DNA from: Leidyana gryllorum EB-2025a
Taxonomy: Eukaryota; Protista; Apicomplexa
NCBI GenBank assembly: GCA_048772705.1
Contig: JBLWGC010000230.1
Span: 1,054,001-1,118,000 of the forward strand
DNA: 64,000 nt
Reading direction: 5' to 3'
How positions within the stretch are numbered: position 1 is the stretch's first letter; the number at the start of each line of letters is the position of its first letter. Below are positions 1 to 64,000 of this stretch, piece by piece. Both the position numbers and the translations under genes were made by a program. The notes under the pieces are model-generated. The model worked only from the letters and a program-made list of their open reading frames with translations, was not told the origin of the DNA and made no database searches.

Positions 1-943
1 CGCGCCTATCTATGTCGTGGAGGCAAGATGCTTTCCCTAACCAATCAACACAAGTGAGTTGTTTGTTGTGAGATGGGAAACGTGATTGGTGATGGCAGTG
101 CCGGTGACGCTGTGGAGGCGAGTAAACTCAAAGATGCACATCCCAATGAGGAAGATTTGATCTATGTGTCCAAGGTGGGTGTGGGTGTGGTCAATTCAGG
201 GTGACCGTCGCTCTCACATTATCTTTTATATGCAGCCCAAGCCCAAGGAAGATAAAGATGCCGAGAAGAAAGACGGGAAAAAGGGTGAATCGACGACGAC
301 GACGACGGACGCTGAGTCTGGAAAGGACGCAGCCACCAAGACGATGGCACCGGACTTCTTCACTCAAATGCGGAATGTTTTAACCTGGCGTCGAGCTGCT
401 TCCGAGACGGAGAAGGAGCACACTGGCGGGGCGTGCTACACAAAGGGCAGATTGCAGTTGACGCGAGCCTTTGGAGACTTCTATCTGAAAGATGCAAAGT
501 TTGCCGTCGATTGGGATAGCGGTCGGCTGCTGGTGAATATCCCTCACAGCTTCCCTTACCTCTCTCGGCTTCCGGAAGTCTCGGTCATGTCTCGTGATCC
601 CCAACGGGACGAGTTTATATTGGTGGCGAGCGACGGCGTCTGGGACGAGTTGGATGCCGACGAAGTCGGACAGATTGTGCGAAATGAGATGCGCAAAGGC
701 ACTGACCTTTCGAAAATTGCCAAAGCGTAAGTGGAACCATCAATGTTGAAAAGAAATCGCCCTGAGCGCAGTGTCCAGGCAGAGGTTTTGAATCGCTCGT
801 CCAAACGGAATGGGGTGACTGTTGAAGCAATGCAGGCGTTGGCTCCCAAGCAACGTCGGGATATGTACGATGATATGACGATCGCCATAGTGAATCTCAA
901 GACAGAGTACGACGCCGCTGGAGATCCCGTCAAGTCGATTTAG
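1..943 (+). CDS. PP2C/PPM-family protein phosphatase (5' partial, multi-exon)
   Basis: Motifs GRLQLTRAFGDFYLK, DEFILVASDGVWD and RRDMYDDMTIAIV. GT-AG introns at ~55-98, 175-235 and 727-771 join the ORF pieces in frame. Confidence 0.9.
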
Positions 944-1128
944 ACTATCGAACAACAGATTCGTGATTTTCTTTCATTCACTCTCTCTCTCTCTCATCTA
1001 TTCGTCTCCTCCCCAACCGCCTTGGCGGTTCGCGTGTTTCCGATGAGAGATTGAGACTCCCAGATCCAACCCTAACATAGCCAGAGAAAAAGTGACAGAG
1101 AGCAAAGACTCCCCATTATATAGATAGA

Positions 1129-3616
1129 ATGCGGTTGGTGGTGGTGCTGACCGGGTTAGCAGCGTTGTTCTCAGCGTCGATAGTCGCGGGACAGCCTTCG
1201 AGAAGGGAATGGGTGGACGCAGTGCTTCACGAAGGTGCTGGGACTCATATACATGGCTTCCCCAGTTATGACGAAACACACTATATATTGGAATCGTTTG
1301 CTCAATGGAATCCTTTATTCACTCGAAGGATACTCACTGGTATTTCGGTCAAATGTCGACCACTCTGGGCTTATTGGCTCTCTGGCACGGGCCTCTGGCA
1401 TCCTCCGACGGAAGTGCGGAATTATCTTGATGCCCTCTCCAAGGATCTCATGGTCTCTATTCTGGAAGAAGAGGCCGAGCTCATCGACAGCTGCACTTCT
1501 CAGAATGCGACTGAACATTTCCTGACGGTTCTTGACAGACACCGCACTTCCAAAGCCAAGTCGCACTTGGCCGCGATAGACTGGCCGAATTATGGCAGAT
1601 CACTTTTTACCTCTCTTCACCACGCTCGAGAGCCCACCTCTCTCACAACTCCGTTCTACGCTTATCTGCGTACTCTGCAGGCGCTCAACACGCAGTTGAC
1701 GACCAACGGATCGCCCTCAAATCCCGCTCGTAGAGAGAATCGAATAGTCGCAGCTCTCATAGCTCAACGAGAAGTACTCTGGATTCCCTTCGTTAATCCC
1801 GATGGATACATCGACATAGCTGATGGCGCTGACTCCAATATACGTAAAAATCGACGGATAACCTGCGACAAGAAACGATTCACTCAGAGTCTGCCCCACA
1901 ACCCCAGCTTGCTTCAGAGATTTCTTCCACCTCAACGCACCCCAAACATTAACCTTCAAGATAACCAACTTCCTGACTATCATGAGGGGGTTGACATCAA
2001 TCGTAACTATGATGATCATTTCATCCAAGCTCACAATCCGTAAGGAAAACAACCACCAGCAATGTGTTCGGCCTTAACGTGATCACCCAATATAAGTCTC
2101 AGTGGGAACCCCCATACTGACCTAACAACTTGTACACTGGATCCTAACTCGCAAACGCTACAGAGGCAGAGCTCTCTCAAAGTCCAAATTGCGCTATGTG
2201 ATTTGTTTGTTGCACAGATGACCCGTTCCCTAACCTCGCGTGACCCATTACATGTCACACAGCCTTGCCGCCCTCACCAGTGCTCCCTGACTCTTCCTGA
2301 TTACCGCCCATTCCCGTCTCGTCACCGGTTGGCCTTCAATATGTTTCTCTGAACGTCAGGTGCGACCCGGAGGAATACGAAGGGCCTCACGCCTTCTCTG
2401 AGCCCGAAACACGCGCTGTTCGTCGCGTCGCTGAGACATTCAAGCCGCAGACAGCCCTCAATTTCCACTCATACGGCGATCTATGGACCCATCCGTACAA
2501 TTGCTGCCCCGACAAAAAGCTGAATCAGACAGAGTACGAAGTGTTTCGGGAGTTACACGATTCCCTCAACATCACACAGTTCGGCAGTGCACCGCAACTG
2601 CCGGTTCTGGGATACACCACAACAGGAGAAGGTGAGAAGAAGTCCTCTGTCGGTCACACTTTCAACTTTGACTCTCTGTGCAGCCGATGACTATCTGCTG
2701 TCAAAGGTTGGGATCATTTCGATGTCTCCCGAGGTTGGGCCCGAAGCGGGTGGCTTTTATCCGGAGGAATCGATGCGGAGGACGATACACCAAGAGAACT
2801 ACCCTCGGATCCTCTCTGTCATGTCGAAAGCGGGCCCGGAGCTCTCGGCTTTGTTGTCAGCAGATCATTGCAGCGAACAGCTTTTCAAAGCGACTGACCG
2901 CGTCGAAGGCGAGAACACCTGGATAATTACAATGTTCAACAGGTGAGACCGCCTCCAGGTGACAGCATTATGATACCATTATACTCTCAATATCAAAGTG
3001 GGCTGAGCAAAGTTCCGTCTGGCCGAATAATGCTCCAATTCGGAGGAGCCCAGGGCCCTCCAGCCGACGAGCTGACCGTCAAGTTGGGATACTACGCTGG
3101 CAACCAACTGGATTTAGAAGGTACTCGAACCCAGTCCCTAGACTTGCAGGGGTTCGGGATGTCTATACCGAATTCTAATAGACCCAAGACTATCCGTTAT
3201 CAGAACGGAACGGTGGCGGTGAGTACAACAATGTGTCTGACGGGTGAGACCCCCACAGGCCATGAATGAGCACAACAAAGGCTGGGTGGGGATCCAAGTA
3301 GATGGAGTCGACAGCCGACACCGACGCGAGCTAGCCTTGACATTCGCGAATGTGGAATTGCCCACTGTCCTTCATATCTGCTTCATACCCGACTTCACAA
3401 TACATCAGGATGAAGCAGTCGGACGTCGTGGAAGAGAGGGGATGCAAAACGGTGAGAAAGGACCAAAACACCAGTACAATTACATGCGTTGTGCCAACAG
3501 CCCTGTGTATATGTGGATTCTTGAGGCACGCCAGTGACTCCAATGCCTGTCCTTTTGACCGAACAGCTTTGCTGTTGGGTCCAGAACACTTTGAGGGCCA
3601 TCCCTGCCAGGCCTAG
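1129..3616 (+). CDS. Secreted M14 zinc carboxypeptidase (multi-exon; 3' end uncertain, 3537 or 3616)
   Basis: N-terminal signal peptide. Motifs HAREP, PFVNPDGY, RKNRR, GVDINRNY, and after the 2040-2359 intron AFSEPETRA, NFHSYG and SPEVGP. Confidence 0.88.
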
Positions 3617-3709
3617 TGAGATAGTTAGTAAGGCAGAGACAGCCGCACACTGTGAGGCAGTGATATAAAATTACCGTATAGCCAGCCATCCAGACCACCC
3701 ACCACTCTG

Positions 3710-6700
3710 ATGACCACAAACCAGAGACTTGCGAAAGTATTGGGTGTCCCCCAGACATACAGCTGGGGTACGCAAGGCTCTGCTTCTTTAGTAGCCGCCA
3801 CGCACCAAGCCTCCAACCCAACCTTCACACCTGATCCCCAGACCCCATATGCTGAGCTCTGGTTCGGAGCCCACCCATCCGCCCCCTCCCAAGTATTAGA
3901 TGGCGACACCACAACTAATCTGATAAATTGGCTCGGAGAGTCTAAATTACCTTACCTCTTCAAGGTCTTATCTATTGCTAAACCACTGAGTCTTCAACTA
4001 CATCCTGATGAGGAACAAGCTGCTAAACTTCATGCTGAGGATCCTGAACACTACAAGGACCCTCACAGCAAACCTGAGATGACTGTAGCCCTCTCTGACC
4101 CATTCGAGGCTTTCTGCGGATTTCGAAAGTATCGAGCGATCATGATGTTGGCGGAAAGTATTCCCGGATTCGCCAAAGTCATTCGACCCTCCAATGCTGA
4201 GTCGTTTGATCACCAAATGGACGAGACTGATTTTCTCAAGAGTATGATGAAGTGCCTGTATGAGGCTGCTGAAGACTCTATCAAGGCAGCCATTGATGAG
4301 GTATTGGCAATGGATGCTGAATCCGTACTGCCAGCCAAGAAAGATCACAAACTCTTTGGCCATGCATTCACCAAGTTTATGAACATATTGAAAGACGAAG
4401 ATCCCATTGAAACACTGCGCAGCACTCTGAGGTAATCAGACCAGCGCCTTCGATTTCACCTCCAGATATGCAGACTTTTCCGGCGCCTCCATGAATTCTT
4501 CCCCTATGATCGTGGCTGCTTCGCCGCCTTCTTCCTAACCTATGTCCGCTTGCGACCCGGCGAAGCAATTTTCTTGAGCCCGAACACTATTCATTCATAT
4601 ATTTCCGGAAACTGCCTGGAGGTCATGCAGACCAGTGACAACGTCATCAGGTGTGTCTCCGTGTGTCTCAGTGTTGCACACGAATTTGGATCGCAGAGCC
4701 GGTCTGACCGATAAATTCACAGATGTGTCTCGATTACTCGAATTGGTTTCCTACAAGGTATGTGATCTCATCTCGTGAACTGTTGCTGCACACTCAACGC
4801 TCACTCGCAGGCCATCAACCTGGCCTCGGCCATGGTGAAACCCGTAGATGTCTCCATGAAATTCGACGGAGGACATGCGGCGGTCTTGAAAGCTCTCGTA
4901 CCCCCCGCCACTGACGCCTTCAGGTTCTATCTCCTTCGACTCGGCACGGGAATGAGCGTCAAAGATCTAAAGATCCCCGCATGGTCGCCCATGATGCTTT
5001 TCGCCAGCCACGGAACTGGAGAGCTGAAACTGGGAGACTCGGACGACAACGTTGTCATCACGGCGGGACAATGCTGGATCAGCAATGACTGGACCCGTCT
5101 GTCCATCAAGAACACTGGCGAGAAGACTGAGGCCGAAGAATCTCGCGAAAAACGCCTGATCACACTCAATGCTGACACCCTCGGTGAAGATCAGGTGCGT
5201 AATGGCGCATTGGAGCTCGTCATTGTGATGCCTAACCTGGAGAGCGGCCGTCTCCGTCGCAGCAACAAGAGCCTCAAGAGTGGCACCTCATTGAGCGCCT
5301 CTCCAGCTCCTCCAGAAGTCGGTGGAGAGACGCCTGCAGTCAAAGACGCAGCCCCGACCAAGTTGTCCGTCGAGGCGTTCCCTCAAGTTGCTCCGCCCGA
5401 AGCAGACAACGAAGTGCCCGAGGCCGACTTGACAACAACCGATCCACCTGCCGCCGTCACCGCCGCTGCCGAGACTGACAAGTCTGAACCCGCTGCTGCT
5501 GCTGCCGCCGACACACAGGAGGAGGGAGAGAAAGAGAAGAAGAAGAAACACGGCAAACTCAGCTCCGCTCTTCGCAGTTTGGCCTCAGCTCGCCGCGAGA
5601 GGAAAGCGAGCAAGAACGCGGCACCGGCTGAGCAGTCCGGAGACACTGTGAACCCCACGGTGTCTGAAACCTCAGTGGCGTCTGCTGTTGCTGTTGCTGC
5701 TGCTGCGGAGACACCCGCCGCAAAGAGCGCAACTGTAACTGCCGCTGCTACTGTGGAGCCCACCAAGACGGAAAGTGCAGCTGAGGAGGTACCGGTTACC
5801 AGCCCTCCCGCTGTACCGCAACAAGAAGCCGAGCCAAAGACCATCGCGGCCGAAACAACAGCGGGTGCAGAAGCTGTGGAGGAGGAAAGTAAATCCGAAC
5901 AACCGCCAGTGAGTGTCACCCCGGCTGTGGTGGAGGCGATGAAGGAAGAAGCGCCAGTGGAGGAGACTGTCGCAGCAAAGGAAGCAGCCGCTGAGAAGCC
6001 TTCGACTGCCCCCCCAAAGGAAGCAGCCGCTGAGAAGCCTTCGACTGAAAGTACGCAAGGCAAAGAAGCAAAGATCACAACCGACTTGAAAGCCGACCCT
6101 AAAGCGGACTCGAAAGCCGTTACTGAGGAGCCAGCGAAAGAGGTAAAACCGGCGAGCGCTCCCGTGAATGAAGCAACCGCCAGTAAGCCTGCAGAGCCGT
6201 CAGCCACTCCTGCTGCGGAATCTGCCAAATCGCCGTCCAAAGGCGTTACAAAGACTAATGAAAGCCCCAAGCCAAGCGTGCGACCGTCTAACATAAAGAA
6301 GAGCAATGAAGGAACTGAGAAGTCGACTACTCCTTCTCCTGCGCCAACTTCGGTTCCAGTGAGCAAGGGTAGTGTGAGGGACAGGATCGCTCAGGCAAAT
6401 GCATCTGCTTCCTCGGCAGCGGGAAAAGAGGACCAGCCGAAGCCAGTTGGAAAAGTAGCCGCAGGCGCGGCGAGTGGACAGCGTGATGCGAAAAGTGGGG
6501 GAAAGCAACAACCTAAGGCTGATGAATCTGCAGAGCCGGAGACGTCGGCACGAGTAACGAAATCGCCCCCAAAGGCGAGCAAGACAATGACTCCCAAGTC
6601 TGTGAGCGCACGTCCTTCACCATTACTCAAACGAACAGCCTCGGGGGGCGTCAAGACTGATGTTTCCACTAGTGCGCCGACAGCCCCAGGAAGTCCCACC

Positions 6701-6724
6701 ACTGCGCCAGGACAAGCCGCTTGA
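3710..6724 (+). CDS. MPI: Mannose-6-phosphate isomerase (type I PMI) with a long low-complexity C-terminal extension
   Basis: Motifs YSWG, PYAELWFGAHP, LFKVLSIAKPLSLQLHP, KPEM and the spliced exon HSYISGNCLEVMQTSDNVIRAGLT. Introns ~4432-4465, 4651-4696 and 4759-4810 link the catalytic core into ORF 4775-6724. Confidence 0.88.
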
Positions 6725-6732
6725 GTCCAAAC

Positions 6733-8108
6733 TCATTTGTTGGCCCTTCTGGAGGAGGAAGAGGGGGGTTTCCGTCCAGTCTTTGACTCGTAATCGTCGA
6801 TGATGTCGTCCTCGATTTCACCGAGCAAGTGTTCGAGTTCTTCTTCAAAAGATAGGAATTCATCAGTACCTTTCCTATTGTTGTTTCCGCCTTTAAAGGG
6901 GGGAAGTTCCTCTAGGGGATCTGAATAGGAGGCTTGCGCGAAGGTATGCATAGCGTTAATAACACCGACAATGAGTTTAATGGGAATACCCTCCTCATCG
7001 GCTGCATAATAGAAGTGTCGAATTGCGGTAGAAACGGTTCTGGCAGCGAGGCCTCGAGCCTGGTCTTCATCTCGGGCGCTAAGACCGCTCCGCAATCGTT
7101 TGCGCAGAGCTGACAAAACTCTAAGCTCAGGCAGAGCCGCTTTTAGGCTAGTGATGAGCCGATCAATGAACTTGCGTTCAATGGCCGCGTCGCCATTCCT
7201 AAACTTAATGATTTGAAAGACCAGCATACCTGCGAAGGTACGATCGTGACTGTTCTGCACAAGGTACTCTATGATGTCATGGAAATCTACGAATTTCCCA
7301 TTCCTCAGAGCTGGAGAATTGTTGCTGTTGTTGTTGTTGTTCGGTTGGTTAGGGGAATCGCCATCGTCCGAGGAGGGCGATTGTTGCTTCTTCTTCTTGT
7401 TGGTGGGCGTGGTAGTGGTCGTTGTCGTTGTAGAAGCGGAGTCCCGTTTCTTTTTCTTATGTGCCTTAGAAGACGTTGTGCTGCTCGTTGTTGTGGTGGT
7501 GGTAGATCCATCTTTGTCCTTTTTCTTCTTCGACTTCTTAGTCGACGAGGCACCAGTTGAAGCGGTAGTCGTTGAAGTCGAACCCCCCTCGTTGCCTACA
7601 TAGGCGGTCAAGATTGTGTGTCTCGATATTTATGCGTGTGTGCGCTGTGTGTTCGATGGATTTAGTGTGACTAACCTTCCTTGTCTTGTTCGGAATGCTC
7701 TTCACTGACATCAGGAGCGGCCTTTTTGCCCTTCTTGGGGCCTTTCAGCTTGGCTCCTCCCTTGTGTGAGTCTTTGGACTTGCCGGGCATATCCTCGGAT
7801 TCAGGGGAGACTTCGACATCGTGTCCCTCTGCACCGGCTGTCAGTTCGCTATCCTCTGCTTCCGTAGTGGTTGATTCTTCTTCCTCGTCCAAGTCGCTGG
7901 TGGTGTGATTATCCTCCGAGTCTTCTTCATCGGCTTCTGAGTCATCCCCTACCTTTGTGGGATGATCAATAACCTGCTGCAGTAGACGGAGGGGTTGAGG
8001 TGGTGCTAAAGGGAGGAACGATGAGGCCGGGGCAGGTAGATAATTTGCCTGGCCGGATATGAGTGCAGCTGCGTATAAGGCGACAAAAAGGAAGGCTGCT
8101 ACATCCAT
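6733..8108 (-). CDS. Secreted acidic/Thr-Lys-rich protein with a C-terminal helical domain (cluster member F)
   Basis: Signal peptide MDVAAFLFVALYAAALISG. Intron 7596-7675 joins ORFs 7671-8132 and 6733-7611 in frame. Poly-Thr and poly-Lys tracts are present. Confidence 0.75.
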
Positions 8109-8197
8109 TGTGCCGTGGGAAATATGGGACACACGGGGATCTCACTTGTGAATGTTAGTTTTTGTTTGAGAGGTGAAATTCATCCTCATCGACAGGA

Positions 8198-10018
8198 ATG
8201 GTTGAGAGCAGCGGAAACGTAACTTCTAAGGTTGGAGGGCTTCCCGACCGGGTTTATCGCGTTCACCATGGCTTGGCCCTATTGCAAGACCCGTATTTGA
8301 ACAAGGGGACTGCGTTCACGATGAAAGAACGTGATGTCCTCCACCTGCACGGTTTCCTGCCACCTCATGTGGGAACACTGGAGGAGCAGGGGGCTCGTCG
8401 TATGGAGCGTTTGCGACGGATCGAGACCCCAATCCAAAAGTATGTGTTCCTACGGGAACTTCAAGAGCTCAATGAAACGTTATTCTACTACCTTTGCTGC
8501 AAGCACATGGAAGAGATTCTGCCGCTAATTTACACTCCGACGGTGGGGCAAGGGTGTCTGGAGTATTCTCACATTTTCTGGCGTCCCCGTGGTCTGTTTC
8601 TGGGTTGGCCCCATCGGGATCGGCTCGATGACATCCTGGCTCACCACTGTTTTGACGACATTCAAGTGATAGTGGTCACGGATGGAGAGCGGATTTTGGG
8701 GCTCGGCGACCAGGGAGCCGGAGGAATGGGTATACCGATAGGTAAATTGGCCCTGTACACCGGATGTGCGGGCATACATCCTCGCAAGACTTTGCCAATT
8801 TTGCTGGATGTCGGCACCGACAACCAGAAGGCACTGACTGACCCTTTGTACATTGGTTGGTGTCATCAAAGGCTGAGAGGGCAGGCGTACCACGAATTTG
8901 TTGACCTCTTTGTCAACGCGGTGAAGCGCCGCTGGGGTAATAAGTCTTTGTTGCAATGGGAAGATTTTGCCCGTGACAATGCTATCTACTTGTTGAATCG
9001 CTATAAAGACGAGATTTGTTCATTCAATGATGATATTCAAGGCACTGCTGCCGTTGTCGTTTCGACTATCCTCGCTGCCGTCCAAGCGATCAAACTCCCT
9101 CTCCGCGATGCTCGCATCGTCATTCGAGGTGCCGGCAGTGCAGCAACCGGCATTGTCGACCTCATTGGCCACTTACTCGTGGATGACCAGTTTGGGGACC
9201 AAAATCTTGACGCTGAGGAAGAAGAGAAACGCGCTATCGTTCTCGGAAGGTCGGCCTGCTGGATGGTCAACAGAAATGGCCTCCTGCTGGCTGATGACCC
9301 CAGTCTTGAAAAATTACACAAGAACTATGCCCACCCCAACGCTGAGATTGAGGGATGGAAGTGCAAAGATCTCCAGCATCCAACGCTTCTAGAAGTTATC
9401 GAAAATGTCAAACCACACATTCTGATCGGCGTCACCGGCCGCGCTGGAGTCTTTGATGAATCCGTCGTCCGTTGTATGGCGGAACATGTGGACCGCCCTA
9501 TCATCATGCCCCTTTCAAACCCCACCTCCTGCTGTGAGGCGGAACCCCAAAACATTATCAACTGGACGGAGGGAAAGGCTCTGGTTGCCACCGGGAGCCC
9601 TTTCGCCCCCGTCACTCTACCGGACGGAACCACCCGTGTGGTTGACCAGACCAACAACGTTTATGTGTTCCCAGGCCTTGGCCTGGGTGTTCTGTCGGTC
9701 TGTGCTCAACGGGTCACTCACCATCTGTTCGTTGCTGCGGCCAAGACTGTCGCCTCCGAGTCCCCCATCGCAAAAGATCCGTCGGCTTTCAAGTTGCTGC
9801 CGCCCATCGATACCCTGAGATCTGTGTCTCGCAAAGTGGCTATCGCTGTCGGCAATAAAGCTGTCGAAAAGGGCTTGTGCGAGAAACTCACTCCCGCCCA
9901 AGTCACACGGATGGTAGAAGATAACATTTGGGAGCCTGCCTACCACGATTACCTCAGTGAGTTCCCGGACCTGTCGCCCTCACCCTTCACCATGATCGAT
10001 GGACCGTATGACCAATGA
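8198..10018 (+). CDS. Malic enzyme (malate dehydrogenase, decarboxylating), SfcA/MaeA-type, intronless
   Basis: Motifs NKGTAFT, IYTPTVG, VTDGERILGLGDQG, GIPIGKL, QWEDFA, FNDDIQGT, GAGSA, PLSNPT, ATGSPF and NNVYVFPG. Confidence 0.96.
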   Translation: MVESSGNVTSKVGGLPDRVYRVHHGLALLQDPYLNKGTAFTMKERDVLHLHGFLPPHVGTLEEQGARRMERLRRIETPIQKYVFLRELQELNETLFYYLCCKHMEEILPLIYTPTVGQGCLEYSHIFWRPRGLFLGWPHRDRLDDILAHHCFDDIQVIVVTDGERILGLGDQGAGGMGIPIGKLALYTGCAGIHPRKTLPILLDVGTDNQKALTDPLYIGWCHQRLRGQAYHEFVDLFVNAVKRRWGNKSLLQWEDFARDNAIYLLNRYKDEICSFNDDIQGTAAVVVSTILAAVQAIKLPLRDARIVIRGAGSAATGIVDLIGHLLVDDQFGDQNLDAEEEEKRAIVLGRSACWMVNRNGLLLADDPSLEKLHKNYAHPNAEIEGWKCKDLQHPTLLEVIENVKPHILIGVTGRAGVFDESVVRCMAEHVDRPIIMPLSNPTSCCEAEPQNIINWTEGKALVATGSPFAPVTLPDGTTRVVDQTNNVYVFPGLGLGVLSVCAQRVTHHLFVAAAKTVASESPIAKDPSAFKLLPPIDTLRSVSRKVAIAVGNKAVEKGLCEKLTPAQVTRMVEDNIWEPAYHDYLSEFPDLSPSPFTMIDGPYDQ

Positions 10019-10522
10019 AATCATTACTAATTCCACTATCGCTCGGAAAGGACATTGCGCAAGTGTCAACTGCCAAACCAATGATCTGAAATTGTTAGCG
10101 GTCACTGACTCAGTGTGTGTATGTGTGCGCGCATTGATCAACCGCAGTTTAATACCAATACTTCCAATTGACACTGACCTCCCAGTGTGTGCGGGCGCAG
10201 CTCGGTCAGCACAGTCTGTCTGTGCACCAGTTGTGGGCATTCATCTCGGCAGCGCAAAGTGCATACAACTCTGTGTGGTTGTGTGTGTACTTGATATATT
10301 GTCGATGTGTGTGTTGTGCTGTTCGGTGGCGATATGTATGACGGTCCTTTTGGGGCGATCACGCTGCGTGTATGCACTTGTATTGCACTACTGGGGCTTG
10401 ATGTCTCTCCTGCGTTATGTGTCCGTCTCCTCCGATGTTCTCAAACTGGCGGCTGTCCGGATCTATTTCGATATTCCTTCGGCAGGCGACAATCACTATT
10501 TTATCAAGTCGCACAAGCAGCA

Positions 10523-11737
10523 TTATGAACAGGGCGGTTTCGTTGAACAGCACCGTTCACCTCTTGGGCGAACGGCGTCAAACGTATCTTCACGCTCGAG
10601 TTCACTGTCGTCTGTTCGGGATGAACCGTCTCTCTTAGCACCATCTGCCCCGCTGGAGGCCGATTCATCTGCAGGTGTGGTGGCTTGATTCCGGTGGCAT
10701 CCTGGAACCAGCTCGAATTCATTGCAGTAACGAGTTCTGAGGATGGTGGCGATACGCCTGGAGATCTGACGAATTTGATGTTTTTGTTCTTCCGATCCCT
10801 CGCTGTAGAACGGGTACAGTACTTTTTCCGTGGCCATCTGCATATCCATGAAGATCTCTTGGCTAATGGAGCTGAAGGAGCCATACGAATAGAACAAAAC
10901 ATGATAGCTCATAACCACAGCGTTGTGATAGTACACTTCCAGCCCCACCAGAGCATCCGCCAGGGTGGCGATATGATCTGCCTTCCAATTGTCCAGAGCT
11001 GATCCAATCTGACTGACGGCGGCCGCGATCTCCCCACGCACCCCTTGGAATGTGAGATAGTCATACAGCAAACTTTGCTTTTTGGACTTGAAGCTGTATG
11101 TGCGTCTAGTTCTCACATGCCGTTCTGACTTGCGCCACCGTCTGAATTCTGTCTCGTTGAACGACCGACTGGCGGAAGTTGCCCGTGCTGATGGCTGCTG
11201 ATCCTTGTTCGCACCGTTGTTGTTGTCTCCACCGCCGACATTCTCTTTCTTCTTTGGTGGATATCTCCTCCGCGGTACGGACTCGGACTCCGCCTCCATA
11301 CCGACAGTGGTCGGTTTGGGCGTAGTGGTGGTGGTGGTCGGAGTCGTCGTTGTTGTGGGCGTGGTGGTTGTGGTTGTTGTTGTCGTCGTCGTTGTTTTGG
11401 TGGTTGTGGTTGTTGTGGTGGTTGTGGTGGTGGTCGGCTTTGGAGTACCGCGAGAAGAACTTCGTTGTGAAACCTTCCGCGGGTCATTGGCATCGTCTGC
11501 TTCAGAGTCACCGATGTGGAATGAGGCTTCAAGACCGTAGTCACCACCGAGAAGGCTTCCAACGCCACGACCGACATTTCCAGCAGCGTGGCCAAGATCT
11601 TTGGTGGCGTTTTTCAGATCACCGTGGGCAACGTGATGGGCCAAATCATTGATATTGGAGCCAGCGTTGCCTAAGCGATCGAATAGACCAGCTTGGGTAT
11701 GGTGAAGGCACAGGAGGGACAGAAGCAGCAGTAACAT
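10523..11737 (-). CDS. Secreted mucin-like protein with a poly-Thr stalk and helical domain (cluster member E)
   Basis: Signal peptide MLLLLLSLLCLHHTQA, a ~40-residue Thr tract, then a globular segment YDYLTFQGVRGEIAAAVSQI... Confidence 0.8.
   Translation of the reverse strand: MLLLLLSLLCLHHTQAGLFDRLGNAGSNINDLAHHVAHGDLKNATKDLGHAAGNVGRGVGSLLGGDYGLEASFHIGDSEADDANDPRKVSQRSSSRGTPKPTTTTTTTTTTTTKTTTTTTTTTTTTPTTTTTPTTTTTTPKPTTVGMEAESESVPRRRYPPKKKENVGGGDNNNGANKDQQPSARATSASRSFNETEFRRWRKSERHVRTRRTYSFKSKKQSLLYDYLTFQGVRGEIAAAVSQIGSALDNWKADHIATLADALVGLEVYYHNAVVMSYHVLFYSYGSFSSISQEIFMDMQMATEKVLYPFYSEGSEEQKHQIRQISRRIATILRTRYCNEFELVPGCHRNQATTPADESASSGADGAKRDGSSRTDDSELEREDTFDAVRPRGERCCSTKPPCS
11320..11432 (-). 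repeat. ACN trinucleotide tract encoding poly-Thr (O-glycosylation stalk)
   Basis: (GGT/TGT/CGT)n on the + strand, which translates to TTTT... on the - strand. Confidence 0.85.
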
Positions 11738-11780
11738 TATTGGTTTTTCTACGGGCGTTTGTGGTCAGCCGATCGATCTC

Positions 11781-12482
11781 TCACAATAAGAAGAGCGCTG
11801 GCAAAAGGAGTAACGCAGAAACGGAGATGACAGATTTGGTGGCATTGCTGGGTGAGTATCTCCGAAGGTTGTTGGAGGGCATTAGTGGGTTTGTACCGCC
11901 GCCGGGGTAGGTGGGTCGGTTGTTGTAAGGGTTGCCGATATAACTTCCTCCTCCGTTGTAGGGAAGATAGCCGTGATTTACATTTCCCCCCAAGGGCGAT
12001 GCGAGGACGCGACGACAGGAGTCATAAGTGGCAAAGGGAAGGCAGAGGCCTCGAAGGAGGTGATCGAGGATTTCCTCTCCGAGTCGACAGTTCTTGGTAT
12101 GCAAGTGAGGATGGTGGTGATGATGAGGGGGGCCGACCGAGTTGAAAGCCTCTCGCACCTTGTTGTCGAGTTCAGTTTGGGATCGTTGCAGCGAGGACTC
12201 GAATTCCGTTGGACTCAAACGCGTTCTCTCGCGCTGCAAGGCGTCTTGATAGGCGAGCATAGTTTGACCGGATATGAACAAGGCCTCATGTATCTGGGCC
12301 ATCTCTCGAGTTGACAACTCTGTTATTCCCGCACCATGCATCACTTCCGCAGCCCTAAAGGCTACGTCCTGTGGCACCCCATGGTCGGCCCAGAAACGTT
12401 GACTTTCTTGCACCGTGGTCAGTTCATCGCTCGCAACCAAGTAAAACAAACTTGAGATCAGAAGTAGAAGTAGGCGTGTCAT
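11781..12482 (-). CDS. Predicted GPI-anchored surface protein (cluster member D)
   Basis: Signal peptide MTRLLLLLISSLFYLVAS. The C-terminus SPSNATKSVISVSALLLLPALFLL has small omega-site residues, a spacer and a terminal hydrophobic tail. Confidence 0.78.
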   Translation of the reverse strand: MTRLLLLLISSLFYLVASDELTTVQESQRFWADHGVPQDVAFRAAEVMHGAGITELSTREMAQIHEALFISGQTMLAYQDALQRERTRLSPTEFESSLQRSQTELDNKVREAFNSVGPPHHHHHPHLHTKNCRLGEEILDHLLRGLCLPFATYDSCRRVLASPLGGNVNHGYLPYNGGGSYIGNPYNNRPTYPGGGTNPLMPSNNLRRYSPSNATKSVISVSALLLLPALFLL

Positions 12483-15400
12483 TTTTTTCCTGTAATGCTC
12501 GGGACTTCAACCCGGCCGCTCCCTCGGAGCAGCCGACGATCAGTAGCCGCTGACAAACCATCGCCAAATGGACGCAAACCGCTGATCAAAGACGCTAAAT
12601 AGGGCCGCAGGCTCGTGAAGTCATCATCAAGAGCTTCATAACCCTCCTCCAATTCTGTAATGGAACCAGACACCACAGGACGCACGATATCACACAACAC
12701 TCCGCCAAATACTGGCCAACTGCACACGCCTGGACCAGTGCGGTGTAGCGCTTGAGCAGCTGTAAAGAACAAACGATTTGCTCCTTTGAGGGTCCCATCC
12801 ACAACAACGATCAAATGACTCAACTCGCGGGCCGGAATCTCTGTCACTCCGCCGTATACCAATGCACCAGCCATGACGCCCGCAGCTCCATCGCCGAACC
12901 GAGAAGCGAACACACGATTCACAGCAATGTAATCACGAATTGCATCGTGCCCGACTACCATCGCGCCGCCTGGCAAGAGTTCTGGTAGCCTCGCACGTTT
13001 GTCCCATCCCCAATTATGATCTCCGATGAGTAAATCAATCCGGGAGTCATCACCAACAGCCGCTGACGACTCTGAAGAACTAAAATCACCGTCACTGTCA
13101 CCATCAGCGTCAGCATCACTGCTAATATCAGTAACACTGGGACCCCTGAATTTGCTCTCAGTCTCCACTCCGTCCCCCCTTTTGAAATCCTCGTCACTGT
13201 CCTCGGGGTCAGGAGTGTCGACACCCACATAGGGGTCCACCGGAATCCCATTCTCCTCGTCATCTCCATCCAGAGGGAGATCCGTCGGGACTGTGATGAA
13301 CGCATCATCACTGCTGTCACTGTCACCATCATCAGCCTCCGCCTCCTCCTCATCCGCCGTTGACAACTCATTGCTCGAACGCGACTTGAATGGTTGATTG
13401 AAAATCTGTTCACTCGTCGTCACAGACGCAGTACTTGCAGTCTCAGTCGGAACAACGTACGGAGGCACAGCCGTTGAGAGCCGCACAACCGATGGGAAAG
13501 TCGTCAAACGAGTCACAACCTCAGCAGCTGTCGACTGGAAGAACTCTTCTGTCGAGACAGCCTCCGTCGTTGTAGTCTCGTCAACCTGCAAAGGAGAGAG
13601 AAGAATTCGCTGAAACCCAACTTTCCTCGTCACCACTTACTGCTGGCATCGGCGCCTCGACTACGTCACCAAAGCTGTCACTGTGTTGCTCACTATCCAC
13701 ATCATCGTCCTGAGGGTCGAAGTACAACGGAGGTCGGTAGCCTGGGGGCAATAGCAAAGTACTTACACTGGGGCTCGAAGTTGACCATAACTCTGCTGCC
13801 TCGGTTTTGTCGGCGACGCCATTATCTTCGACAGCCACAGAGTCTCCAATGTTTTCTTTAGCGATCGGGGCGGTCACTCGTGTCATATCTTCAAAGGCTT
13901 CGCTCACGTCTTCCTCAGTACTGCTGCTCGTTTCCTCATCTCCATCTGTCACACCATCGCTCGTCGAGGAGGTCGATGTCTCCGTCTCGGTCGCAGTCGA
14001 AGACGACTCTGTGGTTTCTCCTTCTTCTGCAACAGTATCTGTCGACTGCTCATCATCAGAGACGGCAGCTTCCTCGGGCTCGCCACTGATACTGGGATCA
14101 GTACTGGTGACAAACGGACTTGGAGACGCCAAAGTGGTGGTCACCTCCTCGGTGGTCTCGACGGGCATTGGTGGTGGTGGAGCCAAACTGGTGGTCACCT
14201 CCTCGGTGGTCTCGACGGGCATTGGTGGTGGTGGAGCCAAACTGGTGGTCACCTCCTCGGTGGTCTCGACGGGCATTGGTGGTGGTGGAGCCAAACTGGT
14301 GGTCACCTCCTCGGTGGTCTCGACGGGCATTGGTGGTGGTGGAGCCAAACTGGTGGTCACCTCCTCGGTGGTACTTATCTCGAGAAGAGACGGCGGAGGC
14401 GTCAACGTAGTTGTAATGTCCTCAGTCACTTCGAGGGCTGGTGTGTCTTCGCTTATGTCAGCAGACATCGGAGGCGGAGCCATTGTGGTGGTCACATCAT
14501 CCGGCACATCGGCGGTGGTGAACGGCGGCACCTCGGTGGTGTCTTCGCTTATGTCAGCAGACATCGGAGGCGGAGCCATTGTGGTGGTCACATCATCCGG
14601 CACATCGGCGGTGGTGAATGGGGACTCGGCGTCAGTTTTCTCCGACGACGACTCTTCCACCTCGGTTACGGCTGCCGTGGTCGGGATGAAAGTCTCTTCA
14701 GTCTTGGGCATCATAGTGGGGATGAAGGTCGGATTTGTCTCTTCGGCTTCGGGTGCGACGCCGACAGAGTCCGTACTTTCGAATGGAGCCGGAACATAGG
14801 TTACCGTCGAGGAGGTCTCCGTTGTGGTTGACGTCTCTAACAAAGTCGTGGAATCAGTTACCTCCTCATCAGCAATAATCTTTGACGGTTCAGTCTCCGG
14901 TAAGGTCGGCTCTGTTTCCGCGGCTTCGGGCTCAGCACTCACTGCACGAGTGACTTCATCCAGCGGGGCTGGCTCGGCCTCTGTGGCGTCAGTGGATGGT
15001 GCAGCAGCAGTTCGGACGTCGCTGGAGGCGCTGGTCTCTTCGGCTTCTGTGGTGCTTTCCTCTGTGGTGGCGGCAGTGGTCTCTGCTGCGGTGCTGGTCA
15101 CCTCAGACTCGGAAGTAGACGACTCCTCAGTGCTCAACGGAACCTTCGCAGTGTCGGTGTCATCTGCCGCTTCTGTTGCGAAGGCTGGAGGAGCTTCCTG
15201 CAGATTCTGTGGAGCTGTCACCGTCGGCTCGGCCCACGTGCTGGTGCCCGGAACACCAACGGATGTTTGCGCGTCCGGTTCCGTCGCATCAGTTGCGATT
15301 TTGAGGACGGGAGTGCTGGTCGATGTTTCAGTCTCCGTCGAAGTTGTCACATCTGCAGGGGCAGTGGGTGCTGCAGTCCAAGTTGTCGACACCGAGAACT

Positions 15401-18383
15401 CGATCTCCGCTTCCGTCGTGGTGAAAGTTGCCTCTTCCGTAGTGGTGGGAGTTGTGTCCACGACGACAGTGGAGACTGGCGCGTCCGTAGTGGACACAGA
15501 CTCGACCTCTTGGGGAACTGAGGGAGTCGGAACTTCCTCGGTGGCAGCAGTGGGGGCACTCTGCACCTCTCCAGGGACTGAGACGGTGACCGGGGGGTCC
15601 GGAGTCGTAGTGGGGGCAGCTTCCAGATCCTGGGGTACTGAAACTGTGACCGGTTCGGTGGTAGGAATGGGAGCCTCTTGCAGTGACTGCGGCACAGAGA
15701 CTGTAACAGGTTCTGTGGTTGTCGGAACCACCGCTTCGAGATCCTGAGGCACTGACACAGTGACTTCTTCGGTCGAGGTGATCGGAAGAGTCTGAACCTC
15801 TCCAGGCACTGATACAGTGACGGGTTCTGGAGTCGGAGTGGGAGCAGCTTCCAGATCCTGGGGTATCGAGACGGTGACTGGGCTCGTGGTAGTCTCGGGC
15901 GCCTGCTGGAGATCTTGAGGCACTGCCACAGTAACTGCGTCGGTAGCAGTCGCCGGTAGAGTTTGGACCTCCCCAGGTACTGATACAGTGATGGGTTCTG
16001 GAGTCGGAGTGGGAGCAGCTTCCAGATCCTGGGGTATCGAGACTGTAACAGGTTCTGTGGTTGTCGGAACCACCGCTTCGAGATCCTGAGGCACTGCCAC
16101 AGTAACTGCGTCGGTAGCAGTCGCCGGTAGAGTTTGGACCTCCCCAGGTACTGATACAGTGACGGGTTCTGGAGTGGTCGTGACCACAGCCTCCACCTCT
16201 GGGACGGAGGTGGCGGGAGTGGTAACGGCCTCAGAGCTCAATTCACTCTCAGTGACCTCTTCCTCGGTCTGGACGCTCGCCGACACTGTAACGTCTACCA
16301 CCTCAGTGGTCACCACAACCTCGAAAGCGGTGGTAGAATCGTCCTCTGGACGCGTCGTGGGAGTTTCCACTACCTCTGGGGTGGATGTCGCTTCGGTAGT
16401 CTCTTCCTCAGATTGAACTGTTGCGGAAAGGGTTACCTCCACTGCCTCTGTGGACACCACAGCCGTAAAGGTTGTGGATGACGTTTGCTCCGGTGCTGTG
16501 GTGGGGGAAGCCGTGGACTCGATCGAGGGCGAGAGTTCCTTCTCCGGAGCCACAGTGAACGGAGCCTGGGTGGAGACAGCTTCTGGCGCTGCGTCGATCG
16601 TCCTGGCGGTCTCCTCGGTGGCGGGAGCGGAAGTGGAGGTTTCCTCCTCCTCCGTGGTGGACTCCTCCGTAGTGGAATCGGAAGCAGTATGAGTACCATC
16701 GAGAGTAGTAGTGGTGAAAGTAGCAGGTTCACTGGTGGTACTCGCTTCCTCTGTTGTGGAATCTGCTTCTGGCGTGGAATTTAGAGGAGACTCTAGCAGG
16801 GAAGGCCCGGTAGTGACAGTGACTTCTAACTGAGGAGTTGTAGACTCCTCGGCTTGGAGGTCTGCCTCAGGGGTGGTCTCTGAAAGCGGTTCCGTACTCG
16901 ATTGAACTGTTTCCGTATCCACTCCATCAGTCGACCCCTCTTCGACGGCTTCGGTTTCGGTCTCAGTCGATCTCGGGATCTCTGTTGTTTCCAGCGACTT
17001 GGGTTCAGATTCTTCCACCGGTGCCTCCGTAGCGGCAGCTTCAGGCTCTGCCTGTACGGGGAGAAATTCGGTCACTTCCGTATCAGTGGGAATGGGGAAC
17101 GCAGTCATAGTTAGGGGCGGGACAGTACTTTCGGAGGTCGTGGGTGGTTCGGTTGGCTCAGTACTGGACGTTGTTGCCTCCGTGCTGGTGGAGGACTCGT
17201 CGTCGTCGTCGTCGTCAGGCTCTGTGGTGGTGGTAAGGGGGCTTGTGAGCTCTGGTTCGGCACTTGGTGAGGATTGAGGCATCTGAGTGGATGCCGAGTC
17301 TGTCGTCGTAAGAGTTGCACTAGTCGTTAATGGAGCGTTAGTGGTGGTTGCGGGTCTTCTATAGGGTCTGGTGGTCTCATCGGATTCTTCTTCTTGTGGG
17401 GTGGTTTCTTCCGTTGAGGAAGTAGCGTTAGTAGGTAAGGGTGGCGGGATGGTGGAAGAGGAGGGCTCGTCTTCCTCCGAGGAGGCCTCTGTTTCGGACT
17501 TCTCGGGCTCATAGCGAATAGTAATGTGTTGATCCTCATCAGGTTCACAGGTAGGATCCCCGGCCTCCTCGTCATCGCCTTCATCTTCGCACTCAGGTAA
17601 GGTGGTGGTGTTGTCTTCGATAGTTTTGTCGGTAGATGGGGAGAGGGCAGGTGCACTGGCGACAGCTTCAGGTGCGATCACAGCCGCAGTGGTCTCATCG
17701 TCTGGTTGGGCAGTTGTTTCTGCATCCTCAGTGGTGGTGACATCGTCTGTGTCGTTTCCATCGACTTCCTCCTCTGTTGTAGTGTGAGGCCTATGGCGGC
17801 CGATGATCTTGACGGTGAGGAGTTCATATTCGGTCGATTCTATGAGCTCTTCTTCATCATCACTGATAGAATCGACGTCCTTTCCATAGGGCGACTCGAC
17901 ACCTGGTGCTAGTGGGCGTCTCTTGTCACCTGACCGAAGAGGGTGTTTCGCCTTTCTCTTCTCCTCCTCAGGGGTTATGGGATCGACCCAATTGTCCTTG
18001 GGAAGATCTTCGACATCAGGTTCGTTGATGATCCATGGTTTCTCGGCATCCGGATCGAGGGGCTCCGTACTAGTGGAGTCCAGAATCACGGGCACCATGT
18101 CATCATCGTCGTCATCGTCATCGTCAATAAGATCATCATCCTCATCGTCATCATCAATGTACTGATCCCGATTAAAAGACTCGGGACGCACCGCGCCGCC
18201 TCCCGTAGTAGTGTCCTCGTCTACATCATCATCCTCGCTGCCGTCCGCTACAGACGAGGGCCCTTTGTCCTGTTGTAATAAGTTATCTTCAGGGAAGTAA
18301 TACAGCCGCCTGGGAGCAGGTGCTGATGTCGTTTCAGTCGTAAGTACTAACAAGCAAATTGGAACCAGTAAACTGTACTTCAT
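12479..18383 (-). CDS. Giant (~1950 aa) secreted Thr/Glu/Pro-rich mucin with a C-terminal helical domain (cluster member A)
   Basis: Signal peptide MKYSLLVPICLLVLTT. Intron 13586-13640 (gtaagt...ttgcag) joins ORFs 13581-18383 and 12479-13636 in frame. Several internal tandem repeats. Confidence 0.85.
14134..14371 (-). repeat. 54-nt near-perfect tandem repeat, ~4 copies (VETTEEVTTSLAPPPPMP)
   Basis: acgggcattggtggtggtggagccaaactggtggtcacctcctcggtggtctcg recurs at 54-nt intervals (14161, 14215, 14269, 14323). Confidence 0.95.
14443..14620 (-). repeat. 96-nt tandem duplication (PFTTADVPDDVTTTMAPPPMSADISEDT x2)
   Basis: gtgtcttcgcttatgtcagcagacatcggaggcggagccattgtggtggtcacatcatccggcacatcggcggtggtg occurs at 14443 and 14539. 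Confidence 0.9.
15500..16200 (-). repeat. Degenerate 57-nt (19-aa) repeat array with a 171-nt higher-order period
   Basis: Units PVTVSVPGEVQTLPATATD / AVTVAVPQDL... / PVTVSIPQDLEAAPTPTPE. Identical DNA blocks lie 171 nt apart (15917 and 16088). Confidence 0.88.
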
Positions 18384-18832
18384 CGCCGAGGACGATCTAA
18401 CATACGGTCACCTTTTCGGTTTCGATGGCTCTAGAGATCTCCTTGATGATCCGGGTCGTAAGTCCCAACACCACTTGTTAGTCTGAAAACACCTTTTGGG
18501 CCATTCAGACACCGAATTTAGCTTTGATCGGTCTCAACAGTACAATCGCGCGCCAGCAAGTTGTCACAACCCCTTTTACCCCCTTTGACGGGCTTTACAG
18601 TCGCCGCGAACCCTCTCAGCGCCTCCAGTTATCCACTTCTCTCGTCGCTGACACATGTCCCTTCTGCCCGGTGGCCATTCTTCGTGTGCCGCTTACGTTT
18701 TCAAGGGGGGGCGGTTCTTTCTCTTGTAAGATTACAGACTCATTGTTATGCGTAATGGGTGCGAGTGCTTTTGTAAAGCCGCGGGGTGGCCGCAAGCACC
18801 ACCTCGAGCATTGGCAGTTTTCACCCTATCTC

Positions 18833-19543
18833 TCAATCGTTGAAATGTAGATTTCTGTGGAGGAGAGCGATATCGTCGAGCACAATGTCAATGAGTCGGC
18901 GAACGGCAGAGCGAACGAAGGAGACACGAGGATCGAATGACAATCGAGAGTGCAGTCGCATCAACTCAGAAAAGATGATACTGATAGTCTCGCGGTAGTT
19001 ATCGTCCTGGTCGGGATCGTCGAGCAGTTCATCAATTGGCTTGAAGCAAACAGGAAGCCCCACTTCCACTCCCAATCGCAACGGAACGATCACGTTGAAG
19101 AGGGGAAGGATCTCATTCTCGGTGTTACCCTCAATCAAATCCAAAAAGTGGTTCACAGACTCCGGGTGGATCGGCACGTGATGTCGGCTGCTAAAAAGCG
19201 AAGCAAAATAGGCGATACCGTACGTTCCCAACCGATCCCCATAAGTGGGATGTGTGGTCAGATATAGCATAAAGTCCACATAGGTCCGCAGAATGACTTT
19301 GCCGTTGACGACAGTTCCGATCTTCTGATTGACGAGAAGCGTTCCATCTTCTCTGCGAGAGGGAGGAAAAGGGTGAGAGGCAAGCCGTCCGGGTACCACT
19401 TACTGAGGCTTGAGGTGCTGGGTGGCATTGAAGTCCGGGACCGTCGTGAGAGGTCGACGGTCGGGGAGCGACTGGAGAGCGCGGAACGCGGTTCGAGCAT
19501 ATGCGAGAGCCCCGCCCAAATACAGCAAGATCAAAGGCTTCAT
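18833..19543 (-). CDS. Small secreted protein consisting mainly of the cluster helical domain (member C)
   Basis: Exon 1 (not in the ORF track) reads MKPLILLYLGGALAYA..., a signal peptide. Intron 19353-19403 (gtaagt...cgcag) joins it in frame to ORF 18833-19399. Confidence 0.72.
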
Positions 19544-19676
19544 TTACGTGGGAAGAACAGAAGAAAAGGATCAATTCGACGGTTAGTCTGTCCGGTAAGT
19601 GGCGGAAAAGGCAGGTGCGAATCGTTCTGAACGTTTGTAGATCGCAAGGTAATCAGTCCAGTAATGCTTCTTAAGA

Positions 19677-20481
19677 TCAATTGTCGTCGTCATCATCACT
19701 GCTGCTGGAATCATCATCATCATCATCGGCGCCGCCAGATTGTTTGTGACGTTTCAAGTGATGGAAGGGGTGTAACACGTGGTTCAGCAAGTCATCCAAT
19801 CCGTTATGAAGAGCTTTGAGTAAGACGCCCAAGTTATGGCCTTCGGCTGCCAAGGTAGTTCCCAACATATCGAGAATGCGGATAGCACCTACAGATTTGC
19901 TTCATACTGCAACGGCCGCCAAGAGTAACCCACCATTGAACAGAGGTGACAATAATTCTACCACCGGCCGAATAATCTTGATAGCCTCCAACATGTGGAA
20001 GGTCTCACGCAGGACACGAGCGAGACCAAATATAAGCGGTGCGAGGCCTAAGCTGTCGTTCAATTTCATGATCAACTCATCAACCATATTGGTGGCCACA
20101 TTCGTCACGCCTCCAACAGTCAATCCCTGCGCAATTTCCCGGGAAGCCAGTTTCCCGTAACCCTTATGATTCTGCTTAATGTGCTTTTCAATAGCTTTGG
20201 CGTCAGAAAGAGTGCTGGGAGAAGAATCCTCTGCGAAAAGCACACACACAATCACGGAGACGGCAGCTTGACTCACTGGAAGAAGGAGGAGCTTTGGAAG
20301 AAGGAGGAGCTCCAGCACCCTTCAAGTGGGGAGGGGCTTCCATGGCTGCCACATCCTGATGGTCAGTCAGCCGCTTGAAAGTGTCAGTCCACTCGGCCAG
20401 ACACACTTCAGAAGTGCCAGCCTGACGGCCCCCGACCACCAATCCCACACACAATGCGAGCGAGCCGATGATGAGCCTCAT
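19677..20481 (-). CDS. Small secreted protein with the cluster helical domain and a poly-Asp tail (member B)
   Basis: Signal peptide MRLIIGSLALCVGLVVG. Intron 20231-20276 and a 45-nt gtgggt...ctgtag intron (~19889-19933) join three ORF pieces. Confidence 0.72.
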
Positions 20482-20615
20482 CCGCACTTAGAGGAAGATT
20501 AGTATGTATGTCTTTCCAGAAGCAGACCGTTCGTCCCACTGGCGCCCCATTCGGGCGGCCGGGTCTTGGGCATTCTTCGACATCTGTAGATTGAAATAAA
20601 AGACTATAGTAAAGA

Positions 20616-22716
20616 ATGAGAGATGCTTTTCTCCTCGTGCCCCCTGTGACTGAGAGTCGCCCCCCCATCCAAGTATTGAGTGACTTTGCGCGGTAGGAGG
20701 AAAGAAATACTTCTTTCCTCTCAAGCACGCCTTTCAGGGGCAAGTTGCCAGATGGCCCTTTGCAGTGTCAAGCTGACATTTGGCGGCAACCAGCGCAACA
20801 GGGGCTGGTTTTCTCCTGGCGTAATACGCTGTTGCAGGGTGAATTGCTCAGACTCTTTGTTGTGGGTACACAATGGAAACTCTCGAAAGAGAAACTTGAA
20901 GAATTGATGACCCTTGTGCATGAGGCCCAATCCCTTAATGTGACACTCGAGCATCTCGGAGAGGGCAAAGCATCCTCCCTATCTGAATGGATCACTACAG
21001 CTCCGGTCATTGATGCACCGACTGTCAATTGTGATTTTGACGTCTCACCGGCTTTCTCCACTGAGGACGAGGTGGGTAAGTACTCACCCCACTGCACTTA
21101 ACATCCAATCCTAATCTATCAAAGATATGTTTGACCACCCAATTATGGGAATCTCAAGCCTTCCCGGTCGGCCGTCGTGAAGGTATCGTTTGCACCAAAA
21201 CACCAATCTCGGTGCTGAATCGACCACTTGCGCTACTCTTTGTTGTTGAAATCGCCGTCAGTAAGTCGCCCGCTCCAACCTCTCTCCTCTAAACCCCCTT
21301 CTCAGCGGCCCATCGTAACAAGTTGATGAAACCTTTACACATGTGTCTTACTCTGTACGATGTCAATGTAGCGACTCAAGTCGACGCCCGGAACTCTCTG
21401 GACCAAGCCAAAAACTACCCCCTCCCTTGGGAAGCTGGCGGCGATGTCAACCTCTCCAAGGTGAGTGTGCCATCCCCACTTCTTATCACACCTAACCTTC
21501 TCCCAACAGAACTTCGGCTTACTCACAGCCATGGAAGAAGAAGTGTCCATCATTGCAGAAACGCCTTCAACTGATGGCGAGAAAGAAGATGCGGTCGAGC
21601 TCAAGTGGCCCATCACCGTTGTACGTCCACTCACACTCACCACATCCCTCATTGGAGAGACAATGTTCGTCAAGATGGAGAATATGACCAGTGAGCGCCA
21701 GAGTTTCAATCACTCTCTCGACATCACGCTATCACCGCAGCGAGTGTCGACATCATCGTCGAGTCTGTCCACACCCGCTCCACCAGCTGTAACAGCCAAG
21801 ACTGCCTGCCAACCCGTTTAGCGCCCCGAGATCAATACTGTATTCCGTTGCAGCTTCATGCCGACATGGGCGCACAACAGCATCGAATACAACCTAAATG
21901 GCCTCCCCCTGATGGAGGTTTCTTAACCAGTATGGGGGGGTCCAAGACAGTCTTTCCTCTCAGCATAAAGTGGAGAATCGCGGATGGCTGTCCGGTTTCC
22001 GTTTGGGCGCAATTTGGTGCCGATTGTCAAACGGAAGCCCTGACTCCTGTTGAGATTCTCGCACATCGTAAGCCCGCTTTCCCACCCTCCCGCTCCACGT
22101 TGAGGGCTCGTAGGGGTCCAACGCAATCGAGGATCTAATAATCAGATCACTCTCAAGCTTACGATAATCAATCATGAGTTGGAAACCATCGATGCCTGGC
22201 TTCTTTTGGCTCGTAATCGAGAAGAAAAGTCTCTGGTCGATAACTATGTCGAAAAACTGCTGACATCATCTGCGACCTTTGATCGTCACGACTTGCTGAA
22301 CAGATTGGCCGATGTGCACGAATTCAGCCTCAGTGTTCCAAGACCAATGCTGAGCGTTCAACCAGCTCGACACTTGGGGTGAGCCGGAAAGATTAGTTCA
22401 TCGTCTTCATGCGTATGCAATGTTCATTGGCGTTGGATCTGCTAATTATCGGCTGTTTGTTGAGGAATGATGTGTTGGATGCATTCGACTGATGCTTTCT
22501 TGACTGTGTGTCTCCATCTCCACGATTGCGCACGTGTGTGTGCTGCGAGTGGTAAGCAATGCTCGGTGCAGATTGATCCCAGCTGAAGGGTCACTGGAGA
22601 CTTCCATGGATTTTTACCACGCCACCGCCGGAGATGGGATGTTGGAACCCCCAGCCATGTTTTTGTGGGATTTGAGTAGCGGGCGCGTGTTTAGCGTGGC
22701 TCCTCGGTGTGTTTAG
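20616..22716 (+). CDS. Putative TRAPP-II accessory subunit (Trs65/TRAPPC14-like, Ig-like folds), multi-exon
   Basis: The spliced model has beta-rich segments LKWPITVVRPL, MFVKMENMT and ITLKLTIINHE. Its C-terminus HLGLIPAEGS...MDFYH...G...MFLWDLSSGRVF resembles my recollection of the Trs65 C-terminal pattern. Confidence 0.45.
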
Positions 22717-22781
22717 GTTTGTATGTGTGCTAGTTCAAAAGTTGCTGACTGCCTGACTGTGCTAGGGTGTGTGGAGGCTAC

Positions 22782-23915
22782 TCAGCGCTCTTTATTATCG
22801 TTGGGCTGCAAACTGGTACGCCGATCCGTATTCTGGATGCGGTTCCGCGGTCCACGGTTGAAGGGGCGTCCCAGCGAACGGTTGTGAGCTGGCGAGGGGC
22901 CTTTGGGGGATTCGTGAACAGCAGACCGGGAGTTGGAGCCAGTTTGGGAGCTGAATGGCCTATTACGATAGAACGCATTGGGAGCTCGTTTCTCTCGATC
23001 ATAACTGGGTGAAACTCGGACCTGTGTCTTGAAGAGATCCAAAGCCCGTTGTTGAACCAACAGATTAGTGGTTTCGGGTGAATCAAGATGGATGAAGAAG
23101 TAGGAGTAGCGTGGGTCGGTGTGGTTGAAGGACCTCGGTTTGGTAACACTGACACAGGACCCATTACCGCCCAGGTTGCGGATCACTCCGGTTATGTTCT
23201 CGATTAACTGATCATCAGGGACTTCCGGGCCGAAACCAGGGGCAGCGTGGAGGGTGCAAGCCGTCTTAGCTTTGTCATGCGGTTTTTGAGGTTCGGGCGC
23301 CGGCTCGGTGGCACGAGGAGGCTCAGAAACTCGCGGTATATGTTCCACCGGTTTGGCGACAGGGGGACTTGCCGATTGTTGGAGTTGAGCCGGATTTGTA
23401 GCTAAGTTGACTACCTTGAGCACATGCAAATACTCGTTGGCGATCTTGAGCTCAGGTACCGCCCCGTAATGAGCCTTGGGGGGTGGAGCGTACGAGATGA
23501 AGTGAACGAAGGGGCTCTGAACGAAACCGCCCGGAGCATCCTCTTGGACGATCCATACACGACCTTTGGCAAACAGAACCAGTCCAAAGGATGTCGTTGG
23601 TGATGACTGTGGATGGAGGGCCTCGACCTTAAACCGAGAACCGCGGAACCGGTCAGCTGTTGGCGACTGAAAGTACTCGACTATCTCGTGACGACCCGAA
23701 ATGTAGACGGCATCCATATTCAACTCTTGTCCGGTAACTATGATCTCCGCGTCCTCCAAGTACAAAGGAACCAATCGATTAGGGTCATCGGACAACTTGG
23801 TGTAATATCCTTGCAGGAGCTGTTCTGCCATGTTGATCAAGGACTGCTGGCGTGACGGAGCGCCCTCCGTCTGCAGCGAAACCGGGATGTAGTCTTCCGG
23901 GCCCTCATCGTGCAT
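22782..23915 (-). CDS. NTF2-RRM protein (G3BP/Nxt3-like stress-granule factor)
   Basis: NTF2-like segment EQLLQGYYTKLSDDPNRLVPLY...GRHEIVEYF, a Pro-rich linker, an RRM-like YSYFFIHLDS and an R/G-rich tail. Confidence 0.7.
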   Translation of the reverse strand: MHDEGPEDYIPVSLQTEGAPSRQQSLINMAEQLLQGYYTKLSDDPNRLVPLYLEDAEIIVTGQELNMDAVYISGRHEIVEYFQSPTADRFRGSRFKVEALHPQSSPTTSFGLVLFAKGRVWIVQEDAPGGFVQSPFVHFISYAPPPKAHYGAVPELKIANEYLHVLKVVNLATNPAQLQQSASPPVAKPVEHIPRVSEPPRATEPAPEPQKPHDKAKTACTLHAAPGFGPEVPDDQLIENITGVIRNLGGNGSCVSVTKPRSFNHTDPRYSYFFIHLDSPETTNLLVQQRALDLFKTQVRVSPSYDREKRAPNAFYRNRPFSSQTGSNSRSAVHESPKGPSPAHNRSLGRPFNRGPRNRIQNTDRRTSLQPNDNKER

Positions 23916-24046
23916 CGGAAAAAACAAGAAATATCCGCCACAAGCCTGTCTGACTGTGACTCAAAAATTACCCCCCACAGTCGGACGGACCAGCTTAGCC
24001 AGTCAGCCCAGCAAAAACGCCGCCAAAAAGGGACCATGTGCGCCGA

Positions 24047-27000
24047 ATGGTGACGCCGCAGGCACTGGAGCAAGGCTGCCTCAGGACATTCACGTCCTTT
24101 AGTCATCCACTATTCGTCGCATCCTCATTAGAAGCTTACCTTGATGTCACCAACTTTGAGGACGACGATGCCCTCGCTCAAGTCATTCATGGTGCCTGCC
24201 GGGACCTCTCAAACGCCGCTCACATTTGCGAGTAAGTCTCTCATTACCTTTGCCTGCTGCTGCTGCTATCCCAACTACACTACGGCTACGCTGACATTGA
24301 GAGAACTCTGCTCTGCAAACTCGCTCGCCGTCGCTAGTCGAGTCTTCTGCAATGCTACGCCATGTCTCTCTGCGTCATGACCTTTGCTCTACTATCTGGA
24401 TGTGTGTGCCACACACTTTGCTATGCAATGATTCTTGTGTTGCTCAGGCCTTCTTCGGCACTGGCGTTACGCAGATTTTGCTACGCTTTCGTGTTTGACT
24501 CTGAAGCGGTTGAGAAAATCCAGCGTTACGTTTCGGCGAATTTCCTGTCCAAGTGCCCCAAGTGTTTAGCGGCCTATGCGGCAGCTCGGGACCAAACTCT
24601 CAAGTTGTCAAATGAGACATTTGATGAAGATTCTGTGGAAGCATTGACACATACAATCCAGGCGTATGATCGACAGCGGTTGAGAACGAACGTGGCTGCA
24701 GCGGTGGCGGCACAGACGGGAACGGTGTTGGAAGAGGAAACGCTTGAGGCTACTGTTTTCGAGTTGTGGCAAGTAGCATACGACTGGTTGACTGAGAATG
24801 AGATTGAGCCGATGTTGATGTTTATGCATTCGTATCCGGATGTCATAGTCGATAGAACGGTAGAGTTGTACAAGAAGTATCCCGCCGAAGTATTACCACT
24901 GCTTCTCTTCAAACTCCTCTCTCCCAACAAGGCAATACGAGAGGTTTCGGTGCGGGCTTTGAGAGTGCTCACGGATCGGCCGGACTTCAAATGCGCAGCA
25001 CTCGACAGCATCGCCTCCCAAGTTTGTCTGACTTACACAGCGGAGATGTTGGAGTTTCCGGAAGTTATGGACGCCTCAACTATGACTTTGATGCTCACGG
25101 CGGTGAGCAAGGCTTTCCATCGTAACCTGTTGGGTAGCGCGAGTGGCACTGCTGCTTGGCTGCTCAGTCTGCAGAAGTTTGTGCATTGTCTGTGCAAATA
25201 TCTGCTGAATAGCCTGCAGAATGCCGAGGCTCAGTTACTCAAAGGTCCCGACGCGCTGACAGTTGGATTTGCGGTGATGCGATTCCTGCACATACTGTGT
25301 GATAGTCGGATCTTACAAAAGATGGACGGCGAATTAGGGGGAGGTCACAAGTTGCTGGAAGATGGGTTGCAGCTAATGCAGTTGTTAGCCGAACTGGCTG
25401 AAGAGCAGCCTCTGACTGTTGACCCAGGCCGCTGTACTCTGGCTGTGGGGACGTATCAAACGCTCTACACATTGTGTATATTGGGATCAGCTGGAGGACT
25501 CACAGAGTTCAATGCTCCTCCGCCTGCATTGGTGAAGATTATCCAGACATTGCGACACGCGACGTTGATCATGTCATTGAGACCGACAGTTTTAGTCACC
25601 AGCGCATGGGACAACGGGTGTGAGAAACTGACTTTAATGCCGAGTCATTTGCCCGTTCAAGACGAGCAGTTGTCTTTGGCTCATCTCAAGTCTCACTTTC
25701 AAGTTGCTCTATTGGCAGCTGTACGATTTGAGAGCCAAATAGTCGGACGGGGTCGCTCTACTGGTACTCCCACCGGCGCTGGGGGCGATCCTCGTGAGAG
25801 TGGGACGTATGAGCACGGGCGTTGCGCTTTGCAAGACAGTGGCATATGTGAGCACGTTCTCTCTGACTGTGCAGCAGCATTCTTGGACGTCATTGACGAG
25901 AGAGTGCCCACGAGCCCAGGAAGGAAAGAGGCGGTCTTCAAGGCGTTCTGTGATGTATCCATTTGGTTTTTGACTGCTTTCGCGGACGACTATCTGAGCT
26001 GGCAGCTACTTCTCTCCGCGTACATCGCCGCCAAGACTAACGTTCACCTTGCGACTGTCAAGAAAGAAGGCGCTGCACCTGCCAGTGGAAGTACTTCGCC
26101 GAGCTCTGACATTGAAACGCTCAGTCAAACATTGTTGGTGACCCAAGTGGCCTATCCTCGACAACCCCGTCCTCTCTTAGAGCTTCCACTGCAAAAAGGA
26201 GGCGAGGTGGGCGAGGCTCTGCTGGATTTGGTGAACGGTACTCCCAATTGTTTCCATGCGGCAACGGCTTTGCGACGTCTCCTCCCAATACTTCTGTTCA
26301 AGACACATCACCAAGAAGCCTTTTGCGAGTCTCTCATGGAGACACTGCTCATTCAGTTGACAGAGTTCGCGATTATGCCTTTGTATCACGCCCGTCTGCT
26401 GAACTTTTACCGCAAAGTGGAGACTCACGTCAAGTGGCAGGGGATCGACATGGACACTGTGCCTTTGTTGGACAAACAGCTGGACGCCCTCCTGTCTTTC
26501 GAGCCAACAGTCACCGAGATTATGGACCTTTTGTACGGGATGGTTGCTTTCGTTTTCCGCTATCTAACCGAACGGCTGAAGGTGTGGGCGATGAGCCAAG
26601 AAGGAGCTGCGGCTGGAGGAGGAGCCTTGGAGAATTGTGGAGCTCTGCCCGTCACTGAATGCTCTCTGGTCAACACACCGCTGAGTTTCACAGAGATTGG
26701 AAAGGTCGGTAGAACAACCTTAGACGAAGCTGAGAAGTTACGAGTCAGTCGAGCCTTCTTGGCTGGCGCTATGTGCTCTGCTGACTTTAGTGTTTCGGTG
26801 ATGCAATTGGGAGTCTTAGCCTTCCCCTTAGCCACGGCCTCATGGCCGAGTGAGGTGAAGAGAGAACTCGTCCATCTGTTCGGTATCCTATGCTACTCGG
26901 GTACCAGCCACTGTCTGCTGGGCCCTCGATGCTCCAATCTGCCAAATTCTGTCATGCCGGTTGTCGGGGTCCCTGCGGACGCCGACCTGCTCAAGTACCT

Positions 27001-30000
27001 GGGAGCATTGTTGGTGGCGAGTCCCAAGATGCGCGACGAGCAAGCCTGTATGCTCAGCGGGATAGACCTATGCATTGAGCAACAGTTCGAATGGATGACG
27101 TGGCCCATCAGTTACTGCCCCAGTACAGACAAGGTTCCTCCGGTCTGCGCACTGGAGACTCTCTTTGTCCCAGCCGTGTACGCCAAAGGGCCTCTATGGT
27201 TCTTGCGGGGTATAATGCCAACACTGGAGACTTTGGTCGACGAGTTCATTGGAAGCCACGTCCTCGACCAAGTTGAGTCTGTGCAGAACGCGTTTGTATC
27301 GATGGAGCGATCCATGTGGGTGGTGATGATCGAAGCGTTGCGAGCGGGTCCTCTGACAGGCGCGATCCCCGAAGACTCAAAGTTCTCTCCTGCCGAGCTA
27401 TCGTTGGTGCGAGACGCCTACAACTTCAACGACTGCTATCTCTGTTTATTCACCTTCCTCGAGCGATTCTTCCCGCATGTTGAGAAACATGTGAGAAATC
27501 AAGAAAGCGCAGCAATGCGGCCCTGTATAGAGGTACACTTGGCAAATCTCCGGCAGGCGTCGTCCTGGGGAGAATGTTTGGCACGGTGGGGTCGCGCGGG
27601 ACAGGCGCTCGCCATCCGGTACGGCATGCAGAAACTCAAACAAACGCAGGAACAAGCTGAGGAGCAATGGTCGGCAACAGATCTGGGCCAAAGTATTCGA
27701 CAGACATGTAGGAGTCTCGCCAACTTGCTGGGAACCATCAAACGTATGTACCCGAATGATCTCAAAGTACTCCCGCGTGATCTGCTGAATCTGGCCAAGG
27801 GTCTCGTGATCTATCTCAACCCTCCAGCTACAACTGTGAATACGCAAGCCAAGACCCAAAACAAGTCTGAGACCACACCAGTACTCAAAGGTCAAAAAGG
27901 TGGCGACATTAGCGCCAATGAAGACGATTCTGCCTCGGAAGTCAAGTCAAGCACTACTTCCAAACGGAGTCTCCCTCGCCAGATGGAGTCAGGAAAAGAT
28001 AGTGGCTCAGAAGTTGGAGGGTCTCGCAAGGTCACACCCGCCAGCAACAACCTCCTTCGCATGGCAGCCGGACTCAACAATCAGTCCAAACCCAGAGAGT
28101 CGCTTATCAGTAAATTGATGCCCGGACAAAAGAGTAAGTTGGCTCCCATTCACGTCACTCTCCATCCATCTCCCACGCAGAAAGAGCGCCCAAAGGTTTC
28201 GACATCGCTTTGGAGATGATGAATCAGTGGAATCAGCAAGAAGGACGACTGGGAGCCCGCAAGACGGTCGCTTTGAAGCCAACAAGTTTGAGAGGAAAGA
28301 TAATGATGCCAGGAGAGAACGCTCCTGGCAAAACCGACGGCTCAAAGATCAAAACAGTTCTTCTGGATGCCAAAGGAAAGGCCGAAGATAAGAAGCCAGC
28401 AGGCCCTCAACGTAAGCTAATAATATACGCCGCCTCGAATCAATCCAATAACTAAATACACAGTTCGGAAATTGACTGCGGAGCAGAAGCAAGAAGCAAT
28501 GGGGAAAGCCAAATTGGGAGTGCAGATGATGTTGCAGCAAATTCTCGAATGGGATTTCGGCAACTTGGATAAATATGAGCTCCCAGAGCTACAACAACTA
28601 CCTGAAAGACTGCCCCTCACCTTCGATGATGCCGAAGCCTTCAGAGAGTAAGCGACCACATTCTCGGCACCACTCCCCGTTCTATGTCTTCTTCTTCAGG
28701 TACTTCAAGCCGCTCGTACTCGAAGAGTGCAGATGCGCAATGTTGCAAGAACGGATGGAGCGTAAACTCGAAGCCTCTCTCATCGTCATCGCCAAAGCTA
28801 CGGTTTCATCCAATTGGATGTTGGCAACGGCAAAGTGTGGGAAACGAAAGCGCCAGACTGCACAGCAAGCAGGAGATCAACAATACATGATGGGACCTGG
28901 AGATGCCGAGCGTGCTATATTAAATGCTCATCACCATGTAGGTCTCCAAGATTTCTCTCCTCATCGAAACGCCTTCTCAGGAACTGGAAATCCTGCCGCT
29001 TCGCAAACACGATCTGGTGATGCTCATCCCCATAAATTCCATTGTCAATCCCAACAATCCCTATGAAGGGAAGTTGCTTGGTGACATGCAAACACCCCCT
29101 CCGGAGGGGTACTTTGTAGCTGTGGTTGAGAAGACCGATTCATCCGAGGAACGCTTCGATCCCGCAGACCTGACGCAGTGTCGACTGAGGTTCCCGCGTA
29201 CACCTCCGGCTGGTGCCGCCCAATTGGGTAGAGTAAGTACTCCGTGCTTGGAAATCGCCGCACATCGACCTAACCTCAGCTTCCTGCCTCTGCCGTTACC
29301 ATTGCCTCAGCTTGGCTCGCCTTCCCAATCGCCAGTCTCACAACTTCAGTCCGAGAATTTCAGTCACTCTTCACCGCTTGCTTCTCACCAGTATTCGACT
29401 TCATATTGCGTCCAAGCAAATATGGGGTCAAGCGGACGGCCAATAAACACGGACGAACATCCAGTGACAGTGAAAAGGAATTTCGCCGACGTCTTGACGC
29501 TCGAAAGCTCCCTGAAGGTCTACCCCTGCCACAGCTCGCAACCACCTGCAATATGAATACTTCACAGGTAATTACACACACTTTGCGCGCACTTGTGATG
29601 CGTCTCCTGGGATGGTGTACTATGGGTCTTTTGATGGACTGCCAATCAATTGTGCCTTTTGCAGACCGCTGCCATAAAGCACGCTCTGACAGCCGACTAC
29701 GGAGTGGCACTCTTGCAAGGTCCTCCTGGTACGGGTAAGACGAAGACGCTGCTTGCCATTATCGCGGCAATCTTCGCGATGAGTGGTCGCTCTGGGAGTG
29801 GCGAGGGTGGCTCGTGGCTGAACAAGAAAGTCCTGATTTGTGCTCCATCGAATGCGGCTGTGGATGAAATTGCGGCACGTATCCTAAAAGAAGGCGTTCC
29901 AAGAGTACGAGATAAGGAGAGCGGGCCAATCTTCCCAAGTTGCTTACGTGTGGGTAATCCGGCACGTATCACCCGGGAAGAGGTTCGGGCCATCAGTTTG

Positions 30001-33000
30001 GAGGAAAGATTGTCGACGGAGAATCAGAACGTCAAGGAGAAGAAGCAGGAGAATTTGAAGGATGAGCTTCAAAAGATTAGTACCCGATTGGATGAGATCG
30101 AGGAGGAACTTAAGGCTCACAGTCTGGCAACTGAGTTGTCGTCTGACTTGATCGCGGCTGGGGGCCACGCAACCACCCGCAGCAACGCACCCGCTTATGC
30201 CGAGTTACAGACAGAACGACGGAACCTGCTGACCGCGAGAAAGAAACTCAAGGAAGGGTACCAAGGGGATATGAAACAGAGTAAAAGTCGTGTTAAGGAT
30301 GGCCACCTGAAGAACACTGATCTCTTCTTTGCCACCCTATCAGGAAGTGCAAGCGATCTGCTGACTTCTGTTGAGTTTGAGTATGTGATTGTGGATGAAG
30401 CCGCTCAAGCGGTCGAGCTGTCTGGACTCATACCTCTCCGGCACGAGATTTCCAAACTAATTCTCATCGGTGATCCCCAGCAGTTACCTGCTACAGTGTT
30501 GAGTGCGAGTGCCAAGAAGTTCAATTACGAAAGGAGTCTGTTCCAGCGTTTACAGCTGACAGGAGTTGATGTTGTTATGCTGTCCACTCAGTATCGTATG
30601 CGTCCTGAGATTTCAGCCTTCCCTTCCCTTCACTTCTACCAAGGCAAATTGGAGAATGACAAGTCTGTTATTCTCCGGCAACCCATGTCCTTTCACTACG
30701 AGTTCAAAAGCTTATTTGGGCCCTTCAAATTCTTCGACATCCCGTCTCAAGAGTCTCGTCACGCTCTCAATCAATCTCTCTGCAACAAGGACGAGGCCGC
30801 ATTCATCCTTCATCTCATCATGTTGTTGGCCAGATACTATGTAACCAAGAGTGGGGAACCCGCGCCAGCTGACGGGGCTCAAGCCGCGGGCGCTCCTGCG
30901 GCTCCGGCGACACCTGCAGCTCAGACCTTGCGTCTCGAAGATATCGCGGTGGTAACTCCCTACAAACAGCAGGTGATGGAGATGCAAAGGCTGCTCAAGT
31001 CGCAAAAGAACACTTTGGACAAGTTCAGCACACAGAGTGTTGAGGTGTGTACCATCGATTCTTTCCAGGGAAGAGAGAAGAAGATTATCATATTCAGCTG
31101 TGTCAGAAGTCTCGCTCAAGCAGCAGCTAACCTCGGGTCTGATTGGGATCTGGATGAAGACGATGACGAAATGGGAGATGAACCGCACCATGGAATATCT
31201 AATCGGCCTCCCCCTCACAAGGGACACTCGGCACCCAGTATCGGTTTCGTTGCTGATATTCGACGTCTAAACGTCGCGATCACCCGTGCCCGAGATGCTT
31301 TGTGGATTGTCGGTAACAGCCGGACCCTCAAAGCTCACGAGACATGGGCCAGTCTTATAAGGCACGCCAAAAATCAAGCCACTCCACTGGCTGCCTCGCC
31401 CAGCGTTGGGCCGAGCACAGCGAATGCCACGTCCTCTCCCGTTCGGAGCGTACCTGACCCTCCTGTTTTGGACAATCTCAGCACTGTCGACAGATCCTCT
31501 TTCATTGACGTGCGCAGAACTGTCGATGTCGTGCGACAACAAATGGCAGGTGTAAGATTACCCCCCCAGCCGAACTATATATCCTCTCAAATGGTCGGAT
31601 GGTTCTTCGGTCTCTTGGAACAGAGATTCTTAAGGTTCAGAGAAGCCATCAACAAGCAGCCTATGCCTTCAGCTCAGACCGCTCCACGGAATAACAAGCG
31701 ACCCCAGGCCATGCTCGAGTCATTGCTCACCTCCCCCAATGGTGGTGGTGAAGATCCCCCGGCCAAAATGCAAAAGACGACGTCCAAACCGTCTGCCACG
31801 CCTCCCAACGCAAACCCCTGGCAGCAGCAGCAAGTTCCACCACAGCAACCCCAACCCATGCAACAGCCACCACACAATCGCAATCACACGCAACCACTTC
31901 AACAGCAAGCCGCCCCCCTGTTACCTGGCGGCTATCACGGTCAAGCTCAAGGCCAGCAATATCCACATCCGCGGCATAGAATGCCCACAATGCCTCCGCC
32001 AACTAAATTGGGCCAACCCCCACCTTCTCCAATGCGAGTGCAAAGACTTCCTACTCCCCAACCCACCACAGCCGCCGCGGGTCCATTGAGACCCCCGAGC
32101 TTGCAGCAAGGCTACGGCGGAGGTCCGCCTACTGCAGCTCCTCAGTTTGCCCCCGGACCCGGTCCGCATACTCCGCAACCACAGGCAACTGCCCCTTCTT
32201 CTCAACACTTGACTGGACAGATGGCGTCCACACCACAAGGCCACCACCCTCACTACGCAACGGGCCCCCCCATGAAACCGTATGGGCCGTCTGGTGGAGG
32301 AGACCCACAAAACGGACGCTATACCCCATCCGGCCCGCCGGAACAACAGCACTACAGGCCGCCTGGACGGCCTCCGATGCAAGTTCATAATGGCGGCGGC
32401 GGTCCGCAGAACCACCACTATGGTCCGCCCCCTGGTCAAGCCCACAGCTCTTCTTATGGAGGCCCACCACCAGCGAGTGGACCCTACAGTTCTGGAGCGA
32501 ACGCTCCGTGGGGTTCGCAGCCGTACAACTCGGGTGGAAGTGTTTCTCAGGGTCCGTTGTCGGGCCAGCAACATTATGCTACTGGAGACGGTCATGGAAA
32601 TAATAATATGGCGTACGCTCCAGGAGGCCCACCGAATCAGTCGGCCGCCCCACCGTATGCCACAAATAACGCTTATCATCAACAGTATGCACCTCCTGGG
32701 CCCGGCCGGCCGCCAAGTGCTGCGAATTATGCTAACGCCATGGGGAATCCAAGTTCGGCACCCCAATATTTAAATGCTGGGGGAGGGTCACAATCTAGCA
32801 ATCCTCAGTATGCAACAGGAGGGCCCAACAATCATCCATATGCCACTGGCCAGTACAACGCACCGCATGGCAACCACGGTCAGTTTGTAAATGGTGATGC
32901 ACCGCAATCTAGTGGGAAGGGGTACCAAGCGCCATATCCGGTTCCCTCCAACACCGGGCAACAGCAGCAAAGTGCCAGTGTGAATGGGGTTTCCAACCGG

Positions 33001-33366
33001 TACCGCGGACCACCTCCAGCAGCTCAATACGCAACAGGGTATGTGCAAAGGCCAGAGGTTGTGTCTGCGTACCGTCCACCCAGTCATGTCCCAACGTCAA
33101 GCGCGCCTCCAAACTACTCGACAGGAGACGCTCAACCCTACCGTCCCCCGCACGGCGGTAACAGCAGTGCTAGCAGTCAACAGTATCCTCAATCTAGCGG
33201 TTCGGGCGACTACGGCAACAAGCATGGCGAATCCTCAAATCAGAAGATAACAATGCAATGGGGTGCTTCGGCGCCGCCCCAGTGGGCAGGGCAGCAGTCG
33301 TCGGCTCCATCTGGGGCTGGGTGGCCGAAGCCCGAACCGCAGGGCTCGTGGCAGTCGTATCGGTGA
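24047..33366 (+). CDS. SEN1: Sen1/senataxin SF1 helicase with a SEN1 N-terminal domain and prion-like C-terminus (multi-exon)
   Basis: N-terminal CxxC...Y...F...V...D..R pattern and ILEWDF...LPLTF...YFKPLVLEE. Helicase motifs QGPPGTGKT, CAPSNAAVDE, VDEAAQ, GDPQQLPATV, QYRM, TIDSFQGREK and RRLNVAITRAR. Confidence 0.9.
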
Positions 33367-33401
33367 AGATCGCACACATAAAATTGTGGAATTTTTGCTT
33401 G

Positions 33402-34496
33402 TTATCGTGCACTAACCGCCTCTTCTTGTATCCAATCCCCTATGTTGTCGAGCACCTGTGGACCTGACAAGGCTGATGCGGGCCTCAAGCTCTCGAACGA
33501 TCTGTAATCCGTTGCTGCTGGCCCTTGTTCAAGGTCGAGATCGGTCGGGGTCCCTGCTGCTGTCGAGCGAAAGATCGGTCTGTTGATGTTGCACGAGAGG
33601 TCAACAGCAACTCCATACAATCCGCACAGTATCAAACTGAGTCCACTGATGTGACACGCCCCCACACACAAGTCTGATTGGAGGGCTGTCACTCCCAGAC
33701 CGACCTCGGCCAGCCCTCGACCGATGCCAAAGTGTAGACACCGAATGTACTGATCTATCCACGCTGATTCGCGGCTGCCCAACCGAATGACTATTCCAAC
33801 ATAGACTAAAAGACACGAGATTGACCAGACTGTCAGCAGGAACATGGCACTAGACGGCCGATACTGTAGTCGAACGGGGTCCAACATGGCGATCATTGCC
33901 GCAATGGCCATTGCAACAGCCGATGTGAGTCCGAAGACTTGGTGGAGATACTCTAAGACTGATGGAAAGCATCTTTTGGAAAAGGGATTGAGTACTCACA
34001 TTTGGCTGTGCCAATGGGAGGACGAAAGGAAGGTGGAATAACGGACGAGATGTCAAACGAAACTCTGTGGCTGAGGTCGCGAGTACTCCGTTGTATGCTG
34101 GCGAGTCCCTCTTTGACCGCTTCATCCAATCGGGGGCTCGAAAGTGCTGCGAGATAAGGGCTGGGGGGAATCGGTGGAGGTGAAGGAGGTGGCTGCGTCT
34201 CCTCCTTACTCTACGAGGAAGTGTGAGTCAGTTGGAATTCAGCTGCAGACGCCTACCTCTGACGGTCTCAGCCAGGCATTGACAGTGTCTTTGCGGTCTC
34301 GCTGGGAAAAAGCCGGTGAAGAGGACGGAGTCGAACTGGGGGGTGATGGAGCAGAATGACGGTCAAATGGGTAGGCCTCTGGGTGAGGGGGAATGCTACT
34401 CTGTTCAACGTCTGGAACTGTTATGGGTACGGGAAAGGTCAAACGGCGTCCGCTTAGCTGCGGACTCGTGCCTCCGGAGCTATTGCCATATCGCAT
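33402..34496 (-). CDS. Multi-pass membrane protein, possibly COPI-associated/Tvp15-like
   Basis: About 4 hydrophobic segments with LHFGIGRGL..VGLG. Ser/Pro-rich upstream exons are joined by short introns. The family call is weak. Confidence 0.45.
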
Positions 34497-34527
34497 GCTT
34501 CACATGCGTCCTGCAAAAAAAGCTTAA

Positions 34528-35895
34528 ATGGAGTACAAGCAGGGTGGGCTTGGCGCCGCTCTCTTTGGTTTGGCGCCCACTGATGCCACGTTGCAAGCCC
34601 AACCCGTCGCCGTGGCTTCTCTGAAAGAGAAGGACGCAGGCGAGACCGGTAAACCGATTATATCCGAGAACGAGATAGAATCGGTTGGTGAGCTCGAGGA
34701 GGCTCCAAGTAGCGAGGACGAGGGACGCCCGTCGCAAGCGACCCGGAAGGTCCGCACGGAGGAGGAAACCCGCCGTACTGTAGTGGTGAAAGGAGTGCAC
34801 TTGAGAACTAAGAGACAACAATTAATAAAGCATCTCGAGTTGGAGAAAGACAATGTTGAAACTGTTCGGTTCAGGAACCTCCCTGTAGATCCCAAGTTTG
34901 CTAAGAACAAGATGGTTGGCCATATTACAAAGACTTATGTGGTAAGAAAGGCGTCGCTCATCCCCACCATCGCAATTCGACAACAAACAGGACGGCAAAG
35001 ATACAATGACAGCGTACATTGTTCTCAAAGACCCCTCTGTGATACCCTCCATATTGCTCAAGTCGGGAACTGAGCTCAAAGGACATCGTCTCATCATCGA
35101 TCGGTGTACCCCAGATACTTTCAGCGTAAGTCACGACTCTCTCCGGCCACTGATACTCCCACGTCAGTTGTTCGGACGGATGAATACCATCTTCGTGGGT
35201 CGTCTCCCCAAATCTTACACCGAGGAAAACCTAATGGAGCTCTTCAGCCCTATTGGGACAATCCGCAATCTCCGGCTCATACGAGACCCCTTAACTCATA
35301 AGTCTAAGGGCTTCGGCTTTGTTTCATTCGCCTCCAAAGCGTCCGTGGGTGCAGCGATAACCGCTTTCAGAAGAAAGGAGATTGAGGTAAGCCACTCACA
35401 CCTCAACCACCGCCACATCAATCATTGGTCCAGGGGCATCCACTACGTGTAACAAAAGCACAGAAAGAATCAGAGCTCAGCCCCGCCGATATGACACAAT
35501 CGGGACCGGCCGCCAAGGGCAAAGGGGGAAAGAAGGGCAACGCCAAGGATGATCGTACATCCTCCAAGCAGAAGAAGGTTTTCGGTGCAGTTGATGAGCC
35601 GAAACCTTTGAAGTCTGCATTAAAGAGATCCCGGCCCTCAGACACTTCTCCAGACGACGAAAGTGCTTCCAAGAAGAAGCGGGTCGTGTTCTCCGGCATC
35701 CCCAAGGGAAACTCATCGCAAGCCGCCAACAAGAAACCCGTCTTTGGTCAGTCGAAGAAACCTAACTTCGGTAGCAACAAGGCCTTCTCCGGCGGTAAGA
35801 AGTCGCAGGGTTTTGCCAAAGGCTCCAAGAAATCGTCATCTTCGTCCGCGAAGGTCAGTCACAAAGTTCGAAAGCCGAGTAACAAGCGTCGGTGA
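34528..35895 (+). CDS. NOP12: Nucleolar two-RRM protein Nop12/RBM34
   Basis: RTVVVKGV...VETVRFR...MTAYIV...GHRLIID (RRM1), TIFVGRLP...RLIRDPLTHKSKGFGFVSF (RRM2) and a Lys-rich tail. Confidence 0.8.
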
Positions 35896-36537
35896 CTCCA
35901 ATGCAAACTCGTTTTTTCCTCGTGTGGCCCACCAATGTTCCACGACGCAGATAGCTGAGATGCACAGTCAAATTACACTGAATAACGGGACGTAATACTT
36001 ACCCGAATAAGCAATTCCTTGGCTCAGAATCATTGGATGAGGCTTGAGGACCGTGCCGAGCCCCATCGCATTCCCGGTCAAGAAGCCGGCCAGTCCGCTT
36101 CGAGCGTACTTGCTCGGGAGAACATCCCAAGGCAGCAGACGGTGTAAACCATATCTAGTTGTTGCATATATCAGACCTGAGTGTGTGTGCATCAATGTGT
36201 GTGGCTCCGGTCCCTTGGGCTTACCAGCAACTCCAGCAGTGTTGGCCATGTCTTGTCCTGATTCCAGGATCATATCAATGCGTCTGCTGAGTTTGAGACG
36301 GTTGTTAGCAACGTTACTGATTTCAGCACTTCGTAGCAGCCCGTACACGGAGCCAGCCGCCAGTCCATGTAGGTAGCCCTTCCCAGTATCGTATAATACG
36401 ATATCTCCAAACATTCGGGACCCCACGAACATTGAGCGAGCCTTATCGGCTAGCCCAGTCTTGGGCTTGTCTCGAGCCAGAACCTTTTGAGCAACGCCGA
36501 GCGCCTTGGTGACATACGAGAAGAGGAGTTCTGACAT
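35836..36537 (-). CDS. Tim17/Tim22/Tim23-family mitochondrial translocase subunit (Tim23-like)
   Basis: LYDTGKGYLHGLAAGSVYGL, GQDMANTAGVAGLIY and SGLAGFLTG glycine-zipper TM pattern. Two short introns; the last exon is inferred. Confidence 0.65.
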
Positions 36538-36553
36538 GAAAAAATCTACGAAT

Positions 36554-38498
36554 ATGTGGGTATGGCTGACCCTGGCGGTTGTGCAAGCTGTATCGTCAAT
36601 TGATGAAGATTGGACCTTCAATGGTCACTTCCGAGGGAAGCGTTGGCACGTGGAACCGCGAACAGACCATCTGGTCAGATATGTACCTGCGAGCTCATCA
36701 AGCGGAACGTATTTATGGTCGGATATTCCGGCTAGAAGTCTGGATATCAATGTGTACTTCAAGGCTGACAACTCGACTGAAGCCCCCGTGGAAGAGCAGA
36801 TACTACGCACCTGCGTATACATGGTGAATCCTGCTCATCTAGGTGACAACCGATATATAGCTGATGGGGTGCCTGAGCGTCCGGTGACGGATGCCCAGGT
36901 GGAAGAGGATGGGACATCGATGTGTACTGATGCCTTGCAGAACCGCGGGGCAATAGTTGGGCAAGAGATCACGTGTCGGAATGGTCAGCTGAGAATACCT
37001 TTGGCCGACACTTGGGACTTTTGGCGGTCTCTGGACAAGCGGGAGCGGACGGGTGCCGCGCGACCGCGACGCGTGTGGGCCAGTATCAACCAGAATACAC
37101 TTGAGAGTAGTTTGATTCAAGGACCTCCTTCGTCACCCTATCATGTTGACGGCACCAGAAAAGCGTATGTCCAGTACGAGCTTCCCAGGAAGACTCGTTC
37201 TGCGCTGAACTCCTGGCTCCTCCAACCTATCCCTACCAATTCCTCTCTCCATATATGTCACGCCAATGTCGATGAGAAGAATCAATACACTAAGATAACC
37301 GCTGTTGGTACCATTCAGCCCAGAAAAGGTGAGCAGCGTGTCTGTGTGTTTCTGGTAGGATGCGTCTTGGTTCTAGATTCGAACATCAATGCAAGCATGG
37401 CGACCACCGAGACGTCTATGCGGGTATTCTTTGAACCAGGGTGGCGGCTGAAGAAGTCCATCCGTAAGCAGGCCATTGTCGCTCTATGTTGCGTGAAAAC
37501 AAACTACAGGTGGTACCAACCTCGAAATGAGTGACCATTTGGCCGTCAAACTGAACGAATGTGAGGGCAAAATGGATGATTTGGCCATGCGGATCATCAA
37601 GCCATTCTCCAAAAGCACCATTCTTCATTACGATCCTAACGTGTCTGCCACTGCTGACAGCCCGTTGTCCCCACCTCCCAAAGCGACTGACATCCTCGCA
37701 TTTGATGTGACCGTCACTCCGATCCACGAGCGCGATGCGTAAGTGCCTTCCCGGGCGTAACGACAACGACGGTTTGACATCTTATGACCGTCAGGACAAG
37801 CGACTGGCGCCGCGCAGCCTATATCATCCGACGAGCTCAACGTCGTAGCCAAATGGAAGCTCTGGCCAGGAGTGCCAGAACCAAGGGTTCACAGGGGCCC
37901 ACGCGGAAGGTTCGTGAACGCACTCCAAGCGAGGAGGGATTGTAAGATGCATTGTTCAGATCAAGCCTCTGTCATCCAAGGTCATCAGGAAAATGACTTT
38001 GTGTTACTATCGCGACCCAAGTGATCTGCGGGGGACGTTTGCAGGCTCCACCACCTACACTTTAGGTACGTCGTTGGTTTGGGCACACACACATTCCGGC
38101 TGGGGCCGTCTTGAGCTTCCGTTGTGCGTTTGCACGCGCGCACACACACACGCTCTGGTGAGTGAGAACCTTTATTTTCGTTTCAGCTTCCTCTGACGCC
38201 GCGGAATTCGTGGCATTGTCTATTTTCTTTCTGTTGTGGCTGCCGGTCTGCTGTATGTGGACGATAGGCTGTCTCGGGTACAAACATAGATCTCTGCGAG
38301 TTATTCTCCGTCAAACGCGACTGGCGCAACAACGAGAGCAGGTGAGCCTTCCTTCGGTTAGGGAGCGGAAGAGTGGCTTTTCTTTAGATTGAGGCGCGAT
38401 TGGCCAAGTATTTGGGTACCCAAAAAGACGACGAGTCTAGTGCCTCTGAGGCATCAGAGAGTGGTGCTGCAGAAGCCCCACTCTTGCCCTCCGAGTAG
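36554..38498 (+). CDS. Hypothetical type I membrane protein (signal peptide, Cys-containing ectodomain, one TM segment)
   Basis: MWVWLTLAVVQAVSS signal peptide and TM FVALSIFFLLWLPVCCMWTIGCLGY followed by basic residues. Multi-exon. Confidence 0.55.
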
Positions 38499-38552
38499 CG
38501 GAGACGGGTCTATCTGCTCAAAGATGTCTGATACATCAAGCCGAAAAACGTC

Positions 38553-41305
38553 TCATAGGCAGCCGCCGCCCCAAGTGAGGGAAGCCGCTCTGGCCAATAT
38601 ACAACCGAGTGAGGGAGTCTGCAGACAGCGAACGTTGGCGGTGAACTCTCCAGTTTGATCTGAAGCGTTGGATCCCAGATCGTCTGCAGTTGAAGTAAAG
38701 TTGAGAGAAGCTGCGAAGGCACCGCCCCCAATGGAAGCACTTAGCATTCCTCGCTTGGAACCCATTGACTGCTTCCGCTGGCGAGGCGAGTCGGCCCTGA
38801 GTTGGACCTTGCGCGTTTGGGAAGAGTCACTAGGGACGTCCGACGTGGCCGGAAATGCTTCGCCCGAGAGCCAACGGTTCATGGAAGTTGTTCCGGTCAA
38901 TAGTAGGGCTTCCTCCTCATCCGGATTCAGTTCCTTGACGGACGATCGGCGATGGGGGCTGGGGGCACGTACCTGTGACCGGTTGGCCTTCACAGCTCTC
39001 CCTTTAGCCTTTGTGCTACGAGCTAGTAGCCTTCGGACAACCAGATCTTTGCGTACCCACGCTGCGATTTGTATCGGACGGCGCATGGGCCGATGTCGAG
39101 AGGAACTCCTCTTCTCCATCGACCCGTGGCGTATCGTCATCGTCGGACACTGCTGAGCGGGGATGGTTTTCGGGGATCGCCGTCGTCGCAATATCGTCAA
39201 CTTTGCGGTTCCGACTAGAACAAGCAGCGTCAGTGGGCCCTGAAGCCGCGGACACCATCCGCGTTTCACAGGAGTCCAATACCGCATCCTCGAACTCAGC
39301 GTCCCCTCCATCATCCCCGTTCTGTGCTTTGGTCGTCGTCGGCGACGACTCCTCCTCCGCCTCCACCACCTCACACGAGGATGGCGCTGCTTCTCGGCTG
39401 TTGCCGTCTTCCAAGCGCTCCTCGCGTGTAGGTGTGTTGATCGCGTCCTCGCAATCACCACTTGGCTGTGGCTGCAAGCACCATATTATTCGACCTCCAT
39501 CGCCCTTAACAATGCTCACCGCCGCCTCAAGGTCTTCATCCGTCTTGAGTACCGAGGGCTCGTAGCATGAGTCCGTCTTGGAGATCTCCGAACGGTCCGG
39601 CCGAGGCTCATCTTCAGTGTCAGTACGAGGCTCTTGGCTGGTCTGTGGGGGGGCGTGGGCAACTTTACATTACTCTCCGGCCACGCTCACTGAATTTGTA
39701 TCCTCCAGACTGCGAGGATGTGATTCGGGCTCTCTTTTCGCTTCTGCTGTAGCACGAGGTGGTTGATAGTCCTCTTCGGGCTCTGTCTCCGGCGCCACTT
39801 CGGCTTCTGTCCCAGCTTCCATGGCTGGTGCAACTACACTGGCAGCAGCTTCGGCCTGTCTGGGAGATCCAAACGCGGGCTCTGAGGAGGCAGACGAGGA
39901 GGAAGCTGATCTCCGCCTGCTGACAATATCATGCAAAACTGCGGTCATGGCATGGCGAATTGGCGCCTTGTGAATATCGTCCAAGACAAAGGACATGGCC
40001 TTGCGTGTTTGGACCTTGCGCACTTCGTCCACTACTTTTGACATGTGCATCTTGGCTCGTCCCTGCGGCACCTCTCCCAGAACGGACTTAAACCGAGCTT
40101 TGTGCGGGGCTCTCCGCACGTCTTCCAGAACATCGGTCATAATCCTCCGGTATGGTGCTCTGCAGCACGGACCGTGCAACCCGTTGGGCGAGGCCAAACT
40201 CCCGACCCAATCCCCTTACCTTACAACTTCCTCCAAAACCTCCTTCATTTGCTCAGTGGGCTTAGCTACTGCTCGTCCAGTGCCATCCAGCGCTGCAGCG
40301 AGGGGAGAGAGAGTAATTGGGAGAGAGACAGCAGCGACGGCAACTCACTGTCGTCTGACGGACTCGCCACATTCTGGAGGGGCTCGACATTTTGCACTCC
40401 TTCGTGGGAGTACTGGTCCAACTCTGGAATTTGATAGGGCTCGGCTCCACCCTCCGTCTCGCCCGACACCCGACTTAAGCTGGGTGCCAGTTCTGGTTCG
40501 GTAACTTTTCGGGTGACTTCACCACCACGATTGTACTCTAAGCGCACTCGGAAGTCCAGCTCTCCCGTAACAACTTCATCATCGCTGGCAGATAACAACT
40601 GAGGGGCGAGAGATTTTTCGGTCGATCTCTCCTCGAATCTCACTCAACCTACCGGCAGCGATCCTTGGAAATGACTTCGTCCCGCAGCTTCCAAAGTTCC
40701 AATGTCGAATGAGGCAACCCCCAATAATTCGGAAACACTTGTCTCAATATAGGTCTCAAATCTGGGTGTCACAGGAGACATCGAGGGCGTCACGAAGCTG
40801 TCGACTCACTTCAATACAGGGCCGCAACTCGCTGGCAAGCGTATAGAGATAGGCTTCTTATTCTGCATTGCGGAGGCAGGGATATATAGGGTCATACTTG
40901 TCCTTTCGTCAGCGATAACAATAAGATTTATCAGGGGGGGGGTGGGGCGGTCCATGAGGCGGACGCCACATGTCTCAACACAGAGCGACGTGGCTCGCGC
41001 CGGCACGCTGGCTCCACGATCATCAATGTGCGAAGCGAAAGCTGCGGTCAACGCAGCATCCGGCAGCCGAAGTCGGAAGCCGTCTCTTGGTACCTCATCA
41101 TCGGTAAGCTGCAACTGGCAGTCTAAACTCATAGTGGAGCTATCACTCAATTGTATCTGTACGTCGCAGAAAGACGTGTAGAGAGAGAAGCGATTTTGAC
41201 CGATACGCTTACAGCAATGGGACCGTGCAAATTGTTATAGCGATCAAAGATCATATGGGGTATGTCGATCGCTGTTTCTGCAATCACTTCACCTTCTTGG
41301 TCCAT
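38553..41305 (-). CDS. Hypothetical protein with C2-like N-terminal strands, six 16-aa repeats and an acidic tail (multi-exon; ends approximate)
   Basis: The spliced model contains ELLGVASFDIGTL...GSLP...VVTGELDFRVRLEY (C2-like last strands) and MxxVLxxV repeats. Confidence 0.5.
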
Positions 41306-41357
41306 GACCCGTAATCTGGGGAGATCGATTGTTGATGAGCGACGGCGGACTTTCGAC

Positions 41358-42734
41358 TCACTTGAGGACGGATTGAGCGTCCAGTTTGGCTAAGAGGGAG
41401 CATAATTCCACAGCGAGACGTCGTGAGGGTATCGGAACCCTAACACAAGTCACTCCGTGTAAAATCAGCAGGGTCAGTTTCTGCGGTCTCGGGAGCTCCG
41501 ATTCCACAGAGACAGATTTGAGTATGAAATTGAGGCACCTGTGGGAACAGAGAACAACCTGTTGGTCAGCGGTGACCAGTTGAACATCGTCGCGATTAAG
41601 CAGCCATAGAGAACGCATATGATCAGGGGTCTTCGATACGATCTTGGCCTCGGGAAGCAACGTGCAACATTCGTATGCGCCAATAGGACCTGTTTTCCAT
41701 TCTGAGAGTGAAGGAGGAGATACACAGGTCCCAGAAGCCACCGATGGTGGCGGCACGGCGGCCGTTTGGACTTTGGGAGGTGCAGCAGCTCCTTTGGACT
41801 TTCGTCTGATCACCACCTCGGAAGATGTGGCGTCAGTTGACTTGTCCACCACCAATGTAGGCGCAGGGGGGGCTTGAGTGACCTTGATGGGGTTCCGATG
41901 AGGGGGCAAGGCGGCTTTGTGAGGCGAAGAAGTGCGAGCGGGAGAAGAAACTCGCTGCACAATAGGGGCAGGAGGCACCCGGATCATGCCATCGCTCGGA
42001 CGATGATAAGGCATAGACGGCCTGGGTGGGGCACTCGGCTGGGCTGCAGAGGGCGAGGCAGCGGCCATGGGTGATGGCTGTTGTTGTGGTGGCATGTAAT
42101 ATGAGGCTGAACCCACAGCAGGAGCGTAACCAGCTGCTGCAGCCGCTGTTGCCGGGGATTGAGGAAAGTGGTCCGCTCTCGAGTAAGAATGTGAGGAGGG
42201 TGCCGGTGGAACCCGTCTTCCACCAAAGGATTGTTGCCGTGTATGAGTGCCATGCGCCGTTCGAGTAATGAATGGCTGTGAATGCGGCGATCTGGCGTGA
42301 TGTAAGGGCGTTCCCGCGGGAAGGAGAATTGGTTGCTCAGAGCTACGTCTGGCAGCATTGTGTGTCTGTTGAGATGTGGGCATTGCGGCGGCTCCCCGTA
42401 AGCACTGGGCAGGCGAGAACACCTGGCCGGTGTGTGAGTAGGTGGCTCCCATGGCATCGTTGGGAGCTATTGGGGATCTACGACACAGCCCTACGGAAGC
42501 GGTGCGTGCAGCCATGGGTGTAGGTAAAGAAGTAGCGGGCGGAGCGCCCAGGAAGTCGCACGCAGGTGGAGGGAGTAGGACATTGGGCATGTTGTGCGTC
42601 GGAGACGCTCGTTGGATGTGAACCGAGGGTGAAGGACCCCGTTCAGGGAACATCAGACTGGAGTCCTCGAACATATCCACGAAGCCGTTCCACTCCCCCC
42701 CAGGTGGTAATGTCTGGACCAGACCACGCATCAT
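41358..42734 (-). CDS. Pro/Ala/Ser-rich protein with a C-terminal globular (possibly PH-like) domain
   Basis: Long intronless ORF, disordered N-terminal two thirds, and a beta-rich C-terminal ~105 aa ending in a helix. Confidence 0.55.
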   Translation of the reverse strand: MMRGLVQTLPPGGEWNGFVDMFEDSSLMFPERGPSPSVHIQRASPTHNMPNVLLPPPACDFLGAPPATSLPTPMAARTASVGLCRRSPIAPNDAMGATYSHTGQVFSPAQCLRGAAAMPTSQQTHNAARRSSEQPILLPAGTPLHHARSPHSQPFITRTAHGTHTRQQSFGGRRVPPAPSSHSYSRADHFPQSPATAAAAAGYAPAVGSASYYMPPQQQPSPMAAASPSAAQPSAPPRPSMPYHRPSDGMIRVPPAPIVQRVSSPARTSSPHKAALPPHRNPIKVTQAPPAPTLVVDKSTDATSSEVVIRRKSKGAAAPPKVQTAAVPPPSVASGTCVSPPSLSEWKTGPIGAYECCTLLPEAKIVSKTPDHMRSLWLLNRDDVQLVTADQQVVLCSHRCLNFILKSVSVESELPRPQKLTLLILHGVTCVRVPIPSRRLAVELCSLLAKLDAQSVLK

Positions 42735-42754
42735 AGTCAAAAAGGACCACCAGA

Positions 42755-45700
42755 TCAAATCTTTTCTTTCCTCATAAGCAGATTTATGTCAAATCCGGTT
42801 TTCTTATCCATGAAGTTCATAAAGTGACTGACAGCCGGGGGAGCTGTTGGTTTCGGGATCATCAGATCTTCTGCACTGTCGTCCGTCCCCTGCATAGTCT
42901 CGGCCATATCAATGTTCTCATCGTTCTCATCTCCCATCATCTCGTCCTCTTCATCATGTGGCGACAGATCACCCGCCTCTTCGGCCATGTCAGTGTCGTC
43001 GCCGTTCTCCACTTCGTAATCGGACACTACGCGACTCTGACCCAAGAAATCTGCCAACACTTCGTTCCTACACAGGTAGTGTACCACCTCATCCGGCAGA
43101 CTCTCAACACTCTTTTTGAGACGTTGACGCTCTGCTGACACCAGAACTGGCACACACTTCATGAGCTCGGCGTTCAGCCCATCTTGAAGTTGTTGAGCCT
43201 ATGGGGGAAAGGAATGAGACAGAGAGAGAGAGAGAGATGGTACTGTATGTATTGAATGTGTCGTATCTGGATCACTTACGCTGTCTACGAGTTCAATGTT
43301 GCGTTGGGCATTATTGATGGACCCGAGGAGACTCTGGTAGATGATGGCTCCCTGCTCCTCAGCGGCTTTGCGCTCTCTGGCTTCCCGGTCCCGAGCCTCG
43401 AAGAGTTCCTTCTTCACTGCTGCTTTCTGCTGTTCCATTTTCTTCCGCGTAGTCTCGGCTTTGGTCGCACCATCCCTGACAAGCTGTCGGATCTCCTGGA
43501 TGTCATGACGTATCTGCTCGATCTCCTTTCGCAGCTCTTTCAGCGTCCGTTCTCTGCTCTTCTTTCCGTCAACCACTCTCATTTCTGCGTCCTTCACAGC
43601 TTTGTTCTGAACACGCGAAATCCACCGCCGAATAGATGATCTGATCGACCGTCAACGATCTCACCTGTTCCATGCCAGTGACATTGGCAGCTTTCACCAC
43701 GGCGTCAGCGACGTTAGCAATGTGGGAGGCTGTGACGAGGGCACAGTCTTGGGAAGCTCTCGGCCGTTCATTGCCCACAGTCTTCTCGACTCTGCTTTTG
43801 ACCGTCTCGTAGTCCAAGCAGAAATGTAGCTGTGCGAGCTGCTCGCGGGTGATATTCTGGAAGTCGAGATCACGACAGAGGCTCGGGAATGATCTGCAAA
43901 TATCGCTCTCAATCCACAAACTCTCTCACACTCACTCTCCGAAGCCTCCCTGCAGAATCATGCGGATACTCTCTATCACCCCCCGTAAGTTGGGGATATG
44001 CATTCCATCCGAGACATCAGCTCCATGCAGGAAGTCAATGAAATTGTTCCAGCTTTGGGAATCAGCTCTCCACCGCTCTTTGACTCCCTTCTCGATATCG
44101 CATCGATCTCTATTTTTGGCTTCTGCCGCGGCGTGATTATCTCGAGCCTTCTCTTGCAGATCTCTGACCATCCGCCGCGCAGCCTCGACTTCTGCGTGAC
44201 TCATCTGACGGATCAAACTCGTTGAACGGACTCGCTCTGGGCTCACCTCTTGACTAGCTACTTTTGCATTCACTTGCACGATGCTCTCTTGCAGCGCTGC
44301 CTTCTCACGCTTGCGGTCATCAATTTGCTTCTGGACTTCCAGGATACTGACTTTGGTGGCTTTCATATTGTCACTCATTTCAGTCAATGTGTGCTTTGTT
44401 GTCTTGGCGTCATTCTGGTACGTCTCCACCATAGTTCGCAGACGTTCTGAAAATCGGGGAGAAATTGACGCCGCGAGGCTGTCTGTTCTCCGGCCTACCG
44501 AGCTCCTGACCCAACCGCGACAAACCAGTGATGTTTGTGAACAACTCCTCCTTCTCCACCTCCATTCCGAGACGCCGTTGTTCCGCTTGGTCAAGCATTG
44601 ATCTGAGTGAAATCTCTTCAATCACACTGATTTGCTGAGACCTGAATTATGCCAGTCTCACCAACGAATTGACAAACAATGTTGAAAGCTTCCTGTCTCT
44701 CGTGCTCGTCAGCGATCGCTCGCAAACATCTGGCTGCTAATCCAAAGTAAAGGTCCAAGTCGGTGTACGACACTGTAACCTCTGATTGAAAGCCACTCCC
44801 GTGCTCGCAGATCGTCCTCGTGAACACAGACACACTCTCAAACATTTGTAAATCCTCGGGGTGGAGACCACCCCCATTGCGGCTGGGTGTCGCCTGAGCG
44901 GCACTGTTGCTGTACGTCGCGGACGCAATGTATTTGAGATAGTCCGAACTCATAGGATACGAGAAAGTCTCGGCATCGTACTTCATGAGCGTGATAAGCC
45001 AGAGAAGCCCGCCCAGAACAGTAGCTGCGGACGACGGAGTCGTCAGCTGCCTCCAATGGGATGCGGCAATATAATCACGGTGACTGAATTGAATGACATT
45101 GCGCGTCCGTACCAACCAGAATGAGTGTGATGGGAGTGTTACGTTGTGTTACGGTGTGACAGTGTAGCGTTGTTGCAGTGACCACACACAAAGGCTTACT
45201 TTAAATACTTAAATAGCGCAATAAAGGTGGTCTCGCCCTCCGGTACGACACTACGAGGATCAATCTGCCGCATTATTGCATTCGCCAACTCAGTGAGAGA
45301 CTTTCTGCTAAGGTGCTCAATCACATTCGTTGATACTCCAATGGATCGCAGATATCTGGGCACGCAGAGTTTTCTCAATATCGATGTTCGAGAGCATTGC
45401 GCTCACTCTCCTATCTCAGATTTCACAGCTTTCACTTCGTCACTGACCACACTGTCGCCACCTGACGTTATTGTTGACAGCCTTGGGGCTTCTACCATAA
45501 GAGTGCATAATGTGCAGAAAGTACCGCTCACTTCTTCCTAAGGCAGTGGGGGGAGTTGCAGCGGGAATAGACCCCCGCCCAACGGTGGGCCTCGGATTGA
45601 CTGACATTGCAGTAGTCATTTTGATTGACTGCCTTGACGACTGCTGGTGCTGCAGTGCAGCAGGTCCGGCACTCAGAGAGGAGGCCAAGGTGGTGGCTGG

Positions 45701-45760
45701 CGGTATTGAAGGCCTTCTTCCATATCTAAACGAGTTGGGCAAGGGTGTAGAGCTCTCCAT
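42755..45760 (-). CDS. NDC80: Probable kinetochore protein Ndc80/HEC1 (multi-exon)
   Basis: Basic Ser/Arg N-terminal tail. CH-like segment ELANAIMRQIDP...FIALFKYL...VLGGLLWLI, followed by long coiled-coil exons. Confidence 0.55.
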
Positions 45761-45780
45761 TGGTCAAAAATTGCTGTCAC

Positions 45781-48187
45781 ATGGCCACAACCTTCGCTGA
45801 CCATTTCCCCACTCTCAAGCCTGACCTCATTCAAGGACTTACGGCGGCCAATTATGTCTCACCCGCAGAGATACAACGCTCAGTCATCCCGCCCGGTTTG
45901 AAGGGACAAAGTAAGCAGCGCTCTCTAATGGCACAACTTGTGGTCTGCAGATATTGTGGCTCAAGGAGCCTCGGGATGTGGCAAAACCGTTGCCTTCACA
46001 TGTGTTTGTCTCAACAGAATAGACCCCTCCATGGTACACCCCCCTCGTTACGACCTGCAGCCTATTCCTCGCTGTCCTGAGGTCCCAATCCCATCGCCCC
46101 AACGTCTCCAATGTTTGGTCATAGCCCCTACGAGAGAAGTAGCAGTGCAAGTGGCTGATGAGTTTGTCAGAATCGGCTGGTATATGATAGGGAATGAAGG
46201 CGTAGGAATTGTTTGTTGCGTCGGCGGAGTTGCTGTACACGCCGACCTCCTCGCTTTGCGAATCCGGCGGCCTCAAATCGTTATTACGACTCCGGGGAGA
46301 CTACTTTCTCTCATTCAAGACGAGTCCTCAGAGAGTCAACGGAGACTCGCCGAGAAGAAGGTCACCAGAACTCGCTTGGATCAAGTGAAATGGAATATAC
46401 CCCCATTGAAGATTGTCATATTTGAAGAGGCTGACCGACTCTTAACGGAGAACTTTGAACGCCAAACTCTGACTATCGTCCGCTACCTAAGCGTCAGAGG
46501 CTATAGACCCACCTGTCTATTCTTCTCGGCGACATACGCCCCACAGCTCCTTCAGCTCACCGAGAAAATCACCTTTACTCTGGCCAATAGTCGTCGCCCC
46601 AGACAGCAGCCGCTGAAATCAGTCTCAGATGAGAAGGCGGAAACTTCTGTCAACGGTGGAGACGCCACTGAGACACAAAATCAGCCCTCAGATGAGATGG
46701 CCGAGCTGTGTGGGGAAGGGGGAGACACCAATGAGACTAACAATCCCCTCTTAGAGGAGAGGGTGGTGACTGCCGACGGAGGGAAAGACTCCGTTGAGAG
46801 AGAAATCCGCCTTCTCTCAGGTGAGAAGGCGGAGGCTGCTGGCGAGCTTTCAAGTTCGAATGAGGATCCGGAGCCGAAGAAGCTTCGAAGCGATTCGGAT
46901 ACCAACATGTCAGTGGAGGAAGACGAACTTTATGTTATGGTAGACGGGGTGTCACCGGAACCTCCACCGGAGATCAAGGCGTCTCGGGTCCTACGCAAAT
47001 GCTATCTTGTCTCCAGTTTTATAATACACCCTGCGAATGCCACTCTGGATACAATGAGATCGACTGTGAAGGCTCACATTCCCATCAATGTTGATGCTGA
47101 TGAGGAGCAGCTCAAACTGCTCAAAGAGAAAGAAGTGCAAACTCCCGCCCTTGACAGAGTTCCGTGCCAATATATATCGCTTTCAGAAGACATGACTGTG
47201 GAAGACCTGTGCACTGCACTCATCAAGAACTTGAACCTCGACCCCGATCAAGTCAAGATGACCCCCGAAGAGACTTCAGAGATGGCTGGTGAGGGCTCTG
47301 CACTGGAGAAGAGTAGTGGTCCTCCGTCCATGGACAGTGAAGAGACGAACCCGCTGACAGCAAAGGGTGATGAGGATACAACTGGGGAAGGTCAAGGAAG
47401 CTCGCCGAGTGGAGTTTTGCAAGAAATATCGAGGGCTGATGGCGGCGATACAGAGACAGTGGACGAGACTGTGGAAGCTTTGGGAGGGTCTGTCACCGAT
47501 GCGAATGACGATCTGGCAACACATCCCTTGATGAAGCTGGCCGAGTGGGCTATGGAGGACGAAGAATGGTCGCATTGGCCAGATCTCTTTCCAAAGTTCT
47601 TGACCGTAGTGGGACTGGTGTGGCATTACCGCTCTTTGTGGACTCAAATGTGCATTTTCTGCAACGATGCGTTCAGTGGTCAGAAGATAGCTCAAGCACT
47701 CACACACTTAGGGGTGGCTGCTGCCTACATCAGGTTAGTCAGCAGATTTGGGCAAACACCAATTGCTCTTGTCGTTCGCAGTGGGAGGATGACGCAGGCT
47801 GTCCGGCTTCACCACATTCAAGCGATGAAGATGGGGGAGCTGAAGGTGTTGGTTGGGTCAGATGTGGTAAGTGGATTGTGTGTGTGGGACAAGGGTTGTG
47901 ATGTGACGAATAATATCTTGACGACTTTAGCTGGCACGAGGAATCGATGTTCCAGAGCTGAACTTAGTGTTGTCAATAGATCTGCCCCAGGAGAAGGAGA
48001 CTATATTGCATCGGATAGGGAGAGCTGGACGGTTTGGTAGGTGGTATATAGGGGAGAGGAGTAGTATATTGGTTGCACATTAGGGCGAGAAGGGCACTGT
48101 ACGTTCATTTGCCGGGAGGAGGACGAAGTGCCGACATTGAAACTGTTCTCCATTCAGACAGGGTTTCAGGTCAAGAAGCTTTTCTGA
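45781..48187 (+). CDS. DEAD-box RNA helicase, DDX20/Gemin3-like, with motif II EEAD and a large acidic insertion
   Basis: Q motif (GL...YVSPAEIQ), [36 protein letters not shown] and [11 protein letters not shown] across introns. Confidence 0.8.
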
Positions 48188-48212
48188 TGGGGAAGAAAAC
48201 GATTTGTGCTCG

Positions 48213-51200
48213 ATGGGGGGTTCAGCAAGTTCATCCAAAGGAGAGAACTCCAGGTATGGAGAAGAGAGATTCAATAATTGTGGTAGCCGATATCTGAATG
48301 TATTCAATGAGTTGAGCTTCGAAACGGGCTCCAAACTACACTTCTTCCAATTCTGTAATGGCGACCGATACTATGGGTGCGTGTTCAATACAGTAATCAT
48401 TTGCTACCGGTGTATCACTCGTCAGACCTGTGGATCCAGATGGAGTTCCAGGGGGAGGTAACGGGCTGATTTTGTATCGGTGAGGAGTAAAAACACCCCA
48501 CACGAGTTGATTGAATTTGCCGCGCCCACAATTACAGAGACGGATCAGCGTTCGTGGGCGGCGTCGACAGAGGGAAACGGTCAGGTCGAGGTACCTTTAT
48601 ACACGCCCCCAGTGATGTGCAATATGACGGTGGGGCAATTGTTGGTCTCTCACCAAATCCAACTCTCCAGGCGGATGGCTCGACGACAAGTGGGATGGCG
48701 ACGGGACCCTTTATTCTGTTCACGATCAGACTATCCTCAAAGGCACTTGGAATCGAGGCGAACTGGCCACTGAAGGCCGTCGGTATGACCTCAGAACGGG
48801 CATAACATGGGCGTGAGTATTCACAATTTCCTCAATCTTCCCCTGTTCACCCTCCCACAACGCCACTCGACTCGCAATGTGTGTGTTTGTCAGTGAGACA
48901 TACGAGAACGGTCAGCTGATTTCACAGCGTATATTAGAGATGAGCCCCAGGTCCAACGCAAGCACTTCGTCATCTAGAACAAGTCGGCAGAGCTCGGAAG
49001 AACGAGTCTCTACCGGTGGCGCTAAGGGTGGAGAAGCAGCCGATGGATTGTTTGAGCAGCCAGACCATGTCACTGTTGGGGCGCGCCTGAGCCATTTAGA
49101 GTTGCCGGGTCCTTCGAATGCCAGTTGTCCTCGAGGATCGTTGTCTGAGTCTGACAGCAGAGTTCTGGATGATAATAATCCTCTGCAATCGAGTGTGCTG
49201 CAAAGTCGTCGAACGTCGCGATCTTTCTTCAAGTTGGGAGCTGTGTCGTCCATTGTTGGTTCCCCTTCCTTCTTGAACTACTGCTCCCCGCCCCCGACAG
49301 CGCTGAAAGAGTGTATGGATAGACGAGGACAGAGCCTCGTTGAGGGCGTCGCGCCAGCGCGTCTGGATTTCTCGGGGGTCGGGTCGTCCCCGCAGAACTT
49401 CGCGAGCGCTTTCACAATCAACTCTGTTCTCCCAGGAGACATACACAATTACAGTCTCGCACGAGTTGTGTCCTGGACAACGGACGATGTGCTGCAATGG
49501 TTGCGGTCGTTCGATGCTCCCTCTGCTGTTGTCGAAGCTTTTCGTCGACACGAGGTGATCGGTTCGACTCTTCTGACCAGCATCAGTCGAGAATCACTGA
49601 AGCGAGACATTGGCATATTTCCCTTTGGCTACCGCGCCAAAGTGATGGAGCATTTGAAACTACTCAAGTGAGGCTCTTTCTCAGTCCCAATCGATCAACC
49701 TATACTCAATTCTTGCAGACTGCAAGTGTGCTTCGCTGAGGAAACGCAATCAGCGTCTGCATCGTGCATGAGCGTAACACCGCTGGCTCCAATAAACAGC
49801 TGTCGAGTGTCTCCTCTGATCACGCCGCATTCTGACAGACCTCCTCGAGACGCCAAGAGACTTTCTCTGACCCCGAACCGGATTCCGGCATCGGCACGTC
49901 AAACTGACTACTCCAGGCGGAATAGTCGCCTACCGGACATCGCCCCTTCTTCGGCAACTACCAACTTTTATATCCCTTTTCACCAACTGGAGTTCCACGA
50001 GAAGGTGAGTGAGTGAGTGAGTGAGTGGTCTTTGCGCTGGCCGCAATGTGTCTGTCTCACTCTTCTTCCTTTCGCAGTTGGGTGTGGATTCCACCAATAT
50101 GTCGAGTGTGTTCAGAGGACGTTGGTTGGGAAAGGAGATCGCCATAAAAGTGTTCACTGGCTGGCTGGTGAACACAGACGCGTGGTGTCAATATGTACAG
50201 TCACTCATTGATCTGCGGCATCCGAATCTCATATTGGTATTGGGAGTGTCCCGCAGGGCTCCGGATCTCCATTGCGTGGTGATGGAGTACGCTGCGCATC
50301 AATCTCTTCAAGAGTGAGTTTGCCTCTCTCTCCAACGGTGCCGTTATGACTTTGCGCAGTCTGTTACACGGCGCAGAACTCCCTCACCTCTTAGACGGCT
50401 GGGCGAACGTTCCCGTTGGAGACTCTGTGTGCGGCCGGTCAACGCTCAGTCAGCTGTTGACAAGATTAGGCTTCCAAAGCAGACGGATACCCACGTTTCA
50501 TAAACATGAGAATCGAGGGCTGGCCACCGTCACGTCGGACGAAGCGGGATCCTGTATGCCTATCAACCCGTATGCCGATGGAGAGTAAGTCTGACGAGTG
50601 ATACCCCTCTCATTCAAATTTCTGTTAAGCAAATGCGTTGACGAGGGAATGGCGACATTGGCGCTCGGCAAAGCTGAGTATCCAGCCACCTGCTCGGTGT
50701 GTCCCCATATCGATGATTATCTGAATATATTGGTCCCTCCCTCCAACACACATGAGCATGACACCCATGAACATCTGGACTGGCGGGGGCTGGCTCGATC
50801 CAAGTCGACCCCCCAAAAAGCAGACGAAAGTCCCCGAGAAAGAATGACCAATACGCTGTTATTAAGCATTGCAAAGGGTATCGTTCTGGGTTGCATATAT
50901 CTCAATCAAAAGGGCGTAAGTCTCTCGCCCTGCCGTCTCAGCAGATTGTGGATGTCCGACAGATTTTCCACCTCAATCTCAAGCCTTCAAATGTTCTAAT
51001 TGACGAAAGCTTCCATGTCAAGTTGACTGACTTTGGGCAAGCAATGTTAGCCGAGGCCTTCACCAACGCCCCTCTGCACCCACCAGTCCTCAGCAGACCG
51101 CCCTCGGGCAGCTCTGGGAATTGGCGACTGGCCATCTCACCACAAAATGTTGAAGTTCGATGTCGACATTGTGGAGTAAGATTCGACGGATCCAAGTCCG

Positions 51201-51685
51201 CGGTGGTGGAAGCAACCACGCTACGCGCCCGTCGACTCAACTGGTGCGCCCCCGAAGTTCTCCGTGTACCTCTCCGCTACCATGGCTGGGATGATCACAG
51301 CGACGTTTACTCGTTCGGATTAATTCTGTGGGAGATGGTAAGTCAAAACCTTCCCAAACCAAAATGCAATTCGTCCTTGCCCCGCAGTTGACTGGCCGAG
51401 CACCCTTCATTGGCCTGGGACCTACCCACTTGCGCGTGGCTGTAGGATATTCGGGCTTTCGAGTGCCTCTTGTGCGTGTGTGGCTTCCTCTGCAGGTAAG
51501 AGACACAATGCTGCGCTGCTAGAGTTGGGTTTCTTTTACAGCGGCTTTTGGGAAGTTGTCTTGCCTTCATGCCGCGCGAGCGCCCTTCGTTTGCAGAAGT
51601 CCTCTTCACCTTAGTGAACATTCACCAGTTCGCGAATACAGCTGCTGAGGAGGCGCTGATCGCCTTCATTCAGGGTGTTGACTAG
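48213..51685 (+). CDS. MORN-SAM-tyrosine-kinase-like (TKL) protein, probable pseudokinase, with an N-myristoylation motif
   Basis: MGGSASS N-terminus and MORN repeats (NGDRYYG, GKRSGRGTF). SAM domain WTTDDVLQWL...IGIFPFGYR. Kinase motifs IAIK, HPNL, HLNLKPSN, DFG, APE, DVYSFG and RPSF. Confidence 0.85.
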
Positions 51686-51690
51686 CTTTA

Positions 51691-52422
51691 CTACCCGCGT
51701 CTGTCGCGGGTCTTCTTGTTATACGCCGCAATTTCCTGGTTGCGCTCTAGACGGAAGCGTATAGCCGCATCTCGTGCTTTATCAAACCCTCCGTAGCTCT
51801 TACAGGTGAAGTGCCGGAAGGTTCGCTTTCCACCAAGTGTCCAGGACACAACCCACGCCTGATGCACTCTGTCCCACACCACGCCAGTCACACCACTCGA
51901 GTACTTGGCGTGCCAACCGTGCGCTGGCGGGGTCAGTGGCCGATCTCCAACCGTAGGCATCTTCTTCACACCAGGATGCACAGGGGAAGGATAATAGCCT
52001 CCTTCTTCGCCTCTCATCGCTTGTCGTCGTTGGGTCGGCACGAGTTGAGACACGAAAGGATAACCGCCTTGATGTGGTTGGGGAGGGTACCCATAGAACT
52101 GGGCATCCCCCACCGGAGGCTCAGACCTGAGCATGGGGTGTGTCGAACCCGGTAGTGGAGCGGACATAGCTCCCACTGGAACGAATGATGGAGTACAAGA
52201 GGGTGACGAGTGGACTGCTGGGAGTGGGACCAAACTATGCGGCAAGGAATGCGATGATGGAATCGAAGACGTTGTCAATTCCACTCCAGTGGTGTCGTAA
52301 TCCGCATTCTTCGCTCGAACAGCCGATTCGAAGGACTGGGACGGGATAAGCGCTATATATGGCGGCATGTTTGATAACATATCCATAGCCTGGGTTTGCG
52401 CTTGTTCACCTGCAGGAAACAA
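51691..52422 (-). CDS. ApiAP2 transcription factor (single C-terminal AP2 domain; 5' end uncertain)
   Basis: SGVTGVVWDRVHQAWVVSWTLGGKRTFRHFTCKSYGGFDKARDAAIRFR is a typical apicomplexan AP2 domain. Confidence 0.9.
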   Translation of the reverse strand: MFPAGEQAQTQAMDMLSNMPPYIALIPSQSFESAVRAKNADYDTTGVELTTSSIPSSHSLPHSLVPLPAVHSSPSCTPSFVPVGAMSAPLPGSTHPMLRSEPPVGDAQFYGYPPQPHQGGYPFVSQLVPTQRRQAMRGEEGGYYPSPVHPGVKKMPTVGDRPLTPPAHGWHAKYSSGVTGVVWDRVHQAWVVSWTLGGKRTFRHFTCKSYGGFDKARDAAIRFRLERNQEIAAYNKKTRDRRG

Positions 52423-52663
52423 TCATAACGATACGCTCGCTTTCAATTATCGAATCGACACGAAACATCAGCACATTCGCAACACGTCAAGATGGACCAA
52501 TTGCCCAAAACTCGGGAAGTCACACACACTCTCCCGGAAGTGTGTGCAGGAGACATCATACTTTCGGGACTAGTCAACCACCTCGAGTAGGTCTCGAGAG
52601 GGTGTGGAACACGCCATGAGCACTTTTGCAATATCGTAATTGCGCTCGATTATATTGAACATC

Positions 52664-53173
52664 TCAATTTGGATGCACAGTGATCATAGATTTCTTACAC
52701 AGAGATTTGATGTTATTATTGGGGGCTTGACGAGACAACAGTATTTTTGCCTTGATTTCGCCACGAGCACGAATTTCATTGATCATTCGGAGGAGGGTAA
52801 CGGCGAGCGCATCTTGAGTGCGTCTCTGAGCCTGTAAGTCAAGGGTGGGGGACAACGAAGGAACGGGGACGGGAGTTTGTGGTTTCCTGAAGGCGAGTAA
52901 TTCTTGCATCCAGGCGGGGATATCATGGGGTCTGATTCCTGGCGGAGCTGGATTGAAGCTCTGTTGTCTTTCAGGTTGCATTCTGGGCATGGGAGCGTGG
53001 GATCGGATAGGCTGTTGTTTCTCAGCCACATCTGGGGCGAAAACTCGGAACTCGGGAGTTTCCTCATGAGGTTTAGATGAGCCGACTGCCCAGAAATAGT
53101 CTTCTTCGCCATTTACAACATCTTCGCTGGGGACCCCAAATGCTTGAAGGTGGTTTCCCAAGTCAGCGTGCAT
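52664..53173 (-). CDS. Hypothetical protein (separate small gene or upstream exon of the ApiAP2 gene)
   Basis: ~170-aa ORF from MHADLGNH. Its splice connection is unresolved. Confidence 0.4.
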   Translation of the reverse strand: MHADLGNHLQAFGVPSEDVVNGEEDYFWAVGSSKPHEETPEFRVFAPDVAEKQQPIRSHAPMPRMQPERQQSFNPAPPGIRPHDIPAWMQELLAFRKPQTPVPVPSLSPTLDLQAQRRTQDALAVTLLRMINEIRARGEIKAKILLSRQAPNNNIKSLCKKSMITVHPN

Positions 53174-53258
53174 CTTCTGGCTTGAGGTCAAGGCAGACAA
53201 ACCTAAATTAATAGAAAAAAAGTGGAGGGCACTTAGTTAGTTAGATTTGGTGGTCCGA

Positions 53259-56200
53259 ATGAAGAGACCCTCTCCGGCAGCGACCGCCGGCCCTATCAAC
53301 CCACATACGCTCAGAAGCTTTGGGCGTCAATCACAGGATGTACAGTCCTTTGAGCCTGGATCAACGTGTTGGCTGCTGTATTGGCCGGAAGAGGGCGCGA
53401 ACCCTGATTACATTCCGTGTGTTGTGGTGGAGGTGGTTGATGAGGAGTATGTAGATGTTAATCTGATTGGTGACGATGAAATGCCTCAATTCCTGCGTGC
53501 GGTGAGCAATGAGTTTCGATTGTGAGATTGCGGAGACAGCCCATTTCAACACTGTTGAAAGCGGATTCCAACTTTATGCACCATGACACGGCCGCATTGG
53601 ATGCACTGAACTATCCCAACGTCTTGGAAACTATTCGTCAACGCTTCGAACACGCAGCACTCACTCCAGACAAGAGCTTCATCTATGTTAGTTGTTCCCG
53701 AAAAGAAGCTGAGATCTGATGACCAATTCTGATAGACTTATGCCGGATGGATTCTCTTCGCGGTGAACCCCTACAGTCGATGTGACTCTATGTACGACGA
53801 TTCGTGGTGTGAACGGTATTTTCGAAAGTCCATTACCCAAGAGCTCCCTCATCCCTTCGCTATTGCCTCCATTGCCTACACCAAACTTATTGCTGGTGAG
53901 TTGGACGGCTCGTCGTGGCGGCGGCGAGCAGTCCCAAAGTCCTGCCTGTCCAGTGTTCTGTAGCCGCACGTGCTCTGTTACTTCTGTCTCCACACCCTAC
54001 TGCCGCTCACTGACGACTGACCCAACATAAATCTCTTAGATCACGTTCCACAATACATTCTGATTTCGGGGGAGAGTGGTGGCGGTAAGACTGAGTGCTC
54101 CAAGGTAGGACCAGTTGGCCTTCCATACTTCCTTCCATCTCGACCGTCTGCCTTGTGTTCAGCATATCCTAAGATATCTCACCTGGGTGACCTGGCGACA
54201 ACGGCGACAGCGAGGCCGGATATCGATCGGAGGTCCCGCGGATTCCGCCGAGCGATTAGCTCAGTTATTGATAGAAGCAAATCCTTTGCTCGAGTTCTTT
54301 GGCAATGGTGCGTCCGCGGGGGTGTGTCTTGGCCGCGCTCAAACAACGTCTGTTTCCAGCAAAAACAACCCGAAATGATAACTCTTCCCGCTTTGGAAAG
54401 CTGTTCCAAGTGTACTACGATGCGAATGGCGAGCATCTGCTGTCTGCTCGCTTGTGTACCTACCTGTTGGCAAAGTCTCGGGTAGTACAAGTGCCACAAG
54501 GAGAGGAGAACTACCACGTGTTTCATGCCTTGATGGCTTTAGATTCTCAGACATTGAAAGGGTTACGATTGGAAGAGGACTTTTCATCCCCATTTCTCGG
54601 GGATAATCAGGCCCACAACGCTAATTCCGCATACCACGAAGGAGGACCATTCCACATCAGTCAACTTTGTAACGCTCTCGACGTGTTTGGGATCTCCACC
54701 CGTTATCAAGTGTGTCTCTTTGAAGTCCTTTCGTCAATATTGCATCTCGGAAACCTCGAGTTTGCGCAAAGACCGGGTGAGCAGCGCGTGCGAGTGGCCA
54801 ATCCAGAAGTATTGGCCATCGTCTGTAAGCTATGGGGCGTTGAGGATGAAGGACTCGGCGCCGCTACAGATCGACTCGAAATTCTTCTGACTTCGAAACA
54901 GATTCGCGAAACTCGATCCCTCCTCACTGTCAGTCAATGTAAACACGCCACCTTTGCTCTCGCTAAAGGTCTCTACGAGGCTTTGTTCGAGTATCTCGTT
55001 GGCATCGTTCGGCGCGTTCTCTCGTGTACAGGCGCCGGCGAGGTCATCGATGAAGAGAGTGAGTCGCCACCGTCTGTCTGTCTGCCTCCACCACACTCCG
55101 CAATTCATCAGATTGTATTGGAGTGTTGGATCTATTTGGCTTCGAGAATATGGAACCGGGGAGCCGGAATGGGTTCGAACAATTGTGTATCAATTACGCT
55201 AACGAGGAGCTCCATCACCATTTCCTCCGCGAGGTTGTCGAGAAAGAGAACCAAATATATGCTGCTGAAGGCTTAGTCCTTGTGGAATCGGCCTTCGGGA
55301 ACGTAGAACAACTTGTCTTCAGCGAAGCCCTCACTGTGCTTCTGGGGTCCCGAAACTCCCCCGGCGTCTTCAACGTTCTCGAAGACAACTGCCGGATGCA
55401 ACAGAATCGTGATCCTGACCTCGCCTTTGTGCGACAAGTCAATCAGCTTCTGACCTCTCTCCGGCCGCCTTCCCCCGGAAAGAAACGGCGTAAGGCTTCA
55501 AGTCTAATACTCCCCGACCCATTGGTAGGAATGAACGCAGAGGGCAGTGGGGGACGGCTCTTCACTATCCATCACTTTGCCGAACCAGTCACATATACGG
55601 CCGATGGGTTCACCGACCGCAATCAGGACCACATCTCGGAAGGTGCGCTGTTGTATATATTTCTCTCTCACTCTCTGTCTGACATTCGCTGAGCAGAGAT
55701 CACCACGTTTCTGTCCACTCAAACCGGCGGTCACATCCGCGTCCTCTTCCCAGTTATGGATGAAGTGGTCACTCACACCACCGCAAAGAAAGCCACTGTC
55801 AGATCCCTCAGTTCTGTATTCATCAAACAAATGACTGGGCTCACCAATGCGCTGGAGAAGACAAGCTGCTATTTCATCAAGTGTCTCAAGCCCAATGATA
55901 CCCAAGAGCCCTTCGAGTTCGACAGCGGCAGAGTCCTTCGTCAGCTCACCACCGGGTAACTACAAAGTGCAAAGTCATACATCTCTCGCCACTCAGAGGG
56001 GTGGGGCCCGTGTTGGAGCTGATGACCAAAGGGTACCCCTGCCGAGTCACCTATGACTCGCTGTGGCAAAAGTTCGCCAATTACCTCCCGTCCGATGTCA
56101 TCGTAAAGGTATGTGTGGGAGTGTGTGATGAGAGCTTCTGAGTGCATCACTGGCTGCAGCTGGATGCCCGCAGTTTCGCCGAGTTGACGATGGGGTTTCT

Positions 56201-59200
56201 GGATTTGGGTCACGATCAATATCGGTTGGGTATCAGTCGGGTATTCTTCCGGTTTGGTGTTTTACAGAAGATCGAGGGGATACTGCTTGGTTTCGACGAG
56301 CGTATGGCAAATCGATTTCGAAAGGAAATGCACTCATGGTATAAGAGACATCAATTCGAGAGAGCCATTTGCGCTGTCATGACGCTGCTGAGGTTCAGCA
56401 AGCAACGGTTCCGGCATCGTAAACGCAAAGTCATGCGAGATCTCCTCAATCATTTTGCTACGGTTATCATCCCAGAGAAACAAAGGTGCGCTGCTGTGGT
56501 GATCCAACGACGGTGGCGAGTCTTCCGCGACCGCCAATTGTTCAAAAGGACACGGAGAGCAATTATTCAGATACAGGTGAGGTTGAAGGCAGCCAGCGTT
56601 CTCAGTACTTTCCACCTTACAGCGACGCTTCCGGGCTCGCAAATTCATGCAACGGCAACGGTACAGAATGTGGGTGATGCACTGCGGCCAGGGGGTCGTG
56701 GCTCTCCTGAATCGTCATTTTCTGCGAGTCCTCAAAGCTGTCGATCTCAAATTAGCCAGCGCTATCAAAATCCAGAAGCTTTGGAGAGGATATTATACTC
56801 GAAAAGTACTGAGACGCTTGCTGAGTGCCATTAAGCTGCAGTGTTGGTGGCGAAGGGTGCGTTGGGGCGTCCGTATAGGCACGCGAGGACGTCTGCGAAG
56901 GGAAGACCCCTCCAACCGTCTGGCAGACATCACTCCTGTCCGGGCTCGGGGTTCAGTTTCGTATTTAAGACGCGGGTCCCTGGAGCGAGGAGGGGTAAAT
57001 CCTACATTCGAAGAAAACCGAATCATTCTCGAGATGGCGAGCAAACGGCCGGATATTGGGCGGGAGACTCACAAGTTGGATTACCAACGCTCTCGGCGAT
57101 CGATCTTTGGCAATTCTGTCTCGCGTCAGTGCTCGCCGACCCTCACGGCCAGTCGCCTCGCCCACCCTAAAATCCAGGATGAGCATCTTCGGGCTGTTCT
57201 TCCTGACTTCCCCCTATATAACAACGCCGATGGAAACGGGCCCACCAGCCTATTTGCAATGCCGGACAAATCGGGCCGAGCCCACAAAGGGCACTTCAAA
57301 CGGTCGCAAACCCATGAAGATCAACGTAACCCGACACTTGCCGGAGGACAAACGCCATTTGCACCTTTGAGTGTTCCGGGTCGAACAGAGGTTGCCGCCC
57401 CCCCCCAGAACGAGTGCAGACCAACACCTTTACCCCGACCACCTGGATCCCAACTACAGCAGGCCCCGGCGCACTACACTCGACCACAGCCCCCTGTGGG
57501 TGTCGACGACAGCTCCCGTCACTGTGCCCGCGCCGCGCCATCGCAGTTCGCTGCCGACTCGAAACGTGCCGTTCAGCAACAGTTTCGACCGAAAGGCTTC
57601 GCCCAGGCCACCATCAGCTCTCGTCAACAGCTGCTGCCCCATCAACAAGTTCAAGAACGACCATCTGATCGTGTGGTTCATCATCAAGTTCACCGCGGAG
57701 CACCTCGGCCTGACCCACTTCGCAAACAAAGCAGCTTCGGAGGAACCGAAAGCCAACGGTCGAGTGCTACTGGAGAACCTCACCACGTCCTGCCTTTCAG
57801 TCGTCAGCCAAGCAACAGAAACAGAGCTCCGGTGGAAGTGGAACCCGTTCGTCCTTCAGCAAGAGAGGAACCGCCGGTGTACCGAAAAGTCGGACGTCTG
57901 GAGGCAGACAGCGGTCGGCAGTCGCATCCGAAAGAAGTCTTCTCGTCGTCGTCCGGAGTCACATCGGAGGCCTCGTGTCCCGAGCCTGTCAGCAGTCACT
58001 TTGGCGGTCAGCGACGACAAGCCTCCCGCAGCAAACCGTACCAAAACTTCCGTCCGAGACTCACCCAACGCAAACCGCAGCAGACGACAACAACAGACTC
58101 CGAAGAGGCGCCGAGGCAGTCCGAAACTGAACCTGCCCCTCCTCCACCGCCGCCGCCTCCACCAGTTGAGGAAGTCGTTGCACCAAGTCAAACTCCCGTC
58201 CATCTGGATATCTGTGACTTTGGTGACAGCGAATTGCAGCGTCATTTGCGAGAAATCGAGAAACCTTTGGATCCCCCTCAGTCTGTGGCTGCACGACTGT
58301 CGATCTGCAGAGACGACATCAATTCCAAATTCGAGCGGTCTAATAGGGCAGCGCGGTATCGCGAAAGCCTCAAACGGGACAGCTTATTGCCGAGTGAACC
58401 CTCTTCAATTCTCCTGGACAAAGACGGAGTCCCACCGCCGTACGACGCCAAAGAAGACAAAGAGAACATCCCGGCCGGAAGACTGTCTGTTGGAGATCTA
58501 CCAGGGAAGCCGCGACAAGAGACCAAGATGGGCAGTGGAATGTGCAAACCTTCATCTGCTCTGGATGAGATCCCGGAACTGAAGCCGTCAACGGATGTGG
58601 TGAAACCGGTCACCACCACAACGAGCGTTGGAGACCCTACGATGGACGTATCGGCCATGTCGCTGCCACACTGTCGTCTATCAGTGAACGCGTGGAAGGA
58701 ACAGGCGGAAAGATTAGAGCTGGCCAGCCCGGTACGGCCAGAGGGTGTGTTAAATGCGACATCATCGGGGACCGAGGATCTCGAGGATCCGGAACAGACC
58801 CCTCTTTTCGGCGGACGGGATGATGAGAAGGTTCCGCAGGGTGTTCTGCAGATGGAGGCCCCACCTGCGGCACCACTCCCACCCGAGCACGTCAGGAGGA
58901 ACATCAATGAGAAAGAGAACACTCCGCGGCCGTTCCAAATGAGCAGCGGTCCGCAATCTCAGTTCTCGCAGCATTCTGCTCAGAGCAGCAATGCTCCCCA
59001 GCGACGAAGCAATGATGTCAAGCCTGGAAGCTCAGCCGTTCTGGCATCGCACACACGGCAAAACAGTCAAGCACTGAAAGCGGCAAACGCTGGACGGCCT
59101 GCGGCGGCACTCCAGCGTCAAGGCAGCAACAACAATGCCAGAGGGGCGCCCCCTCTCCAAGCGGTCCGTCAACAAAGCAATGGCAATAGACATGCTGCTC

Positions 59201-59785
59201 CACACTTTGCCAACCAGACTCGCGTGACGAATGCCGGCCACGGTCGGCAGCCGAGCTACAACAAGAATTTGGGTCGGCAGAACAGCAACAGTAACGTCGG
59301 CCACGCCAGACAACAGAGCAATAATAACGTCACTCACGCAAGACAACAGAGCAACAGCTCCAATAAGAACCGTGCCAATGGAGGCCACTGTCGGACAGGG
59401 AGTGGAACTGGCACCCATAAAGCCACGTATAACCAGCCGCTAGGCAGACAGCGACACGAGTCGCGTCCCCACGCTTACTATCCCGTACCAGTTTCGCATC
59501 AAGCAGACCCTCATCAAAAAGTGCAGGTTCCCAGCCTCGCCACCCACACAGGTGTCCGCACCAAAACTGTTGTCACCATCAAGCCTTCCGATGAGCACAC
59601 CATTCCCGGATACGGTGATCGAATCCCTCGGAGGCCGAACAATCAACCAGGTGAGTACTGTTCTTGATTCATTGCTACAGAACTACGTATATATATATAT
59701 ATATATCTTCTTCTTGTTCATCTCAGAACTTGTGGTGCGCATATCAAGGAGGAGACCGCAACAACCCCCTGCTGCTCGCGTATAG
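53259..59785 (+). CDS. Unconventional myosin heavy chain with IQ motifs and a ~900-aa disordered tail (multi-exon)
   Basis: FAVNPY, P-loop GESGGGKT (~54069), EANPLLEFFGNAKT, NDNSSRFGK, LDLFGFE, FEQLCINYANE and YFIKCLKPN. About 4 IQ motifs (IQRRWR, IQKLWRGY, LQCWWRR). Confidence 0.92.
59688..59706. repeat. (TA)n microsatellite in the last myosin intron
   Basis: Run of tatatatatatatatata between a gtgagt donor and a tctcag acceptor. Confidence 0.85.
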
Positions 59786-62122
59786 AGGCTGTCGCCGCCG
59801 TCGTTGAAGTCGTCGCGCGCGTCGCTCTTCAGCCTCGATGATGGCTTCCAGTCTACGTTCTCGGGCTCGATTGACTGCCGCGACCAATACGCCCCCCAAC
59901 ATTGTTGTTGTAAAGACCCCAAACAGCCCCATCGCAGTTGTCATCAGTGCTTCATTCTGATAGTACGTCTGGCCCAGAATACCTGTCGGATACCCTGAAG
60001 CTACAGCTGTGAGCGAACTGAGAACGCCCACACTGCCCAGCGCCAGACTCAATCTTCGCCCATCCATCAACTTTTTTTGGAGCCTTTTACTTCCAATTAG
60101 CCCCACTTCGTGACCCTCGCAAACGAGACGCAGCCGCTGAGCCCTGGGGAGGCATATAGCCCCTCTGGAAGCGACGATCGTTCAAGACTCTGTCTCTTTG
60201 TGATCGATATGGACTTCCGCTCCGTCCTCCCCCTCCCCCACCGCCCCCTTGACCCCGATCCTCATTGGGGCCATTAACAACTTGCAGTCGCGAAATTCGA
60301 TTAACAGACGGGTTCTCCGCTGCAGTCGACGCTTTGGGGTCGCGGACCCGTATCACTGCAGCCTCCAATTTGAGGTGAGTCAGCTGCTTCTCCAACCCGG
60401 CCACCGAACGCCGTAATCTCTGGACCTCTGTCTGCACTTTGTTATGCGCGTCTATTCCCAATCGAATTCGATGCGCCTCGTCTATAGCAGCAACATCCTC
60501 TGCAGTAATGTGCTCACTCGGGTCGAAGGAGGGGGGCAGTCTCCTGCGTCCAATGCAGAATATACGCCGCAATTGAGGAGCAGTAAACGACATTATAGGG
60601 ATGCGACTGCAGAATGGCGGTGGACTCGTATGACACAAATTGAGTGGAAATTGCTGGGGAGGTTGTAATGGATACTTCTCCGCATGTGGGATGGGTCTGT
60701 TGGTCGTCTTGGTGGGTGTTGTAGCATCCACAGTCGGTGGGGCTGGAGACGGCAAATCTCCCGCGGGAGAAGCAACGTTGGGCGAGATTTGGTCGACTCG
60801 CGGTAGGGGAGAAGCTCGCGGGATGTGACGGGACCAATACAACTCTGAAACTTGATACCCGGGATAGAAATGAATAGAACATATGTCGTAGATAGCAGCG
60901 TTGTGGTGCTCGTTAACAGCGTAAAGGGCCTTATATATCTCCCACTCCTGTTTGGGGGTCTTGGCAATCATACAGGCTGTGACCTAAAGAGAGAGAGACA
61001 GACGTGTCATCTCCGCAGAAGAGACCTTTTAGCGCTTACCTTTGGTCCATCAGTGAATACGTCTGTCCCCAGTGGCAGTGGGATACGCTCGCAGACCTCA
61101 ACCAACCCGGACATCTCTTGATACAGAGGTATCTCGATGAAGCTGAAAGGGAAGTACTGCAGCCCCCCGCATTGCGAGCAGACTTTCCTCTCCTCCAGAA
61201 ACGCGGCCGCAGCTGCGATCGGATCCGGCATCTCCACAATGGCCTCGGTGTGACTGGCTTGTGCCTGTTTCATCAGCTGATCCTTCTGGACGTTGGCATC
61301 TGGTGGAGAGAGGGGCTCTTCTCGAGGTAGAGGAGTTGGGGGGTTTGGTAGATGTGTTGACTCGGGCACAGGCGGGGGTGGTGGAGCCTTGGCAGCGCTC
61401 GCGGTGCCATTGAGAGCTTCCAGGCGGCGCAGGATTGCGAGATGTCCCGGAACGCTGTCACTCGAGTCCGGACAGGAGCAGAGAGGTGGGAGAGTGAGAG
61501 GTTCAGTGCGATCCCAACCCGCTCGGAACGCCCGTCTGTCCGGAGTCAGGTTGGAGGCGGCTTCGGCGAGCTCTGCTGCCCCGTGAATCGCGCAGGCTCT
61601 GCGTTTATTGCGTTTAGCGTGGAAGTGGAAGGAGAGCTGCGGTTGAGAAACGGGAGAGAGGGCTCCACCATCGCCAAGCACCTTGCGGAGACTTCGCAGA
61701 TTTGGTGAGTCTCGCACTCCAGAGAATATGGTAGCGCCAGGGTCAAGAGCAAAGTAGGGATCGTGAAGCCATAAGAAATCGCGATCGAGCGCCTGAGCTT
61801 TCAATTGCGGATTGACTTCGTTGGCCTCCACATCGTCACCAAAAGCCTTTTGTGGGGGCGCCAAGACTGCCCACTGCGGTCTGAGACGCGTAGCAGAGTC
61901 TGAGGTTGCACTTGAGACCAGGCATGGGGTGGGTTCCGTCTCCTTTGTGATAGGAGCCGCCCAGCTGGAGTCGAATACACACCCGTAGAGGTGTAGGGCT
62001 GTAGGAACAGGTGGAATAGATGTAGGCTGGGAGATTCGTGGAAGGAGCCTGCGGCTGCGTTGCTGAAGCCAGTCCGCCTCTCGATAAAGCTCTCTGAGCA
62101 GACGCTTCCTACTTTCGCCCAT
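59744..62122 (-). CDS. Hypothetical protein(s): one gene or two (a CxxC-containing protein, then a coiled-coil plus two-TM protein from MSFTAPQ at 60593)
   Basis: Intron 60984-61040 joins ORFs 61007-62122 and 60087-60971 in phase 0. Two hydrophobic segments lie in ORF 59744-60106. Confidence 0.45.
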
Positions 62123-62146
62123 GGTGGCAGCTAAAAAGAAAAAGGG

Positions 62147-64000
62147 CTAGTCTACTTTGACAGCTCCATAAATGGCACGAACAAACCAAAAGCTAGCGAT
62201 GAAGCCAACTGCTCCAGTGACCAGGAAGAATGTGTAGGCCATCAGGGCAGTGTAGCCAAAGTACAGCAGGACTGACGCGAAGCGATCGATTTCTAGTGCC
62301 ATAAAGAAGTATGCGATCGAGAAGGCGAACAAGAAGACTGCTGAGAACGCCGAGACCAGGTAGGAGCGCCACCACCACTGGTAGTCCTCGGCCGCCAACT
62401 GGAAGTAGGTGAAAACAATGGAGGTTTCGGCACAGGTGACGACCAAAATGATCACCACCAACGTCAAGAACCCGAACAGGTAGTAGAAGCGGTGTTGCCA
62501 GACGGAAGCCAAGATGAAGGACAGTTCCGAAAAGACCGCGCCGAAGGGCAAGATGCCTCCTGTCACCATGACAAACAGAGGGTGGAGGATAAGAGGAGAT
62601 TTCGGGATCTGGCGTGGAATTTGATTCGTCCGGACTGGCAAGGATATGGCCGGCTTGCGATACCCCATGTAGGCTCCGACGAATACGAGGGGTACTGAGA
62701 TACCCAACCACAAGAGTACCAGTTGGAAAATGTACTTGAAGGGAATAGCTCCGCTCGACCCCTTGAACCACAATACCAAGTTGAGACACAGGAAGGTTGT
62801 AAAGCAGACTCCCGTGTACTGGAAGGCAGTCCATAAAGTCACAATGAAACTCCGGTGGGTCTCGTCGCCTTGGAATAGTTTATTGAAGCGCGCCGATACA
62901 TAGCCTGCGGGACCTCCCATGAAGGCGAACAAAATCAAGGCAACCTGTAACATTGCTCCTCTGTTCGCGGGGCTCAACACTCCCAGCATGGCGAAGCCGA
63001 GTGTCAGACCTATCATAATCAGCACTTGTACACCCGTACCAACACACGCGGCCAGAAGCTTGCTGAAGTTGGGTCTCCGGAACACATCGCCGTGAATCAA
63101 CTTCCATCCGCTCTCCTCTTGAGCTTCTTCTATGTCGTCCAAATTATTGTACCGTGCAATGTCTCTCAATAGCGTCCGCAGCAAGATCGTCGCTACCACC
63201 GCCGAAAGCATTAGCACGACTACAAAAGCATTCACGATGGAGAACCATCGAATTTGAGCTGATCCTTCGCTCGCACGGAGGTAAGCATCCCAACGGGTCG
63301 CCCAGCTAATGTCGGAATACTCAAACTTGACCGAGTAGGTGAAGGCAATTTGTGTACCCGCCGGAAGCCGTACTAAATCCAGCCGTGGCAGATTCGCTCC
63401 GCAGTCCATTCCGGTCTCGTTCCTCAGCAACGACAAATCGTGGGCAATCGACCGCGGCTCTACTTCGAACCCGACCACACGTACTCCTTCGTTGGTGGGA
63501 TGATACAAAATCTTCATGTCCAGATGATTCATCAGGTAGGCATGGACCAGAGTTCCTTCGGCCTCCTCTTTGAGCCCCACTGGGTATCCGCTGACAATGA
63601 GTTTGTCTGCGTCGCTCCGTGGGTCTATGTTTCGCCCAAGAGCCATCGGTACAACCAGCGCAGCGGGTAGATCGTCAGCCAGCAAATTAATATAGTACTC
63701 GTCTTCTATCATTCCTTTGAACTCGTTGAGAGACTTCTCAGAGAGTGTTTTGACACACAACACTCGACAGCTATCGTCCACCTTCATTCGGACATCGTAG
63801 GGGGTGTTCTGAATCAGATCTCCCTTGAGTATCTGGCCGAGGTTCTCTTCAACGGTCTCCAATTTCTGGGGCTGACAGTAATCCAGACTGTAGTACCCGT
63901 ATGGCACCTGCGTCTTCACCGAGGTCATCTTGTTCACCTGGATCGGTACGGGTGCCCCCGCGTCATACGCGTTGGGCGCATTCCCAGGGATGTAGAAGGC
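62147..64000 (-). CDS. Transmembrane 9 superfamily protein (EMP70/TM9SF2/4-like), 5' partial
   Basis: FYIPGNAP...VNKMTS, ENLGQILKGD, WATRWDAYL, IRWFSIVN, ESGWKLIHGDVFR, PVRTNQIPRQIP, EDYQWWWRS and C-terminal KVD. Confidence 0.96.
   Translation of the reverse strand, partial: AFYIPGNAPNAYDAGAPVPIQVNKMTSVKTQVPYGYYSLDYCQPQKLETVEENLGQILKGDLIQNTPYDVRMKVDDSCRVLCVKTLSEKSLNEFKGMIEDEYYINLLADDLPAALVVPMALGRNIDPRSDADKLIVSGYPVGLKEEAEGTLVHAYLMNHLDMKILYHPTNEGVRVVGFEVEPRSIAHDLSLLRNETGMDCGANLPRLDLVRLPAGTQIAFTYSVKFEYSDISWATRWDAYLRASEGSAQIRWFSIVNAFVVVLMLSAVVATILLRTLLRDIARYNNLDDIEEAQEESGWKLIHGDVFRRPNFSKLLAACVGTGVQVLIMIGLTLGFAMLGVLSPANRGAMLQVALILFAFMGGPAGYVSARFNKLFQGDETHRSFIVTLWTAFQYTGVCFTTFLCLNLVLWFKGSSGAIPFKYIFQLVLLWLGISVPLVFVGAYMGYRKPAISLPVRTNQIPRQIPKSPLILHPLFVMVTGGILPFGAVFSELSFILASVWQHRFYYLFGFLTLVVIILVVTCAETSIVFTYFQLAAEDYQWWWRSYLVSAFSAVFLFAFSIAYFFMALEIDRFASVLLYFGYTALMAYTFFLVTGAVGFIASFWFVRAIYGAVKVD

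Follow-up and report, generated by a model that had tools for sequence, protein, structure and literature searches.

Genes and features of the locus

The window (the whole stretch of DNA analysed, 64,000 nucleotides) comes from Leidyana gryllorum, a gregarine parasite of the gut related to the gregarines of cockroaches. Between 6733 and 20481 it carries six minus-strand genes (A to F), each running from an ATG to a stop codon without internal stops after removal of short GT-AG introns. A hydrophobic leader, identified by eye and from hydropathy, opens all six proteins and is retained in orthologues, and the F intron is spliced out in RNA of a 90-95% identical relative (three runs). The preliminary description of six minus-strand genes with signal peptides is thus borne out, and the segments that it quoted were all found in the six proteins. 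As a cluster, however, the six co-oriented genes form a run counted as 5+1, because a plus-strand malic enzyme gene sits between E and F. The features, by descending coordinate, are:

20481-19677, minus strand: gene B (237 aa, two introns; exons 20481-20277, 20230-19934 and 19888-19677); signal peptide, short linker, core domain (aa ~70-213, interrupted by intron 2), acidic tail
19543-18833, minus strand: gene C (219 aa, one intron; exons 19543-19404 and 19352-18833); signal peptide, R-x-L-Q motif, then nothing but the core domain
18383-12479, minus strand: gene A (1949 aa, one intron; exons 18383-13641 and 13585-12479); signal peptide, ~1750-aa acidic Thr/Ser/Pro/Glu stalk, C-terminal core domain, no membrane anchor
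12482-13021, minus strand: core domain of A, at the centre of the homology links
12479-12482, minus strand: 4-nt ATGA overlap of the A stop and D start, after an A7 run
12482-11781, minus strand: gene D (233 aa, intronless); signal peptide, D/E-type helical domain, Gly/Tyr/Asn/Pro linker, GPI-type C-terminal tail
11737-10523, minus strand: gene E (404 aa, intronless); signal peptide, poly-Thr stalk, RTRR furin-type site (aa 209), D/E-type domain (11095-10691), Cys-containing tail
8198-10018, plus strand: malic enzyme (intronless, bacterial-type, Pfam malic and Malic_M), not a family member
8108-6733, minus strand: gene F (431 aa, one intron; exons 8108-7676 and 7595-6733); signal peptide, acidic then Thr/Ser/Lys-rich stalk, core domain (7317-6907), acidic helix

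The intron of A (13640-13586) was placed from splice signals and reading frame, outside RNA coverage. The A stalk is acidic, with 20-25% Thr and tandem repeats of 54, 96 and 171 nt, and the Thr run of E has a weak Pfam Mucin match. With a signal peptide and a long Thr/Ser/Pro-rich region, A, E and F belong to a mucin-like class that is compositional, their glycosylation being predicted only; seven genome loci carry both GT2 and GT7C matches, the ppGalNAc-T pattern. Cysteines are few (0-3 per domain, 0-6 per protein; none in F and one in C). The malic enzyme is 54% identical to a Rhizobium enzyme, and proteobacterial transfer has been reported for cockroach gregarines (PMC8051059).

RNA contigs of the relative span the A-D overlap unspliced, with no indel listed there, and one of them carries the last A exon together with D. 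Fusion of A and D by splicing was rejected, as these contigs contain no splice joint, and fusion via a -1 frameshift on A_AAA_AAA was judged unlikely: D has its own leader, and the A-run suits an A-rich start context. Nor was a single precursor cut into mucin and GPI parts, in the manner of gp60, found here: A stops at 12479, and D has its own ATG and leader. D has a GPI-type C-terminal tail, a putative anchor signal for which small omega residues, a spacer and a hydrophobic end are the criteria. PIG-A and PIG-M of the GPI pathway were found in the genome, while PIG-K, PIG-T and PIG-U went undetected in searches that do not settle absence.

A shared core domain and its limits

Sequence comparisons and structure models support a common ~150-aa domain in A, B, C, F and G, an extra paralogue that lies unlinked on another contig among unrelated genes; the sequence signal is weak but register-consistent. 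This region is three times longer than the shared segment originally quoted. G was the sole additional member found in searches of the same genome, a loose first look that makes the count a lower bound. By pairwise comparison the strongest links are A-B (z 6-8; 7.8 by local alignment against shuffles) and C-G (z 6-13). A and D match locally over 25 aa (z 4-4.5), while A-C is marginal by plain local alignment (z 2.1) and all other pairs fail against shuffles. Of the matches put forward as clearest, A-B and A-D (z 4.0) therefore hold and A-C does not stand out.

Profiles reach further. Without hand alignment, F scores z 3.8 against the A/B profile, above all 106 real-protein decoys, and A scores z 4.0 against the C/G profile, which 0/106 decoys reach. 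F, described at first as the weakest member, is therefore well supported; that place falls to E, recovered by no profile built from the others. All-vs-all HHalign, the check proposed with the preliminary description, was non-significant between subfamilies, where local HMM leave-one-out tests also mostly failed, although C-G, a true pair, was missed as well when diluted. Optimisation of three blocks without supervision gave z 5.3 against shuffles but z 1.0 against decoy-protein sets (two sets). A three-block test that takes its register from the preliminary description is partly circular, and model agreement and the decoy-profile test carry more weight.

AlphaFold2 models of F (pLDDT 73.7, pTM 0.67) and C (pLDDT 61.6) have the same element order: a beta-hairpin, two helices, a short strand and four helices. 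They were built from alignments with no rows in common (A4 and A1, respectively) and hence are independent; being of modest confidence, they were compared by element order and register, not superposed. At the sequence-derived register they agree across 89% of aligned positions, falling to ~50-60% when shifted by at least 8, and both place the hairpin, the short strand and the ends of the helices at the same positions.

D and E form a paralogous pair of their own (global z 3.0), with a C-x2-F-x5-C-x-R motif unique to the pair. Against the core profile they reach only about z 1-2 (D 2.1-2.6 at the right register, E 0.7-1.3), so that the claim of a domain shared by all six stands for A, B, C and F, and the link of D/E to the core domain is unproven. 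It is mainly for D/E that a narrower reading stays live, namely that just the pairs A-B, C-G and D-E are related and the rest is convergent amphipathic-helix patterning among unrelated secreted orphan genes. The non-significant HHalign and local HMM tests and the low z against decoy proteins would suit it, but the decoy-beating matches of F to A/B and of A to C/G, and the coinciding boundaries in independent models, make it improbable overall.

The description of an unrecognised, mostly helical domain holds for A, B, C and F, for which no known family or fold was matched. Pfam gave no match to the core domain or to any wall family, and no credible match came from PDB sequences, Foldseek against PDB and BFVD, VIA, or the ESM Atlas searched by shape; searched by features, the Atlas gave none for A and just weak HEAT/ARM-type leads at low recognition for C. 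The top VIA matches of F over helices 3-6 (Z 8.2-9.3) were generic bundles of 3-4 helices, the designed oligomers 5k7v and 6u1s and the PfEMP1 mimic 6sny, rejected as homologues at 8-12% identity, with the hairpin and first helices uncovered and scores below the tool's trust level for helical bundles. Database searches were run exon by exon and so covered the B domain (exons 2 and 3) and the A, C and F proteins in separate pieces. The domain thus appears undescribed, blank searches with models of modest confidence being no proof of a new fold.

Conservation and expression in gregarines

Profile searches of 1.84 billion representatives confined homologues to gregarine data, returning five orthologues of gregarine type and, as a spurious match that was rejected, a plant repeat protein (P0008, E 6e-5). 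Orthologues of C are 98% (P0001), 71% (P0002), 72% (P0003, Blabericola migrator) and 58% (P0007) identical, and comparison of C with L011 gives dN/dS 0.019. The B orthologue in L011 has 95-96% amino acid identity in the domain with synonymous sites saturated, and the F orthologue in Gregarina sp. Poly1 is 77% identical in the domain versus 22% in the stalk. Purifying selection and this contrast within F fit a structural interface rather than antigenic variation. The C and F orthologues derive from trophozoite transcriptomes (PMC8051059). Homologue searches with D and A/B found nothing beyond B of a near relative; no orthologue of the A, D or E domain was recovered, and metagenome scans were blank. 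In L012, the gene that follows C is similar to A in where it lies and how it is built; it was rejected, as BLASTP was non-significant and a local z of 3.8 was driven by acidic runs.

A candidate surface coat and its alternatives

The cluster is best explained as what remains of an old expansion, by tandem duplication, of a secreted ~150-aa domain, so far found only in cockroach-type gregarines; the original picture of an old tandem family on different scaffolds applies to A, B, C, F and G and is not established for all six. The proteins probably form a sugar-coated layer at the cell surface. The best model, itself tentative, is that the domain serves for docking, mucins with no anchor being held at the surface by GPI-anchored D. 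It arises because A, E and F carry the domain C-terminal to their stalks, at the position of the membrane anchor in ordinary surface mucins; having no anchor, these proteins would depend on a partner for retention at the cell. D, the sole member with a predicted anchor and with a similar helical domain directly above its GPI tail, would tether the complex to the trophozoite or gamont membrane. Through protein-protein contacts of the domain, A (and E and F) would dock on D, their glycosylated stalks pointing away from the cell to give a brush-like coat or an adhesive mucus that is shed; the stalkless B, C and G would be structural partners in the complex. Such a system would work like Cryptosporidium gp40/gp15 or AGP1-AGP2, with an unrelated domain.

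Paralogues of the same family could instead act separately, the domain binding an outside ligand (host gut glycans, microvilli or peritrophic matrix) or self-associating, with no hetero-complex and with a different reach or stage of presentation for each gene. Just 11-25% identity between paralogues, the position of G outside the cluster, independent conservation of every orthologue group and expression of E apart from A/D (E sits on separate low-depth RNA contigs in the relative, contig depth being a poor measure) are all compatible with this. It is nevertheless rather unlikely, since a C-terminal domain on unanchored A, E and F calls for a partner for retention, and adhesins on mucin stalks normally have their ligand-binding heads at the end away from the anchor.

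Of the roles first proposed (surface coat, mucus trail, or cyst or oocyst wall), a coat fits the anatomy and trophozoite expression. A gamont stockpile, released at syzygy for the gametocyst envelope or oocyst wall, with a polymerising domain and stalks as a hydrated layer, would account for secreted, strongly conserved, clustered proteins with graded stalks. It would also suit the R-x-L-Q after the signal peptide of C, as in aspartyl-protease-processed granule cargo (the genome has at least five aspartyl protease loci), and trophozoites of large size may have become gamonts already. A part in the oocyst wall is less likely because the domains are Cys-poor and without a Pfam match and the orthologues come from trophozoite transcriptomes; with transcripts in feeding-stage samples and one member GPI-tailed, the stockpile is an unlikely reading overall. 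Export into the host cell at the epimerite as effectors, with R-x-L as an export-type signal (RRL in A; R-x-L-Q in F and in C, where four sequences keep it), is very unlikely, as the motif is missing from B, D, E and the F orthologue, a mucin stalk of 1750 aa and a GPI tail belong to extracellular proteins, and conservation across hosts is strong.

The docking model has precedents in Cryptosporidium. In C. parvum, paralogous glycoproteins with 22% identity make a surface heterodimer (PMC9973360), and the cluster resembles AGP1-AGP2, genus-restricted secreted paralogues (~22% identity) in adjacent gene pairs, Ser/Thr-rich and one with a mucin-like domain (PMC9973360). Unlike the members here (206-1949 aa, a nearly Cys-free core domain and a complex that is predicted only), AGPs are ~65 kDa, disulfide-linked and on invasive zoites. 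No AGP1/AGP2 homology appeared in the profile search of 1.84 billion representatives, an indirect comparison in which AGP sequences were not aligned directly. In gp60 (gp40/gp15, PMC9713705), an unanchored O-glycosylated mucin lies upstream of a small GPI-anchored unit, the same order as A then D. Gp40 and gp15, however, are cut from one precursor, whereas A and D are separate ORFs with their own signal peptides and a 4-nt overlap. Gp60 is highly variable; members measurable here are, by contrast, strongly conserved. A is also of the very long, Thr-rich, secreted glycoprotein type (glycosylation predicted) of GP900 and the CpMuc mucins, the latter encoded in tandem loci, but it has no transmembrane tail and ends in a new helical domain, the stalk likeness being compositional only. 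Oocyst wall proteins (COWP/OWP) are likewise secreted structural proteins of apicomplexans, the structural role here being presumed. COWPs are built from Cys-rich repeats, none of which occur in the six proteins (0-6 Cys each, no Pfam match).

Gregarines appear to be without canonical adhesins, and no equivalents of gp40/15, GP900 or mucins were found in Porospora; models of gregarine gliding are described as still lacking mucus and the epicytic folds (PMC9250747). Since systems of this kind are already described in Cryptosporidium and the family occupies a narrow lineage, what is gained is a new domain and a lead open to testing rather than a principle that is new. The family is conserved and expressed in trophozoites, and with its undescribed domain, its mucin stalks and a neighbour that has a GPI tail it provides concrete candidates to localise and pull down. 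It is doubtful that all six proteins and G build one hetero-oligomeric surface coat on a new fold, with GPI-anchored D as its nucleus and the 1949-aa mucin A as its extension; if true, they would be the first molecular parts identified in the glycocalyx or gliding mucus trail of eugregarines.

Gene models, layout and expression of the cluster

After removal of 45-80-nt GT-AG introns, all six minus-strand genes (A-F; 6733-20481) translate from ATG to stop. They are listed in cluster order with adjacent features:

B (minus strand): secreted protein, 237 aa
C (minus strand): secreted protein, 219 aa
18463-18503: C-A spacer, 41 nt 88% identical to L011 (~76% in the neighbouring coding block)
A (minus strand): secreted protein, 1949 aa
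14128-16175: A stalk repeats, near-perfect 54-nt (4.5 copies) and 96-nt, plus an older 171-nt array
D (minus strand): secreted protein, 233 aa
E (minus strand): secreted protein, 404 aa
8198-10018 (plus strand): malic enzyme, intronless, bacterial-type
F (minus strand): secreted protein, 431 aa
4775-6724 (plus strand): gene convergent with F, 8 nt between the stops, encoding a long tail rich in Ala, Glu, Pro and Lys

The 80-nt intron of F is spliced out of RNA in three runs of a relative with 90-95% identity; the other introns were placed from splice signals and frame and, in B and C, additionally from conservation in L011, L012 and L016 (loci carrying orthologues). All six proteins, and their orthologues, begin with a hydrophobic leader; the only further hydrophobic stretch is the GPI-type tail of D. 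L011 retains the B-C order, and in L012, from another gregarine, C is followed by an A-like gene, with a TTTAGGG telomere-like repeat run between them (L012 1413-1480). The conserved 41-nt spacer segment is a candidate regulatory element upstream of A. Soon after its signal peptide C carries R-x-L-Q (aa 21-24; 19483-19472), kept in four C sequences (window, L011, L012 and L016) and possibly a site of maturation by an aspartyl protease; in A, RRL occurs at aa 25.

In the near relative, F, E, D and the last exon of A are represented among the RNA contigs. One unspliced contig runs from A across all of D, ending at 11770, with E on separate contigs; these data fit one transcript of the two genes as well as they fit separate, overlapping ones, and C. 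parvum has both kinds (PMC11761812). The A stop and D start overlap as ATGA, preceded by an in-frame A_AAA_AAA run (12479-12490), and the overlap is treated here as tight packing. The malic enzyme is barely covered by the relative's contigs; its start codon lies 89 nt from that of F, head to head, and its 54% identity to a Rhizobium enzyme is in line with the proteobacterial transfer reported for the cockroach-gregarine clade (PMC8051059).

Homology of the domain

The preliminary description assigned one helical domain to all six proteins, with A-B, A-D and A-C as the clearest matches. Local alignment against shuffles bears out A-B (z 7.8) and A-D (z 4.0 over 25 residues), leaves A-C marginal and supports no other pair. 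Database searches were run exon by exon, joined spliced proteins being used in local analyses only. A paralogue search of the 15.5-Mb, 237-contig assembly found G, an unlinked secreted protein (C143, about 85910-86530; L004 1411-2031, plus strand) matching C (E 5e-4, z 13); its orthologue P0006 (49%; L015) adjoins a gene resembling one near G, on the opposite strand. Global alignment gave z 3.1-3.4 for A-C and, independently, 3.0-3.7 for A-G, with none of 112 real-protein decoys as high. Of the MAFFT profiles made without hand input, the A+B profile picked up F (z 3.8) and the C+G profile picked up A (z 4.0), none of the 106 decoys scoring as high in either case; C was not recovered from A+B+F, nor F from C+G, nor B from F+C+G, a pattern that makes A the bridge. 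In a held-out three-block test, partly circular in using the register first proposed, A, B, C, G, D and F were placed correctly (F z 5.5, D z 2.6) and E was misplaced. HHalign, one of the checks originally suggested, and local HMM tests were non-significant between subfamilies, on very shallow alignments.

C was modelled with AlphaFold2 from an alignment of itself, two orthologues and G (pLDDT 61.6, pTM 0.51), and F from one of itself, its orthologue, A and B (pLDDT 73.7, pTM 0.67). The two models have no input rows in common, and both show a beta-hairpin followed by helices 1 and 2, a short strand and helices 3-6. Through a sequence-only alignment, secondary structure is the same at 89% of 99 positions, all five shared strand residues coincide, and agreement is highest at zero shift. 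This agreement of predicted models, at the level of secondary structure, is the best evidence that A/B/F and C/G form one family (core domain, ~150 aa); homology that is pairwise only seems improbable. Fold libraries gave no credible match (Foldseek, E > 0.3; generic bundles as top VIA hits, with Z 7.5 and 9.3; Atlas TM no higher than 0.51/0.26), and the domain is, as first described, an unrecognised one.

D and E can be aligned over their full length (22%, z 3.0), and the domain of both closes with C-x2-F-x5-C-x-R, a motif with exactly two occurrences in 179,222 translated positions; judged from sequence, the two are paralogues. Scored with the core profile, D reaches z 2.1 (19 of 106 decoys as high) and E z 1.3 (31 of 106), and their predicted helix spacing, judged by eye, is like that of the core. 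Membership of the core family has about even odds. The common domain is shown for A, B, C and F, with G as a fifth, and is not established for D and E on these scores. The F helix 5-6 junction (G-I-P-x10-M-H; 6970-6920) resembles the D helix 1-2 junction (G-V-P-x10-M-H; 12400-12335; HHalign E 0.04), possibly through internal domain duplication or a common turn motif.

Distribution and constraint

Homologues with a species name occur for C in Blabericola migrator (72%) and for F in Gregarina sp. Poly1; both are gregarines of cockroaches whose sequence data came from trophozoites (PMC8051059). Together with the malic enzyme they point to a gregarine of the cockroach type as the source of the window. 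A seven-way profile, which picked up orthologues of 70% identity in a local check and is weak for B and D, retrieved from 1.84 billion representatives only C, F, G and B orthologues and one plant repeat, rejected as spurious; G. niphandrodes, Cryptosporidium and other apicomplexans are not named among these matches, and more remote relatives could escape such a search. C has a dN/dS of 0.019 against L011, the B domain is 95-96% identical with silent sites saturated, and F and its Poly1 orthologue are 77% identical in the domain and 22% in the stalk. By these comparisons each paralogue is old and constrained, and in this constraint they differ from a variant antigen family.

Possible assembly at the surface

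A, E and F carry no anchor and have the domain (in E, the D/E-type one) on the C-terminal side of the stalk; in D a similar helical domain sits just above the GPI-type tail. We infer that the domain is a docking module. In the simplest model, put forward tentatively, D would tether a complex in which A, E and F would project O-glycosylated stalks and B, C and G would serve as stalkless partners, forming a surface coat or shed mucus. The genome contains ppGalNAc-T-like loci and early GPI enzymes (PIG-A, PIG-M); whole-genome Pfam searches gave no candidates for the GPI transamidase subunits PIG-K, PIG-T and PIG-U, a blank that probably reflects search sensitivity. Such a complex would function in the manner of the Cryptosporidium AGP1-AGP2 heterodimer (PMC9973360) or of gp40/gp15 (PMC9713705); the cluster is a member of neither system.

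Paralogues that are each constrained could also act independently, which we consider rather unlikely, and a role in the gametocyst or oocyst wall is less likely again. That these secreted proteins are effectors targeted to the host is very improbable. The tethered, stalked complex is the preferred reading. The cluster is a lineage-restricted family of secreted mucin-type proteins, a kind already known; its new element is the undescribed domain.
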